From Chloroflexota bacterium (GTDB lineage: Bacteria; Chloroflexota; UBA11872; VXOZ01), in contig OZ244798.1 of assembly GCA_965220015.1 (NCBI GenBank), forward strand, positions 2,273,422 through 2,337,421: 64,000 nt of DNA. Reading direction: 5' to 3'. The notes beneath the pieces are model-generated. The model searched no databases, was not told where the DNA came from, and worked only from the letters and a program-made list of their open reading frames with translations. Made by a program: the position numbers and the translations under genes. This document shows, piece by piece, positions 1 to 64,000 of the stretch; position 1 is the stretch's first letter, and each line of letters begins with the position of its first letter.

Positions 1-611
1 ACCTCAATTGGTACGCGCCATACACCAACGCCAAAGCCCTCATCGACAGCGGCGAACTAGGGGCTTTGCGTTCGATGGTCTGCCAGAGCCCGCTCCCGCT
101 CTCAAACATCCACAGCCACACCCTGTGCCTCTTTTCATTGTTTGTCGGTTCCCCCGCAAAGTGGGTGCAAGGACACATGGACGACGACGCCAAGGCGCAA
201 ACTAATGAAGACCAGAGCGGCTCAGGCATGATTGGCTACGAAAACGGCGTGCTCGGCTTCCTGAACTCCCACGCGCCCTGGCGGAGTTGGACGATGGAGT
301 TCAATTGCGAGCACGGCCGCGTCTACACGCGCAACCACCACGCCTGGTTCGAGCTCTGGGGTCGAGGGGAAGAAGAACTGGACGGTGAATTCCAGCGGCA
401 ATTTCCCTTTCCGTGGCATCCGCGCAGTTCCATGACTGACGCCATCGAGGGCGTCGCCCGCTCCATAGAATCCGGCGTGGAAGAATCATGTCCCGGCGAG
501 TTCGGACGCGAGGCCCTGGAGATTGGCATTGCCATTCGAGAATCGTATCGCAGCGGCACGCGCATGGCTCTGCCGCTGCAAGACCGCAGCCTCCGCCTCG
601 GCGGCTACTAG
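1..611 (+). CDS. Gfo/Idh/MocA family oxidoreductase, C-terminal part (5' end lies outside the window)
   Basis: Frame 3 is open from nt 3 (LNWYAPYTNAKALIDSGELGALRSM...), upstream of the ATG at 66 given in the ORF track. The C-terminal region (GYENGVLGFL...EALEIGIAIRESYRSG) looks like the C-terminal domain of this family. Stop at 609-611. Confidence 0.65.
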   Translation, partial: LNWYAPYTNAKALIDSGELGALRSMVCQSPLPLSNIHSHTLCLFSLFVGSPAKWVQGHMDDDAKAQTNEDQSGSGMIGYENGVLGFLNSHAPWRSWTMEFNCEHGRVYTRNHHAWFELWGRGEEELDGEFQRQFPFPWHPRSSMTDAIEGVARSIESGVEESCPGEFGREALEIGIAIRESYRSGTRMALPLQDRSLRLGGY

Positions 612-956
612 TTGGATAGGCGCTCCCCGCGCGCGACGTTTGGGACGTCACGCTATGCTACAATTGAGTGGTAACGCTCTTGCAATCGAGATGGATTAAC
701 TCCGACCAGCTTGGGCGGCTATTAGCCCGGCACCAATTGGGATAGTGCGAGTTCGCGGCGTTGCAAAACTAGACGCTGCCCGGCTATTGAGTTCACTGTC
801 ACTCCTTAAAGTCGTCTCTTGCAAGAGTGAGTCTTGCCAAGTAAGTGCCGAATTGTGGATGAACACAGCACGTCACGCGGTCTTGGTACGGCAGAAAACC
901 GCGCCATCACCCAGGTAGCAGTATCGGCTTGAGGTGGTCACAGTAAGGAGACAACG

Positions 957-3926
957 GTGTCTAAGTATTTGAAGTCAACGCTCTTTGGCGGGTTGCTCGT
1001 ATTGTTTGCGGTGGTGCTTGTCGCGTGCAGCGTGCAACCTCCGCCCAAACCGCCGGTACCCGAGCCCCCGGCAACCCCCGCGCCGGCGCCCACGGAAGTT
1101 CCCGCACCTACTCCTGCCCCTGAGCCTGTAGCCCCCACGCCGGTGCCGGTTGCGGAGCTTGCGCCCGATTCTGTCTTGCCGCTTGATCCTGTAGTGACGC
1201 ATGGCACGCTCAGTAACGGCATGACCTACTACATCAGGCACAACGAAGAGCCCAGGAACCGCGTGCAATTGATGATGGTCGTGCGGGCCGGATCCGTGCT
1301 CGAGGAAGAATCGGAGCGCGGGTTGGCGCACTTCGCTGAACACATGGCCTTCAACGGCACCGAACGCTTTGCAAAGCAGCAAATCGTGGAGTACCTCGAG
1401 TCCCTCGGAGTCAATTTTGGGCCGGACCTCAATGCCTCCACCGGTTTTGACACCACTACATACGAGCTTGAGGTACCCACTGAAGACCCCGAAGTCTTGG
1501 AAACCGCATTCCAGATTCTCAGCGACTGGGCCTTTGCCATCTCCTTCGATCCGGAGGAAGTCGACAAGGAACGCGGGGTGGTAATTGAAGAGTGGCGCAC
1601 GAGGCTCGGCTACGGCGACCGCTTCCTCAACCATTGGATACCCTTGGTGTTTGGCTCTTCCCGTTATACGGACCGCTTGCCCATCGGCCTCCTCGAAGTC
1701 TTGGAGACCGCGCAAGCTGAAGACCTGCGCGCCTTCTATGAGCGCTGGTACCGACCCAACCTGATGGCTGTGGTAGTCGTCGGTGACATCGACATAGCCG
1801 AAATGGAAACGCTCGTGCGCCGCCACTTCGCGCCGCCGCCGGAAGGGGAAGCGATGCAAGAGCGCGCCGTAGTGCAACCGCCTACGGAGCGGCCCCGCTA
1901 TGAGGTGCCGAGCCACGCAGAGCCCCGTGTGACAGTGTTTACCGATCCCGAAGCTACTGGCACGAGTACGTTCTTAGTGCGCACGATTCCTTCGGGTTAC
2001 GGCGTGACGCTGGCAGCCTACCGGGACATTCTGATCGAGCGGCTGTCTTTCATGATGTTCAATGCGCGGCTGTTCGAGCTTAGCCGCACGCCGAACCCTC
2101 CGTACTTTGGCGCGAGTGCGGGACGCGGGGGACTTTCGGACACCGCGGACATGTTCGTCTTCTCGCTCGCCATTGAAAAAGACGGTGTCGAAACCGGTCT
2201 AAACGCCATGCTGGAAGAGATGCAGCGTGTGCGCCAGCATGGCTTTACTACTTCGGAACTAGACCGTGAAAAGGCCAATCTACTCAGCTTCATGGAAAGC
2301 TACTACGAGAGGCGCGGCCAACTGGAATCCAGATCGCTCGCCGAGGAGTACATAGAACACTTCTTGAGCAGCACGGTCGCACCGGGCATAGAGATGGAGT
2401 GGGAATTGACCCAGCATCTCTTGCCGCAGATCACCCTAGCTGAAGTTGACGCGTTTGCTCACTTCTGGAGCGAGCCCGGCAACACCGTCCTGCTGGTAAC
2501 CGGGCCCGAAGACATTGGACCCGGAACAAAAGACGAGCTGAAAGAGGCAGTTACGCAGCAGCTTGCAGCCGCACACACACTTGAGGTGGCAGGCTACGAA
2601 GATGAAGCCGCCGACCAAACCCTCTTGGCGACAATTCCAACCGCCGGCTCCATCACAGAAGAACAGGCAATTGAATCCATCGATGCCGTGCAATGGACAC
2701 TCTCCAACGGCATCACCGTCGTGGCCAAGCAGACTGACTTCAACAACGACCAAGTGTTGATGAGGTCTTTCAGCCCAGGCGGAAACTCGCTCGTAGCAGA
2801 TGAGGACTTCTTCTCCGCGCTGCACGCCGCAGCGCTGGTTGCCGGGAGCGGCGCCGGCCCGCATGACAGTGTTGCCTTGGATAAACTCTTGGCCGGCAAG
2901 CGGGTTTCAGTTTCTCCGTACATCGGTTCCCAGTTTGAAGGTTTCAGCGGCAGCGCTTCGCCGCAGGACCTGGAGACGTTGTTCCAACTGATTACCCTGT
3001 ATGCCACTGATCCGAATATTGACCCCGTGTACTTTGAGACCTACGTTACCAGGCTGCGCGACGCGGCTGAGAACCGACTCATGGACCCGGATACGTTGTT
3101 TTTCGATGAGGTCCGTAGAATTCTCTTCCAAGATCACTACCGGCGGCGCCCGCTCACTGTCGAACTTCTCGATGAACTAGACATGGAGCGTGCCCTGGCA
3201 ATATATACTGACCGCTTTGCGGACGTGGGAGACTCTGCATTCGTATTCGTGGGCGCCTTCGATTGGGATGCGTTGCGCTCACTGACCGAAACCTACTTGG
3301 CTAGTTTGCCGGTTTCCGGTCGCACCGAACAGTGGCAAGATCCCAACATAGACCCGCCGCCCGGGCTTGAAGACAAGGCAGTCTATTTCGGTATCGAGCC
3401 TCGGAGCACGACAATTCTGATTTTTGCCGGGGACTTGGAGTGGAATCGAGAGGAAGCGCTGACTATTGCGCTTATGGGTGAGATTCTCCAGATTCGCCTG
3501 CGCGAGGAGATTCGCGAAGAACTCGGCGGTACGTATGGCGTTAGTGTCAGCGCTACGACTTCGTCAGTCCCAGACTCCGAATACCAGGTATACGCGTACT
3601 TTGGCAGCGATCCCGATCGCGTTGAAGAGCTTTTTGCAGCTATTCAACGGGAGCTAACGTGGTTGATCGATGGCGGCGAGCAGAAGTACCTCGACACCGC
3701 CAAAGAGATTTTCCGTTCCTCTAGAGAAGAGCAGGTGGAGGAGAATTCCTTCTGGCTCGGCCAGATCAGAGCTGCGCTGCAGCGTGGTGAGGGCTTTGAC
3801 ATTATCAATCAGTACAATGACCGCCTGGATGTGGTGACGCTAGAGCAGGTTTCGGCAGCAGCCGAACGCTACCTCACGCTCGACCGCTACATCCGAGTTG
3901 TCCTGTTCCCCAAAGAAGAGGAATAG
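957..3926 (+). CDS. M16 (pitrilysin/insulinase) family zinc peptidase, large two-module PqqL-like form, lipoprotein signal
   Basis: GTG start preceded by the RBS taaggag. N-terminal signal with lipobox LVACS, followed by a Pro/Ala-rich linker. Inverted zinc motif HFAEH (HxxEH) followed by NGT. 989 aa, consistent with a duplicated M16 active plus inactive module. Confidence 0.85.
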   Translation: MSKYLKSTLFGGLLVLFAVVLVACSVQPPPKPPVPEPPATPAPAPTEVPAPTPAPEPVAPTPVPVAELAPDSVLPLDPVVTHGTLSNGMTYYIRHNEEPRNRVQLMMVVRAGSVLEEESERGLAHFAEHMAFNGTERFAKQQIVEYLESLGVNFGPDLNASTGFDTTTYELEVPTEDPEVLETAFQILSDWAFAISFDPEEVDKERGVVIEEWRTRLGYGDRFLNHWIPLVFGSSRYTDRLPIGLLEVLETAQAEDLRAFYERWYRPNLMAVVVVGDIDIAEMETLVRRHFAPPPEGEAMQERAVVQPPTERPRYEVPSHAEPRVTVFTDPEATGTSTFLVRTIPSGYGVTLAAYRDILIERLSFMMFNARLFELSRTPNPPYFGASAGRGGLSDTADMFVFSLAIEKDGVETGLNAMLEEMQRVRQHGFTTSELDREKANLLSFMESYYERRGQLESRSLAEEYIEHFLSSTVAPGIEMEWELTQHLLPQITLAEVDAFAHFWSEPGNTVLLVTGPEDIGPGTKDELKEAVTQQLAAAHTLEVAGYEDEAADQTLLATIPTAGSITEEQAIESIDAVQWTLSNGITVVAKQTDFNNDQVLMRSFSPGGNSLVADEDFFSALHAAALVAGSGAGPHDSVALDKLLAGKRVSVSPYIGSQFEGFSGSASPQDLETLFQLITLYATDPNIDPVYFETYVTRLRDAAENRLMDPDTLFFDEVRRILFQDHYRRRPLTVELLDELDMERALAIYTDRFADVGDSAFVFVGAFDWDALRSLTETYLASLPVSGRTEQWQDPNIDPPPGLEDKAVYFGIEPRSTTILIFAGDLEWNREEALTIALMGEILQIRLREEIREELGGTYGVSVSATTSSVPDSEYQVYAYFGSDPDRVEELFAAIQRELTWLIDGGEQKYLDTAKEIFRSSREEQVEENSFWLGQIRAALQRGEGFDIINQYNDRLDVVTLEQVSAAAERYLTLDRYIRVVLFPKEEE

Positions 3927-4284
3927 GCCGGAAGTCTGAACAAGAGCGGGTAGTGGTATTCACTTCCCGTTCTTGTCTTGGTGATGCGTCAATGTTCGTG
4001 GACTGATCTCACTCTTTAGTGGGTGTAGACCCTTGTCCAGGAATTTAAGGGCGCCAAAGCGCAGTGCCGACGGCAGTTCCTTCGCAACGGTCATGGTAAC
4101 GCTTGTAACTTTCAGATTTCTCAGTTGTAAGCGCAGATGCATCGGAGCATCCTGAGTTCAAGCAGGATCGTTGGGTCTGACGCCTAGACTGATTGGGATC
4201 GCCTCTGCTGCGGGCACCCCTCGTGCCGATCTCCCGCAACTCTCCATCAACGCACTCTCCCATGCCCCCTTTAGGACTCGCCCT

Positions 4285-5235
4285 ATGACTTCTCCCGTCT
4301 CTTCACTTCTCTGGCAAGATTGCAGTCAATTCCTGGATTATTGCGGGTATCTCAATCGTTCGCCGCAGACTGTGCGCACCTACAAGCAGATGCTCACAGA
4401 CCTCGTAAGCTACTGTGAAAAGACAAAGCGGCCGGTGGCGCGTGTTGAAGACCTCACGTTGCCAGTGATTACGGCCTTTCTTGCCTGGAAGCGCACCCAC
4501 ACGAGCGCATCGACACTGGCAAAATATGCCTCATGTGTACGTAGTATGCTCCGCTATTTCAGCTTGCATGAGGACCGCGACGTTCTTGTCTACGACAAGG
4601 TGCAACTGCCCAAGCTGCAGCGCCACGCGCCCCGCAACGTCCCTACCGCCGAAGACATCGTGCATCTCTTTCGCTCCATTCCACAGGATTCGCCGCAGGG
4701 CAGGCGTGACCGCGCGCTCGTGATGCTCTTCTTCTCCACGGGCCTGCGCTTGGCGGAACTCTGCGCGCTCAACCGCGCCGATCTACCCATCGAGCGCCTC
4801 GGTTCCGATCAACTCTTGCAGATCATCATCAGAGGTAAAGGCGACAAAGACCGGCCGGTTTTCTTACAACAGGGAGCACAACTGGCAGTCCGCGAGTACC
4901 TTGCGATACGTGAGGACGAGTTTCCCCCGCTCTTCATACGCTACCGGCCCGGTATGACGGCAGACGACGACGCCCAAGACAAGGAGAAGCGACTCTCGCC
5001 GCGCATGGTGCGCAAGATCATCACGCAGCATGCGCGGAGATCGGGCGTAGGGCATCTAGCGCCTCATGCGCTGCGGCACGGCTTTGCCGTTGACTTGCTG
5101 CGCAATGACGTAAACCTGCGCGTAATTCAAGAGCTTCTCGGCCATTCTAGCCTGTCTACAACCCAAATTTACACCCACCTAGTAAACCGGGCCTTGGCTG
5201 ATGCCGTCCGTCATCGGGTTGATCCCGTGGGGTAG
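4285..5235 (+). CDS. Tyrosine recombinase, phage-integrase family (XerC/XerD-like)
   Basis: C-terminal catalytic signature: LRLAEL (Arg), HALRHGFA (HxxR), LLGHSSLSTTQIYTH (His and Tyr nucleophile). SAM-like N-domain (FLDYCGYLNRSPQTVRTYKQML). The ORF is open from 4171, but the ATG at 4285 (MTSPVSSLLW) gives the usual length. Confidence 0.8.
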   Translation: MTSPVSSLLWQDCSQFLDYCGYLNRSPQTVRTYKQMLTDLVSYCEKTKRPVARVEDLTLPVITAFLAWKRTHTSASTLAKYASCVRSMLRYFSLHEDRDVLVYDKVQLPKLQRHAPRNVPTAEDIVHLFRSIPQDSPQGRRDRALVMLFFSTGLRLAELCALNRADLPIERLGSDQLLQIIIRGKGDKDRPVFLQQGAQLAVREYLAIREDEFPPLFIRYRPGMTADDDAQDKEKRLSPRMVRKIITQHARRSGVGHLAPHALRHGFAVDLLRNDVNLRVIQELLGHSSLSTTQIYTHLVNRALADAVRHRVDPVG

Positions 5236-5335
5236 TCCGCCCTAGCGCAGGAGCTACGAACGTCGATAGCGGCTCGTCCACTCAGGCTACTATTAGGTAA
5301 ACGCGGTAGGGTGTCTCGCAATACACGGTCTTCTC

Positions 5336-6361
5336 ATGCCCCGGAGGTTTGCAATGAACGTGCGTGAATTGGCAGATGCAGGGAAGAATGGCGCCGGCCA
5401 GGATACCAGCCTGCGTGATTACATTCTCGAGGAGTTCATAGAAGACTATCAAGAGGGTGAGATCAATCGGCGCGAAGCGCTCCAGCGCATCGCCGCGATC
5501 ACGGGCAGCGTTGCTATTGCCAATACCATCTTGGCCGCTTGCGGAACGCCGGACGAGCAAGCAGCCTCGCAGGAGTCCGCCAGCGATTCCTCCGATCCAC
5601 CGGCTTCGCCTACTGCCGAGGTGCAGGCCGCCACTGAGAGCACGCCGGGGATGACCGTTTCCCCTGATGACCCTGACATCGAGGCGAACGAAGTCGAAGT
5701 GCCCGGAGACGGCGTGGCGCTGATGGGCTACTTAGCCAGGCCAAGCGGAGACGGACAGTTCCCCGCAGTGTTGGTCTGTCACGAGAATCGCGGCTTGAAC
5801 GAACATATCCGGGACGTTGCGCGGCGCTTTGCCAAGGCGGGGTACGTGGGATTGGCGCTCGACATGCTATCCCGGCAAGGCGGCACGGATGCGGCGGGCG
5901 GCGCCTCCAGCGCTCCAGGTCTGCTCAGCAACATTCCACCGCAGCAGTTCGTGGATGACTTTAAAGCCGGTCTGCTCTTTCTTCAGTCCCAGTCATTTGT
6001 GGCGCCGGACCGCTTCGGCATGACGGGCTTCTGTTTCGGCGGCGGCGTGACCTGGCGCTGCGCTACGCAAATCCCGGAGCTGAAAGCGGCCGTGCCCTTC
6101 TACGGGCCAAATCCGCCTTTGGCTGACGTTCCGAAGATTGAGGCCGCCGTCCTCGCCATCTATGCGGAGCAAGACCGGCGCATCAACGCGGGCATCTCGG
6201 CAATCGAGACAGCCATGCAAGAAAACAACAAGACGTTCGAGAAGATCATCTACCCCAATGCCAACCACGCGTTTCACAACGACACCGGGTCACGGTACGT
6301 CGAGGAAGCCGCGAAAGACGCCTGGCAGCAGACCTTGTCTTGGTTCGCGGAGCATCTTTAG
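5336..6361 (+). CDS. Dienelactone hydrolase family protein with Tat-type signal and lipobox
   Basis: NRREALQRIAAITGSVAIANTILAACG (twin-Arg plus lipobox). DLH-like core (VLVCHENRGLNEHIRDVARRFAKAGY, GMTGFCFGGG nucleophile elbow with Cys, HAFHND). Confidence 0.8.
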   Translation: MPRRFAMNVRELADAGKNGAGQDTSLRDYILEEFIEDYQEGEINRREALQRIAAITGSVAIANTILAACGTPDEQAASQESASDSSDPPASPTAEVQAATESTPGMTVSPDDPDIEANEVEVPGDGVALMGYLARPSGDGQFPAVLVCHENRGLNEHIRDVARRFAKAGYVGLALDMLSRQGGTDAAGGASSAPGLLSNIPPQQFVDDFKAGLLFLQSQSFVAPDRFGMTGFCFGGGVTWRCATQIPELKAAVPFYGPNPPLADVPKIEAAVLAIYAEQDRRINAGISAIETAMQENNKTFEKIIYPNANHAFHNDTGSRYVEEAAKDAWQQTLSWFAEHL

Positions 6362-6514
6362 CTCTAGTCGTCCGATTAACAACACAAGAATATCCGTTGC
6401 CGCAGACGCTGACTTGGCGTTGCCGCTAAAGCAAGAAGAGCCGCCCCAATTGGGGCGGCTCCTACATTGTCAGCCAGTTGCGAAATGCAAGGCTGGATCG
6501 GGAAGAAACTGCGG

Positions 6515-7948
6515 CTACTTCGCCGATTCTTCCGCCAAGATGTTCTCCAAAATGGGCTTGACGTTCTTCAAGCCGTCGGCCGGGGCCACCGTGCCGGCGA
6601 TCATGTCGCCCCACAGCGGTCTGACCGCTTCTTCCATCATGCGCGGCCACGCTGAGGTGACGAGCGCGGGGTCGCCGCCGTTGCCACCGAGGGGAAGCGA
6701 GTTGACGAAGGTATCAACACGCACGCCAGGCCGTTCCTGATACAAGTCACGCAGGAACTTCTCCGCGCCCTCGAGCCGTGCCGGGATATTGCTGGTAAGC
6801 AGCGCCCAGCGGTCTTCCGGAATATGGAACTTGACGAATTCCCAGGCTAGATCAGTTGCCTTCGACTGGGTGCCAACTCCATAGCCCCAAATCTTGAACT
6901 CAGGCAGAGAAACTGCGGCATTCGGGAATGGCGTAAATGCCCAGTCGATATCCGTCGTGTCTCGGTACCCGCCAAGCTGCCAGGAACCCATCTTGATCAC
7001 GCCGGTCTTGCCGAGCGTGAAATGGGTGAAACCACGCTGCGGCTCGCCAAGATTCTCGTTGGCCTGATCGCGCGAGGGCCAGGACCTATCCTGGAGTTGG
7101 AGAGCAATATAGGACTCGTACGCTTCTATCACTTCCGGCGAATCACAGGTGATTGACTGGAAGTCATCCGAAATCCAGGCGCCTTCCCAGAGCATCGGTG
7201 TATTGGGATAGTAGTTGATGCCAACCCGGTCCAGGCCGTATTGGGTGTACTTGCCGCCGGACTCCTTGGTGAGCGCCTGCATCGTGTCGCGGAACTCGTC
7301 CCACGTCCACGAGTTCGCCCAGTCCTCAGAGGGTTCATCGACACCGGCATCGGTAAAGAGCGTGCGGTTATAGAGCAGCGCAATCGCCTCACCATGATGG
7401 TACGTGGTCAGACCGTAGACATTGCCTTCAAATGAGGAAAACGTCGTGCGGCCGTCCCTGGCGAACTGCGTCATGTCGTAATTGTCGCGCTTGATAAGAT
7501 CGTCAAGCGGCTGGACGAGACCGTTGCGCACGTACAAGGGGGGCGCAAGGCACATAAAGCAATCGACCAAGACACCGCCGGCCAGCATCGTCGTCAACTC
7601 GATGCCCTGCCCTACCAGGCTTCCCGGTGCGACGACAAGCTCTACGGTCGCGCCCGGATTGGCCTCGGCAAATGGGTTCAGCATGACGGTTTCTACGTTC
7701 CCCATGTCCCGTTCCGAGAACCAGGAGTAGTACTGTATCGTAACTTCCTCTGCCACGGGGGCCTCGTCCGCCGGTTTCTCCTCCGCCATCTCCTTCTTGG
7801 CTTCGGGTTCCGCCATGGTCGTTGCGGTCCCAGTGCCACAGGCCGCCAAAATAGTGACTCCCAGGCCGCCAATTCCAGCACTTGCCAGCAGTCGCCGACG
7901 TGTTACTCCTGTCAAGATTCCTTCATCATGCTCAGTCTGCATTTCCAC
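6515..7948 (-). CDS. ABC transporter substrate-binding protein (family 1, sugar/polyamine type), Tat/lipoprotein signal, no adjacent permease or ATPase
   Basis: TRRRLLASAGIGGLGVTILAACG signal. About 450-aa periplasmic-binding-protein-like sequence resembling the other three SBPs in the window. Confidence 0.8.
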   Translation of the reverse strand: MEMQTEHDEGILTGVTRRRLLASAGIGGLGVTILAACGTGTATTMAEPEAKKEMAEEKPADEAPVAEEVTIQYYSWFSERDMGNVETVMLNPFAEANPGATVELVVAPGSLVGQGIELTTMLAGGVLVDCFMCLAPPLYVRNGLVQPLDDLIKRDNYDMTQFARDGRTTFSSFEGNVYGLTTYHHGEAIALLYNRTLFTDAGVDEPSEDWANSWTWDEFRDTMQALTKESGGKYTQYGLDRVGINYYPNTPMLWEGAWISDDFQSITCDSPEVIEAYESYIALQLQDRSWPSRDQANENLGEPQRGFTHFTLGKTGVIKMGSWQLGGYRDTTDIDWAFTPFPNAAVSLPEFKIWGYGVGTQSKATDLAWEFVKFHIPEDRWALLTSNIPARLEGAEKFLRDLYQERPGVRVDTFVNSLPLGGNGGDPALVTSAWPRMMEEAVRPLWGDMIAGTVAPADGLKNVKPILENILAEESAK

Positions 7949-8350
7949 TGCCTCCTTGAAAGCAGATACTTACCAATACACCACCTAGGCCACTATGGTA
8001 ACCCTAGTGTCATTCACATTACTCTCTCTGCCCAATACCGTCAAGTAGAATCATTACGGCTGATCCCCCATGACTGCACGCACATATTCTTATTGACAGT
8101 CTGGAAGTGTGAGGTCTTAGCCCCTGTAATTTAGAGTGAGGCAGAGCTGCGCTCGTATTGCGCCCTTTGCACCGAATTTGCTGGAATTCCACACGCGCTT
8201 CTACAGAGCCAGATGTATCGCCGAGCTGTGCCCCTTGGGCTGCTCGCGGTGTGCCTGTCGAAACGCTGACGCCGAAACCAATGTGCCGTCCGCGTTGAGA
8301 CTGTCGAATCGATGATGCATAGCCTGAAATGACGTTCGGCCTCACCCTAT

Positions 8351-8441
8351 CTTACCGTTCACGCTGAACCAGTCTTACCGTTCGCGCTGAGCCTGTCTCA
8401 CTGTTCGCGCTGAGCCTGTCCACCGTTCGCGCTGAGCCTGT
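8351..8441. repeat. Tandem array of four ~23-bp units (consensus cttaccgttcgcgctgagcctgt), REP-like family A half-sites
   Basis: Direct reading: cttaccgttcacgctgaaccagt / cttaccgttcgcgctgagcctgt / ctcactgttcgcgctgagcctgt / ccaccgttcgcgctgagcctgt, then cgaagcgc. The same motif recurs at 47529-47548, and in reverse complement at 58463-58502. Confidence 0.75.
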
Positions 8442-8641
8442 CGAAGCGCAGAGAGTAGACTTCGCCCACAAAGTAATCGAGAGAAGCGCCGGCTTTCGGT
8501 CCGTCATTCCAGCGAAATCTGGCATCCAGACACTGAAGGCTCCGCATTTCTGCCAAGAGGATTGCCTTATCCTTGACGCCGCAGACGGAGGCCAAGCACG
8601 TAAGCCCAGCGCAAGTGGGTCCGCAGCGCGAACAATCCGCT

Positions 8642-9604
8642 CTAGTCGCCAGCTTCTCGCGAGGTTTCCGCCTCATGCTCGTGCATCGCAATCATCAACC
8701 CAGCAAGTGAGATTATGTCGAGCACATTGTGGTGAAAGACCGCATTGAGGCTCGCCAAATCACCAGTCTTGAGATAGTCCAAGTAGAGGCCGGGGACTTC
8801 ACTGGAAGGCACGTCGCCCTGACGCGCAAATTCAAGAATGTGTTTCTCGAGGGTCTGCAGGCGGCAATTGGGCAACTCCCGCCGCCACAGACGCCGCGCG
8901 CCGTAGAGGAGATCGCAATGCAGGACATTTTTCAAGTCGAGCTTGATGTCGTTGGCCCGCAAGCGGGACCGCAAGAGCGGCAGATCGAAGCTGGCGCCGT
9001 TGAACGTGGTCATTGTCGGCCATTGGGGAAGGGCCGCGGCAATCTCCCGCAGCATGGCGGGCTCTTCATCCGGAGTGCGGATGAAATGCTGCCGTACGAC
9101 GAACGCGTCATCCTCAAGGTACCCCAACCCCACCAGAAAGACGTACGTCCCCGGCCCGCCCAGACCGGTCGTTTCCGTATCCCAAAAGACCATCCGCCGC
9201 ACGTCCGGCGGGCTGCTTTCACCGTTCTCGCCCCTGACTCCTCGGCTCTGCGCCGCGCCAGCCTCAGAAGACTCGGTTTCGCCACGATGATAGGATCGCG
9301 GCCGCCGCGCACCCGCCGTCCGCGCCACCTGCGCCGCATCCACCTCCAACACCTGTCGCAGGACGTACTTCCCATGCCGATAGTCAACTGGATGCGCAAC
9401 AGAACGTACCAAGTGAACACCAGGGAGAGTTTCACGTTCTTGCCACATTAGTCCAAGTTTCCTTGCATGACCTGGCGCCTGGCGGCGCTTGGTCTGGTCC
9501 TTACAATCCAACACGGAGAAGGCGAGTGATTCCCAACAGGTATGCCTAGCGCTCCAGTGAGGATCATGCCTCGACTGCAATGCGTAATGCCTTTCCTCCC
9601 GCAA
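8642..9604 (-). CDS. RNase H-like (YprB/COG3359-type) predicted 3'-5' exonuclease
   Basis: VFWDTETTGLGGPGTYVFLVGLG (DxE exonuclease motif I), TFNGASFDLPLL, HHNVLDIISL. An upstream HP-x-DYRHG segment is typical of this family. The true start may be the ATG at 9448 (MWQERE...). Confidence 0.65.
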   Translation of the reverse strand: MREERHYALQSRHDPHWSARHTCWESLAFSVLDCKDQTKRRQAPGHARKLGLMWQERETLPGVHLVRSVAHPVDYRHGKYVLRQVLEVDAAQVARTAGARRPRSYHRGETESSEAGAAQSRGVRGENGESSPPDVRRMVFWDTETTGLGGPGTYVFLVGLGYLEDDAFVVRQHFIRTPDEEPAMLREIAAALPQWPTMTTFNGASFDLPLLRSRLRANDIKLDLKNVLHCDLLYGARRLWRRELPNCRLQTLEKHILEFARQGDVPSSEVPGLYLDYLKTGDLASLNAVFHHNVLDIISLAGLMIAMHEHEAETSREAGD

Positions 9605-9811
9605 CTAGACCTCGACCAGCACCGTTGACGCTTCCGGCTCAGGGATTGGGATGCCTTCCTGCCGCATGCCCTCGAGGTGCAACGCAATCGCCCCTTGAAT
9701 GTTCAGCGTGACTTCCTCTAGTGTCTCGCCGGTAGCCACGCATCCGGGCAGATCCAGCACATATGCAGAGTAATTCCGCGGCGTCTTTTCAATTACCGCC
9801 GTGTACTTCAT
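9605..9811 (-). CDS. hicB: HicB-family antitoxin (UPF0150, short form without a DNA-binding domain)
   Basis: 68 aa: MKYTAVIEKTPRNYSAYVLDLPGCVATGETLEEVTLNIQGAIALHLEG, the classic HicB N-terminal fold signature. Its start overlaps the stop of the hicA reading frame (ATGA). Confidence 0.8.
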   Translation of the reverse strand: MKYTAVIEKTPRNYSAYVLDLPGCVATGETLEEVTLNIQGAIALHLEGMRQEGIPIPEPEASTVLVEV

Positions 9812-10009
9812 CGTTCACCTCGGCTTTTCAATCCTGCTTGTTTCAGGATACTGCTCCATGTCCCAGCCGCCAAGTCATCACTCAACCGTCCCGCGACTGT
9901 TACCAGCCCCTTCTTCTCAAGATGCCTGTATTGTCGGTGGCTTCCGCGGGTCCGCACCAATTCCCACCCATCTCTCTATCGCTCTGATAGCATCGCGAAC
10001 TTTAGGCAA
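9808..10009 (-). pseudogene. hicA: HicA-family toxin gene interrupted by a frameshift (not in the ORF track)
   Basis: Hand translation of the minus strand. A TTG start at 10009 gives MPKVRDAIRAIE(R), then the frame is lost at about 9971-9976 within a gagaga run. The next frame continues (R)DGWELVRTRGSHRQYRHLEKKGLVTVAGRLSDDLAAGTWSSILKQAGLKSRGER* and ends at 9808. Total length is 202 nt, not a multiple of 3. Confidence 0.6.
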
Positions 10010-10051
10010 GCTTGCTCTCCAAGACCACTCCGCTTGACTGCGGTAAGGGTA

Positions 10052-10552
10052 TCAGACTCCTAAGATCGCTTCGTATGTTTTGCGGCTGTTCTTGCCAACC
10101 GCGCGCAATCGCCGCTGTCTTACCAGAGAGTCAATGGCTGCTTTCACCGCGGGTTCGCCGTGGCGGCGGAACTTGCCGGTGATCTTGCTTAGGGTGCGCG
10201 GGCGCACGCAGTAGGTCAACATCTCTCCTGCGAGCAAGTCGAAGGCAACAGGGAGGGGTGCGATCGGCCGCACCACCGTGTGGCCGAGATTGGCGTCCAC
10301 GCGCTCGCCGGGGATGAATTCCAGGCGTCCCTGCAGTGCTTGCTCAGCCAGGAAGATCCGCAGCCGCTTGCGCAACACGCCGCCGGCCCCGCTCGAGCCG
10401 TAACCGTGGATGACGTCAATAGCAGCGGCCGGACCGACGCCGGCGCCTCTAAGCCAATCATTGTAGAATTCGATAAAGTTTTGCCGGGCTTCATGCCAGG
10501 TCTGCTCGTGGAGGTCTAACTCATGGGCAGACCCAGTCTCATGGGTAATCAT
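10052..10552 (-). CDS. Smr (small MutS-related) domain protein with extra C-terminal domain
   Basis: ELDLHEQTWHEARQNF...AIDVIHGYGSSGAGGVLRKRLRIFL...NLGHTVV matches the LDLHG...IIHGKG...GG-G-T-V Smr pattern. The gene starts 66 nt downstream of 5S rRNA on the same strand. Confidence 0.65.
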   Translation of the reverse strand: MITHETGSAHELDLHEQTWHEARQNFIEFYNDWLRGAGVGPAAAIDVIHGYGSSGAGGVLRKRLRIFLAEQALQGRLEFIPGERVDANLGHTVVRPIAPLPVAFDLLAGEMLTYCVRPRTLSKITGKFRRHGEPAVKAAIDSLVRQRRLRAVGKNSRKTYEAILGV

Positions 10553-10618
10553 TGGAGATCACGTACTCATCTAGAGGTGGAGGGTAGGCCCGCGCCCTCT
10601 ATCCGGGAATACAAAAAT

Positions 10619-10737
10619 CCTTGGGCAACGGCCTATTTTCCCACACAGTCGCCCGTGCAGTATCGTCGGTGCTGAGGGGCTTAACTACCGTGTTCGGGAT
10701 GGGAACGGGTGTACCCCCCTCGCCTTGTCACCCAAGG
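10619..10737 (-). rRNA. rrf: 5S ribosomal RNA
   Basis: The reverse complement reads CCTTGGGTGACAAGGCGAGGGGGGTACACCCGTTCCCATCCCGAACACGGTAGTTAAGCCCCTCAGCACCGACGATACTGCACGGGCGACTGTGTGGGAAAATAGGCCGTTGCCCAAGG. It has the conserved CCGAACACGG/GTTAAG core and pairing termini. Confidence 0.9.
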
Positions 10738-10937
10738 AATTCTGACAGATTTATGCGTGCGCCGCTCGCGCTGCCGCCGACCGGTAGTGGCCGGGGGCAT
10801 GAAACACTGAGACGACGCCTTATGTCAACGTGCCGCGGTGAACTATGCGCAGTCTATTGTTGGGCGCAAGCGGCACACCGAAAACGGCTGCCGCAGGCGA
10901 TCTCAAGCACTCGTGCATCGAGGCTTGCCCGACATTC

Positions 10938-10966
10938 GCAGAACTGCAATTTTGCCAATTAGAAGC
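10938..10966 (-). promoter_or_regulatory. 3' strand of the 23S rRNA flanking (processing) stem
   Basis: gcagaactgcaattttgccaattagaagc is complementary to 14737-14765 (gcttctaatcggcaaaattgaagttctgc) at 27 of 29 positions, plus one G-U. The pair brackets the mature 23S termini, as RNase III processing stems do. Confidence 0.7.
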
Positions 10967-11107
10967 GCGGTTAAGTCCTCGACCATTAGTACCGCTCGGC
11001 TGAACGCGTTACCGCGCTTACACCTGCGGCCTATCAACCAGATAATCTCTCTGGGGTCTTACCTCTCGCCGCAATGCAGCGAGAGTGGGGAACCTAATCT
11101 TGAGGCT

Positions 11108-11140
<33 letters not shown>

Positions 11141-11198
11141 ATTCCGCACGTAGCTACCCAGCAATGCCTCTGGCGAGACAACTGGTACACCAGCGGTG

Positions 11199-11230
<32 letters not shown>

Positions 11231-11258
11231 CTCCTCGCAAGTTCCCTGCGCCTGCGGA

Positions 11259-11305
<47 letters not shown>

Positions 11306-11308
11306 GCG

Positions 11309-11343
<35 letters not shown>

Positions 11344-11419
11344 GCTCCAGCCCCAGGATGCGCTGAGCCGACATCGAGGTGCCAAGCCTCCCCGTCGCTA
11401 TGAACGCTTGGGGGAGATA

Positions 11420-11450
<31 letters not shown>

Positions 11451-11612
11451 ATAATCCACGGCCCTTCCACTCGGAACCGTAGGGTCACTAAGCCCGACTT
11501 TCGTCCCTGCTCGACGTGTATGTCTCGCAGTCAAGCTCCCTTGTGCCTTTACACGCTTAGGCTGATTTCCATCCAGCCTGAGGGAACCTTTGGGCGCCTC
11601 CGTTATCTTTTG

Positions 11613-11648
<36 letters not shown>

Positions 11649-11906
11649 ATGTCCCCCTCCCGGATTACGGCAAGGGGTTAGAATAAGGATCGTAGAAGGG
11701 TGGTATTTCACCATTGCCTCCCCATCCCCCAAAAGGAATGGTTCACAGGCTCCCACCTATCCTACGCATCGACGGCCCCGATCCAATGCCAAGGTGCAGT
11801 AAAGCTCCACGGGGTCTTTTTGTCCTTCCGCAGGTAACCAGCATCTTCACTGGTACTTCAATTTCGCCGGGTCCCCTGCTGAGACAGTGCCCAACTCGTT
11901 ACGCCA

Positions 11907-11945
<39 letters not shown>

Positions 11946-12623
11946 CGGTTCAACGCGGCGTCTCCGCCGCGCGTCATCCCACTCTGTTTCCAGAGGGGCC
12001 GGACTTTCTCTTCACTCGTCCTATGTTCCTTTGCTCGGCGATGGCGCGGATCTCTGCAATACCCTCCGTTGTGAGGTGTGACCCTCGCTCCATGAGCAGC
12101 AATATACGTCGAAACTTGATGAAGTCCACACGCTTCTTGGAGCGCAGTTCGTGCTTCTCAAAGAACGGTAAGATCCGCTCCCTGAGGTGCTCTACACTGC
12201 GCACCCGATAGCACATGCGGTCCCCATGGTCCTGCCGTACAACTCCGCACCCGAAGAATTGCTTCAGTGCGTAGAGTAGTTGCACGTCACGTTCATGCTG
12301 CACCACAGTGAATTCAGGCAATACCTGAAATCCAGAGGTCATCTCTTGATGCGGATTGATATCGACGAAGAAGTAACCTTCTCCATCCACAAATCCGCAG
12401 ATCCATTGCGCCGTCAACCGTTGGGACGAGGCCGGACGTAAAGTCTCTGAGGGTTCTCTCGTGTCTGTCATGTGAGAGTCTTCCCTGCGGATTGTCCCCA
12501 TGTCCATCCGGCTTTTTACTGCCTACACCCAGTGCAAGACTGCACAGTGTGCAAACGAGTACCTGATGGCTGTGCGAGGAGTTTCCCGCATATGGTCCAG
12601 TTTTACTAAGGCTCGCGAATTGA
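11946..12623 (-). mobile_element. Group I intron in 23S rRNA (insertion after the U equivalent to about E. coli U1931, base of helix 69/71 region)
   Basis: The exon sequence ...AACTATAACCGTCCTAAGGT | AGCGAAATTCCTTGTCGGG... is contiguous in uninterrupted 23S genes but is separated here by 678 nt. The 5' exon ends in U. The intron contains GCCTTAG about 12 nt in, which can pair with exon CTAAGGT (P1 with a U-G wobble). The intron ends in G. Confidence 0.75.
11974..12507 (-). CDS. LAGLIDADG homing endonuclease (single-motif type), intron-encoded
   Basis: 177 aa with ICGFVDGEGYFFV (LAGLIDADG motif). It lies entirely inside the intron. The ORF runs to 28 nt from the 3' splice site, so its 3' part must overlap intron core helices. 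Confidence 0.85.
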   Translation of the reverse strand: MDMGTIRREDSHMTDTREPSETLRPASSQRLTAQWICGFVDGEGYFFVDINPHQEMTSGFQVLPEFTVVQHERDVQLLYALKQFFGCGVVRQDHGDRMCYRVRSVEHLRERILPFFEKHELRSKKRVDFIKFRRILLLMERGSHLTTEGIAEIRAIAEQRNIGRVKRKSGPSGNRVG

Positions 12624-14171
12624 ACCTTAGGACGGTTATAGTTACCGCCGCCGTTCACCGGGGCTTCCCGTCAGGGCGTGAACCCCTCTAGTTAACCTTC
12701 CGGCACCGGGCAGGCGTCAGCCCCCATACATCAGCTTTCGCTTTCGCGGAGACCTGTGTTTTTGTTAAACAGTCGGTTGGGCCTCTTCAGTGCCACCGCG
12801 ACTCGCTTCCCAGCGCAAGGCTGGTGCACGCGTCGCGGTACCCCTTCTCCCGAAGTTACGGGGTTAATTTGCCGAGTTCCTTAGCAGAGGGTCTCCCGCT
12901 CACCTTGGGACTTTTACCCCCGCCCACCAGTGTCGGTTTGCGGTACGGGCGCCCATATTCTGGCTAGAGGCTTTTCTTGCAGGCTGGGCTCAAAAGAATT
13001 GCCGTTGACTTGCGTCGCGGACTCTCCATCGCTTCTCGGCGTTTGGAATGGAGCAACGGATTTACCTATCGCTCCCGCCTACCAGCTTGGACGTGTATAG
13101 CCAAGAACACGCTCTTCCTACCCTGCCCGGTCCCCCCTTCGCTCATAACGAACCTGGGCGGTTCCGGAATATCAACCGGATGTCCATCGCCTACGCCATA
13201 TTGGCCTCGGCTTAGGCCCGACTAACCCTCAGTGGACGAACCTTCCTGAGGAAACCTTGGGCTTACGGTGAGCCGGATTCTCACCGGCTAACGCTACTCA
13301 TGCCGACATTCGCACTTCCCTGCGCTCCACCCGTCCTCACGGTCGAGCTTCACTGCACAGGGAACGCTCCCCTACCCAGCGGCCGCTCCACATGGGAGCG
13401 CCACTGCCCTAGCTTCGGTACCAGACTTGAGCCCCGTTAAATTTTCGGCGCCAGACGGCTTGACCAGTGAGCTGTTACGCACTCTTTAAAGGATGGCTGC
13501 TTCCAAGCCAACCTCCTGGCTGTCCGGGCTATCCGACATCCTTTCCCACTTAGTCTGAATTTAGGGACCTTAGCTGAGGGTCTGGGTTGTTTCCCTCTTG
13601 ACGATGAAGATTATCCCCCACCGTCCCACTCCCAGGTAACATGTATACGGCATTCGGAGTTTGGTTGGGTTTGGTAACCGTTTTGGCCCCTAGCCCATCC
13701 AGTGCTCTACCTCCGCAACACTCTAACCTGAGGCTGCACCGCAATGCATTTCGGGGAGAACCAGCTATATCTGAGTTCGATTGGCATTTCACCTCTAACC
13801 ACAGCTCATCCCCCAGTTTTGTAACACTGGTGGGTTCGGGCTTCCACGAGATATTACTCTCTCTTCACCCTGGCCATGGCTAGCTCACTCAGTTTCGGGT
13901 CTACTCCACGCGACTAAATCGCCCTGTTAGGACTCGCTTTCGCTACGGCTCCGGCCCTCCGACCTTAGCCTTGCCACGCATAGTAACTCGTCGGCTCATT
14001 CTCCAAAAGGCACGCCATCAGGCATTCCGTCTTATAATGCGGGCTTAGCGTTCCCGCGCGCCGCACCTTCCGAAGAAAGTACATTGCGCGGGCACGCCGT
14101 CCCAGCAAGACGGCATAGCCCTCTGACTGCTTGTAAGCGTACGATTTCAGGTTCTATTTCACTCCCCTCCC

Positions 14172-14202
<31 letters not shown>

Positions 14203-14736
14203 CGTTCACTATCGGTCGCCAAAGGTGTTTAGCCTTGGGAAGTGGGCTCCCCAGTTTCCCACAGGGTTACACGTGTCCCGTGGTACTCAGGCACAACAAC
14301 GAGAGAGCTCTGGTTTTCGTGTACGGGGCTGTCACCCTCTCTGGCGGGCCATTCCAGGACCTTCTACTAACCACAGCTTTTCTCCAACTCTCTAAGCCCC
14401 TTGCAGAGGACTCTATTGCGGCCTACAACCCTCACACTGCAACGGCTGCAACCTATCACACAGCGTGAGTTTGGGCTGTTCCCCTTTCGCTCGCCACTAC
14501 TCAGGGAATAATCTCTTCTCCTCGCCTTACTAAGATGATTCAGTTCAGGCGGTTCCCTCCACATGCCTATGAATTCAGCATGCGGTGACGAGGCATCACC
14601 CTCGCCGGGTTTCCCCATTCGGGTACCTGCGGATCAAAATCTGCTGACGACTCCCCGCAGCTTTTCGCAGTCAACCGCGCCCTTCTTCGGCCTTTGGCAC
14701 CAAGGCATCCGTCGTACGCCCTTAGTAACTTAGCCT

Positions 14737-14765
14737 GCTTCTAATCGGCAAAATTGAAGTTCTGC
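14737..14765 (-). promoter_or_regulatory. 5' strand of the 23S rRNA flanking (processing) stem
   Basis: Complement of 10938-10966 (see that feature). Lies immediately upstream of the mature 23S 5' end. Confidence 0.7.
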
Positions 14766-14817
14766 TTGCGCATATTCACCTGTTAATGTACCGCCCCATC
14801 TCTAGGGCGCATCCACT

Positions 14818-14847
14818 AATGTACCAAACATCGCCTCACGATGTCAA
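14818..14847 (-). promoter_or_regulatory. Putative sigma70-type promoter of the 23S-5S operon
   Basis: The minus strand reads TTGACA (14847-14842), an 18-nt spacer, then TACATT (14823-14818). This is about 50-80 nt upstream of the processing stem. A second GGTACATTA copy lies about 33 nt downstream. Confidence 0.4.
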
Positions 14848-14959
14848 GAGAGGGCGTTTCGAATATCCGGGTCTTCCTTGGATAGAGAGTCGAGGAGGAT
14901 TCCGGTCGCGTCGAATTCAAAGCCGCAGCAAGTGTGAATTGGCTCACTGCGACCTCGTC

Positions 14960-16861
14960 CTACTCACTGGGCGGTGTTGCCTGGCCGAAATTTATTAGGC
15001 TCCAGCAAATTGCGGCGCCGTCTGTGCGGAGACCGCAGGTATGGCCGGAGCCGATGCTGAGAGTAGTGAAGCGTTCGCCTGCCGGCGGCAGTCCAACTGC
15101 AATGCCCCAGCAGATAGGCGTGCCGTCCGGGCGGAGGGCGCACGAATGGCCTGTGCCGCTGTAAATGGCGGTAAAGCGTTCCCCTGCCGGCGGCGTGACA
15201 TCGCCAAACTCCAAGTTGCCCCAGCAGGCGGGGGCGCCATCTTGACGTAGCGCGCAGGTATGCGTGAAGCCCGCACTCAGAGTTGTGAATTGCTCGCTTG
15301 CCGGTGGTGGCGTTCCCTCCACCAAGCCCCAGCACAGCGGCCTGCCATCTTCACGGAGCGCGCAAACGTGGAACGCACCATTGGCAATGGCCGTAAAGCG
15401 CTGACCTGCCGGCGGCGGGCCCAAGTCATCGGCATCGCTGCCCCAGCACAATGGCGTCCCGTCCGAAAGCAGTCCGCAAGTGTGAAACTGTCCGCTGCTG
15501 ATGGCAGAAAATCGCTCGCCCTGCGGCGGCGGCACTCCGTCTTGGTTGCCCCAGCAGGAGAGCGTCCCATCCGCCCGCAGCCCGCAGGCCTGCAGCCAGT
15601 TAGTCGCGATCGCTGTGAAGCGCTCGTCCTCCGGCGGCGATGCCCGGCCGAACTCGTCACTACCCCAGCAGACAGGAGATCCGTTCTCACGCAGCGCGCA
15701 CGTGTATCCGGCATTACTGCTTATGGTGGAGAAGCGTTCATCTGCCGGCGGCGATTCATCCAGGCCCCAGCAAACAGGAATGCCATCGGTGCTGAGCGCG
15801 CACGTGTGCCTGATGCCACTACTAATGGCGGTGAAGGTCTCGCCCGGTGGCGGCGATGCCACGCCACCGGCGTCCTCCCCCCAACAGACGGCGGTCCCGT
15901 CCGTGCGGATTGCGCACGTGTGCGTGGCGCCGCTGCTGATTGCGCTAAACGTCTCGCCCTGTGGCGGCGATGCCTTGCCTTCGGATTGGCCGCCCCAGCA
16001 CACGGCTTTCCCGTCTGTGCGCAGCCCGCACGCGTGCGTAATGCCGGAACTAATGGAAGTGAAACGTTCGCCCTCCGGCGGAGTCGTCTGGTCGAACAGA
16101 TCAAAGCCCCAGCACACGGCTTTCCCGTCCATACGGAGCGCGCAGGTAAGGAAACTGCCGCTGCTGATTGCGCTGAATCGCTCGCCTTCCGGGGGCGACG
16201 CTTGACCGGCATAGTCAACGCCCCAGCACACGGCTGAGCCGTTCTTACGCAGCGCACAGGTATGGTCATTGCCACTGCTGATTGAGACGAACATCTCGCC
16301 CGCCGGCGGTGAGGACTGGCCCAATTGGTTATCACCCCAGCATACGGCCGTCCCATCCGCGCGGAGCGCGCAGGTGTGGGAATTGCCACTGCTGATGGCG
16401 ATGAAGGTTTCGCCAACCAGTGGCGTGGATTGGCCGTACTCGTCGTGACCCCAGCAGACAGGCGTGCCGTCGGCCCGCAGCGCACATGTGTGCAGATTGC
16501 CGCTGCTGATGGCAATGAAGCCTTGAAGTGCCGTCTTTGCGGGTTCAGCCGAGGGCGTTCGCGTACTTGTCGGCAGCGGCGCCGCGGTCGCTGTGGGAGC
16601 CGGTGTCGCTGTTGCTGCCTGCTCGGCACGAGGTGTGGGCGCATCGGTTGCTAGCGGCGGGCCGGTCGAAACTTGCCGCTCGGCGGCGCATGCCGTCAGC
16701 AAAGCCACAGCTAAAAAACAAAACAACCCTAACCACGTAGTCCGGCGTGCAGAATTTAGCGGGGCAAGCGCGGCGCTGCTTGCGATTCGCACTGCAAACA
16801 CCTTGTACTTTCGTACCGAGACATTTCTACCTCCAATCGCAATATTAACACACTCTTGCAC
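14960..16861 (-). CDS. Secreted RCC1-like repeat (beta-propeller) protein, about 14 short repeats
   Basis: 14 repeats of about 37-38 aa: F(T/S)AISSG..HTCALR.DG..VCWG.....Q..PP.GE. N-terminal hydrophobic signal with LLTACAA lipobox-like site and a Pro/Ala/Thr linker. Confidence 0.8.
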   Translation of the reverse strand: MQECVNIAIGGRNVSVRKYKVFAVRIASSAALAPLNSARRTTWLGLFCFLAVALLTACAAERQVSTGPPLATDAPTPRAEQAATATPAPTATAAPLPTSTRTPSAEPAKTALQGFIAISSGNLHTCALRADGTPVCWGHDEYGQSTPLVGETFIAISSGNSHTCALRADGTAVCWGDNQLGQSSPPAGEMFVSISSGNDHTCALRKNGSAVCWGVDYAGQASPPEGERFSAISSGSFLTCALRMDGKAVCWGFDLFDQTTPPEGERFTSISSGITHACGLRTDGKAVCWGGQSEGKASPPQGETFSAISSGATHTCAIRTDGTAVCWGEDAGGVASPPPGETFTAISSGIRHTCALSTDGIPVCWGLDESPPADERFSTISSNAGYTCALRENGSPVCWGSDEFGRASPPEDERFTAIATNWLQACGLRADGTLSCWGNQDGVPPPQGERFSAISSGQFHTCGLLSDGTPLCWGSDADDLGPPPAGQRFTAIANGAFHVCALREDGRPLCWGLVEGTPPPASEQFTTLSAGFTHTCALRQDGAPACWGNLEFGDVTPPAGERFTAIYSGTGHSCALRPDGTPICWGIAVGLPPAGERFTTLSIGSGHTCGLRTDGAAICWSLINFGQATPPSE

Positions 16862-17007
16862 ACACTAAACTCGCTTGTCCTGCTGCTGCCACGCGAATTG
16901 CAGTAGAGAATCCAGTCACCCCCTGGACGCCGGATTCAGCCGATGTCCAAGGGGTGATTCTGAACGCTTAGCCTATGTGCAAGCGCCTCTGGAATACAAA
17001 GGGCGGC

Positions 17008-18741
17008 CTAGCGGCTGTAGCCTGAAGACGGCCGCTCCTTCTGGGCAGTCTGCGTCAGGTAGTCCAGCAGGAAGCTGAAGTCTTTGTAGGACGCCAGATC
17101 GCCCAACTGCCGGTCAAGCGACCACAGCTCATCCAGCAAGAGCGCCAGGTCGCGGTCCACCGGAGACTCGGCAAAATCGAGATTGCTGTAGCGGTCCGCA
17201 GCCAACGCCACGATGCCGCCGAATCGCAAGAACGCCGCATCGCGGGCGTTATCCAGCGCATCGCTCTTGCTCAGCAGCGTCGCGTGCTGGCGGTTAGACT
17301 CGCCCGTCGCCGGCGTTACCCAGCGGATCTCTACCTCACCCAGCCGGGCCGTGTCTCGCCGTCCCGCATCGGTGAGCTGCAGCTCGAAGAAGACCGTGGT
17401 GGCGGCGCCGGCCGGAATCTCAGCGAATTCCTTGCGCGCCTCGGTGAAGGACGCATCTGACGTGGCGCGGTTCTCGTAGCCCACAATGCGCCACACCGAC
17501 ACCATGTCCGGGTCCCACGTCACCTGGGCGCGGGTCTGGTCCGCAAAGGGTATGGACAGCGCTAGCCAGTTCTCGCGGCTGAAGGTTGCCCGGGCCTGTT
17601 CAACCGTGCTGAGATAGCGGTACCAACCGTTGCCGTGCTGCGCCAATTGCTCCAGCAGGTAGTCGTTATAGTTCTCTATGCCGACGCCGATGGTGATCAA
17701 GCGCAGCGGATTGGTGTCGTCGCGGTCATCCGCCGACTCTAAGATGGAAAACGGGTCGGTGGCGTCCACGTTTGCGACACCGTCCGACATGAGGATGATG
17801 TAGTTGTATGAGTTGGGACGCTCGCGGCGGATGCGGTCGGCAAGCCGTACGCCCAGATCCAGACCGGCTTGCACATTTGTCGACCCGTGCGGCGCCAGCA
17901 GATCGATGGACCGCCTGACGGCGCGGTCATCCGGGTCGCGGTGATCCACCGTCAAGTTGTCGAGCACGCGGGTGGTAAAGTGGACCACGGCAATGCGGTC
18001 TTGGCCGCGCAGGCTGCGCCGGATACTCTCAGCCGCCTCGCGGGCAATGTCTACGCGATTGCCCTCACGCATCGAACCGGAAGCGTCGAGCACGAGCGTT
18101 ACATTGAGCGGCGTATCGTCGTACGCCAAGTCGGCGGCCTGGAAGGCGACGCGCGCGAGATGCAGGCCGCTATCCAGGGGATGGAGAATTACGTCGGTGG
18201 CGATGGCAAAACTATCGTCACGCAGCGGCAACGTGTAGTCATAATTGAACGCGTTGATCCACTCTTCGGCGCGCACCGAATCCGGCTCCACCCTGTAGGC
18301 CGAGCGCGCCCAGTTCAATGCCAGGTGGAACGACGTGCGGTCGGTATCCAGGCTGAAGGTTGCGATTGCGTCGCGGACTGTATTGACAAATGTTGCTCGC
18401 GGGTAGTCCTTGAATGTGGTCGCGCCTGCGGTCTGCTGCGGCGGTCGCACTGCAGGTGGACGCGAAGTCGAGGGAGCCGGTTGGCTTCGTGATGCCGGGG
18501 CTTCGGCCTTGGCCTCAGGGACAGGAGCAGGCGTTGGTCGCATAGCCATTACGGTAGGTCTTGGCCGGGCGGGTTGCGCCGCCTTGGCTTCCTCTTCGGA
18601 CCTTTCCATCATCATGGCTTCAGACTTAGGAGCACGCTCCTCAGCCGCGTCACCTGCAGGAGCCATCGCCGCTTGACCGCAGCTCGCAATCAACAGCACA
18701 CCCACTAGTAGCAGTGAAATCGTCCTGAAATACCTCTTCAT
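17008..18741 (-). CDS. vWA-domain lipoprotein, YfbK-like (N-terminal vWF-associated domain, vWA, DUF3520-like C-terminus), paralog 1
   Basis: MKRYFRTISLLLVGVLLIASCG signal/lipobox (ATG at 18741; the ORF is open from 18813). FSLDTDRTSFHLALNWAR...EEWINAFNYDY. MIDAS-type LVLDASGSM. The C-terminal block is shared with the paralog at 19111-20733. Confidence 0.8.
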   Translation of the reverse strand: MKRYFRTISLLLVGVLLIASCGQAAMAPAGDAAEERAPKSEAMMMERSEEEAKAAQPARPRPTVMAMRPTPAPVPEAKAEAPASRSQPAPSTSRPPAVRPPQQTAGATTFKDYPRATFVNTVRDAIATFSLDTDRTSFHLALNWARSAYRVEPDSVRAEEWINAFNYDYTLPLRDDSFAIATDVILHPLDSGLHLARVAFQAADLAYDDTPLNVTLVLDASGSMREGNRVDIAREAAESIRRSLRGQDRIAVVHFTTRVLDNLTVDHRDPDDRAVRRSIDLLAPHGSTNVQAGLDLGVRLADRIRRERPNSYNYIILMSDGVANVDATDPFSILESADDRDDTNPLRLITIGVGIENYNDYLLEQLAQHGNGWYRYLSTVEQARATFSRENWLALSIPFADQTRAQVTWDPDMVSVWRIVGYENRATSDASFTEARKEFAEIPAGAATTVFFELQLTDAGRRDTARLGEVEIRWVTPATGESNRQHATLLSKSDALDNARDAAFLRFGGIVALAADRYSNLDFAESPVDRDLALLLDELWSLDRQLGDLASYKDFSFLLDYLTQTAQKERPSSGYSR

Positions 18742-19110
18742 CGCACTATCCTCCGTGTTGAACGCCCAATCGGTAGAGCCCGGCGAACGCTCTGCCAGGC
18801 AATGAAAATTCATTTCGGAAATTGGGCCAACTACTTCTCAACTGAGTCGATTACAATTCTGTCTCGCTCCTCCTTTGTGAACTTGCTAACGCGATTCGAT
18901 GGTTTCTCTACGGACCAATGGCCAATTCGATTAATTCCAGCACTGTCACCACCAACATGCCAATTCGCTGCCTAAGAGATGCTTGCGACAAGAACCCCTG
19001 CTGGAGCAGCGTTGCCCTGTCCATCCCCCGGACACCGCTTGCTCTTGGCATCCAGGGGTGACAGCAGGCTCTCAAAGTAGGCGCACACTCCCAGGTCACG
19101 CCAGCGCTTG

Positions 19111-20733
19111 CTAGCGGCTGTAGCCTGAAGACGGGTTCTCCTTCTCGGCAATTCCTGCGAGATAGTTCAGCAAAAAGGAGAAGTCACGGTAAGAGGTGAG
19201 TTCGCCCAACTGCCCGTCAAGCGTTTGCAGCTCATCCTGCAGGGCCAGCAGATCACGGTGCACCGGAGATTCAGCATAATCGAGATTGCTGTAGCGGTCT
19301 GCCGCCAGCGCCACGATTGCGCCGAAACGCAGCAGCGCCTCGGATTGGACTTCCTTGCTCGCGTCGCTCGCGCTCAACAGGGTGGCGTGCTGGCGGTTGG
19401 ATTCGCCGGTAGCGGGCGTTACCCAGCGTATCTCCACCTGGCCAAGCTGGGAGGTGTCTTGCCGCCCGGCTTCCGTGAGTTGCAACTCAAAGAAGACTGT
19501 CGTGGCGGCGCCAGCCGGAATTTCCGCAAACTCCTTACGGGCCTCCGTGAACGACTCGTCGGACGTTAAGCGGTTCTCGTAGCCCACGATGCGCCACACT
19601 GCGACCATCTCCGGGTCCCAAGTCACTTGGGCGCGGGTCTGGTCCGCAAACGGAATGGAGAGCGCGAGCCAACTATCGCGGCTAAAGGTCGCCCGGGCCT
19701 GCTCGACGGTGCTGAGATAGCGGTACCAGCCGTTGCCGTTTTGCGCCAATTGCTCCAACAGGTAGTCATTAAAGTTCTCAATGCCGACGCCGATAGTGAT
19801 AAGGCGCAGCGGATTAGACGAATCGTAGTCTTCCGCCGTTTCCAGTATTGCGAATGGGTCGGTGGCATCCACGTTCGCCACGCCGTCCGACATCAGGATG
19901 ACGTAGTTGTAGGACTCGGGGCGCTCGTCGCGGATGCGGTCGGCAAGCCGCACGCCAAGATTAAGTCCGGCCTGCACGTTGGTGGAACCATGCGGCGCAA
20001 GGCGTTCAATTGACCATGCGACGGTACTTTCGCTTGGATCACTGTGTTCAACGGTGTACTGGCTGATAACGTTGTCGGTGAAATGAACTACAGCAATGCG
20101 GTCCTGGGGACGCAAGCTACGCCGGATGCTCTCCGCAGCCTCACGGGCGATCGCTACGCGATTGCCCCGTTCCATCGAACCCGAGGCATCAAGCACGAGA
20201 GTTACGTTCACCGGCGTATCGTCGTGGACCAGGTCGGCTGCCTGGAACGAAATGCGCGCGATGTGCAATTCGCTGTCCAAGGGATGTGCAACCACGTCGC
20301 TCGTAATCGCAAAGCTATCTTCCCGCAGCGGAAAGGCATAGTCATAGTTGAACGCGTTGACCCATTCTTCCGCACGCACGGAGTCCGGCTCTACTCGAAA
20401 ACTGTTTCTCGCCCAATTCAGCGCCAGGTGGAACGACGTACGGTCCGTATCCAGGCTAAAGGTCGAGATTGCGTCGCGGGCCGTGCTCACAAACGTCGCG
20501 CGCGGATAGTCCTTGAACGTGGTCGCGCCCGCGATCTGGGGTTTTGGCTGTGCCTTTTCTGAGGTCGTTGGCTGTGAAGGCGCAGCTCGCGGAGGGGGCG
20601 CCGGCGCACGCGGCGCTTCTCTCCTTGCCTCCATGGCAGGGGCCGAACTTGTGGCGCTAGACATGGATCCACAAGCCCCAAGTAAGAGCATGCCTACAAG
20701 CAACAGTGAAATCGTCGTGAAGTATCTCTTCAT
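19111..20733 (-). CDS. vWA-domain lipoprotein, YfbK-like, paralog 2
   Basis: MKRYFTTISLLLVGMLLLGACG. Same domain order and long stretches identical to paralog 1 (e.g. GSTNVQAGL, YLLEQLAQ.GNGWYRYLSTVEQARATFSR, both end PSSGYSR*). Confidence 0.85.
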   Translation of the reverse strand: MKRYFTTISLLLVGMLLLGACGSMSSATSSAPAMEARREAPRAPAPPPRAAPSQPTTSEKAQPKPQIAGATTFKDYPRATFVSTARDAISTFSLDTDRTSFHLALNWARNSFRVEPDSVRAEEWVNAFNYDYAFPLREDSFAITSDVVAHPLDSELHIARISFQAADLVHDDTPVNVTLVLDASGSMERGNRVAIAREAAESIRRSLRPQDRIAVVHFTDNVISQYTVEHSDPSESTVAWSIERLAPHGSTNVQAGLNLGVRLADRIRDERPESYNYVILMSDGVANVDATDPFAILETAEDYDSSNPLRLITIGVGIENFNDYLLEQLAQNGNGWYRYLSTVEQARATFSRDSWLALSIPFADQTRAQVTWDPEMVAVWRIVGYENRLTSDESFTEARKEFAEIPAGAATTVFFELQLTEAGRQDTSQLGQVEIRWVTPATGESNRQHATLLSASDASKEVQSEALLRFGAIVALAADRYSNLDYAESPVHRDLLALQDELQTLDGQLGELTSYRDFSFLLNYLAGIAEKENPSSGYSR

Positions 20734-20802
20734 TACGCTATCTTCCTTGTTACGCTATCCACCAATCAATGCCAGGCAAGGTCTTGCCAGGACTTGAGAC
20801 TG

Positions 20803-22125
20803 TCATCTTAGGAGATGGGCCAACTCCTCCTCCACAAGGTTGACTACCAAGTCGTCCAAATTCTCTACGGTGTATTCGCCAACGTCATGCGACGTGCTGC
20901 CACCGTACAATATGAAAATAAACCTACCCATGGTATGCACCGCGATTTGCCGCAGGATGTACTCACCTTGCGTGTTCAGCCCGCTTGATGCGATTGGGAA
21001 GATCTTGATGCCCCGTTGGCTGGCACGAACCATCTCTTCGGCATAGTCATAGTCTTCTTGGTAATCCAAATGGGGTGGAGCGTCCGCGATCAGGAACACC
21101 AGGCGAATAGTCTCACCCAGTCTCCAATCCATTTGATTGACAGCCACGTGCAGTGCTTCGTTAAGCGATTCGGGCTCGTCGCCGCCACCGTCTGCCACAA
21201 CGCCTTGGATCGACGTCACGAATTCCATGATGTTCTGCTCGAAGGGATATGTCCGCGTTATGAACTCATCGCCTCTATCGCGATAGGTCACCATGCCAAA
21301 GCGCAGATCGGGCTGAGACGGCAAGTCGCTAATCCGGTGCGAGATAGAGAGGAGCGTAGACTTGATCTGATTGATCTCGTCGGCCATGCTGCCCGTCGCG
21401 TCCAGCAAGAACAACACGTCCAATGGGACTTGCGCAAGTGGTTGGTCTTCTAACTCAAGCTGGATCGCCCAGTTTAAGTCTTCAGCCCGGTTGAACTCGA
21501 CAGACTGACCTATGCCGTTCTTCTCAACGAGAACCGAGAATACTTTGGCGTCCGCGCTCTCCTTTACAATCTTTGGAAAGAAGAGTGCCTGCCCATTGGC
21601 ATATGTAAGTCCTTCGAATAGGCTGATCCCATCGAATGACACACGTACTGCAGCATTTGGAACAGGGTGACCGGCCGCGTTAGTCACGGAGATTATGTAA
21701 CGCTCGGTCACGTCCAGGTCATGAACAAGCGGTCCAATGTACTCGCTTCTGTACTGAAGGTACTCATCCCACTGTTCATTGTCATCGACTTTTCCCGCTT
21801 CTATTGAAGCCGTTCGGCTCTCGGTCCTGCTCGATTCAGATGCAGGAGCTGGTTCAGATTTCGCAGCAGATTCGCTAGCAGATTCAGATCTCGGCGCTTC
21901 CGCCGCCACAGATTCAGATCTCGGCGCTTCCGCCGCCACAGATTCAGACCTCGGCGCTTTCTTCGCCTCCGACACAGATCGAGGGGCGCTTGCCTCAGAC
22001 TCTTCCGCCGCGGGCGCCGCCATTTGACCGCAGGCCGAAAATATAAGCAAGCAGGCAAGCGTCAGAATAGTTGCCTTTACGTATCTTGCCAATGTGATCT
22101 CCTCCTTGATTTCTCTTGACTCCAC
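20803..22125 (-). CDS. vWA-domain lipoprotein with N-terminal tandem decapeptide repeats
   Basis: Signal with lipobox IFSACG. The repeats KAPRSESVAA / EAPRSESVAA / EAPRSES are encoded by the 30-bp repeat at 21881-21970. vWA core DVLFLLDATGSMADEI ... GGGDEPES ... FLIADAPPH. Confidence 0.75.
   Translation of the reverse strand: MESREIKEEITLARYVKATILTLACLLIFSACGQMAAPAAEESEASAPRSVSEAKKAPRSESVAAEAPRSESVAAEAPRSESASESAAKSEPAPASESSRTESRTASIEAGKVDDNEQWDEYLQYRSEYIGPLVHDLDVTERYIISVTNAAGHPVPNAAVRVSFDGISLFEGLTYANGQALFFPKIVKESADAKVFSVLVEKNGIGQSVEFNRAEDLNWAIQLELEDQPLAQVPLDVLFLLDATGSMADEINQIKSTLLSISHRISDLPSQPDLRFGMVTYRDRGDEFITRTYPFEQNIMEFVTSIQGVVADGGGDEPESLNEALHVAVNQMDWRLGETIRLVFLIADAPPHLDYQEDYDYAEEMVRASQRGIKIFPIASSGLNTQGEYILRQIAVHTMGRFIFILYGGSTSHDVGEYTVENLDDLVVNLVEEELAHLLR
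21881..21970. repeat. 3 x 30-bp in-frame tandem repeat (gattcagatctcggcgcttccgccgccaca)
   Basis: Two perfect copies (21881-21910, 21911-21940) and one diverged copy (21941-21970). Confidence 0.85.
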
Positions 22126-22777
22126 AGAACCGCATCGGCAAGACGCAAAAGGGAAAACGACTCAAGGGACACTCTGTGGAGAAAAGCACTTACACGAATG
22201 CTTCCCGCATTCACTGAAAAAGGAAAGGGAATGACCACAACTGGCTGGGAGGCAGACAGTTGTAACTATGGCATCACTCAGGCCTAAACGGCAATAACGC
22301 CAATGACCCGAAGTCAATCTCGCTTGTAAGTACTCAAACTATGCGGACATTCCACCTTATGAGGTACTTGCGGGAATTCAAGTCGTGCTTTAGGGAACAA
22401 AACGCGGTAACAAAGTGCGTTCAGGTCTCTAGGCCGCCCTCCTCTCTCGCATTACACCGACACAACACGGCGAGCACCACCCATCGCTCGCACGAGCCCC
22501 TACAACGCCCCCTTATCGTTCACTTACTCCACAGCCAAGCTACTTGACTGGAGTTTGTGGGTACAATGATTTCGGAGGGGTAGGTCTCGCTGTACCAATA
22601 ATAATCGAGCCGGGAAAACTTGTCTAGCCTTTTACGCCTAAGCTTTTCGAGTAATACACCCTCCGCGTTGGTTTTGACTCTATATCTACCGCTAGGTAAG
22701 CGCACATGCGCATAGTTGAATTACTTATCGACATTTATTAGAAGGACCGCAATAAGAGACTTGCTCGAACAGGAAGG

Positions 22778-23056
22778 CTATTCCACCTTGATCTGGAGCG
22801 TCAGCAGGAATTCAAGCGGGGCTGCTTGAACTTCCTTGGAGAGTCCCTCAAAAGCATCCCGCTGCGCCTGAGCCTCACCGCCGTGGGCCAGAATTGCTTC
22901 CGAGATCAGCGTCGCCCGGCCGTGGTGCAGGAGCTGCGGCTCAGATGCGAAACCCCACAGCTTCCGGGTCAGCCACACCTCTTTCGGTATGTCGTTCTGC
23001 ATCAAGTGGCCGGTGTTGAGGAACTCGCCCATGTAGTGCCATTTGAGGAGCGACGG
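22778..23056 (-). pseudogene. 3' remnant of a DUF1111 / di-haem peroxidase-like (thiol oxidoreductase) gene
   Basis: Only about 90 codons are open: ...LTRKLWGFASEPQLLHHGRATLISEAILAHGGEAQAQRDAFEGLSKEVQAAPLEFLLTL. This resembles the conserved C-terminus (LWG...PYLHDGRA.TL.EAIL.HGGEA...F..L....Q..L..FL.SL) of proteins that are normally about 450 aa. An in-frame TAG lies just upstream, and the FN3 gene ends at 23094. Confidence 0.5.
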
Positions 23057-23093
23057 CTACCAAAGGAGTCTGACAGATCGGGCATTCTTCTCA

Positions 23094-24161
23094 CTAAGGT
23101 GTGCCGATGACTGGGAACGGTTCGCCGGTGGCAATGCGCTCGAAGAATTTATCATCCGCGGCGGTTACGTTACGCCATAGGAGACCCATCGCCAGGAACG
23201 TCGGCCAGTCCGGGATGTGCCGCCACTTGAGCTGGTTCGCATCGTAGGCATATATCCGGACACTACTGCCATCGAAGAGGCGCGCCAATTGGTTCGGTTC
23301 AGGGAAGCGATGGTCCAAAGGTATTGCCCTCACTACCTCTACCGGCACGGAGAAACGCGTATTGACGATCGCCCAGGGAATGGAGTAGACCAGCGAACTG
23401 TGGGGCGCGACCCAGCGGCGCACGATCTTGCCGGTGTCCTCGTACCGGACGATGTTGTAGGTCTGACCCAGCGTTACGTCGCGTATAAAGCCAACCACAA
23501 CCTGGCTCGAACCATCTTTCGCAATCCAACCCACGCCGATTTCGAATGCGTTGCCGGCTTCATCGTGACGCGTGATTACGAGGCGGTCGCCCTTTACCTC
23601 GGTGGCCGTGGCTGCACTCGTTCGCCCTATCACCCGCGGCAAGCTGGAGTCGTCGGACTCAGTAGTGGTTTCTCCGGACTGGATCGCCCCCGGTATTAGC
23701 CGGACGGTTGTTTCCTCCGAGAACGGCCCAGCCCCGAGGCGGTTTGCCGCGGAAATCCTGAAGGAGTATGTTGACTCAGCGTGCAAGTCGCTAATTCGAA
23801 TTGGCCTCACCTCATCTTCGCTGATGACTCTCGAAATACTAAAGTCGTCACCCATCCTATGGTATTCGAGCAAGTAACGCAGGATTTCTTCGCCACCGTC
23901 CGCAGGTTTGTTCCAATTGACCTCGATGGTGTCAAGATTCACCACGCGCAACGACGGCGCGCCGGGTTGCTCTGGAACCGTGGGGTCTGCCGCACTTGCC
24001 GTGCCGGTTAATAGCACGCTCAGCATGAAGAGCATGCCCGCGAGCCCCATGCCTCGCAAACCATTGCGCCAAGCGGTGCCCATTGTCGCTCCCCGCGATG
24101 AAGAGGAAGACCCCACCGCGGACTTCCTAACCCGAATTCTCGTGCTTGATACACCAATCAT
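23094..24161 (-). CDS. Secreted fibronectin type III domain protein with uncharacterised C-terminal domain
   Basis: Signal (GMGLAGMLFMLSVLLTGTASA; likely start at ATG 24083). FN3 signature PGAPSLRVVNLDTIEVNWNKP...ILRYLLEY...STYSFRISAANRLGAGPFS. Confidence 0.7.
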   Translation of the reverse strand: MIGVSSTRIRVRKSAVGSSSSSRGATMGTAWRNGLRGMGLAGMLFMLSVLLTGTASAADPTVPEQPGAPSLRVVNLDTIEVNWNKPADGGEEILRYLLEYHRMGDDFSISRVISEDEVRPIRISDLHAESTYSFRISAANRLGAGPFSEETTVRLIPGAIQSGETTTESDDSSLPRVIGRTSAATATEVKGDRLVITRHDEAGNAFEIGVGWIAKDGSSQVVVGFIRDVTLGQTYNIVRYEDTGKIVRRWVAPHSSLVYSIPWAIVNTRFSVPVEVVRAIPLDHRFPEPNQLARLFDGSSVRIYAYDANQLKWRHIPDWPTFLAMGLLWRNVTAADDKFFERIATGEPFPVIGTP

Positions 24162-24572
24162 GAGACCTCATCTTTCCGCAGAGCTAGGCAAAGGCTAGCA
24201 TGCTACATTCGTGGGCACATAACGACTATCTAATTCATCAATTCTAGAATCAGAGAATAGCGGTCAAGACTTCGTGGAATGCGTCTAAGCTAGGTTCAGT
24301 GGGGACTTCAGGAAGAGCGTTGCATTGATATATGTCATTGTCAACACGATTAGCGCAGAGGGAGCGAATACAGGGCGTGAGATGGGTCCATCCAAGAAAT
24401 TCTTTACAAGAATCTCAGGGCACTTGCTGCCAGGCATTGCCGCCGGGCGTTCCAAGGAACAGACTTACCGGCATCACGCCAATGGCGCTAGACGCCCAAA
24501 GCGACTAAAGAAGGGACTTACGGTTGACCTGGAACAGCCTCAAACTGCACTGCATACAGCCATACCGCACTA

Positions 24573-24648
24573 TGGTGGACCCGATCGGGGTCGAACCGAC
24601 GACCTCGTGAATGCCATTCACGCGCTCTCCCAACTGAGCTACGGGCCC
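24573..24648 (-). tRNA. tRNA-Ala (anticodon GGC), CCA encoded
   Basis: The reverse complement GGGCCCGTAGCTCAGTTGGGAGAGCGCGTGAATGGCATTCACGAGGTCGTCGGTTCGACCCCGATCGGGTCCACCA folds as a cloverleaf. Anticodon loop is AT-GGC-AT. The G3:U70 alanine identity pair is present. Confidence 0.9.
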
Positions 24649-24734
24649 GCATTAGACTATAATTGTAGCATCGAACCAGGAGTCACGTAAACGCACCCTT
24701 AGCAAGCCAAGAGGCGCATGAGCAAAGGAGTCCT

Positions 24735-25790
24735 ATGATGGCTACCTACCGTGTTGGTATCGTCGGCTGTACCGGCATTGCCAGTCAGCCTGCGCGAGCG
24801 TTGTCGCATCCCATTCTCGGCACTGTTGCACCGCATTCGCACGCGGCGGGCTATGATTGCGTCCCCGCGACGGAAGTCGTTGCGGTGTGCGACCTGGTGC
24901 CGGAGCGCACCCAGGATTTCGTCTCCACATGGCAGCACCGGTGGCCCGCAATAACCCAATACCAAGACTATCGCGAGATGCTGGCGCATGAGAACTTGGA
25001 CATGGTGAGCGTGGTGACTTCCGATCACCGCCACGCCGACATTACCGTTGACGCCGCGGCAGCGGGGGCGCGCGCCATCTTCTGCGAGAAGCCGCTGGCC
25101 ACCACGCTCGCCGACGCCGACCGTATGATCGCGGCCATAGAAAAGCACGGCGTCTTTCTTTCCGTAGATCACAGCCGTCGTTGGCAACCCCAGTGGTATG
25201 AAGCGCGTGCAGCGATCCGCAACGGCGAAATCGGCCCGGTGCGCGCCATCGTCGGCAAACTTGGCGGCGCGCGCGCCATGCTCTTTCGTAACGGCACGCA
25301 CCTGATGGATGCGATTTGCTTCTTGGCTGACGGGGAGCCGGAGTGGCTGACGGCGCGATACGACAACCGCTTTGCGGACTACGGACCGCGCTACGCCGGC
25401 GACGGCGGACACGATCCCGCCACTGATCCCGGCGTGTGCGCCTTCTTTCTCTTTTCGAACGGCGTGCGCGCGCTCTATAGCGGCGGGCAAGACGTCTTTC
25501 CGCGCTTCGAATTAGAAGTCATGGGAGAAACAGGGCGGATCCGCTTGGGCAATTCCGGTCCCGACGAATTGGAAACCGACGACGGCGTACAAGCGCTGCC
25601 GGCGGCTGCGGCAACGGTCTCAGGCAGCGCCGCCGCAATTGAAGAACTCATCGCATTGGTAGAAGGACGAGGCGCCTTGCCCCAGATCTCAGGACCCTAC
25701 GACGGACGGAGGGTGGTAGAAGTGCTCGTTGCCACGGTGCAATCGGCCTCCCAGAACGGCGCGCCGATCACGTTTCCGGTCAAAGAGTAG
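24735..25790 (+). CDS. Gfo/Idh/MocA family oxidoreductase
   Basis: N-terminal Rossmann motif YRVGIVGCTGIAS. EKPLATTLADADRMI (the family EKP motif). 351 aa. RBS aaaggag upstream. Confidence 0.85.
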   Translation: MMATYRVGIVGCTGIASQPARALSHPILGTVAPHSHAAGYDCVPATEVVAVCDLVPERTQDFVSTWQHRWPAITQYQDYREMLAHENLDMVSVVTSDHRHADITVDAAAAGARAIFCEKPLATTLADADRMIAAIEKHGVFLSVDHSRRWQPQWYEARAAIRNGEIGPVRAIVGKLGGARAMLFRNGTHLMDAICFLADGEPEWLTARYDNRFADYGPRYAGDGGHDPATDPGVCAFFLFSNGVRALYSGGQDVFPRFELEVMGETGRIRLGNSGPDELETDDGVQALPAAAATVSGSAAAIEELIALVEGRGALPQISGPYDGRRVVEVLVATVQSASQNGAPITFPVKE

Positions 25791-25822
25791 GGGCTCTCTA
25801 TTCCCAACTACGTTGCTTAGAC

Positions 25823-25859
25823 CCGCACGCCCACAATCGCCTCGGGGGTGGGCGTGCGG
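25823..25859. terminator. Perfect 12-bp stem hairpin between convergent genes (possible bidirectional terminator)
   Basis: ccgcacgcccac (25823-25834), a 13-nt loop, then gtgggcgtgcgg (25848-25859). No clear U-run follows, so terminator function is uncertain. Confidence 0.35.
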
Positions 25860-25960
25860 ATCCCTACTTGCTATTGGAATACTCCGGCAAGACATCTGTG
25901 GGTCCAGTGGAACGGGGAGTCGAGTTTCTCGCTGTTGGCGGCAGACGCGAGGCGCGAGGC

Positions 25961-25991
25961 GGATGGATTCCCGCGCACGCGGGAATGACGG
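25961..25991. repeat. REP-like hairpin, family B (ggatggattcccgc-NNNN-gcgggaatgacgg)
   Basis: ggatggattcccgcgcacgcgggaatgacgg. Near-identical copy at 44401-44430, degenerate inverted copy at 8501-8527. Confidence 0.65.
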
Positions 25992-26072
25992 AGAGAGGTT
26001 CTGCCTCCCTCTTTCTCTTAGACTGCTTCACTCACAAGGAGAACTGCATCCCCAGTCCGCCGCCAATTCGGC

Positions 26073-28517
26073 TTATGTTCGCACACGCTGCTTCAGCCAA
26101 AAGTAGATGCGGAAAGGCAGCATTTGGTGGTAGCGCTGCAGCGTGGCCTCCAGACCGTTGATTGCCTCGTCCTTTGCTTGCACAACTTCGCGGATGTACT
26201 GGTCCTTCTGCATCACGGTATCTTCCATGAATTGCAGCCGGCCTTCCAAGGCTTCATGCTGCTCCAGGAGATCGCTCACCCAGCCGTGCATCCATTCCTC
26301 AAAGCGGCCGGCGTCTTGGCTACCGTCCGCCGCAAGTGGCGGCCGTTCTGCATCTGCCTCCCGCAGGGCATCCTCCACCCCCTGCACAAAAGCGTGGCGC
26401 AGTACTGTGGCATAGTATTCTTCCCTGAGTTGCGGGTTAGCGATTTCGGTGACGCCTATATCGTCCGCCAAGTGAGGGTACTTGCCCATCATCCGTACCG
26501 CTGACTTCCCAGCGGCGCGCTGGCGTTTAAGGAATTGCTCCAAGTCTACCGCCACGGCATGGTAGGCTACGGCGCGTTCGTTGAACACCAGACGTATGCC
26601 CCGCTGCTGTAAGCGATAAGCAAGGTCGGCGTCTTCGTAGAAGCGCAGCGTCTCGTCGAAACCTCCAATGGTAAGAAAGTCTTCCCGCCACAACGAGCAA
26701 TTTGCCGTGTAGAAGCAAGTGAACGGCAGGTTTTCGGGATTGGTAATGCGGTTGAATGCAAAGAGCACGCCCCGCAAGGCCATCTCCATAAACGGCGAGA
26801 CTTCCAGGTCCGGATGCCAAGGGGTATACCCGGCAACCGCGAAGCCCGCGCCCCTGCTGAGGTGTGTCTGCACATGCTCCTCGATGAAGCGCGAGTGCGG
26901 GACGCAGTCGTCGTCAAAGAACACCAGCAGATCGCCGGTCGCGGCGCCTATCGCCAAGTTACGCGCTGCCGCGGGACCTGCGTTTTCCTGTCGAATCATG
27001 CGCCAACTCTCGCGTTCGCCGCAGATGGCGCCAAGTATGGAAGGCGTGTCGTCGTCTGAACCATCATCGACAAAGAGCACTTCGCTAGGTGGATGGCTCT
27101 GCCCCGCAAGACCCTCCGCCAGTCGCGGCAAGAGATGCGCGCGATTGTAGGTTGGAATTATCACGCTTACGCTGGGGGCCGTCTCCGGCGGAATCGCCGC
27201 TGCAGACTCCTGATATGCCAACAGCCCTGCTCGTGGCGGAGGCAGTCTACCTGGGAAGACCGTCGCGGCGTCGGCGCGGCATTCCTGTTGCTCCTTTGCC
27301 ATCACATCCATCTGCGCTTCCAATCCCAGCGCCCGTACAATTATCGGAAAGAGCTCCTGCATTGTTAGTGTAGCGTGGCCTGGCGCCCAATCGATAGTGT
27401 GCGCAATGTAGCGGCTCCAGTTGTCTTTCGCGTCAGGCAGGTAGCCGTGCATGCCCTGCACTGCTTCCGTTTGGAAGAAGTTGGGGCAAATCAGGACACC
27501 AGCTTCCGTCGCATACATTATCTCGCCGTACGGGCTGCTGTCGGCATACGCCACACCAAGCTCTTTTCGCTCAATCTCAGTAAGCCGCCGGATGCCGTCA
27601 AGCCCAGCGAGCGCCCGGCAGAGCGCGGTCTCTGCCGCTTTGTGCTCCGGCCACAGCCGGACGCCGGTAGAGTCGAGAAAGTACACATAGTCTTCCGGCA
27701 TTGAGAGGCCGGTTTGGGCCAGCGCCGCCTGTACGTCCACCGTTCGCTCCACGGCAACCATGCCATGATCGCCAAACACGAGAGTGGCCGCGCTTCCATG
27801 CATTTCCTGCATCGAGGCGCAAATCCGCTCCACCGCATGGTCAATGCCTCGCAGCGCGGCGAGCACCTGACGACTGCCGGGACCATGCTCATGCCCAAGC
27901 CAGTCAAGTTCGCCGAAGTGCAAGTAGACCAGTCTGTGTTCCGGCCTTACGGCCGCACCAAACTGCGCCAGGAGGTTCTCTGTCCGTTGGTCGTCGCGGG
28001 GATGTCCGAGGGCGAGCCAGGACCTGCCGGCGCGACGCAACAGATCGTACACACTAGGCACGCCGAGCGCGCCATACTCCTGAGAATCGCGCTCCCAGCC
28101 AAACGCGAACTGCGGCAACAGCGCGGGAGGAATGCGCGCGGTCATGCCGTAACAGGCGGAGGCGCTGTGTCCATTCTCATTCTCGATCCTGTGCGTCTTA
28201 CGATCCCAGAGCGGACGCAGCACCCTCTCCAATTGTGGATGCTTCTCTAGAACGTCATCCGTAGGAATATCAATCTCTTGGAAGGGAGAGGCAGCGGGGT
28301 TGCGCACAAACATGGTGTGGCCGACTGCAGTCTCATTGGGCAAGCAGCCGGTCAGGAAGCCGGGATGCTCTTGAAAGCCATACGTTGAAATGAGCGGGCC
28401 GGACTTGCCCTCTTGCATGAGCCCGTAGAGAAACGGCGCGCTCTGCGGTGTCACGTAGTCGTGACGCAGCGCGTCGATCAAGAGAAGGGTGAGAGGCGGG
28501 TGAAGAAGAGTTGACAT
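26073..28517 (-). CDS. Three-module fusion: alkaline-phosphatase-superfamily phosphodiesterase/nucleotide pyrophosphatase, family 2 glycosyltransferase, C-terminal coiled coil
   Basis: N-terminus: LLLIDALRHDY ... LVFGDHGM (type I phosphodiesterase motifs). Middle: VSVIIPTYNRAHLL...VLFVDDGSDDDT...VFFDDDC (GT2 DxD). C-terminus: heptad-like LEQHEALEGRLQFMEDTVMQKDQYIREVVQAKDEAINGLEATLQRY. Confidence 0.75.
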   Translation of the reverse strand: MSTLLHPPLTLLLIDALRHDYVTPQSAPFLYGLMQEGKSGPLISTYGFQEHPGFLTGCLPNETAVGHTMFVRNPAASPFQEIDIPTDDVLEKHPQLERVLRPLWDRKTHRIENENGHSASACYGMTARIPPALLPQFAFGWERDSQEYGALGVPSVYDLLRRAGRSWLALGHPRDDQRTENLLAQFGAAVRPEHRLVYLHFGELDWLGHEHGPGSRQVLAALRGIDHAVERICASMQEMHGSAATLVFGDHGMVAVERTVDVQAALAQTGLSMPEDYVYFLDSTGVRLWPEHKAAETALCRALAGLDGIRRLTEIERKELGVAYADSSPYGEIMYATEAGVLICPNFFQTEAVQGMHGYLPDAKDNWSRYIAHTIDWAPGHATLTMQELFPIIVRALGLEAQMDVMAKEQQECRADAATVFPGRLPPPRAGLLAYQESAAAIPPETAPSVSVIIPTYNRAHLLPRLAEGLAGQSHPPSEVLFVDDGSDDDTPSILGAICGERESWRMIRQENAGPAAARNLAIGAATGDLLVFFDDDCVPHSRFIEEHVQTHLSRGAGFAVAGYTPWHPDLEVSPFMEMALRGVLFAFNRITNPENLPFTCFYTANCSLWREDFLTIGGFDETLRFYEDADLAYRLQQRGIRLVFNERAVAYHAVAVDLEQFLKRQRAAGKSAVRMMGKYPHLADDIGVTEIANPQLREEYYATVLRHAFVQGVEDALREADAERPPLAADGSQDAGRFEEWMHGWVSDLLEQHEALEGRLQFMEDTVMQKDQYIREVVQAKDEAINGLEATLQRYHQMLPFRIYFWLKQRVRT

Positions 28518-28518
28518 A

Positions 28519-29577
28519 TCAGTGACAGTAGCGAAACCATGCTGCTACAACCGTGCGGCGGACGAGCGGCCACGTTGTGCCAGGGCAGGCAATACCTACC
28601 CTCGCCAAAAGGTCCCGGGCCAAAGCCAGCAGTTCCCTGTCCGGTCGGGATTCGTCCCAGGCGGCGAGCGTCAAGTACTGTGCCGCTTCGATAGCGCCGC
28701 GTATCGTATTACTGGAAGCGTAATTTGCGATAAAGTGTGCAAGGTCCTGCGGAGTCGTAAAGGGTCGGTCGCGTGCATACATCCAGTTCATCAAGTAAGT
28801 GAACGTTGGCAGCAGCGCCGCGCGGGTTCGCCGCCAAAAGGCATCAGGCGGCATACCGAGACTTGCCGGTTCGAGCCCCTGCCGCAAGCGCCATGCCGCC
28901 GCCGCGAGCGCAACGCTCTCGCTAGCGGCGGGAACCAGTGAACGCAGGAGGTCGCGTTTGCCCTCATACCGAATGGCGTACATCCCGTGAAGCAGCGCAA
29001 CGGCATCTGCAATCGCAAATGCCGCCTTGCTGGATTGGTATGCGAGGAAGATGCCGGTCTCTTCGTCGGCTTGCGGTGTTTCCGGGCCGTCTTCAACGCA
29101 CTCCAGCAAGCAAATCATCCGGTTGAGCAGCAAGACCTGCGCCTCGATAAGAGGGATGTCTGACGGCTGCCAGTCAAGCAACGTGTCCAGGAGTGTCGCA
29201 TCTCCATGTACCACGTAGCCCGCATGCCGCAGATCAAAGTTGAAGATGCTTGGCGGTAACCACGCAAACCGATGGAGGCCGACGCCGAGCAGGTCTACGC
29301 CGCGCATGCCAAGCATGCGCGCGACCTGACGCGCCAGATCTTTGAGAAACCGAGGGTCGGGCTCAATCTTGGCAACCACCACCACGTCGTAATCATTGAA
29401 CGGCTGCAGTCCCCCGGCAGAATTCTGGAACGCACCCTCACCGTGGGCGAAACTGCCGGTAAGAATGAGCGTCTCAACATCGGGTATGCTGTGACAGACC
29501 GCCTGCCGGAGGCGTTCCATGTCCTGCGCGACGCGAGGATGGATGCGCTTGTCTGTTTCCGCCACCATGTACTCCAT
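28519..29577 (-). CDS. Hypothetical protein with a possible Pol-beta-type nucleotidyltransferase fold
   Basis: LILTGSFAHGEG...FNDYDVVVV resembles the G[GS]...D-x-D NTase motif. The stop is 1 nt from the start of the downstream fusion gene, so they are probably translationally coupled. The remainder is helical with no motif I recognise. Confidence 0.4.
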   Translation of the reverse strand: MEYMVAETDKRIHPRVAQDMERLRQAVCHSIPDVETLILTGSFAHGEGAFQNSAGGLQPFNDYDVVVVAKIEPDPRFLKDLARQVARMLGMRGVDLLGVGLHRFAWLPPSIFNFDLRHAGYVVHGDATLLDTLLDWQPSDIPLIEAQVLLLNRMICLLECVEDGPETPQADEETGIFLAYQSSKAAFAIADAVALLHGMYAIRYEGKRDLLRSLVPAASESVALAAAAWRLRQGLEPASLGMPPDAFWRRTRAALLPTFTYLMNWMYARDRPFTTPQDLAHFIANYASSNTIRGAIEAAQYLTLAAWDESRPDRELLALARDLLARVGIACPGTTWPLVRRTVVAAWFRYCH

Positions 29578-29721
29578 TATATTGCTACTCGCGGCAGGCT
29601 GCGCAGGTCGTATTGTGTTGCGCTTTTTGACCTTGCGCCGGTGTCACCGTACAATGCAGAACGAGTGTTCACGCTTAGGCACACCCAACCACGCACGCCA
29701 TGGTTGAAGGAGAAGGAAACT

Positions 29722-30192
29722 ATGACACCGGAAGAGAAACTCAAAGAACTTGGATTCGAACTTCAGACGCCGAACGCGCCGATCGCAAACTATGTGCCCT
29801 GGGTGCGCACAGGGAACCTCGTCTACTTATCGGGCCAGGGCCCCAATCGCGCCGGCGACCCCAACTCCCCTAACTACGACGGCAAGGTGGGCGAGACGTA
29901 CAGTATTGAGGAAGGCTACAAGGCCGCGCAGCTCACCGCCTTCAATCTTCTCTGCGCCCTCAAGGATGCTACCGGCGACCTCAGCAAGGTCAGCCGCATT
30001 GTCAAGGTGCTGGGCATGGTCAACGGCACGCCGGACTTTGCCGACCAACCCAAGGTAATGAATGGCTGCTCCGATCTCTTGGTGGAGGTCTTTGGCGACA
30101 AGGGCAAGCACGCCCGTTCAGCAGTCGGCATGGGTGCGCTGCCAAATAACATACCGGTCGAAATCGAAATCATCGTCGAAGTTGAAGACTAG
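29722..30192 (+). CDS. RidA/YjgF/UK114 family protein
   Basis: MTPEEKLKELGFELQTPNAPIANYVPWVRTGNLVYLSGQGP ... ARSAVGMGALPNNIPVEIEIIVEV. RBS gaaggagaagg lies 8 nt upstream of the ATG at 29722. The long upstream extension in the ORF track (from 29272) is antisense to the previous gene. Confidence 0.85.
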   Translation: MTPEEKLKELGFELQTPNAPIANYVPWVRTGNLVYLSGQGPNRAGDPNSPNYDGKVGETYSIEEGYKAAQLTAFNLLCALKDATGDLSKVSRIVKVLGMVNGTPDFADQPKVMNGCSDLLVEVFGDKGKHARSAVGMGALPNNIPVEIEIIVEVED

Positions 30193-30413
30193 CACAACCA
30201 GCGAATGATCCGGCATCCTCGTGAACGCGCGCATTGAGCGAATTGCGAAGATGCTCTTGGCAAGGTAGCAGGAGACCGCATTCGCCTGAGTTCAGCACGT
30301 GCTGGCTGCTCAAGACGTTGGCGCCTGTCAGGGAGTGGCTAGTAGCCCTGTTCGCAGGCGTTGTGCCAGGTGGTTTTCCCAAGCTTGGGTCTCGCAGCAA
30401 GTACACGTTGCTC

Positions 30414-30442
30414 GGTAGCGCAGGTTAGAAACCCGCGCTACC
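30414..30442. repeat. REP-like hairpin, family D (ggtagcgcaggtt-NNNN-aacctgcgc)
   Basis: ggtagcgcaggttagaaacccgcgctacc. Related copies at 35929-35955 and 58399-58424. Confidence 0.55.
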
Positions 30443-30603
30443 GGACAGTTCCTCTTTGCGTGATCTTCACTGTTTCCGCAGCACCAAAGTATGCGGCCCT
30501 CTTGCAAGTAGCCAGTAGTAGCTGCGTTTTCAACGCACCCCGGCGCAAAGGCCAGTGTTGGAACGAAATTCCCTAGTGTCATTGTGAGCGTTTAGGCGTC
30601 GGC

Positions 30604-31356
30604 ATGGCCGGATCACAAGAACACGGCGCAACAAGAACACCCCTCGATCGGCTGCTCGTTACGCGCAGCCTCTTCCCAAGCCGCGAAAAGGCCGCATTTT
30701 CCATTCGTACCGGTGGGGTACAGGTCAACGGCAGGACGATTACCAAACCGGCAGCTCAGGTTGACCCAGACGCGCAGATTTTCGTCGACGTGCAGGGCGC
30801 GCTGCGCATCGGCCGTGGTGAGCGCAAACTGGCGGGGGTGCTAGAGCGCTTCGGCATAGACTGCAGCGGCAGAGTGGCCCTCGACGTCGGCAGCGGCGCC
30901 GGCGGCTTCACATGGCTCTTGCTCCGGCAAGGCGTCCGGCGGGTCTTCGCCGTAGACGTGGGGAGCGATCAACTGAGCGAGAAACTGAGGGCAGACCCAA
31001 GAGTCGCGGTCTACGAACAGACCGACGTGCGCGACCTCACTTCACTGCCCGACCTGCCGCACGTCGCCCTAGTTGACGTTTCCTTCATCTCATTGCGGGC
31101 CGTCTTGCCACATGTGTGCACACTGATACGAGCTGACGCAGACCTCGTTGTTCTTCTCAAACCGCAGTTTGAATTAGGCTCGGTCGCCCTGCAGAAAGGC
31201 GAGACAGTGCGCAAAGCACATACGCAAGGCCGCATTCGCGATGCCTTCATTGCGTGGTGTCCGGCGCACAATCTCGCGGTGAGGGGCGTCGTCGAGAGTC
31301 CGCTGCCCGGCAAGCACGGCGATCGCGAGCTTTTCCTCCACCTCAAGCCCGTGTAG
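30604..31356 (+). CDS. tlyA: TlyA family 16S/23S rRNA (cytidine-2'-O)-methyltransferase
   Basis: N-terminal S4-like RLDRLLVTRSLFPSREKAAFSIRTGGVQVNG. ERKL motif region GERKLAGVLERFGI. SAM motif LDVGSGAGGFT. DVSFISL. Confidence 0.85.
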   Translation: MAGSQEHGATRTPLDRLLVTRSLFPSREKAAFSIRTGGVQVNGRTITKPAAQVDPDAQIFVDVQGALRIGRGERKLAGVLERFGIDCSGRVALDVGSGAGGFTWLLLRQGVRRVFAVDVGSDQLSEKLRADPRVAVYEQTDVRDLTSLPDLPHVALVDVSFISLRAVLPHVCTLIRADADLVVLLKPQFELGSVALQKGETVRKAHTQGRIRDAFIAWCPAHNLAVRGVVESPLPGKHGDRELFLHLKPV

Positions 31357-31418
31357 GGGATCGACCGCTCTCTAGACTCTGCAACGGGCGAGCAACCAAC
31401 CGGCCCCGCACATCGAGT

Positions 31419-32993
31419 TCAAGTTGTCGGCGAACTGGACGGCTCGGGGTCTTGCACCCCGGAGCTCGACATTAGCGCGCTGAATGGGTGGAGCTTGTGA
31501 ACGCAGTGATTGCCGGTATCCGCCACATAGACGTGATCTCCCTCATCCACAGCGATCCCGCATGGATCCGAAAACAGTCCCTGCTTACCGGCAGCCATTG
31601 GGCCCCATTCGAAGAGCGGCTCGCCGTCAGCGGACAACTCCTGTACGCGGTTGTTCCACGTGTCCACTACATAGATTCTGCCGCTCCGGTCCAGGGCAAT
31701 GCCGCTGGGATTGCGAAATTGACCCGGTTCGGATCCTTCTTCGCCCCATTGCTGCGTTGGTTCACCCTCCGCTGAGAGTTTCTGGACACGATGATTACCC
31801 GAATCCGTCACGTAGACCCAGCCCTCGTGATCAACCGCAATGCCAGTCGGCGCGCGGAATTCACCCGGCTCATCGCCGGACGACCCCCACAATTCTAGCA
31901 ATTCACCGCTCGCAGACAGCTTCTGGATGCGGTTATTGCCGGTGTCTGCGACAAAGATTTCACCGGCGGAATTCACCGCGACCCCACCGGGCGAACGGAA
32001 TTGTCCGGGCTTGGAGCCCTGCTCACCCCACTGACGCAGGGGTTGGCCTTCGGCGGATAGCTTCTGGATGCGGTGATTGAGTGTGTCCGACACAAACATC
32101 TGACCGTCCACGTCAATCGTCAAGCCGCGGGGGGAGCGAAACTCGCCCGGCTTCTGCCCGGTATTTCCCCATTGCGCAGCCGCTTCCCCATCAGTAGAAA
32201 GCTTCTGGACACGGTTATTGAGTGTGTCGGCCAGGTACATGTTTCCCTGTGGGTCCAGCGCTACATCGTGTGGAGAGCTAAACTGCCCCTCTCTTGATCC
32301 AAGCTCTCCCCAGATCGAAATGCTGCGGCGCCGCTGACTAGATTGCACGCGGCGGATTATCCTCACAGCCCAGACTATCATGACGACAAGCGCAACCAGG
32401 GAAAGCGGCAGTAACCACAGCTCGCCGAGCAACAATGGGAAATCATACAGAATGTGGAGAATCACCGGAATCACCCAGGCCAAACGCAAGGATCGTCCCC
32501 GGCGCGCTTCACCAAACGTGCCCTGTGCAAGGTAGTACCCCATGATGGCGCCGAGCGCGGCGTGCGCGGGAACCGAGGTAGAAGCTCGTAGCGCCGCTCC
32601 CAGCACATCTCCCTCTATGACAAAGGCGATGCTTTCAAAAGTTGCAAATCCGAGGGAAGCGACGACACCGTAGACCACCCCATCGAACGGCTCAGCCAGC
32701 CGCTTGCGCTGGCACGAGTAGCCAACGAGTATCCAATACTTGAATGATTCTTCGAGAATTGCGGTGCCGAGAATTGCTCTTGCCAATGCAACGAAGAAGT
32801 AGCTGGGCATGAGGACATAGATAAGCGATATGGGAAATCCCAAAATGATCACCGGCAACGTGATGAGGATACCGAAGCCAAACGTAGCCCAGAGGATAGT
32901 TCGCGGCTGCGGATATTGTGGCCGGCTGTGCAGGTACCACATGAGAATGAGGCCCGGCACCACCGCGGAAGAAAACAAGACTAGTGGTTGCAA
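31419..32993 (-). CDS. PrsW-family intramembrane metalloprotease fused to a C-terminal six-bladed NHL-repeat domain
   Basis: The N-terminal ~230 aa are multi-TM with LEESFKY (EExxK) and HILYDF (HxxxD) PrsW motifs. A final TM follows, then six repeats G.F..P.G.A.D..G...V.D..N.R.QKLS. Confidence 0.8.
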   Translation of the reverse strand: MQPLVLFSSAVVPGLILMWYLHSRPQYPQPRTILWATFGFGILITLPVIILGFPISLIYVLMPSYFFVALARAILGTAILEESFKYWILVGYSCQRKRLAEPFDGVVYGVVASLGFATFESIAFVIEGDVLGAALRASTSVPAHAALGAIMGYYLAQGTFGEARRGRSLRLAWVIPVILHILYDFPLLLGELWLLPLSLVALVVMIVWAVRIIRRVQSSQRRRSISIWGELGSREGQFSSPHDVALDPQGNMYLADTLNNRVQKLSTDGEAAAQWGNTGQKPGEFRSPRGLTIDVDGQMFVSDTLNHRIQKLSAEGQPLRQWGEQGSKPGQFRSPGGVAVNSAGEIFVADTGNNRIQKLSASGELLELWGSSGDEPGEFRAPTGIAVDHEGWVYVTDSGNHRVQKLSAEGEPTQQWGEEGSEPGQFRNPSGIALDRSGRIYVVDTWNNRVQELSADGEPLFEWGPMAAGKQGLFSDPCGIAVDEGDHVYVADTGNHCVHKLHPFSALMSSSGVQDPEPSSSPTT

Positions 32994-33336
32994 CGCAGCC
33001 TCCCTGCTACACCTATCGCCATCTTTGTACTTATGTTCAGTTGAATGATCTCAAACTCGCGCATTTCGCCCGTACTTCCCCGCCGAATTGGATACTCCGC
33101 GAGAGTCTTGGGGGTAGACATTCGGCAGCTCAATCCCTTGCCTGCTTTTTCACACGGCGAAACAGTCCCCATCTAAGGGTCGAGGATTTGGAAAACGAGC
33201 GTTCACCGCCGCAGAGGACGTTCCTCTCCCCGCTAAGCGTGACACGAAGCAATCGAAGTGTGCAAGCCCGTTCACCTCCAATGAGAAGGCTAAGAGCTTG
33301 CTTCCCAGTGAATGGATGGCAGGGCCAACAGCCCCT

Positions 33337-35697
33337 CTATGGGACAAAATCAATCCACGTGGGACTCGACCATGCCCGCGGTCCCCAGGCTGGGGCAACG
33401 TTGGAAAGGTGGTTGCGCCAAGCCATTGATTGTTCGACCCAAAGGTAGTAGAAGTGCGGGCCGGGTGACGCATCAGTATCGGTATAGACGCCCGACGCAT
33501 GCTCGTCAACAGCTTCACAAGCGCTAATCACCTGGCCGTCACGCACCAGCTTGATGGTCGCCGGTTGATTTCGTAGCTGCACCTTCCAACTGATTTCCGG
33601 CGGCGCCTCAGTCCTGCCCTCGCCTCCCATGAAGACGTCGGAAACCCAGACTTGCACGGCAATACGGGAACCGTCGGTAGCGAAACAACGGTGCTGCCGC
33701 AGCGCATCGAGAATCGCCGGGCGCGTCAACTCTTCGGCGTAAATTCCCGTCAGCCCGCCACCGGTACCCGCCGTGCGGCGGTGGCCGTCGCTGCAACCGA
33801 TGAAGCCCAGCTTGCGGCCACTCTTGAGCACATCGTGGATCTTCCGCCGATACTCCCGGTCGAGCATATGCACGCGCCAGCCGGAGCAAACCTCCATGTT
33901 CGTCTCCGTCCCTGAGTCGGATAAGTATTGCCAGTGTTCGTGGTGCGGGTGCAAGATCGCGCCATGCTGCTCAGCGTGCGCGGCAAGCGCCGAGAGCGGC
34001 GCTCCTTCCACTTCCGTATAACGCAGGAGCGGCAAGTCTTTGTCTCCGGCAATCACCGTGCGGTGATTAGAGGTCCTGGCGCCGGTTGCGCGACTCATCT
34101 GCGACCACTCGAACGCAGGAAGTAAGACCAGATCGTCCAAGTGCTGAAAGTGACGCGCAAAGTGGTAGTCCAGGTCGTATTCCGACGTCGTGAGGCTGAG
34201 GAGGTGCTTATCGTTATCGGAAATAGCCATGCAATCCAGGTGAGCTTTGTCGCGCGCGTAGGCGATCAGTTCGTCAACGTAGCCCTCCGCATCGGCAGAA
34301 TGCGTTGAATGCACGTGCAGGTCCGCCCAATAGAGTGAAAGCTCAGTTTCTCTCTGCTCTTTCGTCTCCGCTCTTGCAACATTCTCCTGGACTTGCACAC
34401 GCGGCCTGGGCTCCAGGCGGGGTTCATCCACCGTTACGGGAAAGCATCCGTGCCAAGCTCCCTCATCGCGCAAGACCGGCAAGTCAGCCACGCCATACGC
34501 CGCCACACAAACGTCTTCCACCGAAATCTCCGGCGCAACCCGCGCAGTCACCCAAAGGCCTTCCTTCCCAGCGGCGTTCGCAACCGGTGTGTAGTAACGG
34601 GGTCCGTCAGCAATGAAGCGGGTATCGTGGACGTTGGGCAGAGATTGGTCGGCAGTCGTTTCGAGACGCCGCCCGCAGAGCACGCCCGGCGTAATGGTCG
34701 TGTTGCCGTTCGCATACTTCTTGCGTTCCCAGAGCAACCAGACGCCCCCATCAGAGTCTGGAACCACCAGCGGCTTGCGCCGCCTGCCAAGATAGCCCCA
34801 GACTCCCAAGCCCTGCCACTCCAACATGCCCCAAGCCAGGATTCCGAGGTCCGGCGAGCCGCTGGTGTCACGCACCAGCTCCCAGTGCCCGCCGACTCGC
34901 CGCGCGACCCGAGCCACGGGCCACTGGTCGAGCACCCTCGTGTCGCTCACGACTTCCTGGCGACAGAGCCACGCAATCCAGGGATTGCCCTCGCTGTCAA
35001 CAGTGAGTGACGGCACGAGTTGCCACGCTTCTGGCGTAACCATGGCCGTCTCAACAGCGCGGTCGGATACTGTCTCTCTGAGAGTCACAGCGCCGCTATT
35101 GTCCACAAAGGCGGCGTGAATGCCAAAGGTGCTGCCATCATAGGCATCCCAAGCCACCCAACAGCCGTCTGGCGTCACAGCCACCTCCGGGCGTTGCACC
35201 CACCCGGCCGCGGGCGTTACGTCTATCGGTACCGACCAGTCTGCGCCTTCATTGACGACGAGTCGGATGACGTATTCGCCGGGAGACTCAGCCTCGCACC
35301 ACACCGCTGCCATGCGTTCATCCGTAGAGTCAGCGTGGAGCGAGACTACGAAACCCCTGCTGCCAAGTGGTTTGGGGGCTTCCCAACCGGATTCAGAGCG
35401 CGTGGAGCCAACGGCAGCATAGGTTTGACTTGAATCCTGGCTGATCCAGGCGCTTACCGGCACGCCCCGGACAATTCCAACGCAGGGCGAGTGATTTCTG
35501 CCCCCTTCTGGAGTCAGCGTCTCAATTTGCGCAGGCGCGTCACCGTGCATTGCTCTCGCGTAGATTTTCTCGTCGTCCCGCTGATAGCCCTGCCACACGG
35601 TCCATAGCGTGTCACCACTGCAGACCGCATGCGGCGTGTGGCATTCGATGCCCTGTAATTCCGCTGACAGAACCGCGTGCTTGATTGTATCCGTCAT
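33337..35697 (-). CDS. PHP/CehA-McbA-type metallohydrolase (DUF3604-like) with large N-terminal beta-rich domain
   Basis: C-terminal half: YWADLHVHSTHSADAEGY, AISDNDKH, PAFEWS, GCSDGHRRTAGTGGGLTGIYAEELTRPAILDALRQHRCFATDGSRI (PHP-type metal-binding pattern). The N-terminal ~420 aa are repetitive W/G-rich strands. Confidence 0.65.
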   Translation of the reverse strand: MTDTIKHAVLSAELQGIECHTPHAVCSGDTLWTVWQGYQRDDEKIYARAMHGDAPAQIETLTPEGGRNHSPCVGIVRGVPVSAWISQDSSQTYAAVGSTRSESGWEAPKPLGSRGFVVSLHADSTDERMAAVWCEAESPGEYVIRLVVNEGADWSVPIDVTPAAGWVQRPEVAVTPDGCWVAWDAYDGSTFGIHAAFVDNSGAVTLRETVSDRAVETAMVTPEAWQLVPSLTVDSEGNPWIAWLCRQEVVSDTRVLDQWPVARVARRVGGHWELVRDTSGSPDLGILAWGMLEWQGLGVWGYLGRRRKPLVVPDSDGGVWLLWERKKYANGNTTITPGVLCGRRLETTADQSLPNVHDTRFIADGPRYYTPVANAAGKEGLWVTARVAPEISVEDVCVAAYGVADLPVLRDEGAWHGCFPVTVDEPRLEPRPRVQVQENVARAETKEQRETELSLYWADLHVHSTHSADAEGYVDELIAYARDKAHLDCMAISDNDKHLLSLTTSEYDLDYHFARHFQHLDDLVLLPAFEWSQMSRATGARTSNHRTVIAGDKDLPLLRYTEVEGAPLSALAAHAEQHGAILHPHHEHWQYLSDSGTETNMEVCSGWRVHMLDREYRRKIHDVLKSGRKLGFIGCSDGHRRTAGTGGGLTGIYAEELTRPAILDALRQHRCFATDGSRIAVQVWVSDVFMGGEGRTEAPPEISWKVQLRNQPATIKLVRDGQVISACEAVDEHASGVYTDTDASPGPHFYYLWVEQSMAWRNHLSNVAPAWGPRAWSSPTWIDFVP

Positions 35698-35928
35698 AGT
35701 CGGCTACACCTCCGCCGTCCTCCTATGGAATGCTGACCCTATACCTGTTTCTTGGGAAATCCGGGTTCAATTTGCCAGAAAGCCATTAATTCGGACTTGC
35801 GCAAGAGTTGTAGGCCCTGAGCGAGAACTGCTCCGCGGGGCTTGACTCTCGCTTTCAAACTCTCACCGCTGCTTTGAAGTCCGCTGTTGTAGCGGCAACC
35901 GAATTCATCCCTCTGCGTGTCCGAGAAA

Positions 35929-35955
35929 CAGTAGCGCAGGTTTTAATCCTGCGCC
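35929..35955. repeat. REP-like hairpin, family D
   Basis: cagtagcgcaggttttaatcctgcgcc (stem gcgcagg / cctgcgc). Confidence 0.55.
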
Positions 35956-36025
35956 TTCTGCCCGCCACCGCAATCCATGTTGCTAGCTGCCACTGTGTTT
36001 AGATAATCAACCTTCGCGCATACCC

Positions 36026-37564
36026 TCAAACTTGGCCGAGATCCTTCAGAATCTCGTGGGCAGCATTGTGGCCGGGAACGCCACTAATCTCACCACCCGG
36101 ATGCTGGCCCGCTCCGCAAAGATAGAGCCCTTTCAATGGTGCCCGGTAGTGCGAAATCTCCGGCAGCGGACGGTTCCACACAAGATGTTCGCCAATGTGC
36201 TGGATGTGCCAGATACAACCGTCGGTCAACCCGTTTTCGCGTTCCAAATCGAGCGGTGTGCGCAGCTTGTAGTCGCGAATTGAGCGGCGGAAGTTCGGCG
36301 CGTGTTCGGTGATCTGATCGATGAGCCCCTCCGCCACCTGCTCGCGGACTTCATCCCAGGAGCCATTACGTAACTTCCCTGGCGCCGCGTATATCCAAAT
36401 TGAGGCTGTGTGGTACCCAGGCTGAGTGAGGCTGTCATCGACCGCGGACGGTATCGAAAAGCTTATCAAGGGCTTGCGGGGCGGGAGGCCGGCCTCCAAG
36501 TCGTCGTAACAAGCGGACATCTCGGCGCGATTGAGGCTAATTACCACTGCGCCTCTACTCGGCACGTCCGGGTCGCCGTCCCAGGCGGTCCATTGCGGCA
36601 GCTCGGAAATCACTGCCAGGAATTTGTAGCAACTGACGTGAGTGATGAGTCCCGCAATGCGCTTGCGAAAGCCGCTATCCAAGTGTGCCTCGGGCATGAG
36701 GCGCAGGAACGTCCGCTTGGGATCGAGATTGGATGCCACGACGCGGCTCCGCACTTCCCCGCCATTTGCAAGCCGGATGCCGGTCACGTTGCTGTCCTCG
36801 ACCAAAAATTCCTGAACCTCATGGTCGGTGTGAATCGTGACACCGGCCTCTTCCGCCGATTCTCTAAAGAGGCGGCTAATCACGCCAACGCCGCCGCGCA
36901 CGTAGCCGTTCGGCGGCTTGATGCCCGTTTCTTCATCAACCGCGTTCAAGGAGGCGTAGGCAAACTGAAATGCCAGCGGATTCCTGCCTGCGGCGCCCGC
37001 CTCATATGCCAGGCGGTCCTTGAGCGGCCCATCCGGCAGAAACTCATCCTGGAGGTCGTAGATCCGTGTGGTCAGCGCTTTCTCAAGCACAGCGGCGGCC
37101 GGTGTCCCGGCGATTTTCGCGCGCACCTCAGCGAGCGAGGGCGGCGGTTGGAGCCGGTACGGTGAAATCGCCCCCTGCAATGTGTTCTTGAACTCCCCAT
37201 AGCGGCGCTGTCCTTCCCGCTCTTCCTGTGTCAAGTGCAGGGCGCGATTGCGGGGCGAATCATGGGTTTTTGGCCCAAAGTACGTCCCATCCGGGAACAC
37301 CTGAATTCCCTGGCGAGGAATGACCTCCATCCCCCGTTCGAGCAGGCGAAAGTCGCGATAGATCTTCGGTTGAATGCCGTGGACCATATGGGCGCAGGTC
37401 GAGAACTTGAAGCCCGGCCACAGTTCCTCCGTAATCGCCGCCCCGCCCGTGAAAGAGCGGCGTTCAAAGACATGCACGGAAAGTCCGGCGCGCGCCAGAT
37501 AAGTCGCGGCCACCAGTCCGTTGTGCCCGCCGCCGACAATTGCTACGTCAATGTCACCCGCCAC
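36026..37564 (-). CDS. NAD(P)/FAD-dependent oxidoreductase, phytoene desaturase (CrtI)-related family
   Basis: DVAIVGGGHNGLVAATYLARAGLSVHVFERRSFTGGAA dinucleotide-binding motif. C-terminal GLYLCGAGQHPGGEISGVPGHNAA, typical of the family. Confidence 0.8.
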   Translation of the reverse strand: MAGDIDVAIVGGGHNGLVAATYLARAGLSVHVFERRSFTGGAAITEELWPGFKFSTCAHMVHGIQPKIYRDFRLLERGMEVIPRQGIQVFPDGTYFGPKTHDSPRNRALHLTQEEREGQRRYGEFKNTLQGAISPYRLQPPPSLAEVRAKIAGTPAAAVLEKALTTRIYDLQDEFLPDGPLKDRLAYEAGAAGRNPLAFQFAYASLNAVDEETGIKPPNGYVRGGVGVISRLFRESAEEAGVTIHTDHEVQEFLVEDSNVTGIRLANGGEVRSRVVASNLDPKRTFLRLMPEAHLDSGFRKRIAGLITHVSCYKFLAVISELPQWTAWDGDPDVPSRGAVVISLNRAEMSACYDDLEAGLPPRKPLISFSIPSAVDDSLTQPGYHTASIWIYAAPGKLRNGSWDEVREQVAEGLIDQITEHAPNFRRSIRDYKLRTPLDLERENGLTDGCIWHIQHIGEHLVWNRPLPEISHYRAPLKGLYLCGAGQHPGGEISGVPGHNAAHEILKDLGQV

Positions 37565-37686
37565 AGAATGCTCCTTCAGGTTCAGATTACGACGTGTTCG
37601 TGCCAGTGCTTACTGTCTCGTTCTAAGGTGAGAGTCAGCCAGATCTAGGTTGCGCATGGGGAATCCCACGCGCACGCGTGTCATTC

Positions 37687-37743
37687 AGAGCGAAGCGAGG
37701 AGTCCAAGAAATCTCGCAGGAGACGCCTTCCTCGCTTCGCTCT
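37687..37743. repeat. REP-like hairpin, family C (cattc.gagcg.agcga.ga ... inverted)
   Basis: Perfect 15-nt inverted repeat agagcgaagcgagga (37687-37701) / tcctcgcttcgctct (37729-37743) with a 27-nt loop. Related copy at 57451-57515. Confidence 0.7.
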
Positions 37744-37810
37744 CAGAGTCTACCGACCAGTCAACCAACTTCGGTATTGGCCTTAAGCAAGGCTAAGCGA
37801 AGCCAGCCGC

Positions 37811-39235
37811 CTAGATCCCAAGCTCTTTGCGCCAGTCCTCAGCGATGATGTTCATCTGCGCTTCAGCCGTGGCGAGGGCTTCCTGAATGCCGATCTCGCC
37901 GTTCCAGAGCGATCCTACCCATTTCCCCGTGAGTACTTCAATGCGCATCTGGTCGGAACCGGGCACGCCAAAGCCAAGGGTAGACGTGCGATACTGCATG
38001 TTCTCCGACATATGGAGAATAAACGGATCGTTCTCATGGAACTCCTCGGACAGCGTTGCCGACTTTCGCACCGGCACGCGGTCGAAGGTCTTGGTGAACG
38101 CCAGCGTATTCTCCGGCCGCGCAAGGTATTCCAGCCAGGCAAAGGACTCTTCCGCCACCTCTGTCCAACCGGAAACCATGTGGATCCAGGCGCCGCCGAG
38201 GCTCGCTTGACGCGCAGGATTAGCGGGCAAGGGGAATCCGGTATACCCAAACTCATAGTCCGGGTCAATCGGACGAATCTGCTGCTTGCGCTCGGCATAC
38301 GTCATGTAGATGCTGGCGCACTTCGCATTGATGAGCGCCGCTCCCCGGTTTCTGCCGGAAGGCCGGGCCGCTGCCTGAAACTCTTTCACGGCGGCGTACC
38401 CATCCTGCAGGTCCCAAAGCCGCTTAACAAATGTAAAGGCCTCAATCGCCTCAGGTGTATTGAAGGTCATCTTGGTGCGGTCGTCGTTCGTACGACTGCC
38501 GCCAAGCTGCAACAGTGGGAGCATGAAGAGCCACGTGCCGTTTGAGCCCCAGTCCGGCGGGAAGCCCGCAACCGTCAGGTTGCCCGCAGCGTCCTTCTGC
38601 GTCGTCTTCTGAATTGCTTCCTCAAACTCGTCCCACGTCTGCGGCCCTGTAGCCGGGTCCAGACCGCCCTTGATGTAGAGGTCGATGTTCATATAGAGCA
38701 CGCGCATGTCCGGGCCGTAGGGCATGCCGAACACACGCCCGTCCCGCCACACGACGGGCTCCATCAGTCCTTCCCACATGTCGTTCATATCCAGGCCCGT
38801 AGCCTTGATGTGGTCATTCAGGTGCAAGACGGTGCCCTGTAATCCCCGATCGATGGGCGTACCTTCGCCGCCGGTCACCACGTCATAGGGAATGTTCGCG
38901 GCGGCTGCGGCCGCAAAAGCCTCGTTGCGGTTGCCGGAGTAGGGTTCCACGAGCAGATTAACATTAGGAAACTCTTCGCCGAACGCCGCAACTAAGCCGC
39001 CGGAAACATGGCCTTCCTCTTGAAACTTGAAGGAGCCATTCGGCACGAAGACCACGTCCACGGGTTCAGGCGCTTTGGGCGGCGCTGCTTCAGCCTTCTG
39101 TTCCGCGGGCTTTTCAGCGGCCATCTCGGGCTGCGCCGTTGCCGTGCCGCAGGCCGCTAGCGCGGCTCCAAGCGGGATACTACTCATTCCAATCAACAGT
39201 TGTCGCCGGCTCAGATTTGCTTTGCTGTCTGCCAT
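37811..39235 (-). CDS. ABC transporter substrate-binding protein (family 1), Tat/lipoprotein signal, orphan
   Basis: SRRQLLIGMSSIPLGAALAACG, then a ~440-aa SBP-like body. No permease or ATPase genes on either side. Confidence 0.8.
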   Translation of the reverse strand: MADSKANLSRRQLLIGMSSIPLGAALAACGTATAQPEMAAEKPAEQKAEAAPPKAPEPVDVVFVPNGSFKFQEEGHVSGGLVAAFGEEFPNVNLLVEPYSGNRNEAFAAAAAANIPYDVVTGGEGTPIDRGLQGTVLHLNDHIKATGLDMNDMWEGLMEPVVWRDGRVFGMPYGPDMRVLYMNIDLYIKGGLDPATGPQTWDEFEEAIQKTTQKDAAGNLTVAGFPPDWGSNGTWLFMLPLLQLGGSRTNDDRTKMTFNTPEAIEAFTFVKRLWDLQDGYAAVKEFQAAARPSGRNRGAALINAKCASIYMTYAERKQQIRPIDPDYEFGYTGFPLPANPARQASLGGAWIHMVSGWTEVAEESFAWLEYLARPENTLAFTKTFDRVPVRKSATLSEEFHENDPFILHMSENMQYRTSTLGFGVPGSDQMRIEVLTGKWVGSLWNGEIGIQEALATAEAQMNIIAEDWRKELGI

Positions 39236-39431
39236 GTCTTTCTCCTACTCTCTTGACGCCATCAAACTTAACGCTATGAATTCGACGAACTAGATTCTCT
39301 ATGCCTCCTTTCCAGATAACACCCGAATGCCTCTCTTGCCAACAAAAAGGCCTTTCCGCAGAAAAGATTACTACCATACGGCGCTCTTGTAAAGCTGATA
39401 GAGTTGCTCGCTGCAAACACCTCACTGCTGC

Positions 39432-40262
39432 TCATTGCTTTCGCCCGGAAGAAATCACTGCCGCCATGGGCAAGCAAATCCTTCCCTCCTCGGCGAACGC
39501 CACCACGCCGTCTCGCACTGCCCGGCGAATGTCAGCCTGTGCTTGCGGTGTCTGCGCCTGCAACAGCGCGCCGGTACGCACCGCTCCGTGCAAGAACGTC
39601 TCAAACAGCGCATCCTCGTGCGGCAATTCCCACGTGATACGAACTTCCTCCACCGACGGCGCGGCAAAACCGGCATTAATCAAGGCCCGCGTGCTCTCTG
39701 CAGGGTCGCTGAAGCGAAAGAAAGCCGGCCCATCGGGCAGCGGGATCGCCATGTTCCCGTGCTCGGCAATGGCGTCGAGAATGATCTTGAAACCCACCCC
39801 TGCCTGGGGGTCGCTCCACACAGAAAAGGCAACCCGACCGCCGGCCTTCAATACGCGGTTCGCTTCCGCGAGGGCCACTTCCGGCCGGGCCACATGCAGT
39901 AGACCGAAGTTCATGACAACCGCAGCGAATTGAGAGTCGGGAAAGGGCAGTTCTTCAGCGCTGCCGGTTTGAAACAAAATAGCGGGGTACTGCCGCCGCG
40001 CTACCGCCACCGCAGCCTCCGCGAAGTCAATCCCGACAACGTCGGCCCCCCGCTGCGCCGCTGCCGCCGCAACGTACCCGGGTCCCGACGCCACATCGAG
40101 GACGCGCTGCCCTGCCTTCACATCTGCTGCGTCAAGGAGCGGCTCGATGAAACGCGTCGTGAGATTGGCAAAGAAGCGATGATAGTCTGCGGCAACTCTT
40201 TCCCATCCCGCTCTTTCGAATTCATAGAATTCGTTGGCGTTATCTTTACTGGTAGTCGTCAT
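39432..40262 (-). CDS. Class I SAM-dependent methyltransferase
   Basis: VLDVASGPGYVAAAAAQRGADVVGIDFAEAAV (motif I/II), FAAVVMNFGLLHV, LKAGGRVAFSVW. Confidence 0.8.
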   Translation of the reverse strand: MTTTSKDNANEFYEFERAGWERVAADYHRFFANLTTRFIEPLLDAADVKAGQRVLDVASGPGYVAAAAAQRGADVVGIDFAEAAVAVARRQYPAILFQTGSAEELPFPDSQFAAVVMNFGLLHVARPEVALAEANRVLKAGGRVAFSVWSDPQAGVGFKIILDAIAEHGNMAIPLPDGPAFFRFSDPAESTRALINAGFAAPSVEEVRITWELPHEDALFETFLHGAVRTGALLQAQTPQAQADIRRAVRDGVVAFAEEGRICLPMAAVISSGRKQ

Positions 40263-40652
40263 ACAAGTCTCCCCAAGAGTGGCTACGCTCTCGCCCTATT
40301 GTACTGGGAGAGCCGGTGTTAGACTCGTACGGAAGCTTAGACTTGGACATGTTCCTTTGTCCGCTAAGGCAATTTCCGTGATGTGCGCATCCCATTCCAA
40401 GTCTTGCAGCCAATATCAAGAATGCAAGAGGGGACACACGGACCGCGCAAACCTGAGGAAAAATACTGCGGGAGCCGGCGCCTGAGCGACCGACTGCATC
40501 CGTGTACGGCACGCCTCTAAGAATGCTATAGTATGGGATGGTCACATTGGCTAGAGACACGGGCTAATTCATCGCAAGAATCGCCATGGCAGTTTGCCCC
40601 GCTGTCTCCACGGTACTCAGCATATCCAAGAACCACTGGCAAGGATCGTCGC

Positions 40653-41564
40653 ATGTGCGGCATCATCGGTTTTCTCGATAAGACGAACAATGATAAGGCC
40701 CCGGTTGGAGAGACGGTGCTGACAATGCTCAATGCCTTGGCGTGTCGGGGTCCCGATTCCGCCGGTGTCGCCCTCTTTACGGGTCCTGGCAACGATCGGA
40801 CTGTCTTGCGCATCAAGCTGGGCGAGAACGGCGTCTTTGCCGAGCGCCAAGATAACATCACCAAGCGCGTGCAGACACTTGGTAGAGTCCTTAATGCAAC
40901 GACAACCGAAGAGTACCTGCGCCTTGAAGTCGACTATCAAGGCGACCCCCAGCAACTCAGCGCCCTCATCGAGTCGGAGGCAGACAACGTTGAAGTGGTA
41001 AGCATGGGCAATGCCCTGGAAATTGTCAAGCAGGTAGGTTCTCCGGACAACCTCGAACAGAGCCACGGGGTTTCCCGCATTACCGGCACCCATGGCATCG
41101 GTCATACCCGCCTCTCGACAGAATCTAAGGTGGACCTGAGCCACTCGCAGCCATTCTGGGCACACGGCAGGCCGGACCTTGCCGTTGTGCACAATGGGCA
41201 CATCACGAATTACCACAACCTGCGCCGCCGCTACGAGCAGAACGGGGTCCGGTTCTACACTGACAATGACTCTGAGGTCATCGGCGTATATCTCGCGGAC
41301 CGGCTGTCACAAGGCATGACCTTGACAGAGGCCCTCACCGCTTCCTTGTACGACTTGGACGGCTCCTTCAGTTACTTGGCGGCCACGCAGAATGAGTTGG
41401 GCTTTGCCAAAGACCGCTTTGCCCTCAAGCCGCTGCTCTTTACCGAGACAGACTCTGAAGTTGTGGTTGCTACCGAGGAAATTGCCATTGAGAATGCATT
41501 TCCGGGCATTGGCGGTGTGCGTGAGGCACAAGCGAAGGAAGTGCAGGTATGGCAGCTGAACTAG
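40653..41564 (+). CDS. mgsA: Class II (Ntn) glutamine-amidotransferase-like subunit, N-methylglutamate synthase subunit A candidate
   Basis: Starts MCGIIGF (Cys2 nucleophile, which fixes the start at 40653 rather than 40533). GIGHTRLSTES, HNGHITNY. Followed by GXGXG and FMN glutamate-synthase-like subunits. Confidence 0.7.
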   Translation: MCGIIGFLDKTNNDKAPVGETVLTMLNALACRGPDSAGVALFTGPGNDRTVLRIKLGENGVFAERQDNITKRVQTLGRVLNATTTEEYLRLEVDYQGDPQQLSALIESEADNVEVVSMGNALEIVKQVGSPDNLEQSHGVSRITGTHGIGHTRLSTESKVDLSHSQPFWAHGRPDLAVVHNGHITNYHNLRRRYEQNGVRFYTDNDSEVIGVYLADRLSQGMTLTEALTASLYDLDGSFSYLAATQNELGFAKDRFALKPLLFTETDSEVVVATEEIAIENAFPGIGGVREAQAKEVQVWQLN

Positions 41565-42262
41565 ATTGCAGCGGTAAGACCATCCGCGAGATCAATACTG
41601 CCATAAAGGGCCACATCGCTCGCGGCGAAGATGCAGTCATCGTTCGCAATCCGGGCGCACGGCACAATCTGGGCGTGGCCTTGCTGCAACCTTCAACAGT
41701 GCAATTTGACGGCAGTGTGGGCTACTTCTGTGGCGGCTTGATGGACGGCGCCACTGTGGAAGTCAACGGCAGCACCGGCTGGGGTCTCGCAGAATCGATG
41801 CTCTCGGGCACGGTCATCGTCCGTGGCAGCGCCGGTAACGGCGCGGCAGCCACCATTCGCGGCGGCACGGTGGTCATTCACAAGCACGCCGCCGCGCGCG
41901 CCGGTGTGGCGATGAAGGGCGGCCTCCTGCTCATTGGCGGAAATTGCGGTTACATGGCCGGCTTCATGGGTCAGCGAGGCACGATCGTCGTCTGCGGTGA
42001 CGTGGGCGAAGCATTTGCCGATTCTATGTATGAGACCGTCTGCTACGTGGGCGGCAACGTCGGCGAACTGGGTAACGATGCGGTCATTGAAGAACTCACC
42101 GCTGAAGATCTCGCATTCCTTGAGGCGACCTTCGCGGAGCACCTGCCCGAGCGTTTGGCTGAGCTAGAGCCGCGCATTGCCGGCTTCAAGAAAATTGTGT
42201 CGGGCCGCCGCTTGTGGAATTTCGATAAGACGGATTGGGACGTTTGGCAGCAGGTGGTATAA
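41549..42262 (+). CDS. mgsB: GXGXG-motif (glutamate synthase domain-3-like) subunit, N-methylglutamate synthase subunit B candidate
   Basis: Repeated beta-helix G-x-G pattern (VNGSTGWGLAESMLSGTVIVRGSAGNGAAATIRGGTVVIHKHAAARAGVAMKGGLLLIGGNCGYMAGFMGQRGTIVVCGDVG). Overlaps mgsA by 16 nt. Confidence 0.7.
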   Translation: MAAELDCSGKTIREINTAIKGHIARGEDAVIVRNPGARHNLGVALLQPSTVQFDGSVGYFCGGLMDGATVEVNGSTGWGLAESMLSGTVIVRGSAGNGAAATIRGGTVVIHKHAAARAGVAMKGGLLLIGGNCGYMAGFMGQRGTIVVCGDVGEAFADSMYETVCYVGGNVGELGNDAVIEELTAEDLAFLEATFAEHLPERLAELEPRIAGFKKIVSGRRLWNFDKTDWDVWQQVV

Positions 42263-42543
42263 CAGGTGAGACCTTCTATGAGCGCCCGCGAGTTCTCCCT
42301 GTAAATGGGCCCCTCCGTAAAGTGTGACACGGGTAAGGGCAAGCACAACGCACCTGCATTGAATTCGGTGTTTCCGTATCGGTGCCTGGTAGTCCTGCGC
42401 TGCAGCGCAACCACACCGATTTCACACGACTAGGGCGGACAAGAGAAGAGTTCTTGCTGAAGCGGTGAGGTGAAACCGGGACCATGAATCTCACCGCTGC
42501 CCCAACTGCGACCAAATAAGCCTGGTAAGAGGAGTAAGGGAAA

Positions 42544-43893
42544 ATGTCAGACGGCGAGAACGGCCGCCTGCGACCGAGCGGAACGTACACCCCTGAAGTG
42601 ATTGCCGAAATCCAAGAGAAGGCCCAACTGGGGCGCTACCTCATGCGCGGATTCGGCACGCTGCGGGAAAGGAATTGGGCAACGTTCGACGACCTCACGT
42701 TTATCCCTTGCACATTGACCCGTATTCCCCTGGAGGGCTACCGCGAGCACTGCTCAACGAAAACCGTAATCGGCAGACGCCATGCGGAGCAGCCGATTGC
42801 GCTTGACATTCCCATTATGATTACGGGCATGAGTTGGGGCGCGCTTTCGTACAACGCGAAAGTAGCGCTGGCCCAGGGCGCGGCTGCGGTGGGTTCGTCT
42901 AACACGACCGGCGACGGCGGTATGCTGCAGGCCGAACGCGAACATAGCAAGACCCTGATTTACGAGGTTTTGCCGTCACGCTACGGCGTAAGCATCCATG
43001 ACGCGCGCGCCGCTGACGCCATCGAGCTCACCATCGGCCAGGGGGCGAAACCGGGTACCGGCGGCCTGCTACTCGGCTCTAAAGTATCGAATGTGATTGC
43101 CGAGCAACGGGATCTCCCAATCGGCGTCGACCAACGCAGCCCCGCCCGCCATCCGGACTTTCTGGGTCCCGATGACATGATCATAAAGGTCGAAGAACTG
43201 CGCGAAGCAACAGATTGGAAAGTGCCGATCTTCATCAAGATGGGAGCCACGCGCGTTTTCGACGACGTACGGCTGGCAGCGAAAGCGGGAGCCGATGCGG
43301 TGGTGGTGGACGGCATGGAAGGCGGCACCGGCGCCTCGCCGGAGATGCTGCAGGAACACACGGGAATTCCCACCCTCGCCGCCGTGTGCGAGGCGCGCGC
43401 GGCCCTGGAGGACTTGGGCCTGTACGGCGAGGTGCAACTCATCATCGCCGGCGGCATCCGGCACGGCGTGGACGCGGCGAAAGCGCTCGCCCTCGGCGCT
43501 GATGCCGTCTATATCGGCACCTCGGCCCTGATTGCGCTCAACTGCAACCGGTCGCTCTATGTAGAAGACTACGAAGAATTAGGCACGAAACCGGGCTTTT
43601 GTCACCACTGCCACACCGGACGCTGCCCGGTGGGCATCACGACTCAAGACCCTGAACTGATGAAACGCCTGCCGATTGACGAAGCCGCCGAACGCGTAAC
43701 CAGCTACCTGCGCTCGATGGTCTCGGAAATGCAGATGCTGGCCCGCGCCTGCGGCAAGGCCGACGTGCACGACCTCGACCCGGACGACCTCCGCGCCCTG
43801 ACCAGCGAAGCCTCGATGATTTGCGGCATCCCTTTGGTGGGCACCAACCGCATCGTCGGCGGCGGCCCCGGTTGGGAAGATCGGGGTCACTAA
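42544..43893 (+). CDS. mgsC: FMN-binding glutamate synthase family subunit (GltB domain-2-like), N-methylglutamate synthase subunit C candidate
   Basis: MSWGALS, IGQGAKPGTGGLLLG, VVVDGMEGGTGASP, LIIAGGIRHGVDAAKALALGADAVYIGT. RBS agaggag upstream. Confidence 0.75.
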   Translation: MSDGENGRLRPSGTYTPEVIAEIQEKAQLGRYLMRGFGTLRERNWATFDDLTFIPCTLTRIPLEGYREHCSTKTVIGRRHAEQPIALDIPIMITGMSWGALSYNAKVALAQGAAAVGSSNTTGDGGMLQAEREHSKTLIYEVLPSRYGVSIHDARAADAIELTIGQGAKPGTGGLLLGSKVSNVIAEQRDLPIGVDQRSPARHPDFLGPDDMIIKVEELREATDWKVPIFIKMGATRVFDDVRLAAKAGADAVVVDGMEGGTGASPEMLQEHTGIPTLAAVCEARAALEDLGLYGEVQLIIAGGIRHGVDAAKALALGADAVYIGTSALIALNCNRSLYVEDYEELGTKPGFCHHCHTGRCPVGITTQDPELMKRLPIDEAAERVTSYLRSMVSEMQMLARACGKADVHDLDPDDLRALTSEASMICGIPLVGTNRIVGGGPGWEDRGH

Positions 43894-44132
43894 GACGCGA
43901 GCGTTGCAAGAGGCGTTGCGAAATTGGCGATGAGCCGCCTCACCCTCGTCAGCACATCTTTCGTGAAGGATCATTTACTATCGCTGTCCGAGTGAATGGG
44001 TCTAGCTCTTGCTTTTGCAAAGTCCACCATCAGGTGATATAAGCGTAGCGACCGTTTCGCCCGCGGTTTGTCCGTGTACCTTGTAAGAAGCCACCAAGGC
44101 ACAATTGAAGTGAGCTTCTCATTGGAGTTGGC

Positions 44133-44393
44133 ATGTCGTTCCTGATCCTCTGTCCCAATTGCGGCCAGCGCAGCGTCTATGAATTTCGCTTTGGCGGCGA
44201 AGTGAAAACGCGCCCGGAGGCAGGAGCGAGCGACGAGGCGTGGCTGGGCTACAGCTATGCCACGGCCAACCGTGATCGCTCCCAGAAGGAATGGTGGTTC
44301 CACACCTACGGCTGCCGCCAGTGGCTCTTTGCCGTGCGCGATACGGTGACGAACGAAGTTGCGGAGACTAGCCTACCCGAGGACGCGCCGTGA
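44133..44393 (+). CDS. Sarcosine oxidase delta-subunit family protein (N-methylglutamate dehydrogenase small subunit candidate)
   Basis: 86 aa: MSFLILCPNCGQRSVYEFRFGGE (Cys-x2-Cys zinc-ribbon start typical of SoxD) ... EWWFHTYGCRQW. Confidence 0.8.
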   Translation: MSFLILCPNCGQRSVYEFRFGGEVKTRPEAGASDEAWLGYSYATANRDRSQKEWWFHTYGCRQWLFAVRDTVTNEVAETSLPEDAP

Positions 44394-47164
44394 GCGGCCA
44401 GATGGATTCCCGCTTTCGCGGGAATGACGGACCCTCGGGTTCTGACGCGCCCAATGGTGATGGGCAATCCGCCGTCACCTTCTATTTCAACGGCAATCCC
44501 ATCGAGGCCCTGCCGCAGGATACGGTGGCATCCGCGCTCTATCGGACGGGTCGGCGCATCTTCAGCCGCGGCTTCAAGTATCATCGGCCCCGCGGCCTGC
44601 TCTGCGTTGCGGGACGCTGCCCCAACTGTCTGATGAACGTGGACGGCACGCCCAACGTGCGCGCCTGCACACAGCCGGTCCAAGACGGCATGCAGGTCAC
44701 CCACCAGAACGCCAAACCGTCACTGGACATCGACTTCATGGCCGTCGCCGAACGGTTTTCGTGGGCCATGCCGGTGGGATTCTATTACAAGACCTTCACG
44801 CATCCGTGGATGTGGCACATTGCCGAGCCCTTCATCCGCCGTGCCGCCGGCCTGGGCAAGATTGACCGCGCGCCGGACCCGGCTGCCGACCATCCCTACG
44901 AGCACGTATACCTGTACACCGCCACGGCTGTTGTCGGCGGCGGGCCCCACGGCCTGCGCGCCGCGCTGGCTGCGGCGGCCCAGGGCGGCGAAGTGGTCCT
45001 GATTGACGATCAGCCGGAACTGGGCGGGCACTTGCGCTATTCGAGCTGCGACACCGAGGCTTCGCGCACAGATTCGGGCTCAAACGGAGGATCCAACGGG
45101 GAAGAGTCAGAAAGCCTCGAAGACCTCGTGAAGCGCATTCGCGAAACTTCCAGCATTACTGTCTTTACAAACGCCACCTGCTTTGGACTCTACGAAGGCA
45201 ATCTCCTGGGCATTATGCATCGGAGTCCTGAGTCTCCCGTAGCGCAACGCCTCACACAACTGCGTACCGAGCGTATCGTCGTCGCCACAGGCGCGCATGA
45301 AGTCCCGCTGCTGTTCGAGAACAACGACATTCCCGGCGTTATGTTAAGCAGTGGCGCCTTGCGCCTCATCGGTTTCCATGGCGTCAGGCCCGGCGAACGG
45401 GCCGTCGTCGTTGGCGATGGAGAATCAGCGGCGTCCACCGCGGGAGAATTAGAGGCTGCCGGTATAACGGTTGCAGGCATCGTTTCGCCCGATCAGGTTG
45501 TCAGAGCCACGGGCCGCAAGCGTGTTTCCGGCCTCCAGACCCACGAGCAACGCTTTGCCTGCGACCTGGTCGTCATGTGCGGCGACTGGGTACCGGACGC
45601 GGGGCTCGTCGCGCAAGCGGGAGGCAACGTGGCATGGGACGCAGAGCGGGCCGTGTTTGTCACAAGTGCACTGCCGGACGGGGTCTCGGCAGTGGGAGCG
45701 GTTACCGGAGAGTCGCTGCCCCCGGCCGTTGGGCTCGCGCTCAGCACTGATTCGAACCCAAAGAAGGTAATTGTCTGCCCCTGCGAAGACGTTACCCTGC
45801 ATGACTTGCGTACGGCCGTGGACGAGGGCTTCGACCACATTGAAACGCTCAAGCGCTACACCACCACCACGATGGGTCCCTGCCAAGGCAAGATGTGCCA
45901 GCAGGCGGCAATCGATATTTGCGCCCAACAAACGGGGCGCACGCTGCAGGAGACCGGCAGAACTACCTCACGGCCTCCCACCTCGCCGGTGCCGTTGGGG
46001 GCGCTTGCCGGGCCGCACTTGCATCCGGTCAAGCGCACGCCCATGCACGCCAAGCACGACGAAATCGGCTGTGTTTGGATGGATATGGGCGAGTGGAAAC
46101 GGCCGCTCTACTACGGCACGCGAGAGAGCAAACGCGAGTCCGTGGAGCAAGAATACTGGGCGGTGCGGCAACGCGTGGGACTCATTGACTTGAGCACCCT
46201 CGGCAAGCTCGACGTCAGAGGCAGCGACGCCGGGAAGCTCCTGGAAAAGGTCTACACCGGTCGCTTTTCCGATTTACGCGTGGGCCGCGCGCGCTACGGC
46301 GTCATCTGCGATGAGGCGGGCATCATTCTGGACGACGGCACTGTTTCCCGCATCGCCGCAGACCACTACTTCATCACCACCACCACCGGCAACATCGAAT
46401 TCGTGCAGGAGTGGCTGGAGTGGTGGCTCGCCGGTTCCGGCTGGTGTGTACACATCACCAATGTCACCGGCGGCATGGGCGCAGTAAACGTCGCTGGACC
46501 CAAAGCCCGCGCTACGCTTGCCAAACTCACGGAGCGGGATCTCGGTAACAAGCGTTTCGGCTACATGCGCTGCCGCCAGGCGGACGTGGCAGGTGTGCCC
46601 AGTCTCATGCTGCGCATTGGCTTTGTGGGCGAAACCGGCTGGGAAATCCACTTTCCGTCAGAATACGGCGAACATGTGTGGGACTCAATCATGGAAGCCG
46701 GCAAAGAGTTTGACATTCGTCCCTTTGGCGTTGAAACGCAACGCGTGCTCCGCCTGGAAAAGAAGCATGTCATAGTTAGTGTAGATACCGACGCAACCAG
46801 CAATCCCATCGAATCCGACATGGCCTGGGTGGCGAAGCTCGCCAAGGACGACTTCATCGGCAAAGCCGCCATCAGCCGCGCCCAAGACCGCGCTCCCCGT
46901 GAAAAGCTGGTCGGGTTCGTAATGGATGAGGATGTCTTGCCACCGGACGGCGCCGTAATCATAGCCGACGACCAACCGGCAGGAAGAGTGACGAGTGTGC
47001 GTCATTCACCGGTGAATGAGAAAGTCATTGGCCTCGCCTGGGTTGCGGCCGAGCTTGCTGTCGCAGGTCAAACCATAAAGATGAATGCCGATGGACGTCC
47101 GGTCACCGCCCACATTGTTGACGAACCCTTTTACGATCCGACGCAGTCACGGTTGCGCCAGTAG
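44390..47164 (+). CDS. Sarcosine oxidase alpha-subunit family protein (N-methylglutamate dehydrogenase large subunit candidate)
   Basis: 924 aa. 2Fe-2S-like and NAD/FAD segments (FYFNGNPIEALPQDTVASAL, AVVGGGPHGLRAALAAA). C-terminal aminomethyltransferase/folate-binding domain (LIDLSTLGKLDVRGSDA...GWEIHFP). GTGA overlap with the delta gene. Confidence 0.85.
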   Translation: MSGQMDSRFRGNDGPSGSDAPNGDGQSAVTFYFNGNPIEALPQDTVASALYRTGRRIFSRGFKYHRPRGLLCVAGRCPNCLMNVDGTPNVRACTQPVQDGMQVTHQNAKPSLDIDFMAVAERFSWAMPVGFYYKTFTHPWMWHIAEPFIRRAAGLGKIDRAPDPAADHPYEHVYLYTATAVVGGGPHGLRAALAAAAQGGEVVLIDDQPELGGHLRYSSCDTEASRTDSGSNGGSNGEESESLEDLVKRIRETSSITVFTNATCFGLYEGNLLGIMHRSPESPVAQRLTQLRTERIVVATGAHEVPLLFENNDIPGVMLSSGALRLIGFHGVRPGERAVVVGDGESAASTAGELEAAGITVAGIVSPDQVVRATGRKRVSGLQTHEQRFACDLVVMCGDWVPDAGLVAQAGGNVAWDAERAVFVTSALPDGVSAVGAVTGESLPPAVGLALSTDSNPKKVIVCPCEDVTLHDLRTAVDEGFDHIETLKRYTTTTMGPCQGKMCQQAAIDICAQQTGRTLQETGRTTSRPPTSPVPLGALAGPHLHPVKRTPMHAKHDEIGCVWMDMGEWKRPLYYGTRESKRESVEQEYWAVRQRVGLIDLSTLGKLDVRGSDAGKLLEKVYTGRFSDLRVGRARYGVICDEAGIILDDGTVSRIAADHYFITTTTGNIEFVQEWLEWWLAGSGWCVHITNVTGGMGAVNVAGPKARATLAKLTERDLGNKRFGYMRCRQADVAGVPSLMLRIGFVGETGWEIHFPSEYGEHVWDSIMEAGKEFDIRPFGVETQRVLRLEKKHVIVSVDTDATSNPIESDMAWVAKLAKDDFIGKAAISRAQDRAPREKLVGFVMDEDVLPPDGAVIIADDQPAGRVTSVRHSPVNEKVIGLAWVAAELAVAGQTIKMNADGRPVTAHIVDEPFYDPTQSRLRQ
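44401..44430. repeat. REP-like hairpin, family B, lying inside the first codons of the alpha-subunit ORF
   Basis: gatggattcccgctttcgcgggaatgacgg (stem attcccgc / gcgggaat, loop tttc). It translates as MDSRFRGNDG in the alpha-subunit frame. Confidence 0.7.
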
Positions 47165-47166
47165 TT

Positions 47167-48081
47167 ATGTCAATGAGCACACCCCACCGACAGTCTCGAC
47201 TCAATCACGCCCTCGGCGAACTTGGCGCTACGTTCGGCGTTTACCATGATTGGAGTGTCGCGACGTCGTTCAGCACACCAGAAGCGGAAGCAGAGGTGCT
47301 CAAGACCGGCGTGGGACTTGCCGACGTTAGTTGGCTGGGCAAGCTGGAAGTAAAAGGCCGGGAGGAGGAGTTGGTAACCCTCAGTGTGAATGAGGGAGAG
47401 ATTTGGCACCTCGCGCGCGGGCACCTCTTGGTAACCTGCGAACCGGACCGCAAAGAAGAGCTATCCCAGTCACTTGCGGAGCAGATTGCCCGACACGAGA
47501 CGCCAAACTCCGCTCACGACGACGGCAACGTTCGCCCTGAGCCTGTCGCAGGGCAGACCGTCCATGGTTCGACAAGCTCACCACAAACGGAAGATGTGGT
47601 AGATGCAAGCAATGTAGAAGCAGACAGCGGAGATGTAGGCAGTGTAGGAGTAGGCAGTGGAGATGCAGGCAGTGGAAATGCAGACAGTGTAGATGCAGGC
47701 AGTGTGGGCGCAGGCAGTGGAAACGCAGGCAGTGGGAAGATCATTGAGACCGCGCCATGTCTCCACGTCGTAGACGTGACCTCGGCCTTTGCCGGACTGC
47801 TGCTGGCAGGTCCCCACAGCCGCGAGGTCTTGCGACGGCTGGCAGCGCCCGATGTGTCTGATTCCGCCCTAGCCAACAGACAGTGCATCAGCGCCAAAGT
47901 GGCGGGGATCCACACGCGCTTGTTGCGAGAAGACCTGCATGGAATACTCGCCTACACACTACTCGTTGGCACCGAATACGCCGAATACGCTTGGGATACG
48001 ATCCTGCATGCCGGTCGTCAATTCGGCATAATGCCTGTAGGCAGCCAGGCCGTGCATTTGGCGCGCAAAGGTGACCGATGA
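47167..48081 (+). CDS. Sarcosine oxidase gamma-subunit family protein with an ~85-aa repeat-derived insertion
   Basis: The flanks resemble SoxG (GVGLADVSWLGKLEVKG ... LLAGPHSREVLRRL ... GTEYAEYAWDTILHAG). 304 aa versus about 190-210 typical. The central segment comes from a family A element plus a 15-bp tandem repeat. Confidence 0.65.
   Translation: MSMSTPHRQSRLNHALGELGATFGVYHDWSVATSFSTPEAEAEVLKTGVGLADVSWLGKLEVKGREEELVTLSVNEGEIWHLARGHLLVTCEPDRKEELSQSLAEQIARHETPNSAHDDGNVRPEPVAGQTVHGSTSSPQTEDVVDASNVEADSGDVGSVGVGSGDAGSGNADSVDAGSVGAGSGNAGSGKIIETAPCLHVVDVTSAFAGLLLAGPHSREVLRRLAAPDVSDSALANRQCISAKVAGIHTRLLREDLHGILAYTLLVGTEYAEYAWDTILHAGRQFGIMPVGSQAVHLARKGDR
47529..47590. repeat. REP-like element, family A, inserted in-frame in the gamma-subunit gene
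   Basis: The left arm cgttcgccctgagcctgtcg matches the 8351-8441 units. The right arm ttcgacaagctca...aacgg matches 58463-58502 (13 nt identical). The arms form an imperfect inverted repeat. Confidence 0.6.
47608..47740. repeat. About 9 copies of a 15-bp in-frame tandem repeat (core gcaggcagtg)
   Basis: The core (g)g/acagtg recurs at exactly 15-nt spacing: 47608, 47623, 47638, 47653, 47668, 47683, 47698, 47713, 47728. It encodes (A)GSG(D/N)A-type pentapeptides. Confidence 0.8.
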
Positions 48082-49382
48082 TGCCGACTTTGTCGAAGAA
48101 AATGCCGACTTTGTCGAAGATCCAATTGTTTCGCAAGGAGCGCATGTGGCATTCGCATGAGCTCAAGCGGAGCTACGACGTCGTGATAATTGGCGCCGGC
48201 ATCCATGGCCTTGCCACGGCGTACTACCTAGGCAAGGACCACGGCATCACGAATGTGGCGGTGTTGGAGAAACGCTACCTCGGTTCCGGCAACTCGGGAC
48301 GCAACACGGCCATCATCCGCGCAAACTACCGCACACCCGAAGGCGTGCCCTTCTTTGCCCGCTCGTTAGAGCTCTATGAAGACCTGTCGCGCGAACTTGA
48401 GTGGAATCTACTTTTCAACCAATGCGGCCACCTGACGCTGGCCCACACGGACTCATCAGTTGACGGTCTGCGCGTGCGGGCAGAGACCAATCAGATAATG
48501 GGCGTGGACAGCCGCGTCATCTATCCCGAAGAAATCCAGAAACTCGTGCCCGCCCTCGACATGAGCGACCGTCCCCGGTTGCCGGTACTGGCGGCGCTCT
48601 ATCACCCGCCGGGGGGGATTATTCGCCACGACGCCGTGGTTTGGGGGTATGCCCGCGCGTGCGACCGCATGGGAATTGAAATTCATCCGCACACGGAAGC
48701 AACAGCGATCGGCATCAACGGCTCAACGTCATACGATTACTCTGACACTCCGCAAGGAATCGACCACCCTGACGGCAAGATCACCAGTGTAGAAACATCC
48801 GCCGGCAGCATCGCCACCGGCACTGTGGTGAATTGTGCGGCAGGCTGGGCAACGACGGTCTCCCGCATGGCCGGCGTCTCCTTGCCTATAATTACTCAGC
48901 CCTTGCAGGCATGTGTATCAGAACCGCTCAAGCCCTTCCTTGACAAGGTGATCGTCTCCGCAAATCTGCACGTCTACATCAGTCAAACTGATCGGGGCGA
49001 TTGCGTCATGGGCGCTGAAGTTGACCCGCTGCAGTCATATAGCATGCTGGGCACGTTACCTACGCTCGAACAGATGGCCACCTACACCCTGGAACTCTTC
49101 CCACAATTGCACAATGTCAACGTACTGCGGCAGTGGGCGGGAATTTGCGATATGACTCCTGACTTTTCGCCTATCATTGGAGCAGTTGCGGGGTTGGAGG
49201 GGTACCACCTTGACGTCGGCTGGGGAACGTACGGTTTCAAGGCCGGTCCGGTCGCCGGAAAATACCTGGCCGAGCGTATCGCTACCGGTCAAACTCCACA
49301 ACTCATCGAGCCGTTTAGGCTCTCGCGCTTCCGCGATGAGGCGCTTGTGGGCGAAAAAGCAGCAGCAGCAGTGTCACATTAG
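48078..49382 (+). CDS. Sarcosine oxidase beta-subunit family FAD oxidoreductase (N-methylglutamate dehydrogenase catalytic subunit candidate)
   Basis: YDVVIIGAGIHGLATAYYLGKDHGITNVAVLEKRYLGSGNSGRNTAIIRANY (the typical SoxB N-terminus). ATGA overlap with the gamma gene. The start region carries a 21-bp duplication. Confidence 0.85.
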   Translation: MMPTLSKKMPTLSKIQLFRKERMWHSHELKRSYDVVIIGAGIHGLATAYYLGKDHGITNVAVLEKRYLGSGNSGRNTAIIRANYRTPEGVPFFARSLELYEDLSRELEWNLLFNQCGHLTLAHTDSSVDGLRVRAETNQIMGVDSRVIYPEEIQKLVPALDMSDRPRLPVLAALYHPPGGIIRHDAVVWGYARACDRMGIEIHPHTEATAIGINGSTSYDYSDTPQGIDHPDGKITSVETSAGSIATGTVVNCAAGWATTVSRMAGVSLPIITQPLQACVSEPLKPFLDKVIVSANLHVYISQTDRGDCVMGAEVDPLQSYSMLGTLPTLEQMATYTLELFPQLHNVNVLRQWAGICDMTPDFSPIIGAVAGLEGYHLDVGWGTYGFKAGPVAGKYLAERIATGQTPQLIEPFRLSRFRDEALVGEKAAAAVSH

Positions 49383-49402
49383 CGTAAAGGGGAGGACCAC
49401 CC

Positions 49403-50737
49403 ATGACACTCGACGAAGTAAAATCACTGGTTGCAGAGCGCGGCATCAAGTTCTTTCTCTGTTCCTACGTAGAGATGAGCGGCGCGCCCAAGGCAAAGTT
49501 GATACCCGCAACGCACGTAGAAGACATGGCGGACGGCAGCGCAGGGTTTGCCGGGTTTGCCGCTGGCGACATGGGCCAGAGTCCCCACGATCCCGATATG
49601 CTGTGTCACCCCGACCTTAATTCGCTGCTTGTTCTGCCTTGGCGGCCGGACATTGCCTGGGTATCAGGCAACATCTACGTAAACGACGTGCCGTGGCACT
49701 ATGGCCCCCGCACGATCTTGCAACAGCAGTTGGCGAAAGCGGAGCAGGCGGGCTATCGCATGAATGTGGGCACCGAAGCCGAGTTCATGCTGCTCAAGCA
49801 AGACGAGCACGGCGGCTATGCGCCGTGGGACGCGCTCGACACCCTCGACAAGCCCTGCTACGACGTGCGCGCGCTGTACCGGAATCTAGACGTCATTACA
49901 ACGCTGGTGGGCTACATGCAAGATTTAGGGTGGGAGCCGTATGCCTCCGACCATGAGGATGCCACCTGCCAATTCGAACTCAACTGGCTCTATTCGGATG
50001 GGCTCACGACCGCCGACCGCCACACCTTCTTCCGCTGGATGGTCAAGACGGTCGCCGAGGAGCACGGCCTCACCGCCACGTTCATGCCGAAGCCGTTCCA
50101 AAACCTAACCGGCAACGGCGCCCACTGCCACGTCAGCCTCTGGGACCCCGCCAACACCACCAACCTCTTTCTCGATGAAGACGACGAGAATGGTCTTTCA
50201 CAGCTTGCGTACTGGTTTACGGGGGGCGTCTTGCATCACGCCCGCGCGCTTACTGCGGTGACGTGCCCAATTGTAAATAGCTACAAGCGACTGATTCGCG
50301 GTCAGCCACGTTCCGGCGCCACTTGGGCGCCGGTCTACGGCACCTATGGCGGCTCTAACCGCACCCAGATGATCCGCATCCCCGATCCGGGACGCATCGA
50401 GAACCGCATTGTGGACGGCGCTACCAATCCCTATCTCGCTTACACGGTACTTCTGGCCGCCGGCCTGGACGGCATCGCCAACCAGATAGACCCCGGCGTG
50501 CGCAACGACGATAATCTCTACGAGCTATCGGAAGAGGAACTCCACCGCCGCGGTATCACCTTCCTGCCCACCAGCCTCCCCGAGGCGCTGGACGAACTCG
50601 ACAAGGACGATGTTCTCAAGGAAGCCCTGGGACGCGAGTATGCCGACTACTTCATCGCCGTCAAGCGCGACGAATGGAACCGCTACCACCTGAGTGTGAG
50701 CCAATGGGAGCTGGATAACTATATCGGCGTATTCTAG
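49403..50737 (+). CDS. gmaS: Glutamine-synthetase-family enzyme, gamma-glutamylmethylamide synthetase candidate
   Basis: 444 aa with a GS catalytic-domain pattern (GTEAEFMLL, MPKPFQNLTGNGAHCHVSLWD, NSYKRL, NRTQMIRIP..GRIENR). The short N-terminus and position next to the mgs and sox-like genes fit GmaS rather than housekeeping GlnA. Confidence 0.7.
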   Translation: MTLDEVKSLVAERGIKFFLCSYVEMSGAPKAKLIPATHVEDMADGSAGFAGFAAGDMGQSPHDPDMLCHPDLNSLLVLPWRPDIAWVSGNIYVNDVPWHYGPRTILQQQLAKAEQAGYRMNVGTEAEFMLLKQDEHGGYAPWDALDTLDKPCYDVRALYRNLDVITTLVGYMQDLGWEPYASDHEDATCQFELNWLYSDGLTTADRHTFFRWMVKTVAEEHGLTATFMPKPFQNLTGNGAHCHVSLWDPANTTNLFLDEDDENGLSQLAYWFTGGVLHHARALTAVTCPIVNSYKRLIRGQPRSGATWAPVYGTYGGSNRTQMIRIPDPGRIENRIVDGATNPYLAYTVLLAAGLDGIANQIDPGVRNDDNLYELSEEELHRRGITFLPTSLPEALDELDKDDVLKEALGREYADYFIAVKRDEWNRYHLSVSQWELDNYIGVF

Positions 50738-50821
50738 TCGGCAACTCCCGTTTTTGCGCCGGTTATTCGCAGTCAGGTTCAGGCCACGTTCTTAGGACGA
50801 AATTGGAGCGCGAATTTACAT

Positions 50822-50857
50822 GCCGCACTTCGGCTAGACCCGGGGTGCGGCTCTTTG
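50822..50857 (+). terminator. Possible intrinsic terminator after gmaS
   Basis: gccgcac (50822-50828) ... gtgcggc (50845-50851), followed by tctttg. Short stem, large loop, weak U-run. Confidence 0.3.
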
Positions 50858-50869
50858 CACCACTATTGT

Positions 50870-50898
50870 ATGACAAGTCAATTCAAATAGAGTATACT
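50870..50898 (+). promoter_or_regulatory. Putative sigma70-type promoter for the M14-like gene
   Basis: ATGACA (50870-50875), a 17-nt spacer, then TATACT (50893-50898), in an AT-richer stretch about 55 nt upstream of the start codon. Confidence 0.3.
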
Positions 50899-50954
50899 CT
50901 AGTAACTTCTGGAGTCTTATTCACACCTATATATCCAACTGAGAACTGGAGGAC

Positions 50955-52118
50955 ATGATGGCGCGATACCACGACGCAGAATCCGGCATTACGTTGGACA
51001 ACGAATTCGAATGTGCCAGCGCGCGGGGATTTAGCAAGATCGGCCCCGGGCACTACCAGGTAGACTTGCTCATCGAAAACTACAACCCTGCATACCCAGT
51101 GGTATGGGAGTACATGTTCTGCTTCCGGGTGCGGTCGCAGTCAGACCAAGCGCAAACGGTGACGTTTCGCATCATGAAGGGGCGCGGCGGCATTAGCTAT
51201 CTCGATGGGCCGCACTTCGCGAAACGCAACGGCAGCTGGGAACTGATTCCCCGTTCCCAGACGCAGATGAGCGAAGACTGCGTTGAGGTCACACTCGACG
51301 TGGCGGCAGGTGATGAGTTTCTGCTGGGCAATCACCCGTTCCCCACACCGGCCGAGGTGGAGTCCGCAGTGCACGCCACCGCCGCGGCGTTGGACAACTT
51401 CTCCGTGCGCGAATACGGTCGCACACCGGAAAATCGTCCGCTCCTGGCGCTGGAGAGCCAGCCACGAGAGAAGACCGTCATCGTCTTCACCACCATGCAG
51501 CCGGCCGAGCCGGGTGACGTCCCTATTCTCTTCCTCGCTCACTGGCTCAGCAGCGGTTCTGCCGAATCGGAGAGGCTGCTGGAAGAGTATCAATTCTGCC
51601 TGATGCCCATGACGAATCCGGACGGCGCCGTACACGGTCACTCGGTGACGAATGCTGCCGGCGAGGTGCCGCGCTGTCACTTCGAGGACGCAAAATTAGG
51701 CAAGCCTGCCCCCGCCGAGGCCGCCGTGATTTGGAATTACCTGGCGGAAATGAAACCCACCGCGTTCGTCGAGTTTCACATTCACTACCTGGTGCACGCC
51801 CCGCATAAGCTGGTTGGCATCACAGTCAACGAACCCTCAGACGAACGAGGCGTCGTTGCGCTGCCCGCCGCAACCGTTCTATGGGGCGAAATGCTCAAGC
51901 TCAACAGCCAGTGGCGGGCGCGTCTCATCGAAGCCGAGAGCGAGACCTTCCGCAATAGCCTCGATTCAACACTGGCGCGCGACTTTGGCACCCTGGGTTA
52001 TGTCTACCAAATTTACGCTCCCAGTGTGGAGGCTGCCTGCGCCCACGCCGTAGACGTGGTACGCGCAACTATACAAGGTGTGGCCGCAGCCTCTGCTCTT
52101 ACACTACGCAACGCCTAA
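50955..52118 (+). CDS. M14-like metallocarboxypeptidase-fold protein with non-canonical first zinc motif (QxxE)
   Basis: VIVFTTMQPAEPG sits where M14 enzymes have HxxE. MPMTNPDG and FVEFHIH resemble the NPDG and third-ligand His regions. No signal peptide. Confidence 0.45.
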   Translation: MMARYHDAESGITLDNEFECASARGFSKIGPGHYQVDLLIENYNPAYPVVWEYMFCFRVRSQSDQAQTVTFRIMKGRGGISYLDGPHFAKRNGSWELIPRSQTQMSEDCVEVTLDVAAGDEFLLGNHPFPTPAEVESAVHATAAALDNFSVREYGRTPENRPLLALESQPREKTVIVFTTMQPAEPGDVPILFLAHWLSSGSAESERLLEEYQFCLMPMTNPDGAVHGHSVTNAAGEVPRCHFEDAKLGKPAPAEAAVIWNYLAEMKPTAFVEFHIHYLVHAPHKLVGITVNEPSDERGVVALPAATVLWGEMLKLNSQWRARLIEAESETFRNSLDSTLARDFGTLGYVYQIYAPSVEAACAHAVDVVRATIQGVAAASALTLRNA

Positions 52119-52376
52119 ACCATCTTTGTATCGAAGTTTTATTTGCTAACACGCAGCATCGCAGCCTTATACAGATAGACAAATGGGTTTTTCTGATGTA
52201 GCCTACAGGCAGGCAGGGAGAGCAATGATAGTAGTGCGGGGAAGCGGTGGCAATCCCGCGGCATGCGGACTGAGCTTGGAGGCAGTACGAAGAAGGAGGT
52301 GCAAGTAGCAACGACATCGCGCCGTTATCCCCAAACGCAAGAGTGACAGTGGTACGACGGAGAAAGGACGAAAAGA

Positions 52377-53816
52377 ATGGCAATTCACAATCGTCATCTC
52401 ACACGCAGGAGTGTCCTAGCCGGTATCGGAGGATCAATTGGCATTGTGGCATTCGCCGCGTGCGCCCAAGGGGCTGCAACGCAGATGCCTGCAGAAGAGC
52501 CAAAGGCCGAAGCTGAGGAGCCTAAGCAGGCTGAAGAAGCGCCGGTAATGGAGACAGTTACGGTGCGCGCCGGTTGGATTTCCAACGATGCCTCGGTGAT
52601 CGAACCCTTCTACGGCGATCTGCTCGTCGCCAGTTTCGAAGAGGCGCATCCGAACATCAAGGTGGATTGGGAAGGCGCGCCCGCCAGAGAACACCATGCT
52701 AAGCTCCACACCCAGTTGGCCGCAAACGAAGCGCCGGACGTGTTCCATAGCGACGGCGTCCGCTACGCGCTCTTCCGTGACTCCGGCTACATCAACGATC
52801 TCGCGCCTTTCTTGCAGCGCGACGCCGGGGCGCTGCAAGGCGTAATCGGCCCCGACTTCTTCCGCGATCCCGACGGCAGTACGTGGGGCATCTCCAGCAG
52901 CATCGGCGGCGTCGCCACGGCGTACAACACGGCGCATTTCGATAAGTTCGGTGTCAACCGGCTCCCCGAGGGCGGACTGAACTGGAACCCGACCAACGGC
53001 GGTGAATTCTTGGAGATCGCGCAAGAGCTCACCAAGCGCGGCAGCATCGAGGCGGACCCGGTCTGGGGATTCTTCAACAACAAACAAATCACGGGCGACG
53101 TCCTGAGCCTGCTCGTGCAAAACGGCACGAATTTCCTCAGCGATGACTACCGCCGCTCGCGCATCCATGAACCGGAATTCATGGAAGTGGTGGAGTTCCT
53201 GCACAACCTGGAGTTCAAGTGGCAGGTGTCACCGAATCCTGAAGATGTCGCGCTGTTGCGGGAGGCCATACCCGAGGGGCAGACCTACCACGCGCCGTTT
53301 GCTTTCCAGCGGACGGCGATGATGAATCTGCTCATGGGTCAGTCCGGCAGTTGGGGCGGACCCGATCCGGAGAGTTTGCCGGTGGTGGCGGTGAAGTTCC
53401 TGAACGGCCCGCAGAACGACAAGGTGCCGAGCGGAGGCCGGGTCATGGAGCATTGGGGCAGCACGCAGCAACCCGACGAGGCCTGGGACCTGATGCGCTT
53501 CTTCCTAACCGACCAGGAAGTGAACATCGCGACCTTCACCGTGCTGAAGTCCGGCTTGCCGCCCAACACCACCTTCTGGGACGACGAGCGCCTCTATGTG
53601 AAAGCCGGTCGCCCGCCCCGTGAAATCGAGGCGTACATGGCAACGTTGCGCGAGGGCAAGGGCTATTACTGGCAAGTAAACGGCGTGTGGCGCGATTGGA
53701 TCGTTGCCTACCGCACCGGACAGGCAGCGATTTGGGCCGGCGAGGTCACGGTAGAGGAGGCTATGCAGCAAGCCAGCAAGGAGGCGCAGGCTGCGTTGGA
53801 CGAGTATTACGGCTAA
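52377..53816 (+). CDS. ABC transporter substrate-binding protein (family 1), Tat/lipoprotein signal, orphan; paralog of 55713-57155
   Basis: TRRSVLAGIGGSIGIVAFAACA. Long collinear similarity to the 55713 gene (e.g. RRSRIHEPEF, LEFK..VSPNP.D, GQSGSWG.P.PE.LP, YWQVNGVW). Confidence 0.8.
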   Translation: MAIHNRHLTRRSVLAGIGGSIGIVAFAACAQGAATQMPAEEPKAEAEEPKQAEEAPVMETVTVRAGWISNDASVIEPFYGDLLVASFEEAHPNIKVDWEGAPAREHHAKLHTQLAANEAPDVFHSDGVRYALFRDSGYINDLAPFLQRDAGALQGVIGPDFFRDPDGSTWGISSSIGGVATAYNTAHFDKFGVNRLPEGGLNWNPTNGGEFLEIAQELTKRGSIEADPVWGFFNNKQITGDVLSLLVQNGTNFLSDDYRRSRIHEPEFMEVVEFLHNLEFKWQVSPNPEDVALLREAIPEGQTYHAPFAFQRTAMMNLLMGQSGSWGGPDPESLPVVAVKFLNGPQNDKVPSGGRVMEHWGSTQQPDEAWDLMRFFLTDQEVNIATFTVLKSGLPPNTTFWDDERLYVKAGRPPREIEAYMATLREGKGYYWQVNGVWRDWIVAYRTGQAAIWAGEVTVEEAMQQASKEAQAALDEYYG

Positions 53817-53865
53817 ACGGTCTTACGTACTCGCCCCGCTGGTTTAGAGACACAAGACAGAGATT

Positions 53866-53896
53866 GCGCCGCTTCTCGCGATGAGAGAAGCGGCGC
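53866..53896. terminator. Perfect 12-bp hairpin between convergent genes (probable bidirectional terminator)
   Basis: gcgccgcttctc (53866-53877), loop gcgatga, then gagaagcggcgc (53885-53896), followed by gtcactttct. Confidence 0.5.
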
Positions 53897-53987
53897 GTCA
53901 CTTTCTGGCGTCCTTGTGTCGGCAGTGAGTATAGATCGCCAACAACCCTCAATTGCCACTCGATCTGAGCCGGAACGAGACCGGCAC

Positions 53988-55379
53988 CTACACGGGAGCC
54001 CCTAAGGCCAATCGGACCTCTGTCTGGAGATAGAGCGTCCCCTGCTGCCGCTGTTGCGCAGAGAGTTGGCTTCGAGGATCACAGACGACTACCAAGCTAT
54101 CCTTGCCCTCTGGGATCCGGAAGGGCACCTCGCAAATCGCTTCTTCCCGTCCTACCACAGTTTGCACGAGCGCATGGCCGAGTTGCACGCCGCCTCCCTC
54201 GTCGATCGGCCCATCGAAGACCATCACCGCAACGTCACGCGCGTCCAATACTCCCCTGTTCGCTAGGGTCACCTGTACACGACCGAGCTCCCGCTTCAGT
54301 TCGGAAACTTTAACCGCAGCGATATCGAGTTCGCATTCCGCGCGGTCGACGGACACGGCGGCATGCGCATCAATTAGTCCGTGACCGAGGAACGGATTCC
54401 AGCCTGAACCGGTGGGCTGATACGCCGTATTGCGGATCACCATCCGCACCTGCTCAGCCGTTAGACCGGGATGCCGCGACCAAGTCAGCGCCGCGAGGCC
54501 GGATACATGGGGGATTGCCATGCACCCACCCGACCACTCCACGTAACCTCCATGCTCGCTTGAAATCGTGCTCAGAACGCCATACTCCTGTTGTGGGTGC
54601 GCCCCGAGCGCCGTTTTCATAACGTCCTCCCCCGCCAGCGGCAATATGCGCCGCGAGGGATCATTGACGAGGTCGTAGCTGCGCCAGCCGGAAGGGGCCG
54701 CGACCTCTGTCAGGTCGCCATAGTCGCTGAAGTCTGCCATGCGGCCGCTCTTGTCGGCGGACGCCACGTTGACTACGCCCGGGCAGAGCGCGGGGTACTT
54801 GGCAACGTTGTGCGCTTGATTGCCGCCGGTTGCATTCACGATGATAACCTCATGCTGCTGTGCGTAGAGACAAGCCTCCAGCAGCGCTTCAGAGTGGGGC
54901 GGTGTCCAAGCGCTGTAAATCGTCGGCAGGTCATGCTTGATGTTGTACATGTAGCCCACGTTGCTCAGGTTTACGACCCGCGCGCCGTTGTCCACCGCAA
55001 ACCGGATGCCCCGCGCGATCTCGGCATCGTCATATGCATTTATCCGGATAGGAAGAATGCGGCACTCCGGCGCAACACCGGCTATGCCAATACCATTGTC
55101 CGCCCGCGCGGCAATGATGCCGGAGACGTGCGTGCCGTGATCGGTGCAGTCTTTGTGCTTGCGGGGCTGGGAGGTATCCTCAACGCTGTCGTCATCATCC
55201 CAGAGGTCCCAACCCGGGAGAAACTGTCCCTCCAGGTCCGGGTGACCCACGTCAAAGCCCTTTTCGATTATGGCCACGACCACGTCGGGACTTCCGCGGG
55301 TAATCTCCCACGCGGAGGGAGCGTTGATAAGATGTAATCCCCACTGCTGTGCAAACAGTGGGTCATTTACCGGCATCAT
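53988..55379 (-). CDS. S8 (subtilisin-like) family protein with Glu-His-Cys in the catalytic-triad positions, no signal peptide or propeptide, C-terminal beta-sandwich (CARDB-like) domain
   Basis: VVVAIIEKGFDVGHPDL (canonical V.V.D[ST]G.D..HPDL; Glu39 codon GAA at 55263-55265). DHGTHVSGIIAA (His81). SGGCMAIPHVSGLAAL (canonical SGTSMAAPHV.G; Cys286 codon TGC at 54522-54524). Starts MMPVNDPLFAQQWGL, which is the normal start of the mature domain. Confidence 0.8.
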   Translation of the reverse strand: MMPVNDPLFAQQWGLHLINAPSAWEITRGSPDVVVAIIEKGFDVGHPDLEGQFLPGWDLWDDDDSVEDTSQPRKHKDCTDHGTHVSGIIAARADNGIGIAGVAPECRILPIRINAYDDAEIARGIRFAVDNGARVVNLSNVGYMYNIKHDLPTIYSAWTPPHSEALLEACLYAQQHEVIIVNATGGNQAHNVAKYPALCPGVVNVASADKSGRMADFSDYGDLTEVAAPSGWRSYDLVNDPSRRILPLAGEDVMKTALGAHPQQEYGVLSTISSEHGGYVEWSGGCMAIPHVSGLAALTWSRHPGLTAEQVRMVIRNTAYQPTGSGWNPFLGHGLIDAHAAVSVDRAECELDIAAVKVSELKRELGRVQVTLANRGVLDARDVAVMVFDGPIDEGGGVQLGHALVQTVVGREEAICEVPFRIPEGKDSLVVVCDPRSQLSAQQRQQGTLYLQTEVRLALGAPV

Positions 55380-55712
55380 GGTGGTATTCCTTTTGGTGCT
55401 GCGACCAGACCTCTATACCCTTGGCATTCGCAATCCAAATGTCACTTGACGTACGTTCACTCTGGCTTGTTTGAGTGAGAATGTCAATCTTTGCGCTAGA
55501 AGCCTAGCGACTCCACTTGACGACAACAGCCCGAATAGTACACTATCTGTATGAGAAACAGAGTTCTGCAGAGTGCCAATTTCGAACGACACGAAAGGAG
55601 AGACAACACAGACGATCCAGGCAGTTCTGCACCGGACTCGGTACATCATCGGCGCTCTAAACGCAATGGTGTTCCGATCAACTGTAAACAGACTTTCATG
55701 AGGGGGTAATCA

Positions 55713-57155
55713 ATGCCATTTACGCGTAGTCGTATGTCACGACGACACATGCTAGCCGGCACCGGCGGGGTGCTCGGCGCAATTGCCTTGGCAGCCTGCG
55801 GCCAAGCTATGCCGGCCGAATCCGGCGAAATGCCGGAGAAGGCAGAAGAGACAGCTAAAGCCGAAGAACCGGCGCCAGCGGAGAAGGTTACTGTATCGGT
55901 TAGGTGGATCTCTAACGACCTTACCTTGGTTGAGCCATTCTACGAGAATCTCGTTGTGGCGCGATTCTACGAGAACTACGACAACATCGAGCTTGATTGG
56001 GTAGGCGACACCTACCGCGACACCATGAGCCAGCTAAATACACAGCTCGCCGCCGGTGACGCTCCCGATGTTTTCCACAACGACGGCGTCTTCTTTGCTC
56101 GCAACCGTGACGCGGGGTTCGCTCGGTCACTCACCGAATACACTAAGCGTGATGCCGGGCAGCTTGAGGGCATCCGTGGTCCGGAGTTCTTCAGCGATGA
56201 GAAGCAGGACGTCTACGGCGTCTGCATGGGCGTCGGTTGCTCGGCGTTTGCCTACAACACCGACATCTTCGACCGCATGGGCATCAACCGTCTGCCCGCC
56301 GAGGGCATCGACTGGAATCCGGGCGACGGCGGCACGTTGTTGGAAATCGCTTCCGACATTACCGCAAAGGGTGAGAATGAAGATCCCAAACTCTGGGGAT
56401 TCTTCAATAACAAGCAGATCACCTTTGACGTGCTGGGCATGTTGATCCAGAACGGCACGAACTTCCTGACCGACGACTACCGCCGTTCGCGCATACACGA
56501 GCCGGAATTTGTCGCGGTCATCCAGTTCCTTTGGGACTTGGAGTTCAAGTATCGGGTCTCGCCAAATCCCGATGATATTGCAGAATTCAATGCTAGCATT
56601 CCCGAAGGGTCCGGTTACCACGGACCTTTTGCCTGGCAACGGGCAGCCATGATGAATCTCGGCCTCGGCCAGTCCGGTTCCTGGGGTTCGCCGGAACCGG
56701 AAAAACTACCCATCGAAGCGGTGCAGTTCATCAACGGCCCGGCAAACAGCAAAGTGCCTGGCGGCGGACGTGTGGTAGAGATGTGGGGCAGCACCGAAGT
56801 GCCCGACGAAGCCTGGGAAGTGATGAAGTTCCCGTTGGTCGATCATGAGGTCCAGGTAGCGGTCTTCACGATCCTGCGTGACGGCCTGCCGGCCAATACC
56901 AATACCTGGGATGACCCACGTCTGCTGGAGAAGAGCGGTCGACCGCCACGTGAGGTTGAAGCGTATATGGCGCCGCTTAGGGAAGGCCTCGGCCAGTACT
57001 GGCAGGTCAATGGCGTATGGCTGCAATGGATCCGCGCATTCCGCGGCCAGCAGTCCCGTGCTTGGAAACAGGAAGTCACCGTCGAGGAAGCCATGCGTGA
57101 GGCAAGTAGTATAGCGCAAGCTCACCTGGACGAGTACTACGCCGACCAGGGCTAA
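55713..57155 (+). CDS. ABC transporter substrate-binding protein (family 1), Tat/lipoprotein signal, orphan; paralog of 52377-53816
   Basis: SRRHMLAGTGGVLGAIALAACG. Collinear with the 52377 gene along its whole length. Confidence 0.8.
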   Translation: MPFTRSRMSRRHMLAGTGGVLGAIALAACGQAMPAESGEMPEKAEETAKAEEPAPAEKVTVSVRWISNDLTLVEPFYENLVVARFYENYDNIELDWVGDTYRDTMSQLNTQLAAGDAPDVFHNDGVFFARNRDAGFARSLTEYTKRDAGQLEGIRGPEFFSDEKQDVYGVCMGVGCSAFAYNTDIFDRMGINRLPAEGIDWNPGDGGTLLEIASDITAKGENEDPKLWGFFNNKQITFDVLGMLIQNGTNFLTDDYRRSRIHEPEFVAVIQFLWDLEFKYRVSPNPDDIAEFNASIPEGSGYHGPFAWQRAAMMNLGLGQSGSWGSPEPEKLPIEAVQFINGPANSKVPGGGRVVEMWGSTEVPDEAWEVMKFPLVDHEVQVAVFTILRDGLPANTNTWDDPRLLEKSGRPPREVEAYMAPLREGLGQYWQVNGVWLQWIRAFRGQQSRAWKQEVTVEEAMREASSIAQAHLDEYYADQG

Positions 57156-57178
57156 GTTCCCTGCTAGATCGCATTTTG

Positions 57179-57210
57179 AACGAGGAGGGCATCCAGCGGC
57201 CCTCCTCGTT
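57179..57210 (+). terminator. Perfect 12-bp hairpin after the SBP gene (probable terminator)
   Basis: aacgaggagggc (57179-57190), loop atccagcg, then gccctcctcgtt (57199-57210), followed by tcgcatt. Confidence 0.45.
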
Positions 57211-57450
57211 TCGCATTCAGCGCCAGTCACGACTTGGGTCTACCGCTCACTCTTGCCGGGGATAACTCGACAGGATTACCCTTTAGTGGAGGCCGATTGT
57301 ACACTAAAAACGTTTGGCAGCATACAAACTATTGTGGAAACCTGCGCTATCGTAGAAGCAGAGTAGAGTAAGGCGTACTGAGCGGTGCAATTACTGAAAG
57401 CAAGCAGCTTGGCGAGTTTTCAAATAGCTTGCATGTTGCTTCAAGAATGC

Positions 57451-57515
57451 CATTCCGAGCGTAGCGACGAATCTAATCTGCACAGTATGAGTCCTAGTGT
57501 CGCTTCGCTCCATCG
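57451..57515. repeat. REP-like hairpin, family C
   Basis: cattccgagcgtagcgacgaatc ... tagtgtcgcttcgctccatcg. Inverted repeat gagcgtagcgac / gtcgcttcgctc (1 mismatch). The motif is shared with 37679-37750. Confidence 0.6.
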
Positions 57516-57634
57516 AACAACTGGCCGGGTGATATTGCTTTCACGGCTCCAATTGCAGTTCAGCCAAAGTTAGCTAGAGTAGATGCTCAGGCTGCTCTAT
57601 TGTCCTCGAACTTGACTAGAAGGAAGCTAGCGGG

Positions 57635-58348
57635 ATGACACCATTCCTCACCGCCCTCATTGCATTCGGTGCCGGAATAGCCTCTTTCCTGTCACCGTGC
57701 GTCCTGCCGCTTGTGCCGGCCTACATTGGTCATTTGGCGGGAACGAGCGTATCCGAAAGGCAAGATTCTGAAGCAACGTTGCGCACTGTCGCCCACGCCG
57801 CCTTCTTTGTGCTCGGTTTCTCCGCCGTGTTCGTGCTGCTCTGGGCTTCAATTGGCCTTGTCGGCTGGGCAATACAAGGCTACACTTTCTATCTGCGCTA
57901 CATCGGCGGCGCGATTCTCATAATCTTGGGTCTCCACGTTGCCGGTATATTTCGGCTACGTTGGCTAAATCAAGAACGGCGCGTCTACGTCGACCGCAGC
58001 CGCCCCCGCAACTTTCTCACATCTTGGCTCGTGGGCATCACGTTCGCCGCAGGGTGGACGCCCTGTGTCGGCCCAATCCTCGCCGGCATCATCGGCCTTG
58101 CTTCAACACGTGATACTGTCGGTCAGGGTTCGCTGCTCCTTGCCCTGTATTCCGCCGGCCTCGGCATTCCCTTCCTGCTGACGGCAGTCGGACTCTCGCG
58201 CGCGGTCCCAATCTTGCGTTGGATGAATCGCCATGCCCACACCGTGGAAGTGGCAAGCGGCGGACTGCTCATATTCATAGGTGTGCTCATGTTTACGAAC
58301 ACCTTCGCCCAACTCGCGCGCTACTTCACCTGGATTCCAATATTCTAA
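57635..58348 (+). CDS. ccdA: Cytochrome c biogenesis / thiol-disulfide transfer membrane protein CcdA (DsbD-family core)
   Basis: Six-TM protein with SPCVLPLVPAY and GWTPCVGPILA (the two conserved Cys-Pro motifs). Confidence 0.85.
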   Translation: MTPFLTALIAFGAGIASFLSPCVLPLVPAYIGHLAGTSVSERQDSEATLRTVAHAAFFVLGFSAVFVLLWASIGLVGWAIQGYTFYLRYIGGAILIILGLHVAGIFRLRWLNQERRVYVDRSRPRNFLTSWLVGITFAAGWTPCVGPILAGIIGLASTRDTVGQGSLLLALYSAGLGIPFLLTAVGLSRAVPILRWMNRHAHTVEVASGGLLIFIGVLMFTNTFAQLARYFTWIPIF

Positions 58349-58398
58349 GCAAGTCCAATCCGACGAGGACATTGCGGCAAGTGCGTTGCAACAATATC

Positions 58399-58424
58399 GG
58401 TAGCGCAGGTTTGAAACCTGCGCC
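58399..58424. repeat. REP-like hairpin, family D
   Basis: ggtagcgcaggtttgaaacctgcgcc. Stem gcgcaggtt (58403-58411) / aacctgcgc (58415-58423). Confidence 0.65.
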
Positions 58425-58462
58425 TGCTTGCAGTGCAGAAAGCCCCCGGTTCACCCTTCAAC

Positions 58463-58502
58463 CCTTCGACAAGCTCAGGACAGGCACGCTAAGGGCGAAC
58501 GG
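58463..58502. repeat. REP-like element, family A (reverse orientation)
   Basis: ccttcgacaagctcaggacaggcacgctaagggcgaacgg. The reverse complement ccgttcgcccttagcg...cctgtcctgagcttgtcgaagg resembles the 8351-8441 units and both arms at 47529-47590. Confidence 0.6.
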
Positions 58503-58627
58503 AAGCGAACCTCTGTGACAGAGAACGCTTCCACAATCTCCCTAGCCCCTTAAATGCACGAACGTGGAGTTTTCGCTCCACGCTCTCAGGTGTGCTCATT
58601 CTCGTGACTGCGTCTCCAGCAACGGTA

Positions 58628-61411
58628 TCACGGCACGCGATAGACCTCCGCCGCCGGTTTGACCGGGCGCGGAATCCACAGTGGACGCCGCAACGCATTC
58701 GAGCCCTCAGCGGGCCGGGTCTTCTTGAGCCATTCCAAGTAGACTTCGTGCGACTTGTTGGTATCCACGAAAACGTCACCGTAGCGGTCATCGGCTGACG
58801 CGGTTCCTACCGTGACCTTCTGATGCCAGCAATGCATGCCGCTTACTGGATCGGGATGGACCGGAAACGTCAAATTCTGATGCACCCCAGAGTCTTTCCA
58901 CCAGACGCGGTCTGAATCGGGGTCCGAGCTCTTGAATGGTCCCACGCCTTCAATCTGACGCATGAACCATTGCCCGTCCTTCACTTGCTGCAAGTCCACG
59001 TGAGCCGTCGACCAGCGCTCGCCGCCGCTCTCCTTGGAGAGACGCCAACGTCCCAAATGGTGCGAACAGGCCACAATACCGGGGCGGATGCCTTCGGTAA
59101 CCCACACCCGAATCACAAAGTATCCAACTTCAGTATTCACCCTTGCCAAGTCGCCGGTTTCAAAGCTGAGCCGCTCGGCATCTACCGGGTGCACCCACAG
59201 CGGATTGGTGTGAGAAATCTCATACAGCCACTTGGCGTTGCCGGCGCGCGTGTGAATGAGCGTGGGCAAGCGGAACGTCGGCAGCAGAACGTACTCACCC
59301 TTGCCGTGGTCGATGTTGTCTCGGTGCACGTGACTCTTGATGTACGTGGGCACGGCGTATTCCGACCACTTGAACTCGCACATCGTATCGGAAAAGAACT
59401 CCAGCTTGCGGGACGGCGTGGCAAAGCCTTCTACGGCTTTGCCGTCAACCTCCACGCCGAGCACCTCGCCGTTCTTGCGCACCTGGTGCGAAACCGGATC
59501 AACCTCCGCACCCTCAAGTTGCTCTTCAGTCAAGGGGTTTTCATGCAATGCATACGTGTCGCGCTTTACTTCGAACGCGCCGTACTTGCGCATGAACGCC
59601 AAGGGTGTAAGTTCCTCTTTCGCCGCGGCTTTGGGTAGACCAGGCACGCTATTCTCGAAAATCCACTGGTAGTATTCGCTGATGGTGAGTTTCTCGCCGG
59701 GACGGTATGGTGACTCGAAGAATTCACGCACGCCCAAGCTGCCATCGGGGTCGATGCGCCAGGATAACTCGATCCAGAACTCGTCCTCTTCCCATACCTC
59801 ACCGGGATTTGCCTCGTAAGTAAACTCGACGGCATCACCGTTCTTCTCACGCGCCACCCGCAGCACCGGTTGCCGGAACGCGATCCACGCGCCTGCCTGC
59901 GTCTCCTGGCTCATCAGGTCGTGCCGTTCAGCGCCGTTGCCCATGGGCAATACGTAGTCCGCAAACCACGCCGTCTCGCTCCAGACCGGTGTCAGCGCGG
60001 CGTGCACACCGATCTTCTCTTCGTCGCTGAGCATCTCGATCCACGAGGCGCCATCCGGGTTCGTCCAGACCGGATTGTAGACGCGGGTAAAATACGTATC
60101 TACTTTGCCGCGTCCCTCTTTGAGGAAGTGCGGCAGCAGAATGCTCATCTCGTGGTGCGCCAGCGGATACTCGCGGGGCCACAGGAGTTCGCTCCACACT
60201 TGTTGCGGCGGCGGCTTGATGTAGGGCGCGGGCGCGAACTTATTCCAACTGTTGGGGGACGTGCCGCCGCGCGTGCCGATGCTTCCGGTCAGCACGCCGA
60301 GAAACGTCAGGCAGCGTGACACCTGCCAGCCGCCCTCGTTGCCGGAAGCCGCACTGCGCCAGACGTGGCTGGCAAAGGCTGTGCCCGCTGCGGCGATCTC
60401 GCGCGCCACCGCGACGATCTGGCTAGCATCTACTCCACTCTCCTGCTCTGCAAATTCCGCTGTGTACGAGGCGTAGAACTCTTTGATGGCGGCGATAAAA
60501 TTGTCGAACGTTGCATCTACGTCAGGCTGTTCAGTGCGCATGTACTCATGCCAATTCAGCCACTTCTCCATGAAGTCACGATTGTAAAGGTCTTCCTGCA
60601 AAATGACATTCGCCATGGCAAGCAGCATTGCCGCCTCAGAACCCGGCCACGACGAAAGCCAGTAGTCTGCCCGCGAGGCCGTGTTGGAGAGCCGCGTGTC
60701 GATAACGCAAATCTTGGCGCCGGACAGTTTGCCCTCGATGATGCGCTGAGCATGGGGATTGAAGTAGTGGCCGGTCTCCAGATGAGCGCTGATCAGCAGC
60801 ATGAACCGCGAGTTTGCGTGGTCGGGCGAGGGTCGGTCCGCCCCTTGCCAGAGCGTGTATCCCAAGCGCGCGCCGGAGGAGCATACGTTTGTATGGCTGT
60901 TGTGCCCGTCCACACCCCAGGCCTGGAGCACACGGTCCATGTAGCCGTCGTGTCCGGGACGACCGACGTGGTACATCACCTCAGTGCGGCGGTCTTCCTG
61001 CAGGGCCTTGCGAATGCGCGCCGCCAGGGAATCGAGTACTTCATCCCACGTGGTACGCTCCCACTCGCCGGAGCCGCGGGGACCGGTGCGCTTCATAGGG
61101 TAGAGGATGCGCTCCGGATCATGCACTTGATTGATGGTCGCCGGACCCTTGGCACAATTCCGGCCACGGCTGCCGGGATGCGCCGGATTGCCCTCGAACT
61201 TGCGGATGCGCATGTCTTCTTTATCGACATATGCCAGCAATCCGCAAGCAGCCTCGCAGTTGAAGCACACCGTCGGGACCAACATGTAGTTCTTGGTGAC
61301 CTTCTTGGGCCAGACGTCGGGATCGTACTCTGTCCAGTCATCCCATTGCTCAACCGGTGGGTAGTTTTTAAGTTGGCCTGACTCCGGAAACTGCGGATCG
61401 AAAACTGACAT
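58628..61411 (-). CDS. Molybdopterin (bis-MGD) oxidoreductase catalytic subunit, DMSO-reductase superfamily, no Tat signal (cytoplasm-facing; SoeA-like topology)
   Basis: N-terminal FeS0 cluster motif CFNCEAACGLL...GRNCAKG. HTNVCSSGARLG (candidate Cys Mo ligand). 927 aa. The N-terminus MSVFDPQFPESGQ lacks a twin-arginine motif. Confidence 0.8.
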   Translation of the reverse strand: MSVFDPQFPESGQLKNYPPVEQWDDWTEYDPDVWPKKVTKNYMLVPTVCFNCEAACGLLAYVDKEDMRIRKFEGNPAHPGSRGRNCAKGPATINQVHDPERILYPMKRTGPRGSGEWERTTWDEVLDSLAARIRKALQEDRRTEVMYHVGRPGHDGYMDRVLQAWGVDGHNSHTNVCSSGARLGYTLWQGADRPSPDHANSRFMLLISAHLETGHYFNPHAQRIIEGKLSGAKICVIDTRLSNTASRADYWLSSWPGSEAAMLLAMANVILQEDLYNRDFMEKWLNWHEYMRTEQPDVDATFDNFIAAIKEFYASYTAEFAEQESGVDASQIVAVAREIAAAGTAFASHVWRSAASGNEGGWQVSRCLTFLGVLTGSIGTRGGTSPNSWNKFAPAPYIKPPPQQVWSELLWPREYPLAHHEMSILLPHFLKEGRGKVDTYFTRVYNPVWTNPDGASWIEMLSDEEKIGVHAALTPVWSETAWFADYVLPMGNGAERHDLMSQETQAGAWIAFRQPVLRVAREKNGDAVEFTYEANPGEVWEEDEFWIELSWRIDPDGSLGVREFFESPYRPGEKLTISEYYQWIFENSVPGLPKAAAKEELTPLAFMRKYGAFEVKRDTYALHENPLTEEQLEGAEVDPVSHQVRKNGEVLGVEVDGKAVEGFATPSRKLEFFSDTMCEFKWSEYAVPTYIKSHVHRDNIDHGKGEYVLLPTFRLPTLIHTRAGNAKWLYEISHTNPLWVHPVDAERLSFETGDLARVNTEVGYFVIRVWVTEGIRPGIVACSHHLGRWRLSKESGGERWSTAHVDLQQVKDGQWFMRQIEGVGPFKSSDPDSDRVWWKDSGVHQNLTFPVHPDPVSGMHCWHQKVTVGTASADDRYGDVFVDTNKSHEVYLEWLKKTRPAEGSNALRRPLWIPRPVKPAAEVYRVP

Positions 61412-61430
61412 TGCGCAGTGGCTCCTCTCG

Positions 61431-62981
61431 CTAGCTCAGCGGCAGCGCTTGACCGGCCTTTACCCAAACATCTTCGAAAGCCAGAAGTCCCGCGAGCGCG
61501 CAAACACCGGCCGCAGCGGCCACGAGCTCATACCCGCCAATTGCATTCGCTAAGAGCAGTGCCACCGGCACTATGTGCCCTACAAGAACAACACCGACCC
61601 AGAAGCGCTGCGAGTATTGACCGCGCAGAATCATTTGCGCGGCCTTGGATGCATCTTTCGTACCATGCGGCAGCCATAGCTCACCCACCAGGATGACGAA
61701 GAGATTGGCGACTAAACTCCAAAGAAGCACAGTATGTAGGAAACCTTCTGTCTGCTCCGTGGTTTCAACCACGAGCCCCAAAATCCCAAGGGATGCTGCA
61801 CCCGCCATCGCTGCCTGCACCAGCAGGTGCACGGGCAATGCGGGGCTCAACCAGAGGTCGCGCGCTTTCGATTGGGCAAAGATAAAGCCCGTATAGATCG
61901 CGGCCAGAATAGCCAATACGCCGCCAGGCCACCAAAGCACCTGCATCAGACCGCCAGCACCGGCGAAAGCAGCAAGAATGCTCAGACCGACGATCACGCC
62001 GAAGAACAGCAGAATAAACGTACCGATGGCAACCCATGAACGCCATTGGGGGCGAATGAGAATGGTAAAGAAGCGGTCGGGACGCTGGAGGTCCCAAACC
62101 AATAAGCCGGCCGTAATCGCCAAGAAGATCAGAGCAATAATGGGGCCTCCCCACGCCAGGAGCGGGTTATCGGTTACCAGGCCCAACGCAAGACCCGCCG
62201 CGGGCAACAGGAATGCACCAGCAGCAATAGACTTCGTCCAAATGTACGCGCTAACTTTCCAGCCCCAGGGCGACGGGTGCTCCACGTCGTACACCGTTTG
62301 CGCAGACTTGGCTACCAAGTCCTGCAATAGGTTGGTCTCTTCGATGGGGATGGCAGCGCCATTGCCATTAGCATTCGGCATTTCATTCCAGATGCCGTAA
62401 TCCTTGATGGGGGTCGCCGCCGACGGAGTGAGGGTGCTCTGGTCGGCATCGATATAGAAGAGTTTCGGTACCGTGCCTTTTTCCGGTTTACGCACTTGCA
62501 CCGGCTCACGGGAGATAAGCTTTGTAATGTAGCTCGTGGGGTCGTCCAAGTCTCCCGATACGATCGCCTGGGTCGGACAAACAACCTGGCACGATGGTTC
62601 CAATCCAACTTCCACGCGATGGGCGCAGAAGTTGCATTTTGCGGCGGTATGCGTATTGGGATCGATGTGCAGCGCATCATACGGACATGCCTGCAGGCAC
62701 GCCTTGCAGCCTATGCACTTCTCAGGGTCGAAATCCACGATGCCGTCGTGGCGCCGGTACAATGCCGTCACCGGACAAGACGGGATGCAGGGAGCATCAT
62801 CGCAGTGATTGCAGCGGAGTACCGTGAAGTGGCGGCGGTTATCGGGAAACTGGCCTGTCTCGACGTACTTCACCCACGTGCGGTAAACCCCCAAGGGCAC
62901 GTCATGCTCTGACTTGCACGCAACAGTGCACGCATGGCAACCGATGCACTTACGATTATCGATGAGAAAGCCAAATCTCAT
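61431..62981 (-). CDS. Fusion of a four-cluster [4Fe-4S] ferredoxin subunit (PsrB/NrfC/SoeB-like) with an NrfD/PsrC-type polytopic membrane quinone-interacting subunit
   Basis: N-terminal ~190 aa carry CIGCHACTVAC, CNHCDDAPC, CIGCKACLQACP and CNFCAHRV..CPT. The C-terminal ~290 aa have about 8 hydrophobic helices (SAYIWTKSIAAGAFLL...). Lies 19 nt upstream of the Mo subunit gene. Confidence 0.8.
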   Translation of the reverse strand: MRFGFLIDNRKCIGCHACTVACKSEHDVPLGVYRTWVKYVETGQFPDNRRHFTVLRCNHCDDAPCIPSCPVTALYRRHDGIVDFDPEKCIGCKACLQACPYDALHIDPNTHTAAKCNFCAHRVEVGLEPSCQVVCPTQAIVSGDLDDPTSYITKLISREPVQVRKPEKGTVPKLFYIDADQSTLTPSAATPIKDYGIWNEMPNANGNGAAIPIEETNLLQDLVAKSAQTVYDVEHPSPWGWKVSAYIWTKSIAAGAFLLPAAGLALGLVTDNPLLAWGGPIIALIFLAITAGLLVWDLQRPDRFFTILIRPQWRSWVAIGTFILLFFGVIVGLSILAAFAGAGGLMQVLWWPGGVLAILAAIYTGFIFAQSKARDLWLSPALPVHLLVQAAMAGAASLGILGLVVETTEQTEGFLHTVLLWSLVANLFVILVGELWLPHGTKDASKAAQMILRGQYSQRFWVGVVLVGHIVPVALLLANAIGGYELVAAAAGVCALAGLLAFEDVWVKAGQALPLS

Positions 62982-63201
62982 AGCTGTACCTGATCACGCT
63001 GGGGTGTCATTCTGCTGACCAATTATACAACAGTGCTTGCGGCGCTACCACCCTGAAGCCTACGCCCGGCGCCGCCAATCGGCCCGGACCGTATCCCATT
63101 CGTGCGCGGAACGCCGAGCACCCAACCGGCCGCGGTTCCGCCCTGCCCTTGACGCCTGCTATAGCTTTGCCGCAATCGCACTCGGACTCGCTCCAGCGGC
63201 T

Positions 63202-64000
63202 TCAGTCTTCCCGCTCGCAGAAGACGCGCGCGCCCGGATAGGTTTGGTCGAGCAGCGCGCGGTGAACGTGGTCGTTGACGCAACTGTTATCGGGATAGAC
63301 GACGTGCCTGTGGTGAGAGGTCTCTACCAAATAGCCGTTGCTCAGCGTCTCGGTCACCAGTTCCTCGGATTCACTGAAAGGCGTGGCCGGGTCGGTGTGG
63401 TTGCCAATCACCAGGATGGGCACGCCGCCGCCGTCCAGAGGCACAGCGAGCGGCTCAGGCGCGAACTGGTCGTAGAACGGGCAGGCGCTTGGGATCGACT
63501 GATTCGCCGCCGCAATCAGAGGCAGTCTTGTTGCGACGAGGGCGTCGAAGAGCGTCGCGTCCGCCAAATGCGTCGCGCGGTCCAATTCCGGTTGCAGCGA
63601 CAGGCCGTCCAGGCAATTGACGTGTTCGGTGAAGCTCGCCGCGGTAGGATCTTCGCCCAGTTGCACCTCGGCGAGGGCGAGCAGAATGCTCGGGTCGTCG
63701 TTCTCATTTAGTTCGAACAAGCTTGCCCAGAGAATAGGCCAGTAATCTTCGCTATACAGCGGCGTTACCACGCCGACGAAGCCGGCCGCGGCATTACCCC
63801 CCGCCGCCTCATTCACCAGGGGCAGCTTCTCGACTGCGCGCTTATAGTAGCCAATCGGGTCGCCATCGTTGTATATCGGACACTCGGCATCGTCACACGC
63901 CAAGAGCGCCTGTTCGAGCAGCGTCTCGAACGTCGAGATTTCCTCGATGCTCTGGTTCACGCGTTCCTCCTGGCTAGCGGCTTCGTCAACCGGATTGTCG
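63202..64000 (-). CDS. Alpha/beta hydrolase, TAP-like (S33 tripeptidyl-aminopeptidase-type) C-terminal region; 5' end outside the window
   Basis: VPILVIGNHTDPATPFSESEELV...HHRHVVY resembles the TAP-like C-terminal domain. The frame stays open upstream of the GTG at 63960 to the window edge, so the gene is probably partial. Confidence 0.6.
   Translation of the reverse strand, partial: DNPVDEAASQEERVNQSIEEISTFETLLEQALLACDDAECPIYNDGDPIGYYKRAVEKLPLVNEAAGGNAAAGFVGVVTPLYSEDYWPILWASLFELNENDDPSILLALAEVQLGEDPTAASFTEHVNCLDGLSLQPELDRATHLADATLFDALVATRLPLIAAANQSIPSACPFYDQFAPEPLAVPLDGGGVPILVIGNHTDPATPFSESEELVTETLSNGYLVETSHHRHVVYPDNSCVNDHVHRALLDQTYPGARVFCERED

Follow-up and report, generated by a model that had tools for sequence, protein, structure and literature searches.

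An L1931-type group I intron with a putative LAGLIDADG endonuclease gene in the 23S rRNA gene of an uncultured Chloroflexota bacterium

The single 23S rRNA gene in the window, by which we mean the whole 64,000-nt stretch of DNA analyzed here, is interrupted by an element that very probably belongs to the L1931 lineage of mobile group I introns and is carried by an uncultured Chloroflexota bacterium. The insertion is a group I intron, as indicated by its match to the Rfam model RF00028, a U·G wobble in P1, the helices P3 to P9, P9.0, and P10, and a terminal guanosine, and an open reading frame (ORF) for a putative homing endonuclease lies within it.

The host gene is located at 10967..14735 on the minus strand and was recognized as bacterial 23S rRNA by Rfam RF02541 (2654 bits, model positions 1-2925), its length being 3769 nt, or 3091 nt once the intron is removed. 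A global alignment with rrlB of E. coli MG1655 indicated a single 678-nt insertion, 12623..11946, exactly after E. coli 1931, the last base of CCTAAGGT being U1931 in rrlB. A sequence-only reading of this DNA had proposed that conserved exon sequence is split by 678 nt at 11946-12623, at about E. coli U1931, and the split, its coordinates, and the site (L1931) were all borne out by the alignment, with the correction that the intron is encoded by the minus strand. All sequence statements here are read on that strand, which is the rRNA sense, and intron nucleotides are numbered from nt 1 (window 12623) to nt 678, the terminal G (window 11946). The 5′ exon (...AACUAUAACCGUCCUAAGGU) has its last base at 12624, the intron starts with UCAAUUCGCGAGCCUUAG and ends with ...AACCG, and the 3′ exon (AGCGAAAUUCCUUGUCGGG...) has its first base at 11945; this L1931 junction is identical in 79 of 82 related loci. 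The insertion interrupts the joining strand between helices 69 and 71, not a helix tip. Two further extra hairpins were observed in the same 23S gene, at approximately E. coli positions 275 and 539.

The RF00028 covariance model, for which the gathering score is 50, gave 54.5 bits, and its E of 4.6e-11 for the whole window shows that the match is no chance one. The match spans 12656..11980, extending 33 nt into the exon and leaving the final 34 intron nucleotides uncovered; the overrun into the exon occurs because the P1 of the model is mis-assigned to helix 69, whereas the real P1 is CUAAGGU/GCCUUAG. In this P1, the 5′ exon strand CUAAGGU (12624..12630) pairs with the internal guide sequence GCCUUAG (12606..12612), and U1931 supplies the U of the U·G wobble located at the 5′ splice site. 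All seven pairs are standard in 71/71 introns, and the splice-site U·G is invariant. The intron strand of P10, UUCGC (12615..12619), pairs with GCGAA of the 3′ exon (11944..11940), giving 5 bp in the window, and P10 shows standard pairs in 72% of cells across the family. P2 is absent, the spacer between P1 and P3 being only 5 nt (UAAAA). P3 is formed by CUGGAC (12595..12600) and GUCCGG (12432..12437), is paired in 99.8% of cells, and has double compensatory changes in 5 of its 6 pairs. The P4-P6 domain (12451..12590) consists of P4 (12590-12585/12491-12486) and P5 (12580-12576/12499-12495), both 100% paired, an extended P5a/b arm (12575-12500) with the A-rich stretch AGUAAAAAG at 12520-12512, P6 (12485-12483/12453-12451), P6a (12478-12474/12460-12456), and loop L6, which contains an in-frame ATG at 12471. 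Compensatory changes were found in five pairs each of P5a and P6a.

The two strands of P7 are GAGACUUU (12440..12447) and AAAGUCC (12001..12007). A178 is bulged between G177-C623 and G179-C622, and the pairs G177-C623, G179-C622, A180-U621, and C181-G620 are invariant in 71/71 introns; we take the G179-C622 position to be the guanosine-binding pair, by analogy with G264-C311 of Tetrahymena. P8 is a 7-bp helix of CUCGUCC (12424..12430) and GGACGAG (12015..12021), with compensatory changes in 6/7 pairs in a region where the alignment is less certain; its loop houses the body of the endonuclease gene. P9.0 is formed by GG (12000-11999) and CC (11948-11947), is 97.9% paired, and covaries as GG/CC, AG/CU, and GA/UC, and its CC is followed directly by the terminal guanosine (omega-G, window 11946; 11946..11948 in all). 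A terminal G is present in 70/70 related introns with simple flanks. The P9 hairpin (11998-11978), which has a GAAA loop, is 90-96% paired with compensatory changes, and one further hairpin, P9.1 (11953..11972), which has 8 bp and a GAGA loop, was found only in the window and the related loci L001 and L005, being absent from L002, L004, and the remaining family. The fold of P9 plus P9.1 has an energy of -29.8 kcal/mol (z = -5.0).

To evaluate this fold comparatively, we used 71 homologous introns in a full-length MAFFT alignment that was not fitted to the structure. Standard pairs occupied 92.3% of cells, compared with 26-52% when the partners were shifted by 1-3 columns, and double-sided compensatory changes occurred in 38/68 pairs. 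With P10 omitted, 93.9% of cells were paired against 86.1 ± 0.25% in 500 column shuffles, none of which reached the observed value. The window matches the family at 124/127 highly conserved ribozyme columns; of the three that deviate, one reflects a variant in the exon and the other two together make a compensatory G-C pair in P3. Taken together, the core as modelled, including the P3/P7 pseudoknot, is supported by comparative evidence. The splice-site features that the sequence-only reading had picked out, namely, a 5′ exon ending in U, a guide GCCTTAG able to pair with CTAAGGT by a U-G wobble, and a final G, all hold in the fold; its assignment to group I agrees with the RF00028 score and the covariation, and P1 to P10 could be modelled, so the core is not missing.

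The longest ORF in the intron encodes 177 aa at 11974..12507 on the minus strand, with a TGA stop at 11976-11974. Pfam LAGLIDADG_1 (PF00961) matched it in one stretch, residues 36-135, with E = 8.9e-23, and a sequence search gave PDB 5gkk, which is I-TnaI by the PDB title returned by Foldseek (sequence match E = 4.9e-48). Foldseek also ranked 5gkk_A first, with a probability of 1.00, an rmsd of 1.3 Å, and 57% identity. AlphaFold2 predicted an alpha-beta-beta-alpha-beta-beta-alpha core with pLDDT above 90 (H33-43, E44-52, E60-71, H72-85, E89-92, E97-102, and H105-118), and the folded LAGLIDADG domain comprises residues 31-163 (12019..12417). The LAGLIDADG motif, ICGFVDGEG, occupies residues 36-44 (12376..12402), and G38, F39, V40, D41, G42, E43, and G44 do not vary among 26 homologs; E43 is presumably the catalytic acidic position, by analogy with D20 of I-CreI. 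By sequence and predicted fold, the ORF product is a single-motif LAGLIDADG homing endonuclease for which DNA cleavage is predicted, and Pfam, the PDB match, AlphaFold2, and Foldseek thus all agree with the earlier description of a 177-aa single-motif ORF (GFVDGEGYF). An exact-sequence look-up of the 177-aa ORF returned no record, and two related proteins, P0001 (98% identical) and P0005 (92% identical), are encoded on ENA metagenome contigs. Purifying selection acts on the reading frame: dN/dS was 0.08-0.27 among five clade members, and a stop or frameshift in the endonuclease domain was found in 0/71 relatives. We assume I-TnaI to be the intron protein of Thermotoga neapolitana, an assignment made from its name and the paper on the maturase-like activity of that protein, not from a sequence check. 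I-CpaI, which may target the L1931 site, is not counted as evidence, a literature search for I-CpaI having given no link to site 1931.

The coding sequence and the ribozyme core overlap, and the intron is a clean example of an RNA that doubles as both. Four candidate starts are present on the minus strand, ATG at 12507, 12501, and 12471 (in L6, giving 165 aa) and TTG at 12417 (in L8, giving 147 aa), the last of which aligns with residue 3 of I-TnaI; reading the sequence upstream of each revealed no Shine-Dalgarno-like sequence. In the window lineage, the L6 ATG 12471 is most likely the start, and sequence alone cannot separate it from TTG 12417. The L8 ATG used by 30/71 relatives and the J8/7 stop codon used by 53/71 relatives are both missing in the window, and therefore translation of the ORF must pass through structured ribozyme RNA; the loss of this usual start and stop extends across the window clade. 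The in-frame ATGs lie only upstream of the 3′ strand of P6, P7, the 3′ strand of P3, and P8, and therefore core helices are probably crossed by the ORF at its 5′ end as well. From the L6 ATG, the ORF would run through the 3′ strand of P6, J6/7, P7, the 3′ strand of P3, and the 5′ strand of P8, with its body in L8, and would then pass through the 3′ strand of P8, which doubles as the codons for residues G-R-V, J8/7, the 3′ strand of P7, P9.0, and P9 to the UGA. This stop leaves 28 nt up to the 3′ splice site, as the sequence-only reading had noted when it deduced an overlap of coding sequence and core; the overlap is larger than it claimed, with the 5′ side probably included. The N- and C-terminal peptide tails encoded by the core are predicted to be disordered.

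In the mechanism that we propose, the transcript would fold into a standard P1-P10 ribozyme, in which an exogenous guanosine docked in P7 would attack the phosphate after U1931, held in place by the U·G pair of P1. P9.0 would next bring the terminal G into the same pocket while P10 would align the 3′ exon, and ligation would join ...CCUAAGGU to AGCGAAAUU..., restoring the strand between helices 69 and 71. The LAGLIDADG protein would act as a homodimer and cut intron-less 23S genes around CCUAAGGU/AGCGAAAUUCC, and repair of the cut gene would copy the intron in. It may also assist the folding of its own intron as a maturase, by analogy with I-TnaI. The putative homing site has little two-fold symmetry, at most 5 of the 11 symmetric positions matching at any centre, which is unusual for the target of a homodimeric enzyme, yet not disqualifying.

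Splicing of the intron has to be weighed against the retention of a structurally intact intron in the mature 23S rRNA, with the ribosome tolerating the 678-nt insertion. The L1931 intron of Simkania negevensis would be a precedent for retention at exactly the same site, the title of a 1999 report reportedly describing it as an unspliced group I intron in 23S rRNA. However, across the 71 introns, whose hosts span many phyla, the core, P9.0, P10, and the terminal G show both conservation and covariation, a pattern to be expected only under selection for catalysis. The insertion site between helices 69 and 71, moreover, belongs to the functional centre of the 50S subunit, and the homologous 23S introns of Thermotoga are said, again in a title (2003), to be 'active self-splicing'. 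We therefore consider retention to have only a slim chance of being correct. An even smaller chance, close to negligible, is given to a classical intervening sequence, which RNase III would excise without ligation, leaving the 23S rRNA to function as two fragments. No other kind of insertion is as common in bacterial 23S genes as intervening sequences, and the extra hairpins near positions 275 and 539 would fit this explanation; classical ones are, however, simple extended hairpins at helix tips, whereas the element here is in a joining strand and has a complete covarying group I core, the U·G/guide pairing, a terminal G, and an endonuclease gene. What was found is not the RNase III type of element, in which a hairpin without a core or an ORF replaces a helix tip, and fragmentation was rejected because the full core and the endonuclease gene are present.

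The remaining alternative accepts that the intron splices and supposes that the protein is a maturase only, or is decaying, with its DNA endonuclease activity lost and the intron fixed and vertically inherited. In line with this, five related Chloroflexota genomes with 23S exons 97.4-99.8% identical all have the intron at the same site, the synonymous divergence in their endonuclease genes reaches ~0.7, and the canonical L8 start and J8/7 stop of the family have been lost in the clade, where the intron looks fixed and vertically inherited. The T. neapolitana 23S intron protein is maturase-like, and the closest solved relative, I-TnaI, is apparently the same protein. Purifying selection that continues after fixation, at the dN/dS values given above, also fits a role for the intron or the host; however, an active, re-invading endonuclease predicts purifying selection equally, GFVDGEG, the catalytic motif, is complete and does not vary, and the sequence holds nothing that separates endonuclease from maturase activity. 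We regard a maturase-only or decaying protein as unlikely, although clearly less so than retention, and favor an intron that splices and encodes a homing endonuclease. The life-cycle model of homing endonucleases predicts decay after fixation (PMC1995217), and because strong purifying selection persists despite the apparent fixation, the protein might have been kept because it serves the intron or the host, namely, as a maturase like I-TnaI, which we put forward as a tentative possibility. A 108-nt clade-specific exon-exon probe, used to look for intron-less alleles, gave no matches among JGI metagenome contigs, and the intron-junction control gave none either, indicating that the clade is absent there and that the lack of matches has no bearing on intron-less alleles.

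At least 529 species-representative genomes, spread over many phyla, encode a relative of the enzyme, and the intron/enzyme family is common in CPR bacteria (PMC11270868). The earlier remark that bacterial rRNA introns are rare is true of cultured bacteria but not of the L1931 family. This family is present in hundreds of species and in more than a dozen non-CPR phyla, whereas the literature speaks of 'a few species'. Some relatives have more than one intron, with two or three distributed over L1917, L1931, and L1951. The number of genomes found, together with the multiple introns in some of them, suggests that rRNA introns outside CPR are under-reported, to an extent that depends on the collections searched. 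For annotation, the 23S gene should be described as interrupted and the '177-aa hypothetical protein' as an intron-encoded homing endonuclease, and spurious ORFs called within the rRNA gene are artefacts. Ribosomal RNA surveys, primers, and phylogenies of this lineage need the intron removed.

Haugen et al. 2007 (PMC1995217) list, for precisely the L1931 site, the precedents that the sequence-only reading named, which are Thermotoga, Simkania, and organelles. The bacterial L1931 introns are described there as IC1-like without P2 (Haugen et al. 2007, PMC1995217), and those of Simkania, Synechococcus, and Thermotoga are 654-700 nt long with single-motif LAGLIDADG ORFs of 143-167 aa; ORFs extending into the ribozyme core have already been noted among them (PMC1995217). 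The window intron shares the traits of this lineage, namely, the 1931/1932 site, the lack of P2, an extended P5 arm, and a bulged A in P7. The nearest parallel is with the introns of Thermotoga spp., which have the same site, a similar size of 698-700 nt, and a 162-aa single-motif LAGLIDADG ORF (PMC1995217), and the window protein is 57% identical to I-TnaI with an rmsd of 1.3 Å. They differ in host phylum, which is Thermotogae there and Chloroflexota here, in the lack of the usual L8 start and J8/7 stop in the window clade, and in the P9.1 of the window, L001, and L005. Splicing and maturase activity have been shown for the Thermotoga intron, the protein of the T. neapolitana 23S intron having maturase-like activity (PMC3984707), whereas the window intron would splice and its protein may be a maturase. 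The introns of S. negevensis and of Synechococcus lividus C1 and Synechococcus sp. C9 are by description also alike in site, absence of P2, and a complex P5 arm, and their single-motif LAGLIDADG ORFs of 143-167 aa correspond to the architecture in the window (PMC1995217); the Synechococcus ORFs run from peripheral loops into the core (PMC1995217). The Simkania intron is reported as unspliced, unlike the window intron, which would splice.

Among CPR bacteria, 23IS7 with I-ShaI is likened to the window intron by description, being a group-I-like insertion of 691 nt in the middle of which lies a single-domain LAGLIDADG_1 ORF, and I-ShaI cleaves its own insertion site and forms homodimers (PMC11270868). 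From the order of lists in that paper, 23IS7 would correspond to position 1931. The source of I-ShaI is a CPR (Shapirobacteria) genome and that of the window is Chloroflexota; CPR members (L046 and L074) are also among the relatives that we found. Archaeal LSU/1931 introns of subgroup IB4 occupy the same site in a different domain of hosts, and some are ~680-760 nt long (Nawrocki, Jones & Eddy 2018, PMC6125680), a length consistent with an ORF. The 23S intron of WPS-2 (CARN1), 707 nt long and located between 1931 and 1932, encodes a LAGLIDADG enzyme most similar to the Thermotoga enzymes and differs from the window intron in host phylum and in having a published account without structural analysis (PMC4192840); an Eremiobacterota ('Xenobia') relative, L061, is among our loci. 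The intron described here is of a known kind, introns at L1931 that encode enzymes of this type having been published for Thermotoga, Simkania, Synechococcus, WPS-2, CPR, and archaea. Our survey extends that work without overturning it, and the window intron adds a Chloroflexota lineage to the hosts of L1931 introns.

The 678-nucleotide insertion interrupts a complete bacterial 23S rRNA gene on the minus strand at 14735..10967 (Rfam, 2654 bits), which is followed by a 5S rRNA gene (10735..10620, minus strand; Rfam); no 16S rRNA gene was found within the 64-kb window by the Rfam scan, and the 23S-5S pair is hence unlinked to 16S. In the rRNA sense, the upstream exon, ...GGCGGUAACUAUAACCGUCCUAAGGU, ends at 12624 and the downstream exon, AGCGAAAUUCCUUGUCGGGUAAGUUCCGACC, restarts at 11945, with 678 nucleotides (12623..11946, minus strand) between them. 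The string CCTAAGGTAGCGAAATTCC is unbroken in rrlB of E. coli MG1655, where the T of its GGT is position 1931. When the entire window 23S was aligned globally with rrlB in MAFFT, the check proposed in the sequence-only reading and done here without any motif, one 678-nucleotide insertion was placed after E. coli 1931 (site L1931), exactly at 12623..11946. Because the string and the motif-free alignment gave the same junction, the coordinates, length and L1931 site proposed in that reading were right, and the minus strand is our sole addition to the placement.

Relative to rrlB, the same 23S gene also has an 80-nucleotide insertion after approximately position 275 (14387-14466, minus strand), whose folding was indistinguishable from that of shuffled sequence (z = -1.2), and an 86-nucleotide insertion after approximately position 539 in the helix 25 region (14035-14120, minus strand), which folds as an extended hairpin of very high stability (-50.5 kcal/mol, z = -4.3), much like an expanded helix or an intervening sequence of the classical type. 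Near the homing site, in the region of 12633 and 12646 (minus strand), GGCGG...AACCGUCC replaces GGCCG...AACGGUCC in helix 69; the change swaps one stem base pair in a compensatory way and is common to the window and the relatives' loci L001, L002, L004, L005, L026 and L045. ORFs of 128-200 amino acids lie wholly within the 23S gene (11154-11756, minus; 11714-12211 and 10838-11224, plus), and public gene calls in L001 (6791-7348) and L002 (6908-7465) place a 185-amino acid "gene", with no Pfam match, in the 23S just downstream of the endonuclease gene; all are almost certainly artefacts of gene calling on rRNA.

The Rfam group I covariance model (RF00028), also a proposed check, matched 12656..11980 (minus strand); its 54.5 bits exceed the gathering score of 50 (E = 4.6e-11 over the window). 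Its alignment was wrong at the 5' end, where the model put its P1 on exon helix 69 and treated the true P1 as P2; the structure was read by hand, with window 12623 as intron nt 1. P1 pairs exon CUAAGGU with the guide GCCUUAG (nt 12-18) through a U1931·G12 wobble, just as the earlier reading had it, and P10 pairs UUCGC (nt 5-9) with GCGAA of the 3' exon. P2 is absent, UAAAA linking P1 to P3 (nt 24-29/187-192). The other helices are P4 (nt 34-39/133-138), P5 (nt 44-48/125-129) with a long P5a/b arm containing an A-rich stretch, P6 and P6a (nt 139-173), P7 (nt 177 and 179-184/617-623, A178 bulged), P8 (nt 194-200/603-609), whose loop holds the body of the ORF, P9.0 (nt 624-625/676-677) and P9 (nt 626-646, GAAA loop); the terminal nt 678 is the omega-G. 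An extra hairpin with a GAGA loop, P9.1 (11972..11953), is carried by the window, L001 and L005, and P9 and P9.1 fold as drawn at -29.8 kcal/mol (z = -5.0).

To compare this fold among relatives, we scanned one genome from each GTDB species with the protein as guide, which confirmed at least 529 relatives of the ORF; the best 80 of these and 2 from exact-protein look-ups gave 82 loci. The same exon words surround a single insertion of 616-841 nucleotides at the identical junction in 70 of the 82, all 70 of these introns end in G, and nearly all contain GCCUUAG. The L007 intron (2149-2989, from an Anaerolineae genome) reaches 841 nucleotides because approximately 210 nucleotides are inserted in loop L6. 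Nine loci (L008, L016, L038, L046, L048, L056, L060, L073 and L074) have further insertions at L1917 (256-720 nucleotides) and/or L1951 (274-912 nucleotides) beside that at L1931, and in the last three a contig end interrupts the locus or the exon word is a variant one. L060 has all three insertions together, with exons of only 14 and 20 nucleotides between them; the short extra insertions (~260-320 nucleotides) would be ORF-less, and similar layouts are known from Coxiella and Synechococcus C9.

When 71 full-length introns, including that of the window, were aligned with MAFFT, standard pairs of the hand-read structure occupied 92.3% of cells, compared with 26-52% when the 3' partners were slid by 1-3 columns, and 38 of 68 pairs had both-sided changes. 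Covariation was found in P3 (5 of 6 pairs), P5, P5a, P6a, P8, P9 and P9.0, the two base pairs of the last varying as GG/CC, AG/CU and GA/UC; P1, P4 and the core of P7 were invariant and therefore provide no evidence for or against those helices. With P10 omitted, 93.9% of cells paired versus 86.1 ± 0.25% in 500 within-column shuffles, none of which reached the observed value, a count that is not a probability because the sequences are related; the slid-register control, which keeps the relatedness, gave the same answer. The group I assignment of the sequence-only reading is thus borne out by the RF00028 score and by the covariation in the hand-read fold.

The main remaining alternative is that 23S rRNA keeps the intron unspliced, as reported for Simkania (Everett et al. 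1999, cited in PMC11270868). Outside the window's own clade (the window, L001, L002, L004 and L005), 127 ribozyme columns show conservation of at least 95%, and the window intron has the family state at 124 of them. Of the three differing columns, one is the helix 69 exon variant and two jointly form a compensatory G27-C189 pair in P3, and nothing points to a decayed ribozyme. We consider retention very unlikely. Taken together, the finding is real, and its interpretation as a group I intron with a LAGLIDADG gene at L1931 is supported.

The longest intron ORF (12507..11974, minus strand; 177 amino acids) was confirmed to be of the single-motif LAGLIDADG type: the proposed profile search gave one Pfam LAGLIDADG_1 match (residues 36-135, E = 8.9e-23), G38 to G44 of the ICGFVDGEG motif are invariant in 26 homologs, and 5gkk_A, the homing endonuclease I-TnaI, was the best solved-structure match by sequence (E = 4.9e-48; ORF residue 31 aligned to chain residue 3). 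In an AlphaFold2 model built on those 26 homologs, the core (residues ~31-163) is predicted with pLDDT >90 in alpha-beta-beta-alpha-beta-beta-alpha order, and residues 1-28 and 164-177 have pLDDT <50. The top Foldseek match was again 5gkk_A ("Crystal structure of a homing endonuclease, I-TnaI"; 57% identity, rmsd 1.3 Å), after which came halves of monomeric enzymes, among them I-SmaMI, I-OnuI and I-LtrI. The endonuclease domain has a dN/dS of 0.08-0.27 within the window's clade (dS up to ~0.75) and no stop codon or frameshift in 71 relatives, and hence selection maintains the gene.

The predicted overlap of coding sequence and ribozyme core was also found, and it is larger than had been stated, since core helices are read at the 3' end and, with an ATG at 12471, at the 5' end. 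The 3' end of the ORF runs through P8-3' (GGACGAG, encoding G-R-V), J8/7, P7-3', P9.0 and P9 to a UGA stop (11976..11974) 28 nucleotides from the splice site. Most relatives (53 of 71) instead end the frame at a UAA or UAG inside J8/7; this position is GAA in the window's clade, adding 13 residues. An ATG lies in loop L8, 18 nucleotides ahead of a conserved Trp codon, in 30 of 71 relatives, and the nearest in-frame ATG is in L6 or further upstream in 39, including the window, where ATG 12471 would give a 165-amino acid product read through P6-3', J6/7, P7-5', P3-3' and P8-5'. TTG 12417 in L8 is an alternative candidate start, between which and ATG 12471 sequence alone cannot choose; no Shine-Dalgarno-like sequence was seen by eye ahead of either. 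The peptide EPSETLR, "conserved" among called proteins, is encoded by J6/7-P7. Both this segment and the C-terminal tail are encoded by core RNA, and disorder is predicted for these two parts, which would fit shaping of both by RNA constraint rather than by protein function.

Among the best 80 of at least 529 relatives, the nearest genomes are two complete chromosomes recorded as "MAG: Chloroflexota bacterium", OZ244922.1 (93% amino-acid identity) and OZ242329.1 (92%). Their 23S exons are 97.4-98.8% identical to those of the window, and those of L001, an ENA metagenome contig, are 98.8-99.8% identical. Each chromosome has one locus among the best 80 and appears to hold one endonuclease-bearing rrl (23S gene) copy, since an equally similar second copy would rank there. 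Gene order around the 23S-5S pair is common to the window, L001 and L002, with VWA-domain genes upstream and Smr-domain, RNase_H_2-family, solute-binding and dienelactone hydrolase genes downstream. In the window, an RCC1-repeat protein gene (14960-16861, minus strand) lies directly upstream of the 23S on the same strand, and the Smr-domain gene (10052-10552) lies after the 5S, a neighbourhood that L001 and L002 share. A tyrosine recombinase gene (4171-5235, plus strand; Phage_integrase, E = 5e-32) is present ~5 kb downstream of the 5S, and the 64 kb contains a single tRNA gene, tRNA-Ala(GGC) (24573-24648, minus strand).

The window element is a new Chloroflexota member of a known, fairly widespread kind. 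Introns at L1931 that carry single-motif LAGLIDADG genes, have no P2 and possess a complex P5 have been described in Simkania (654 nucleotides/143 amino acids), Synechococcus (666-675/162-167) and three Thermotoga species (698-700/162) (Haugen et al. 2007, PMC1995217), a WPS-2 genome has a 707-nucleotide intron at 1931/1932 (PMC4192840), and in archaea, introns at LSU/1931 are assigned to IB4 (PMC6125680). CPR bacteria often carry LAGLIDADG_1 genes at position 1931, and the enzyme from site 23IS7, I-ShaI, forms dimers and cuts its own insertion site (PMC11270868). The protein of the Thermotoga neapolitana 23S intron has maturase-like activity (Mo et al. 2011, as summarised in PMC3984707). The window intron presumably splices, and its protein, translated from a putative start codon, would cleave DNA, form a dimer and possibly act as a maturase. 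The breadth of the family outside CPR, with at least 529 species representatives from Acidobacteriota, Chloroflexota, Chlamydiota, several proteobacterial classes, Myxococcota, Actinomycetota, Nitrospirota, Bdellovibrionota and others, is the single point at which this analysis reaches slightly past published work. The window element matches the known L1931 introns in every defining feature tested, whereas its clade differs from the family in having lost the usual start and stop codons, and the window, L001 and L005 differ further by the added P9.1 hairpin.
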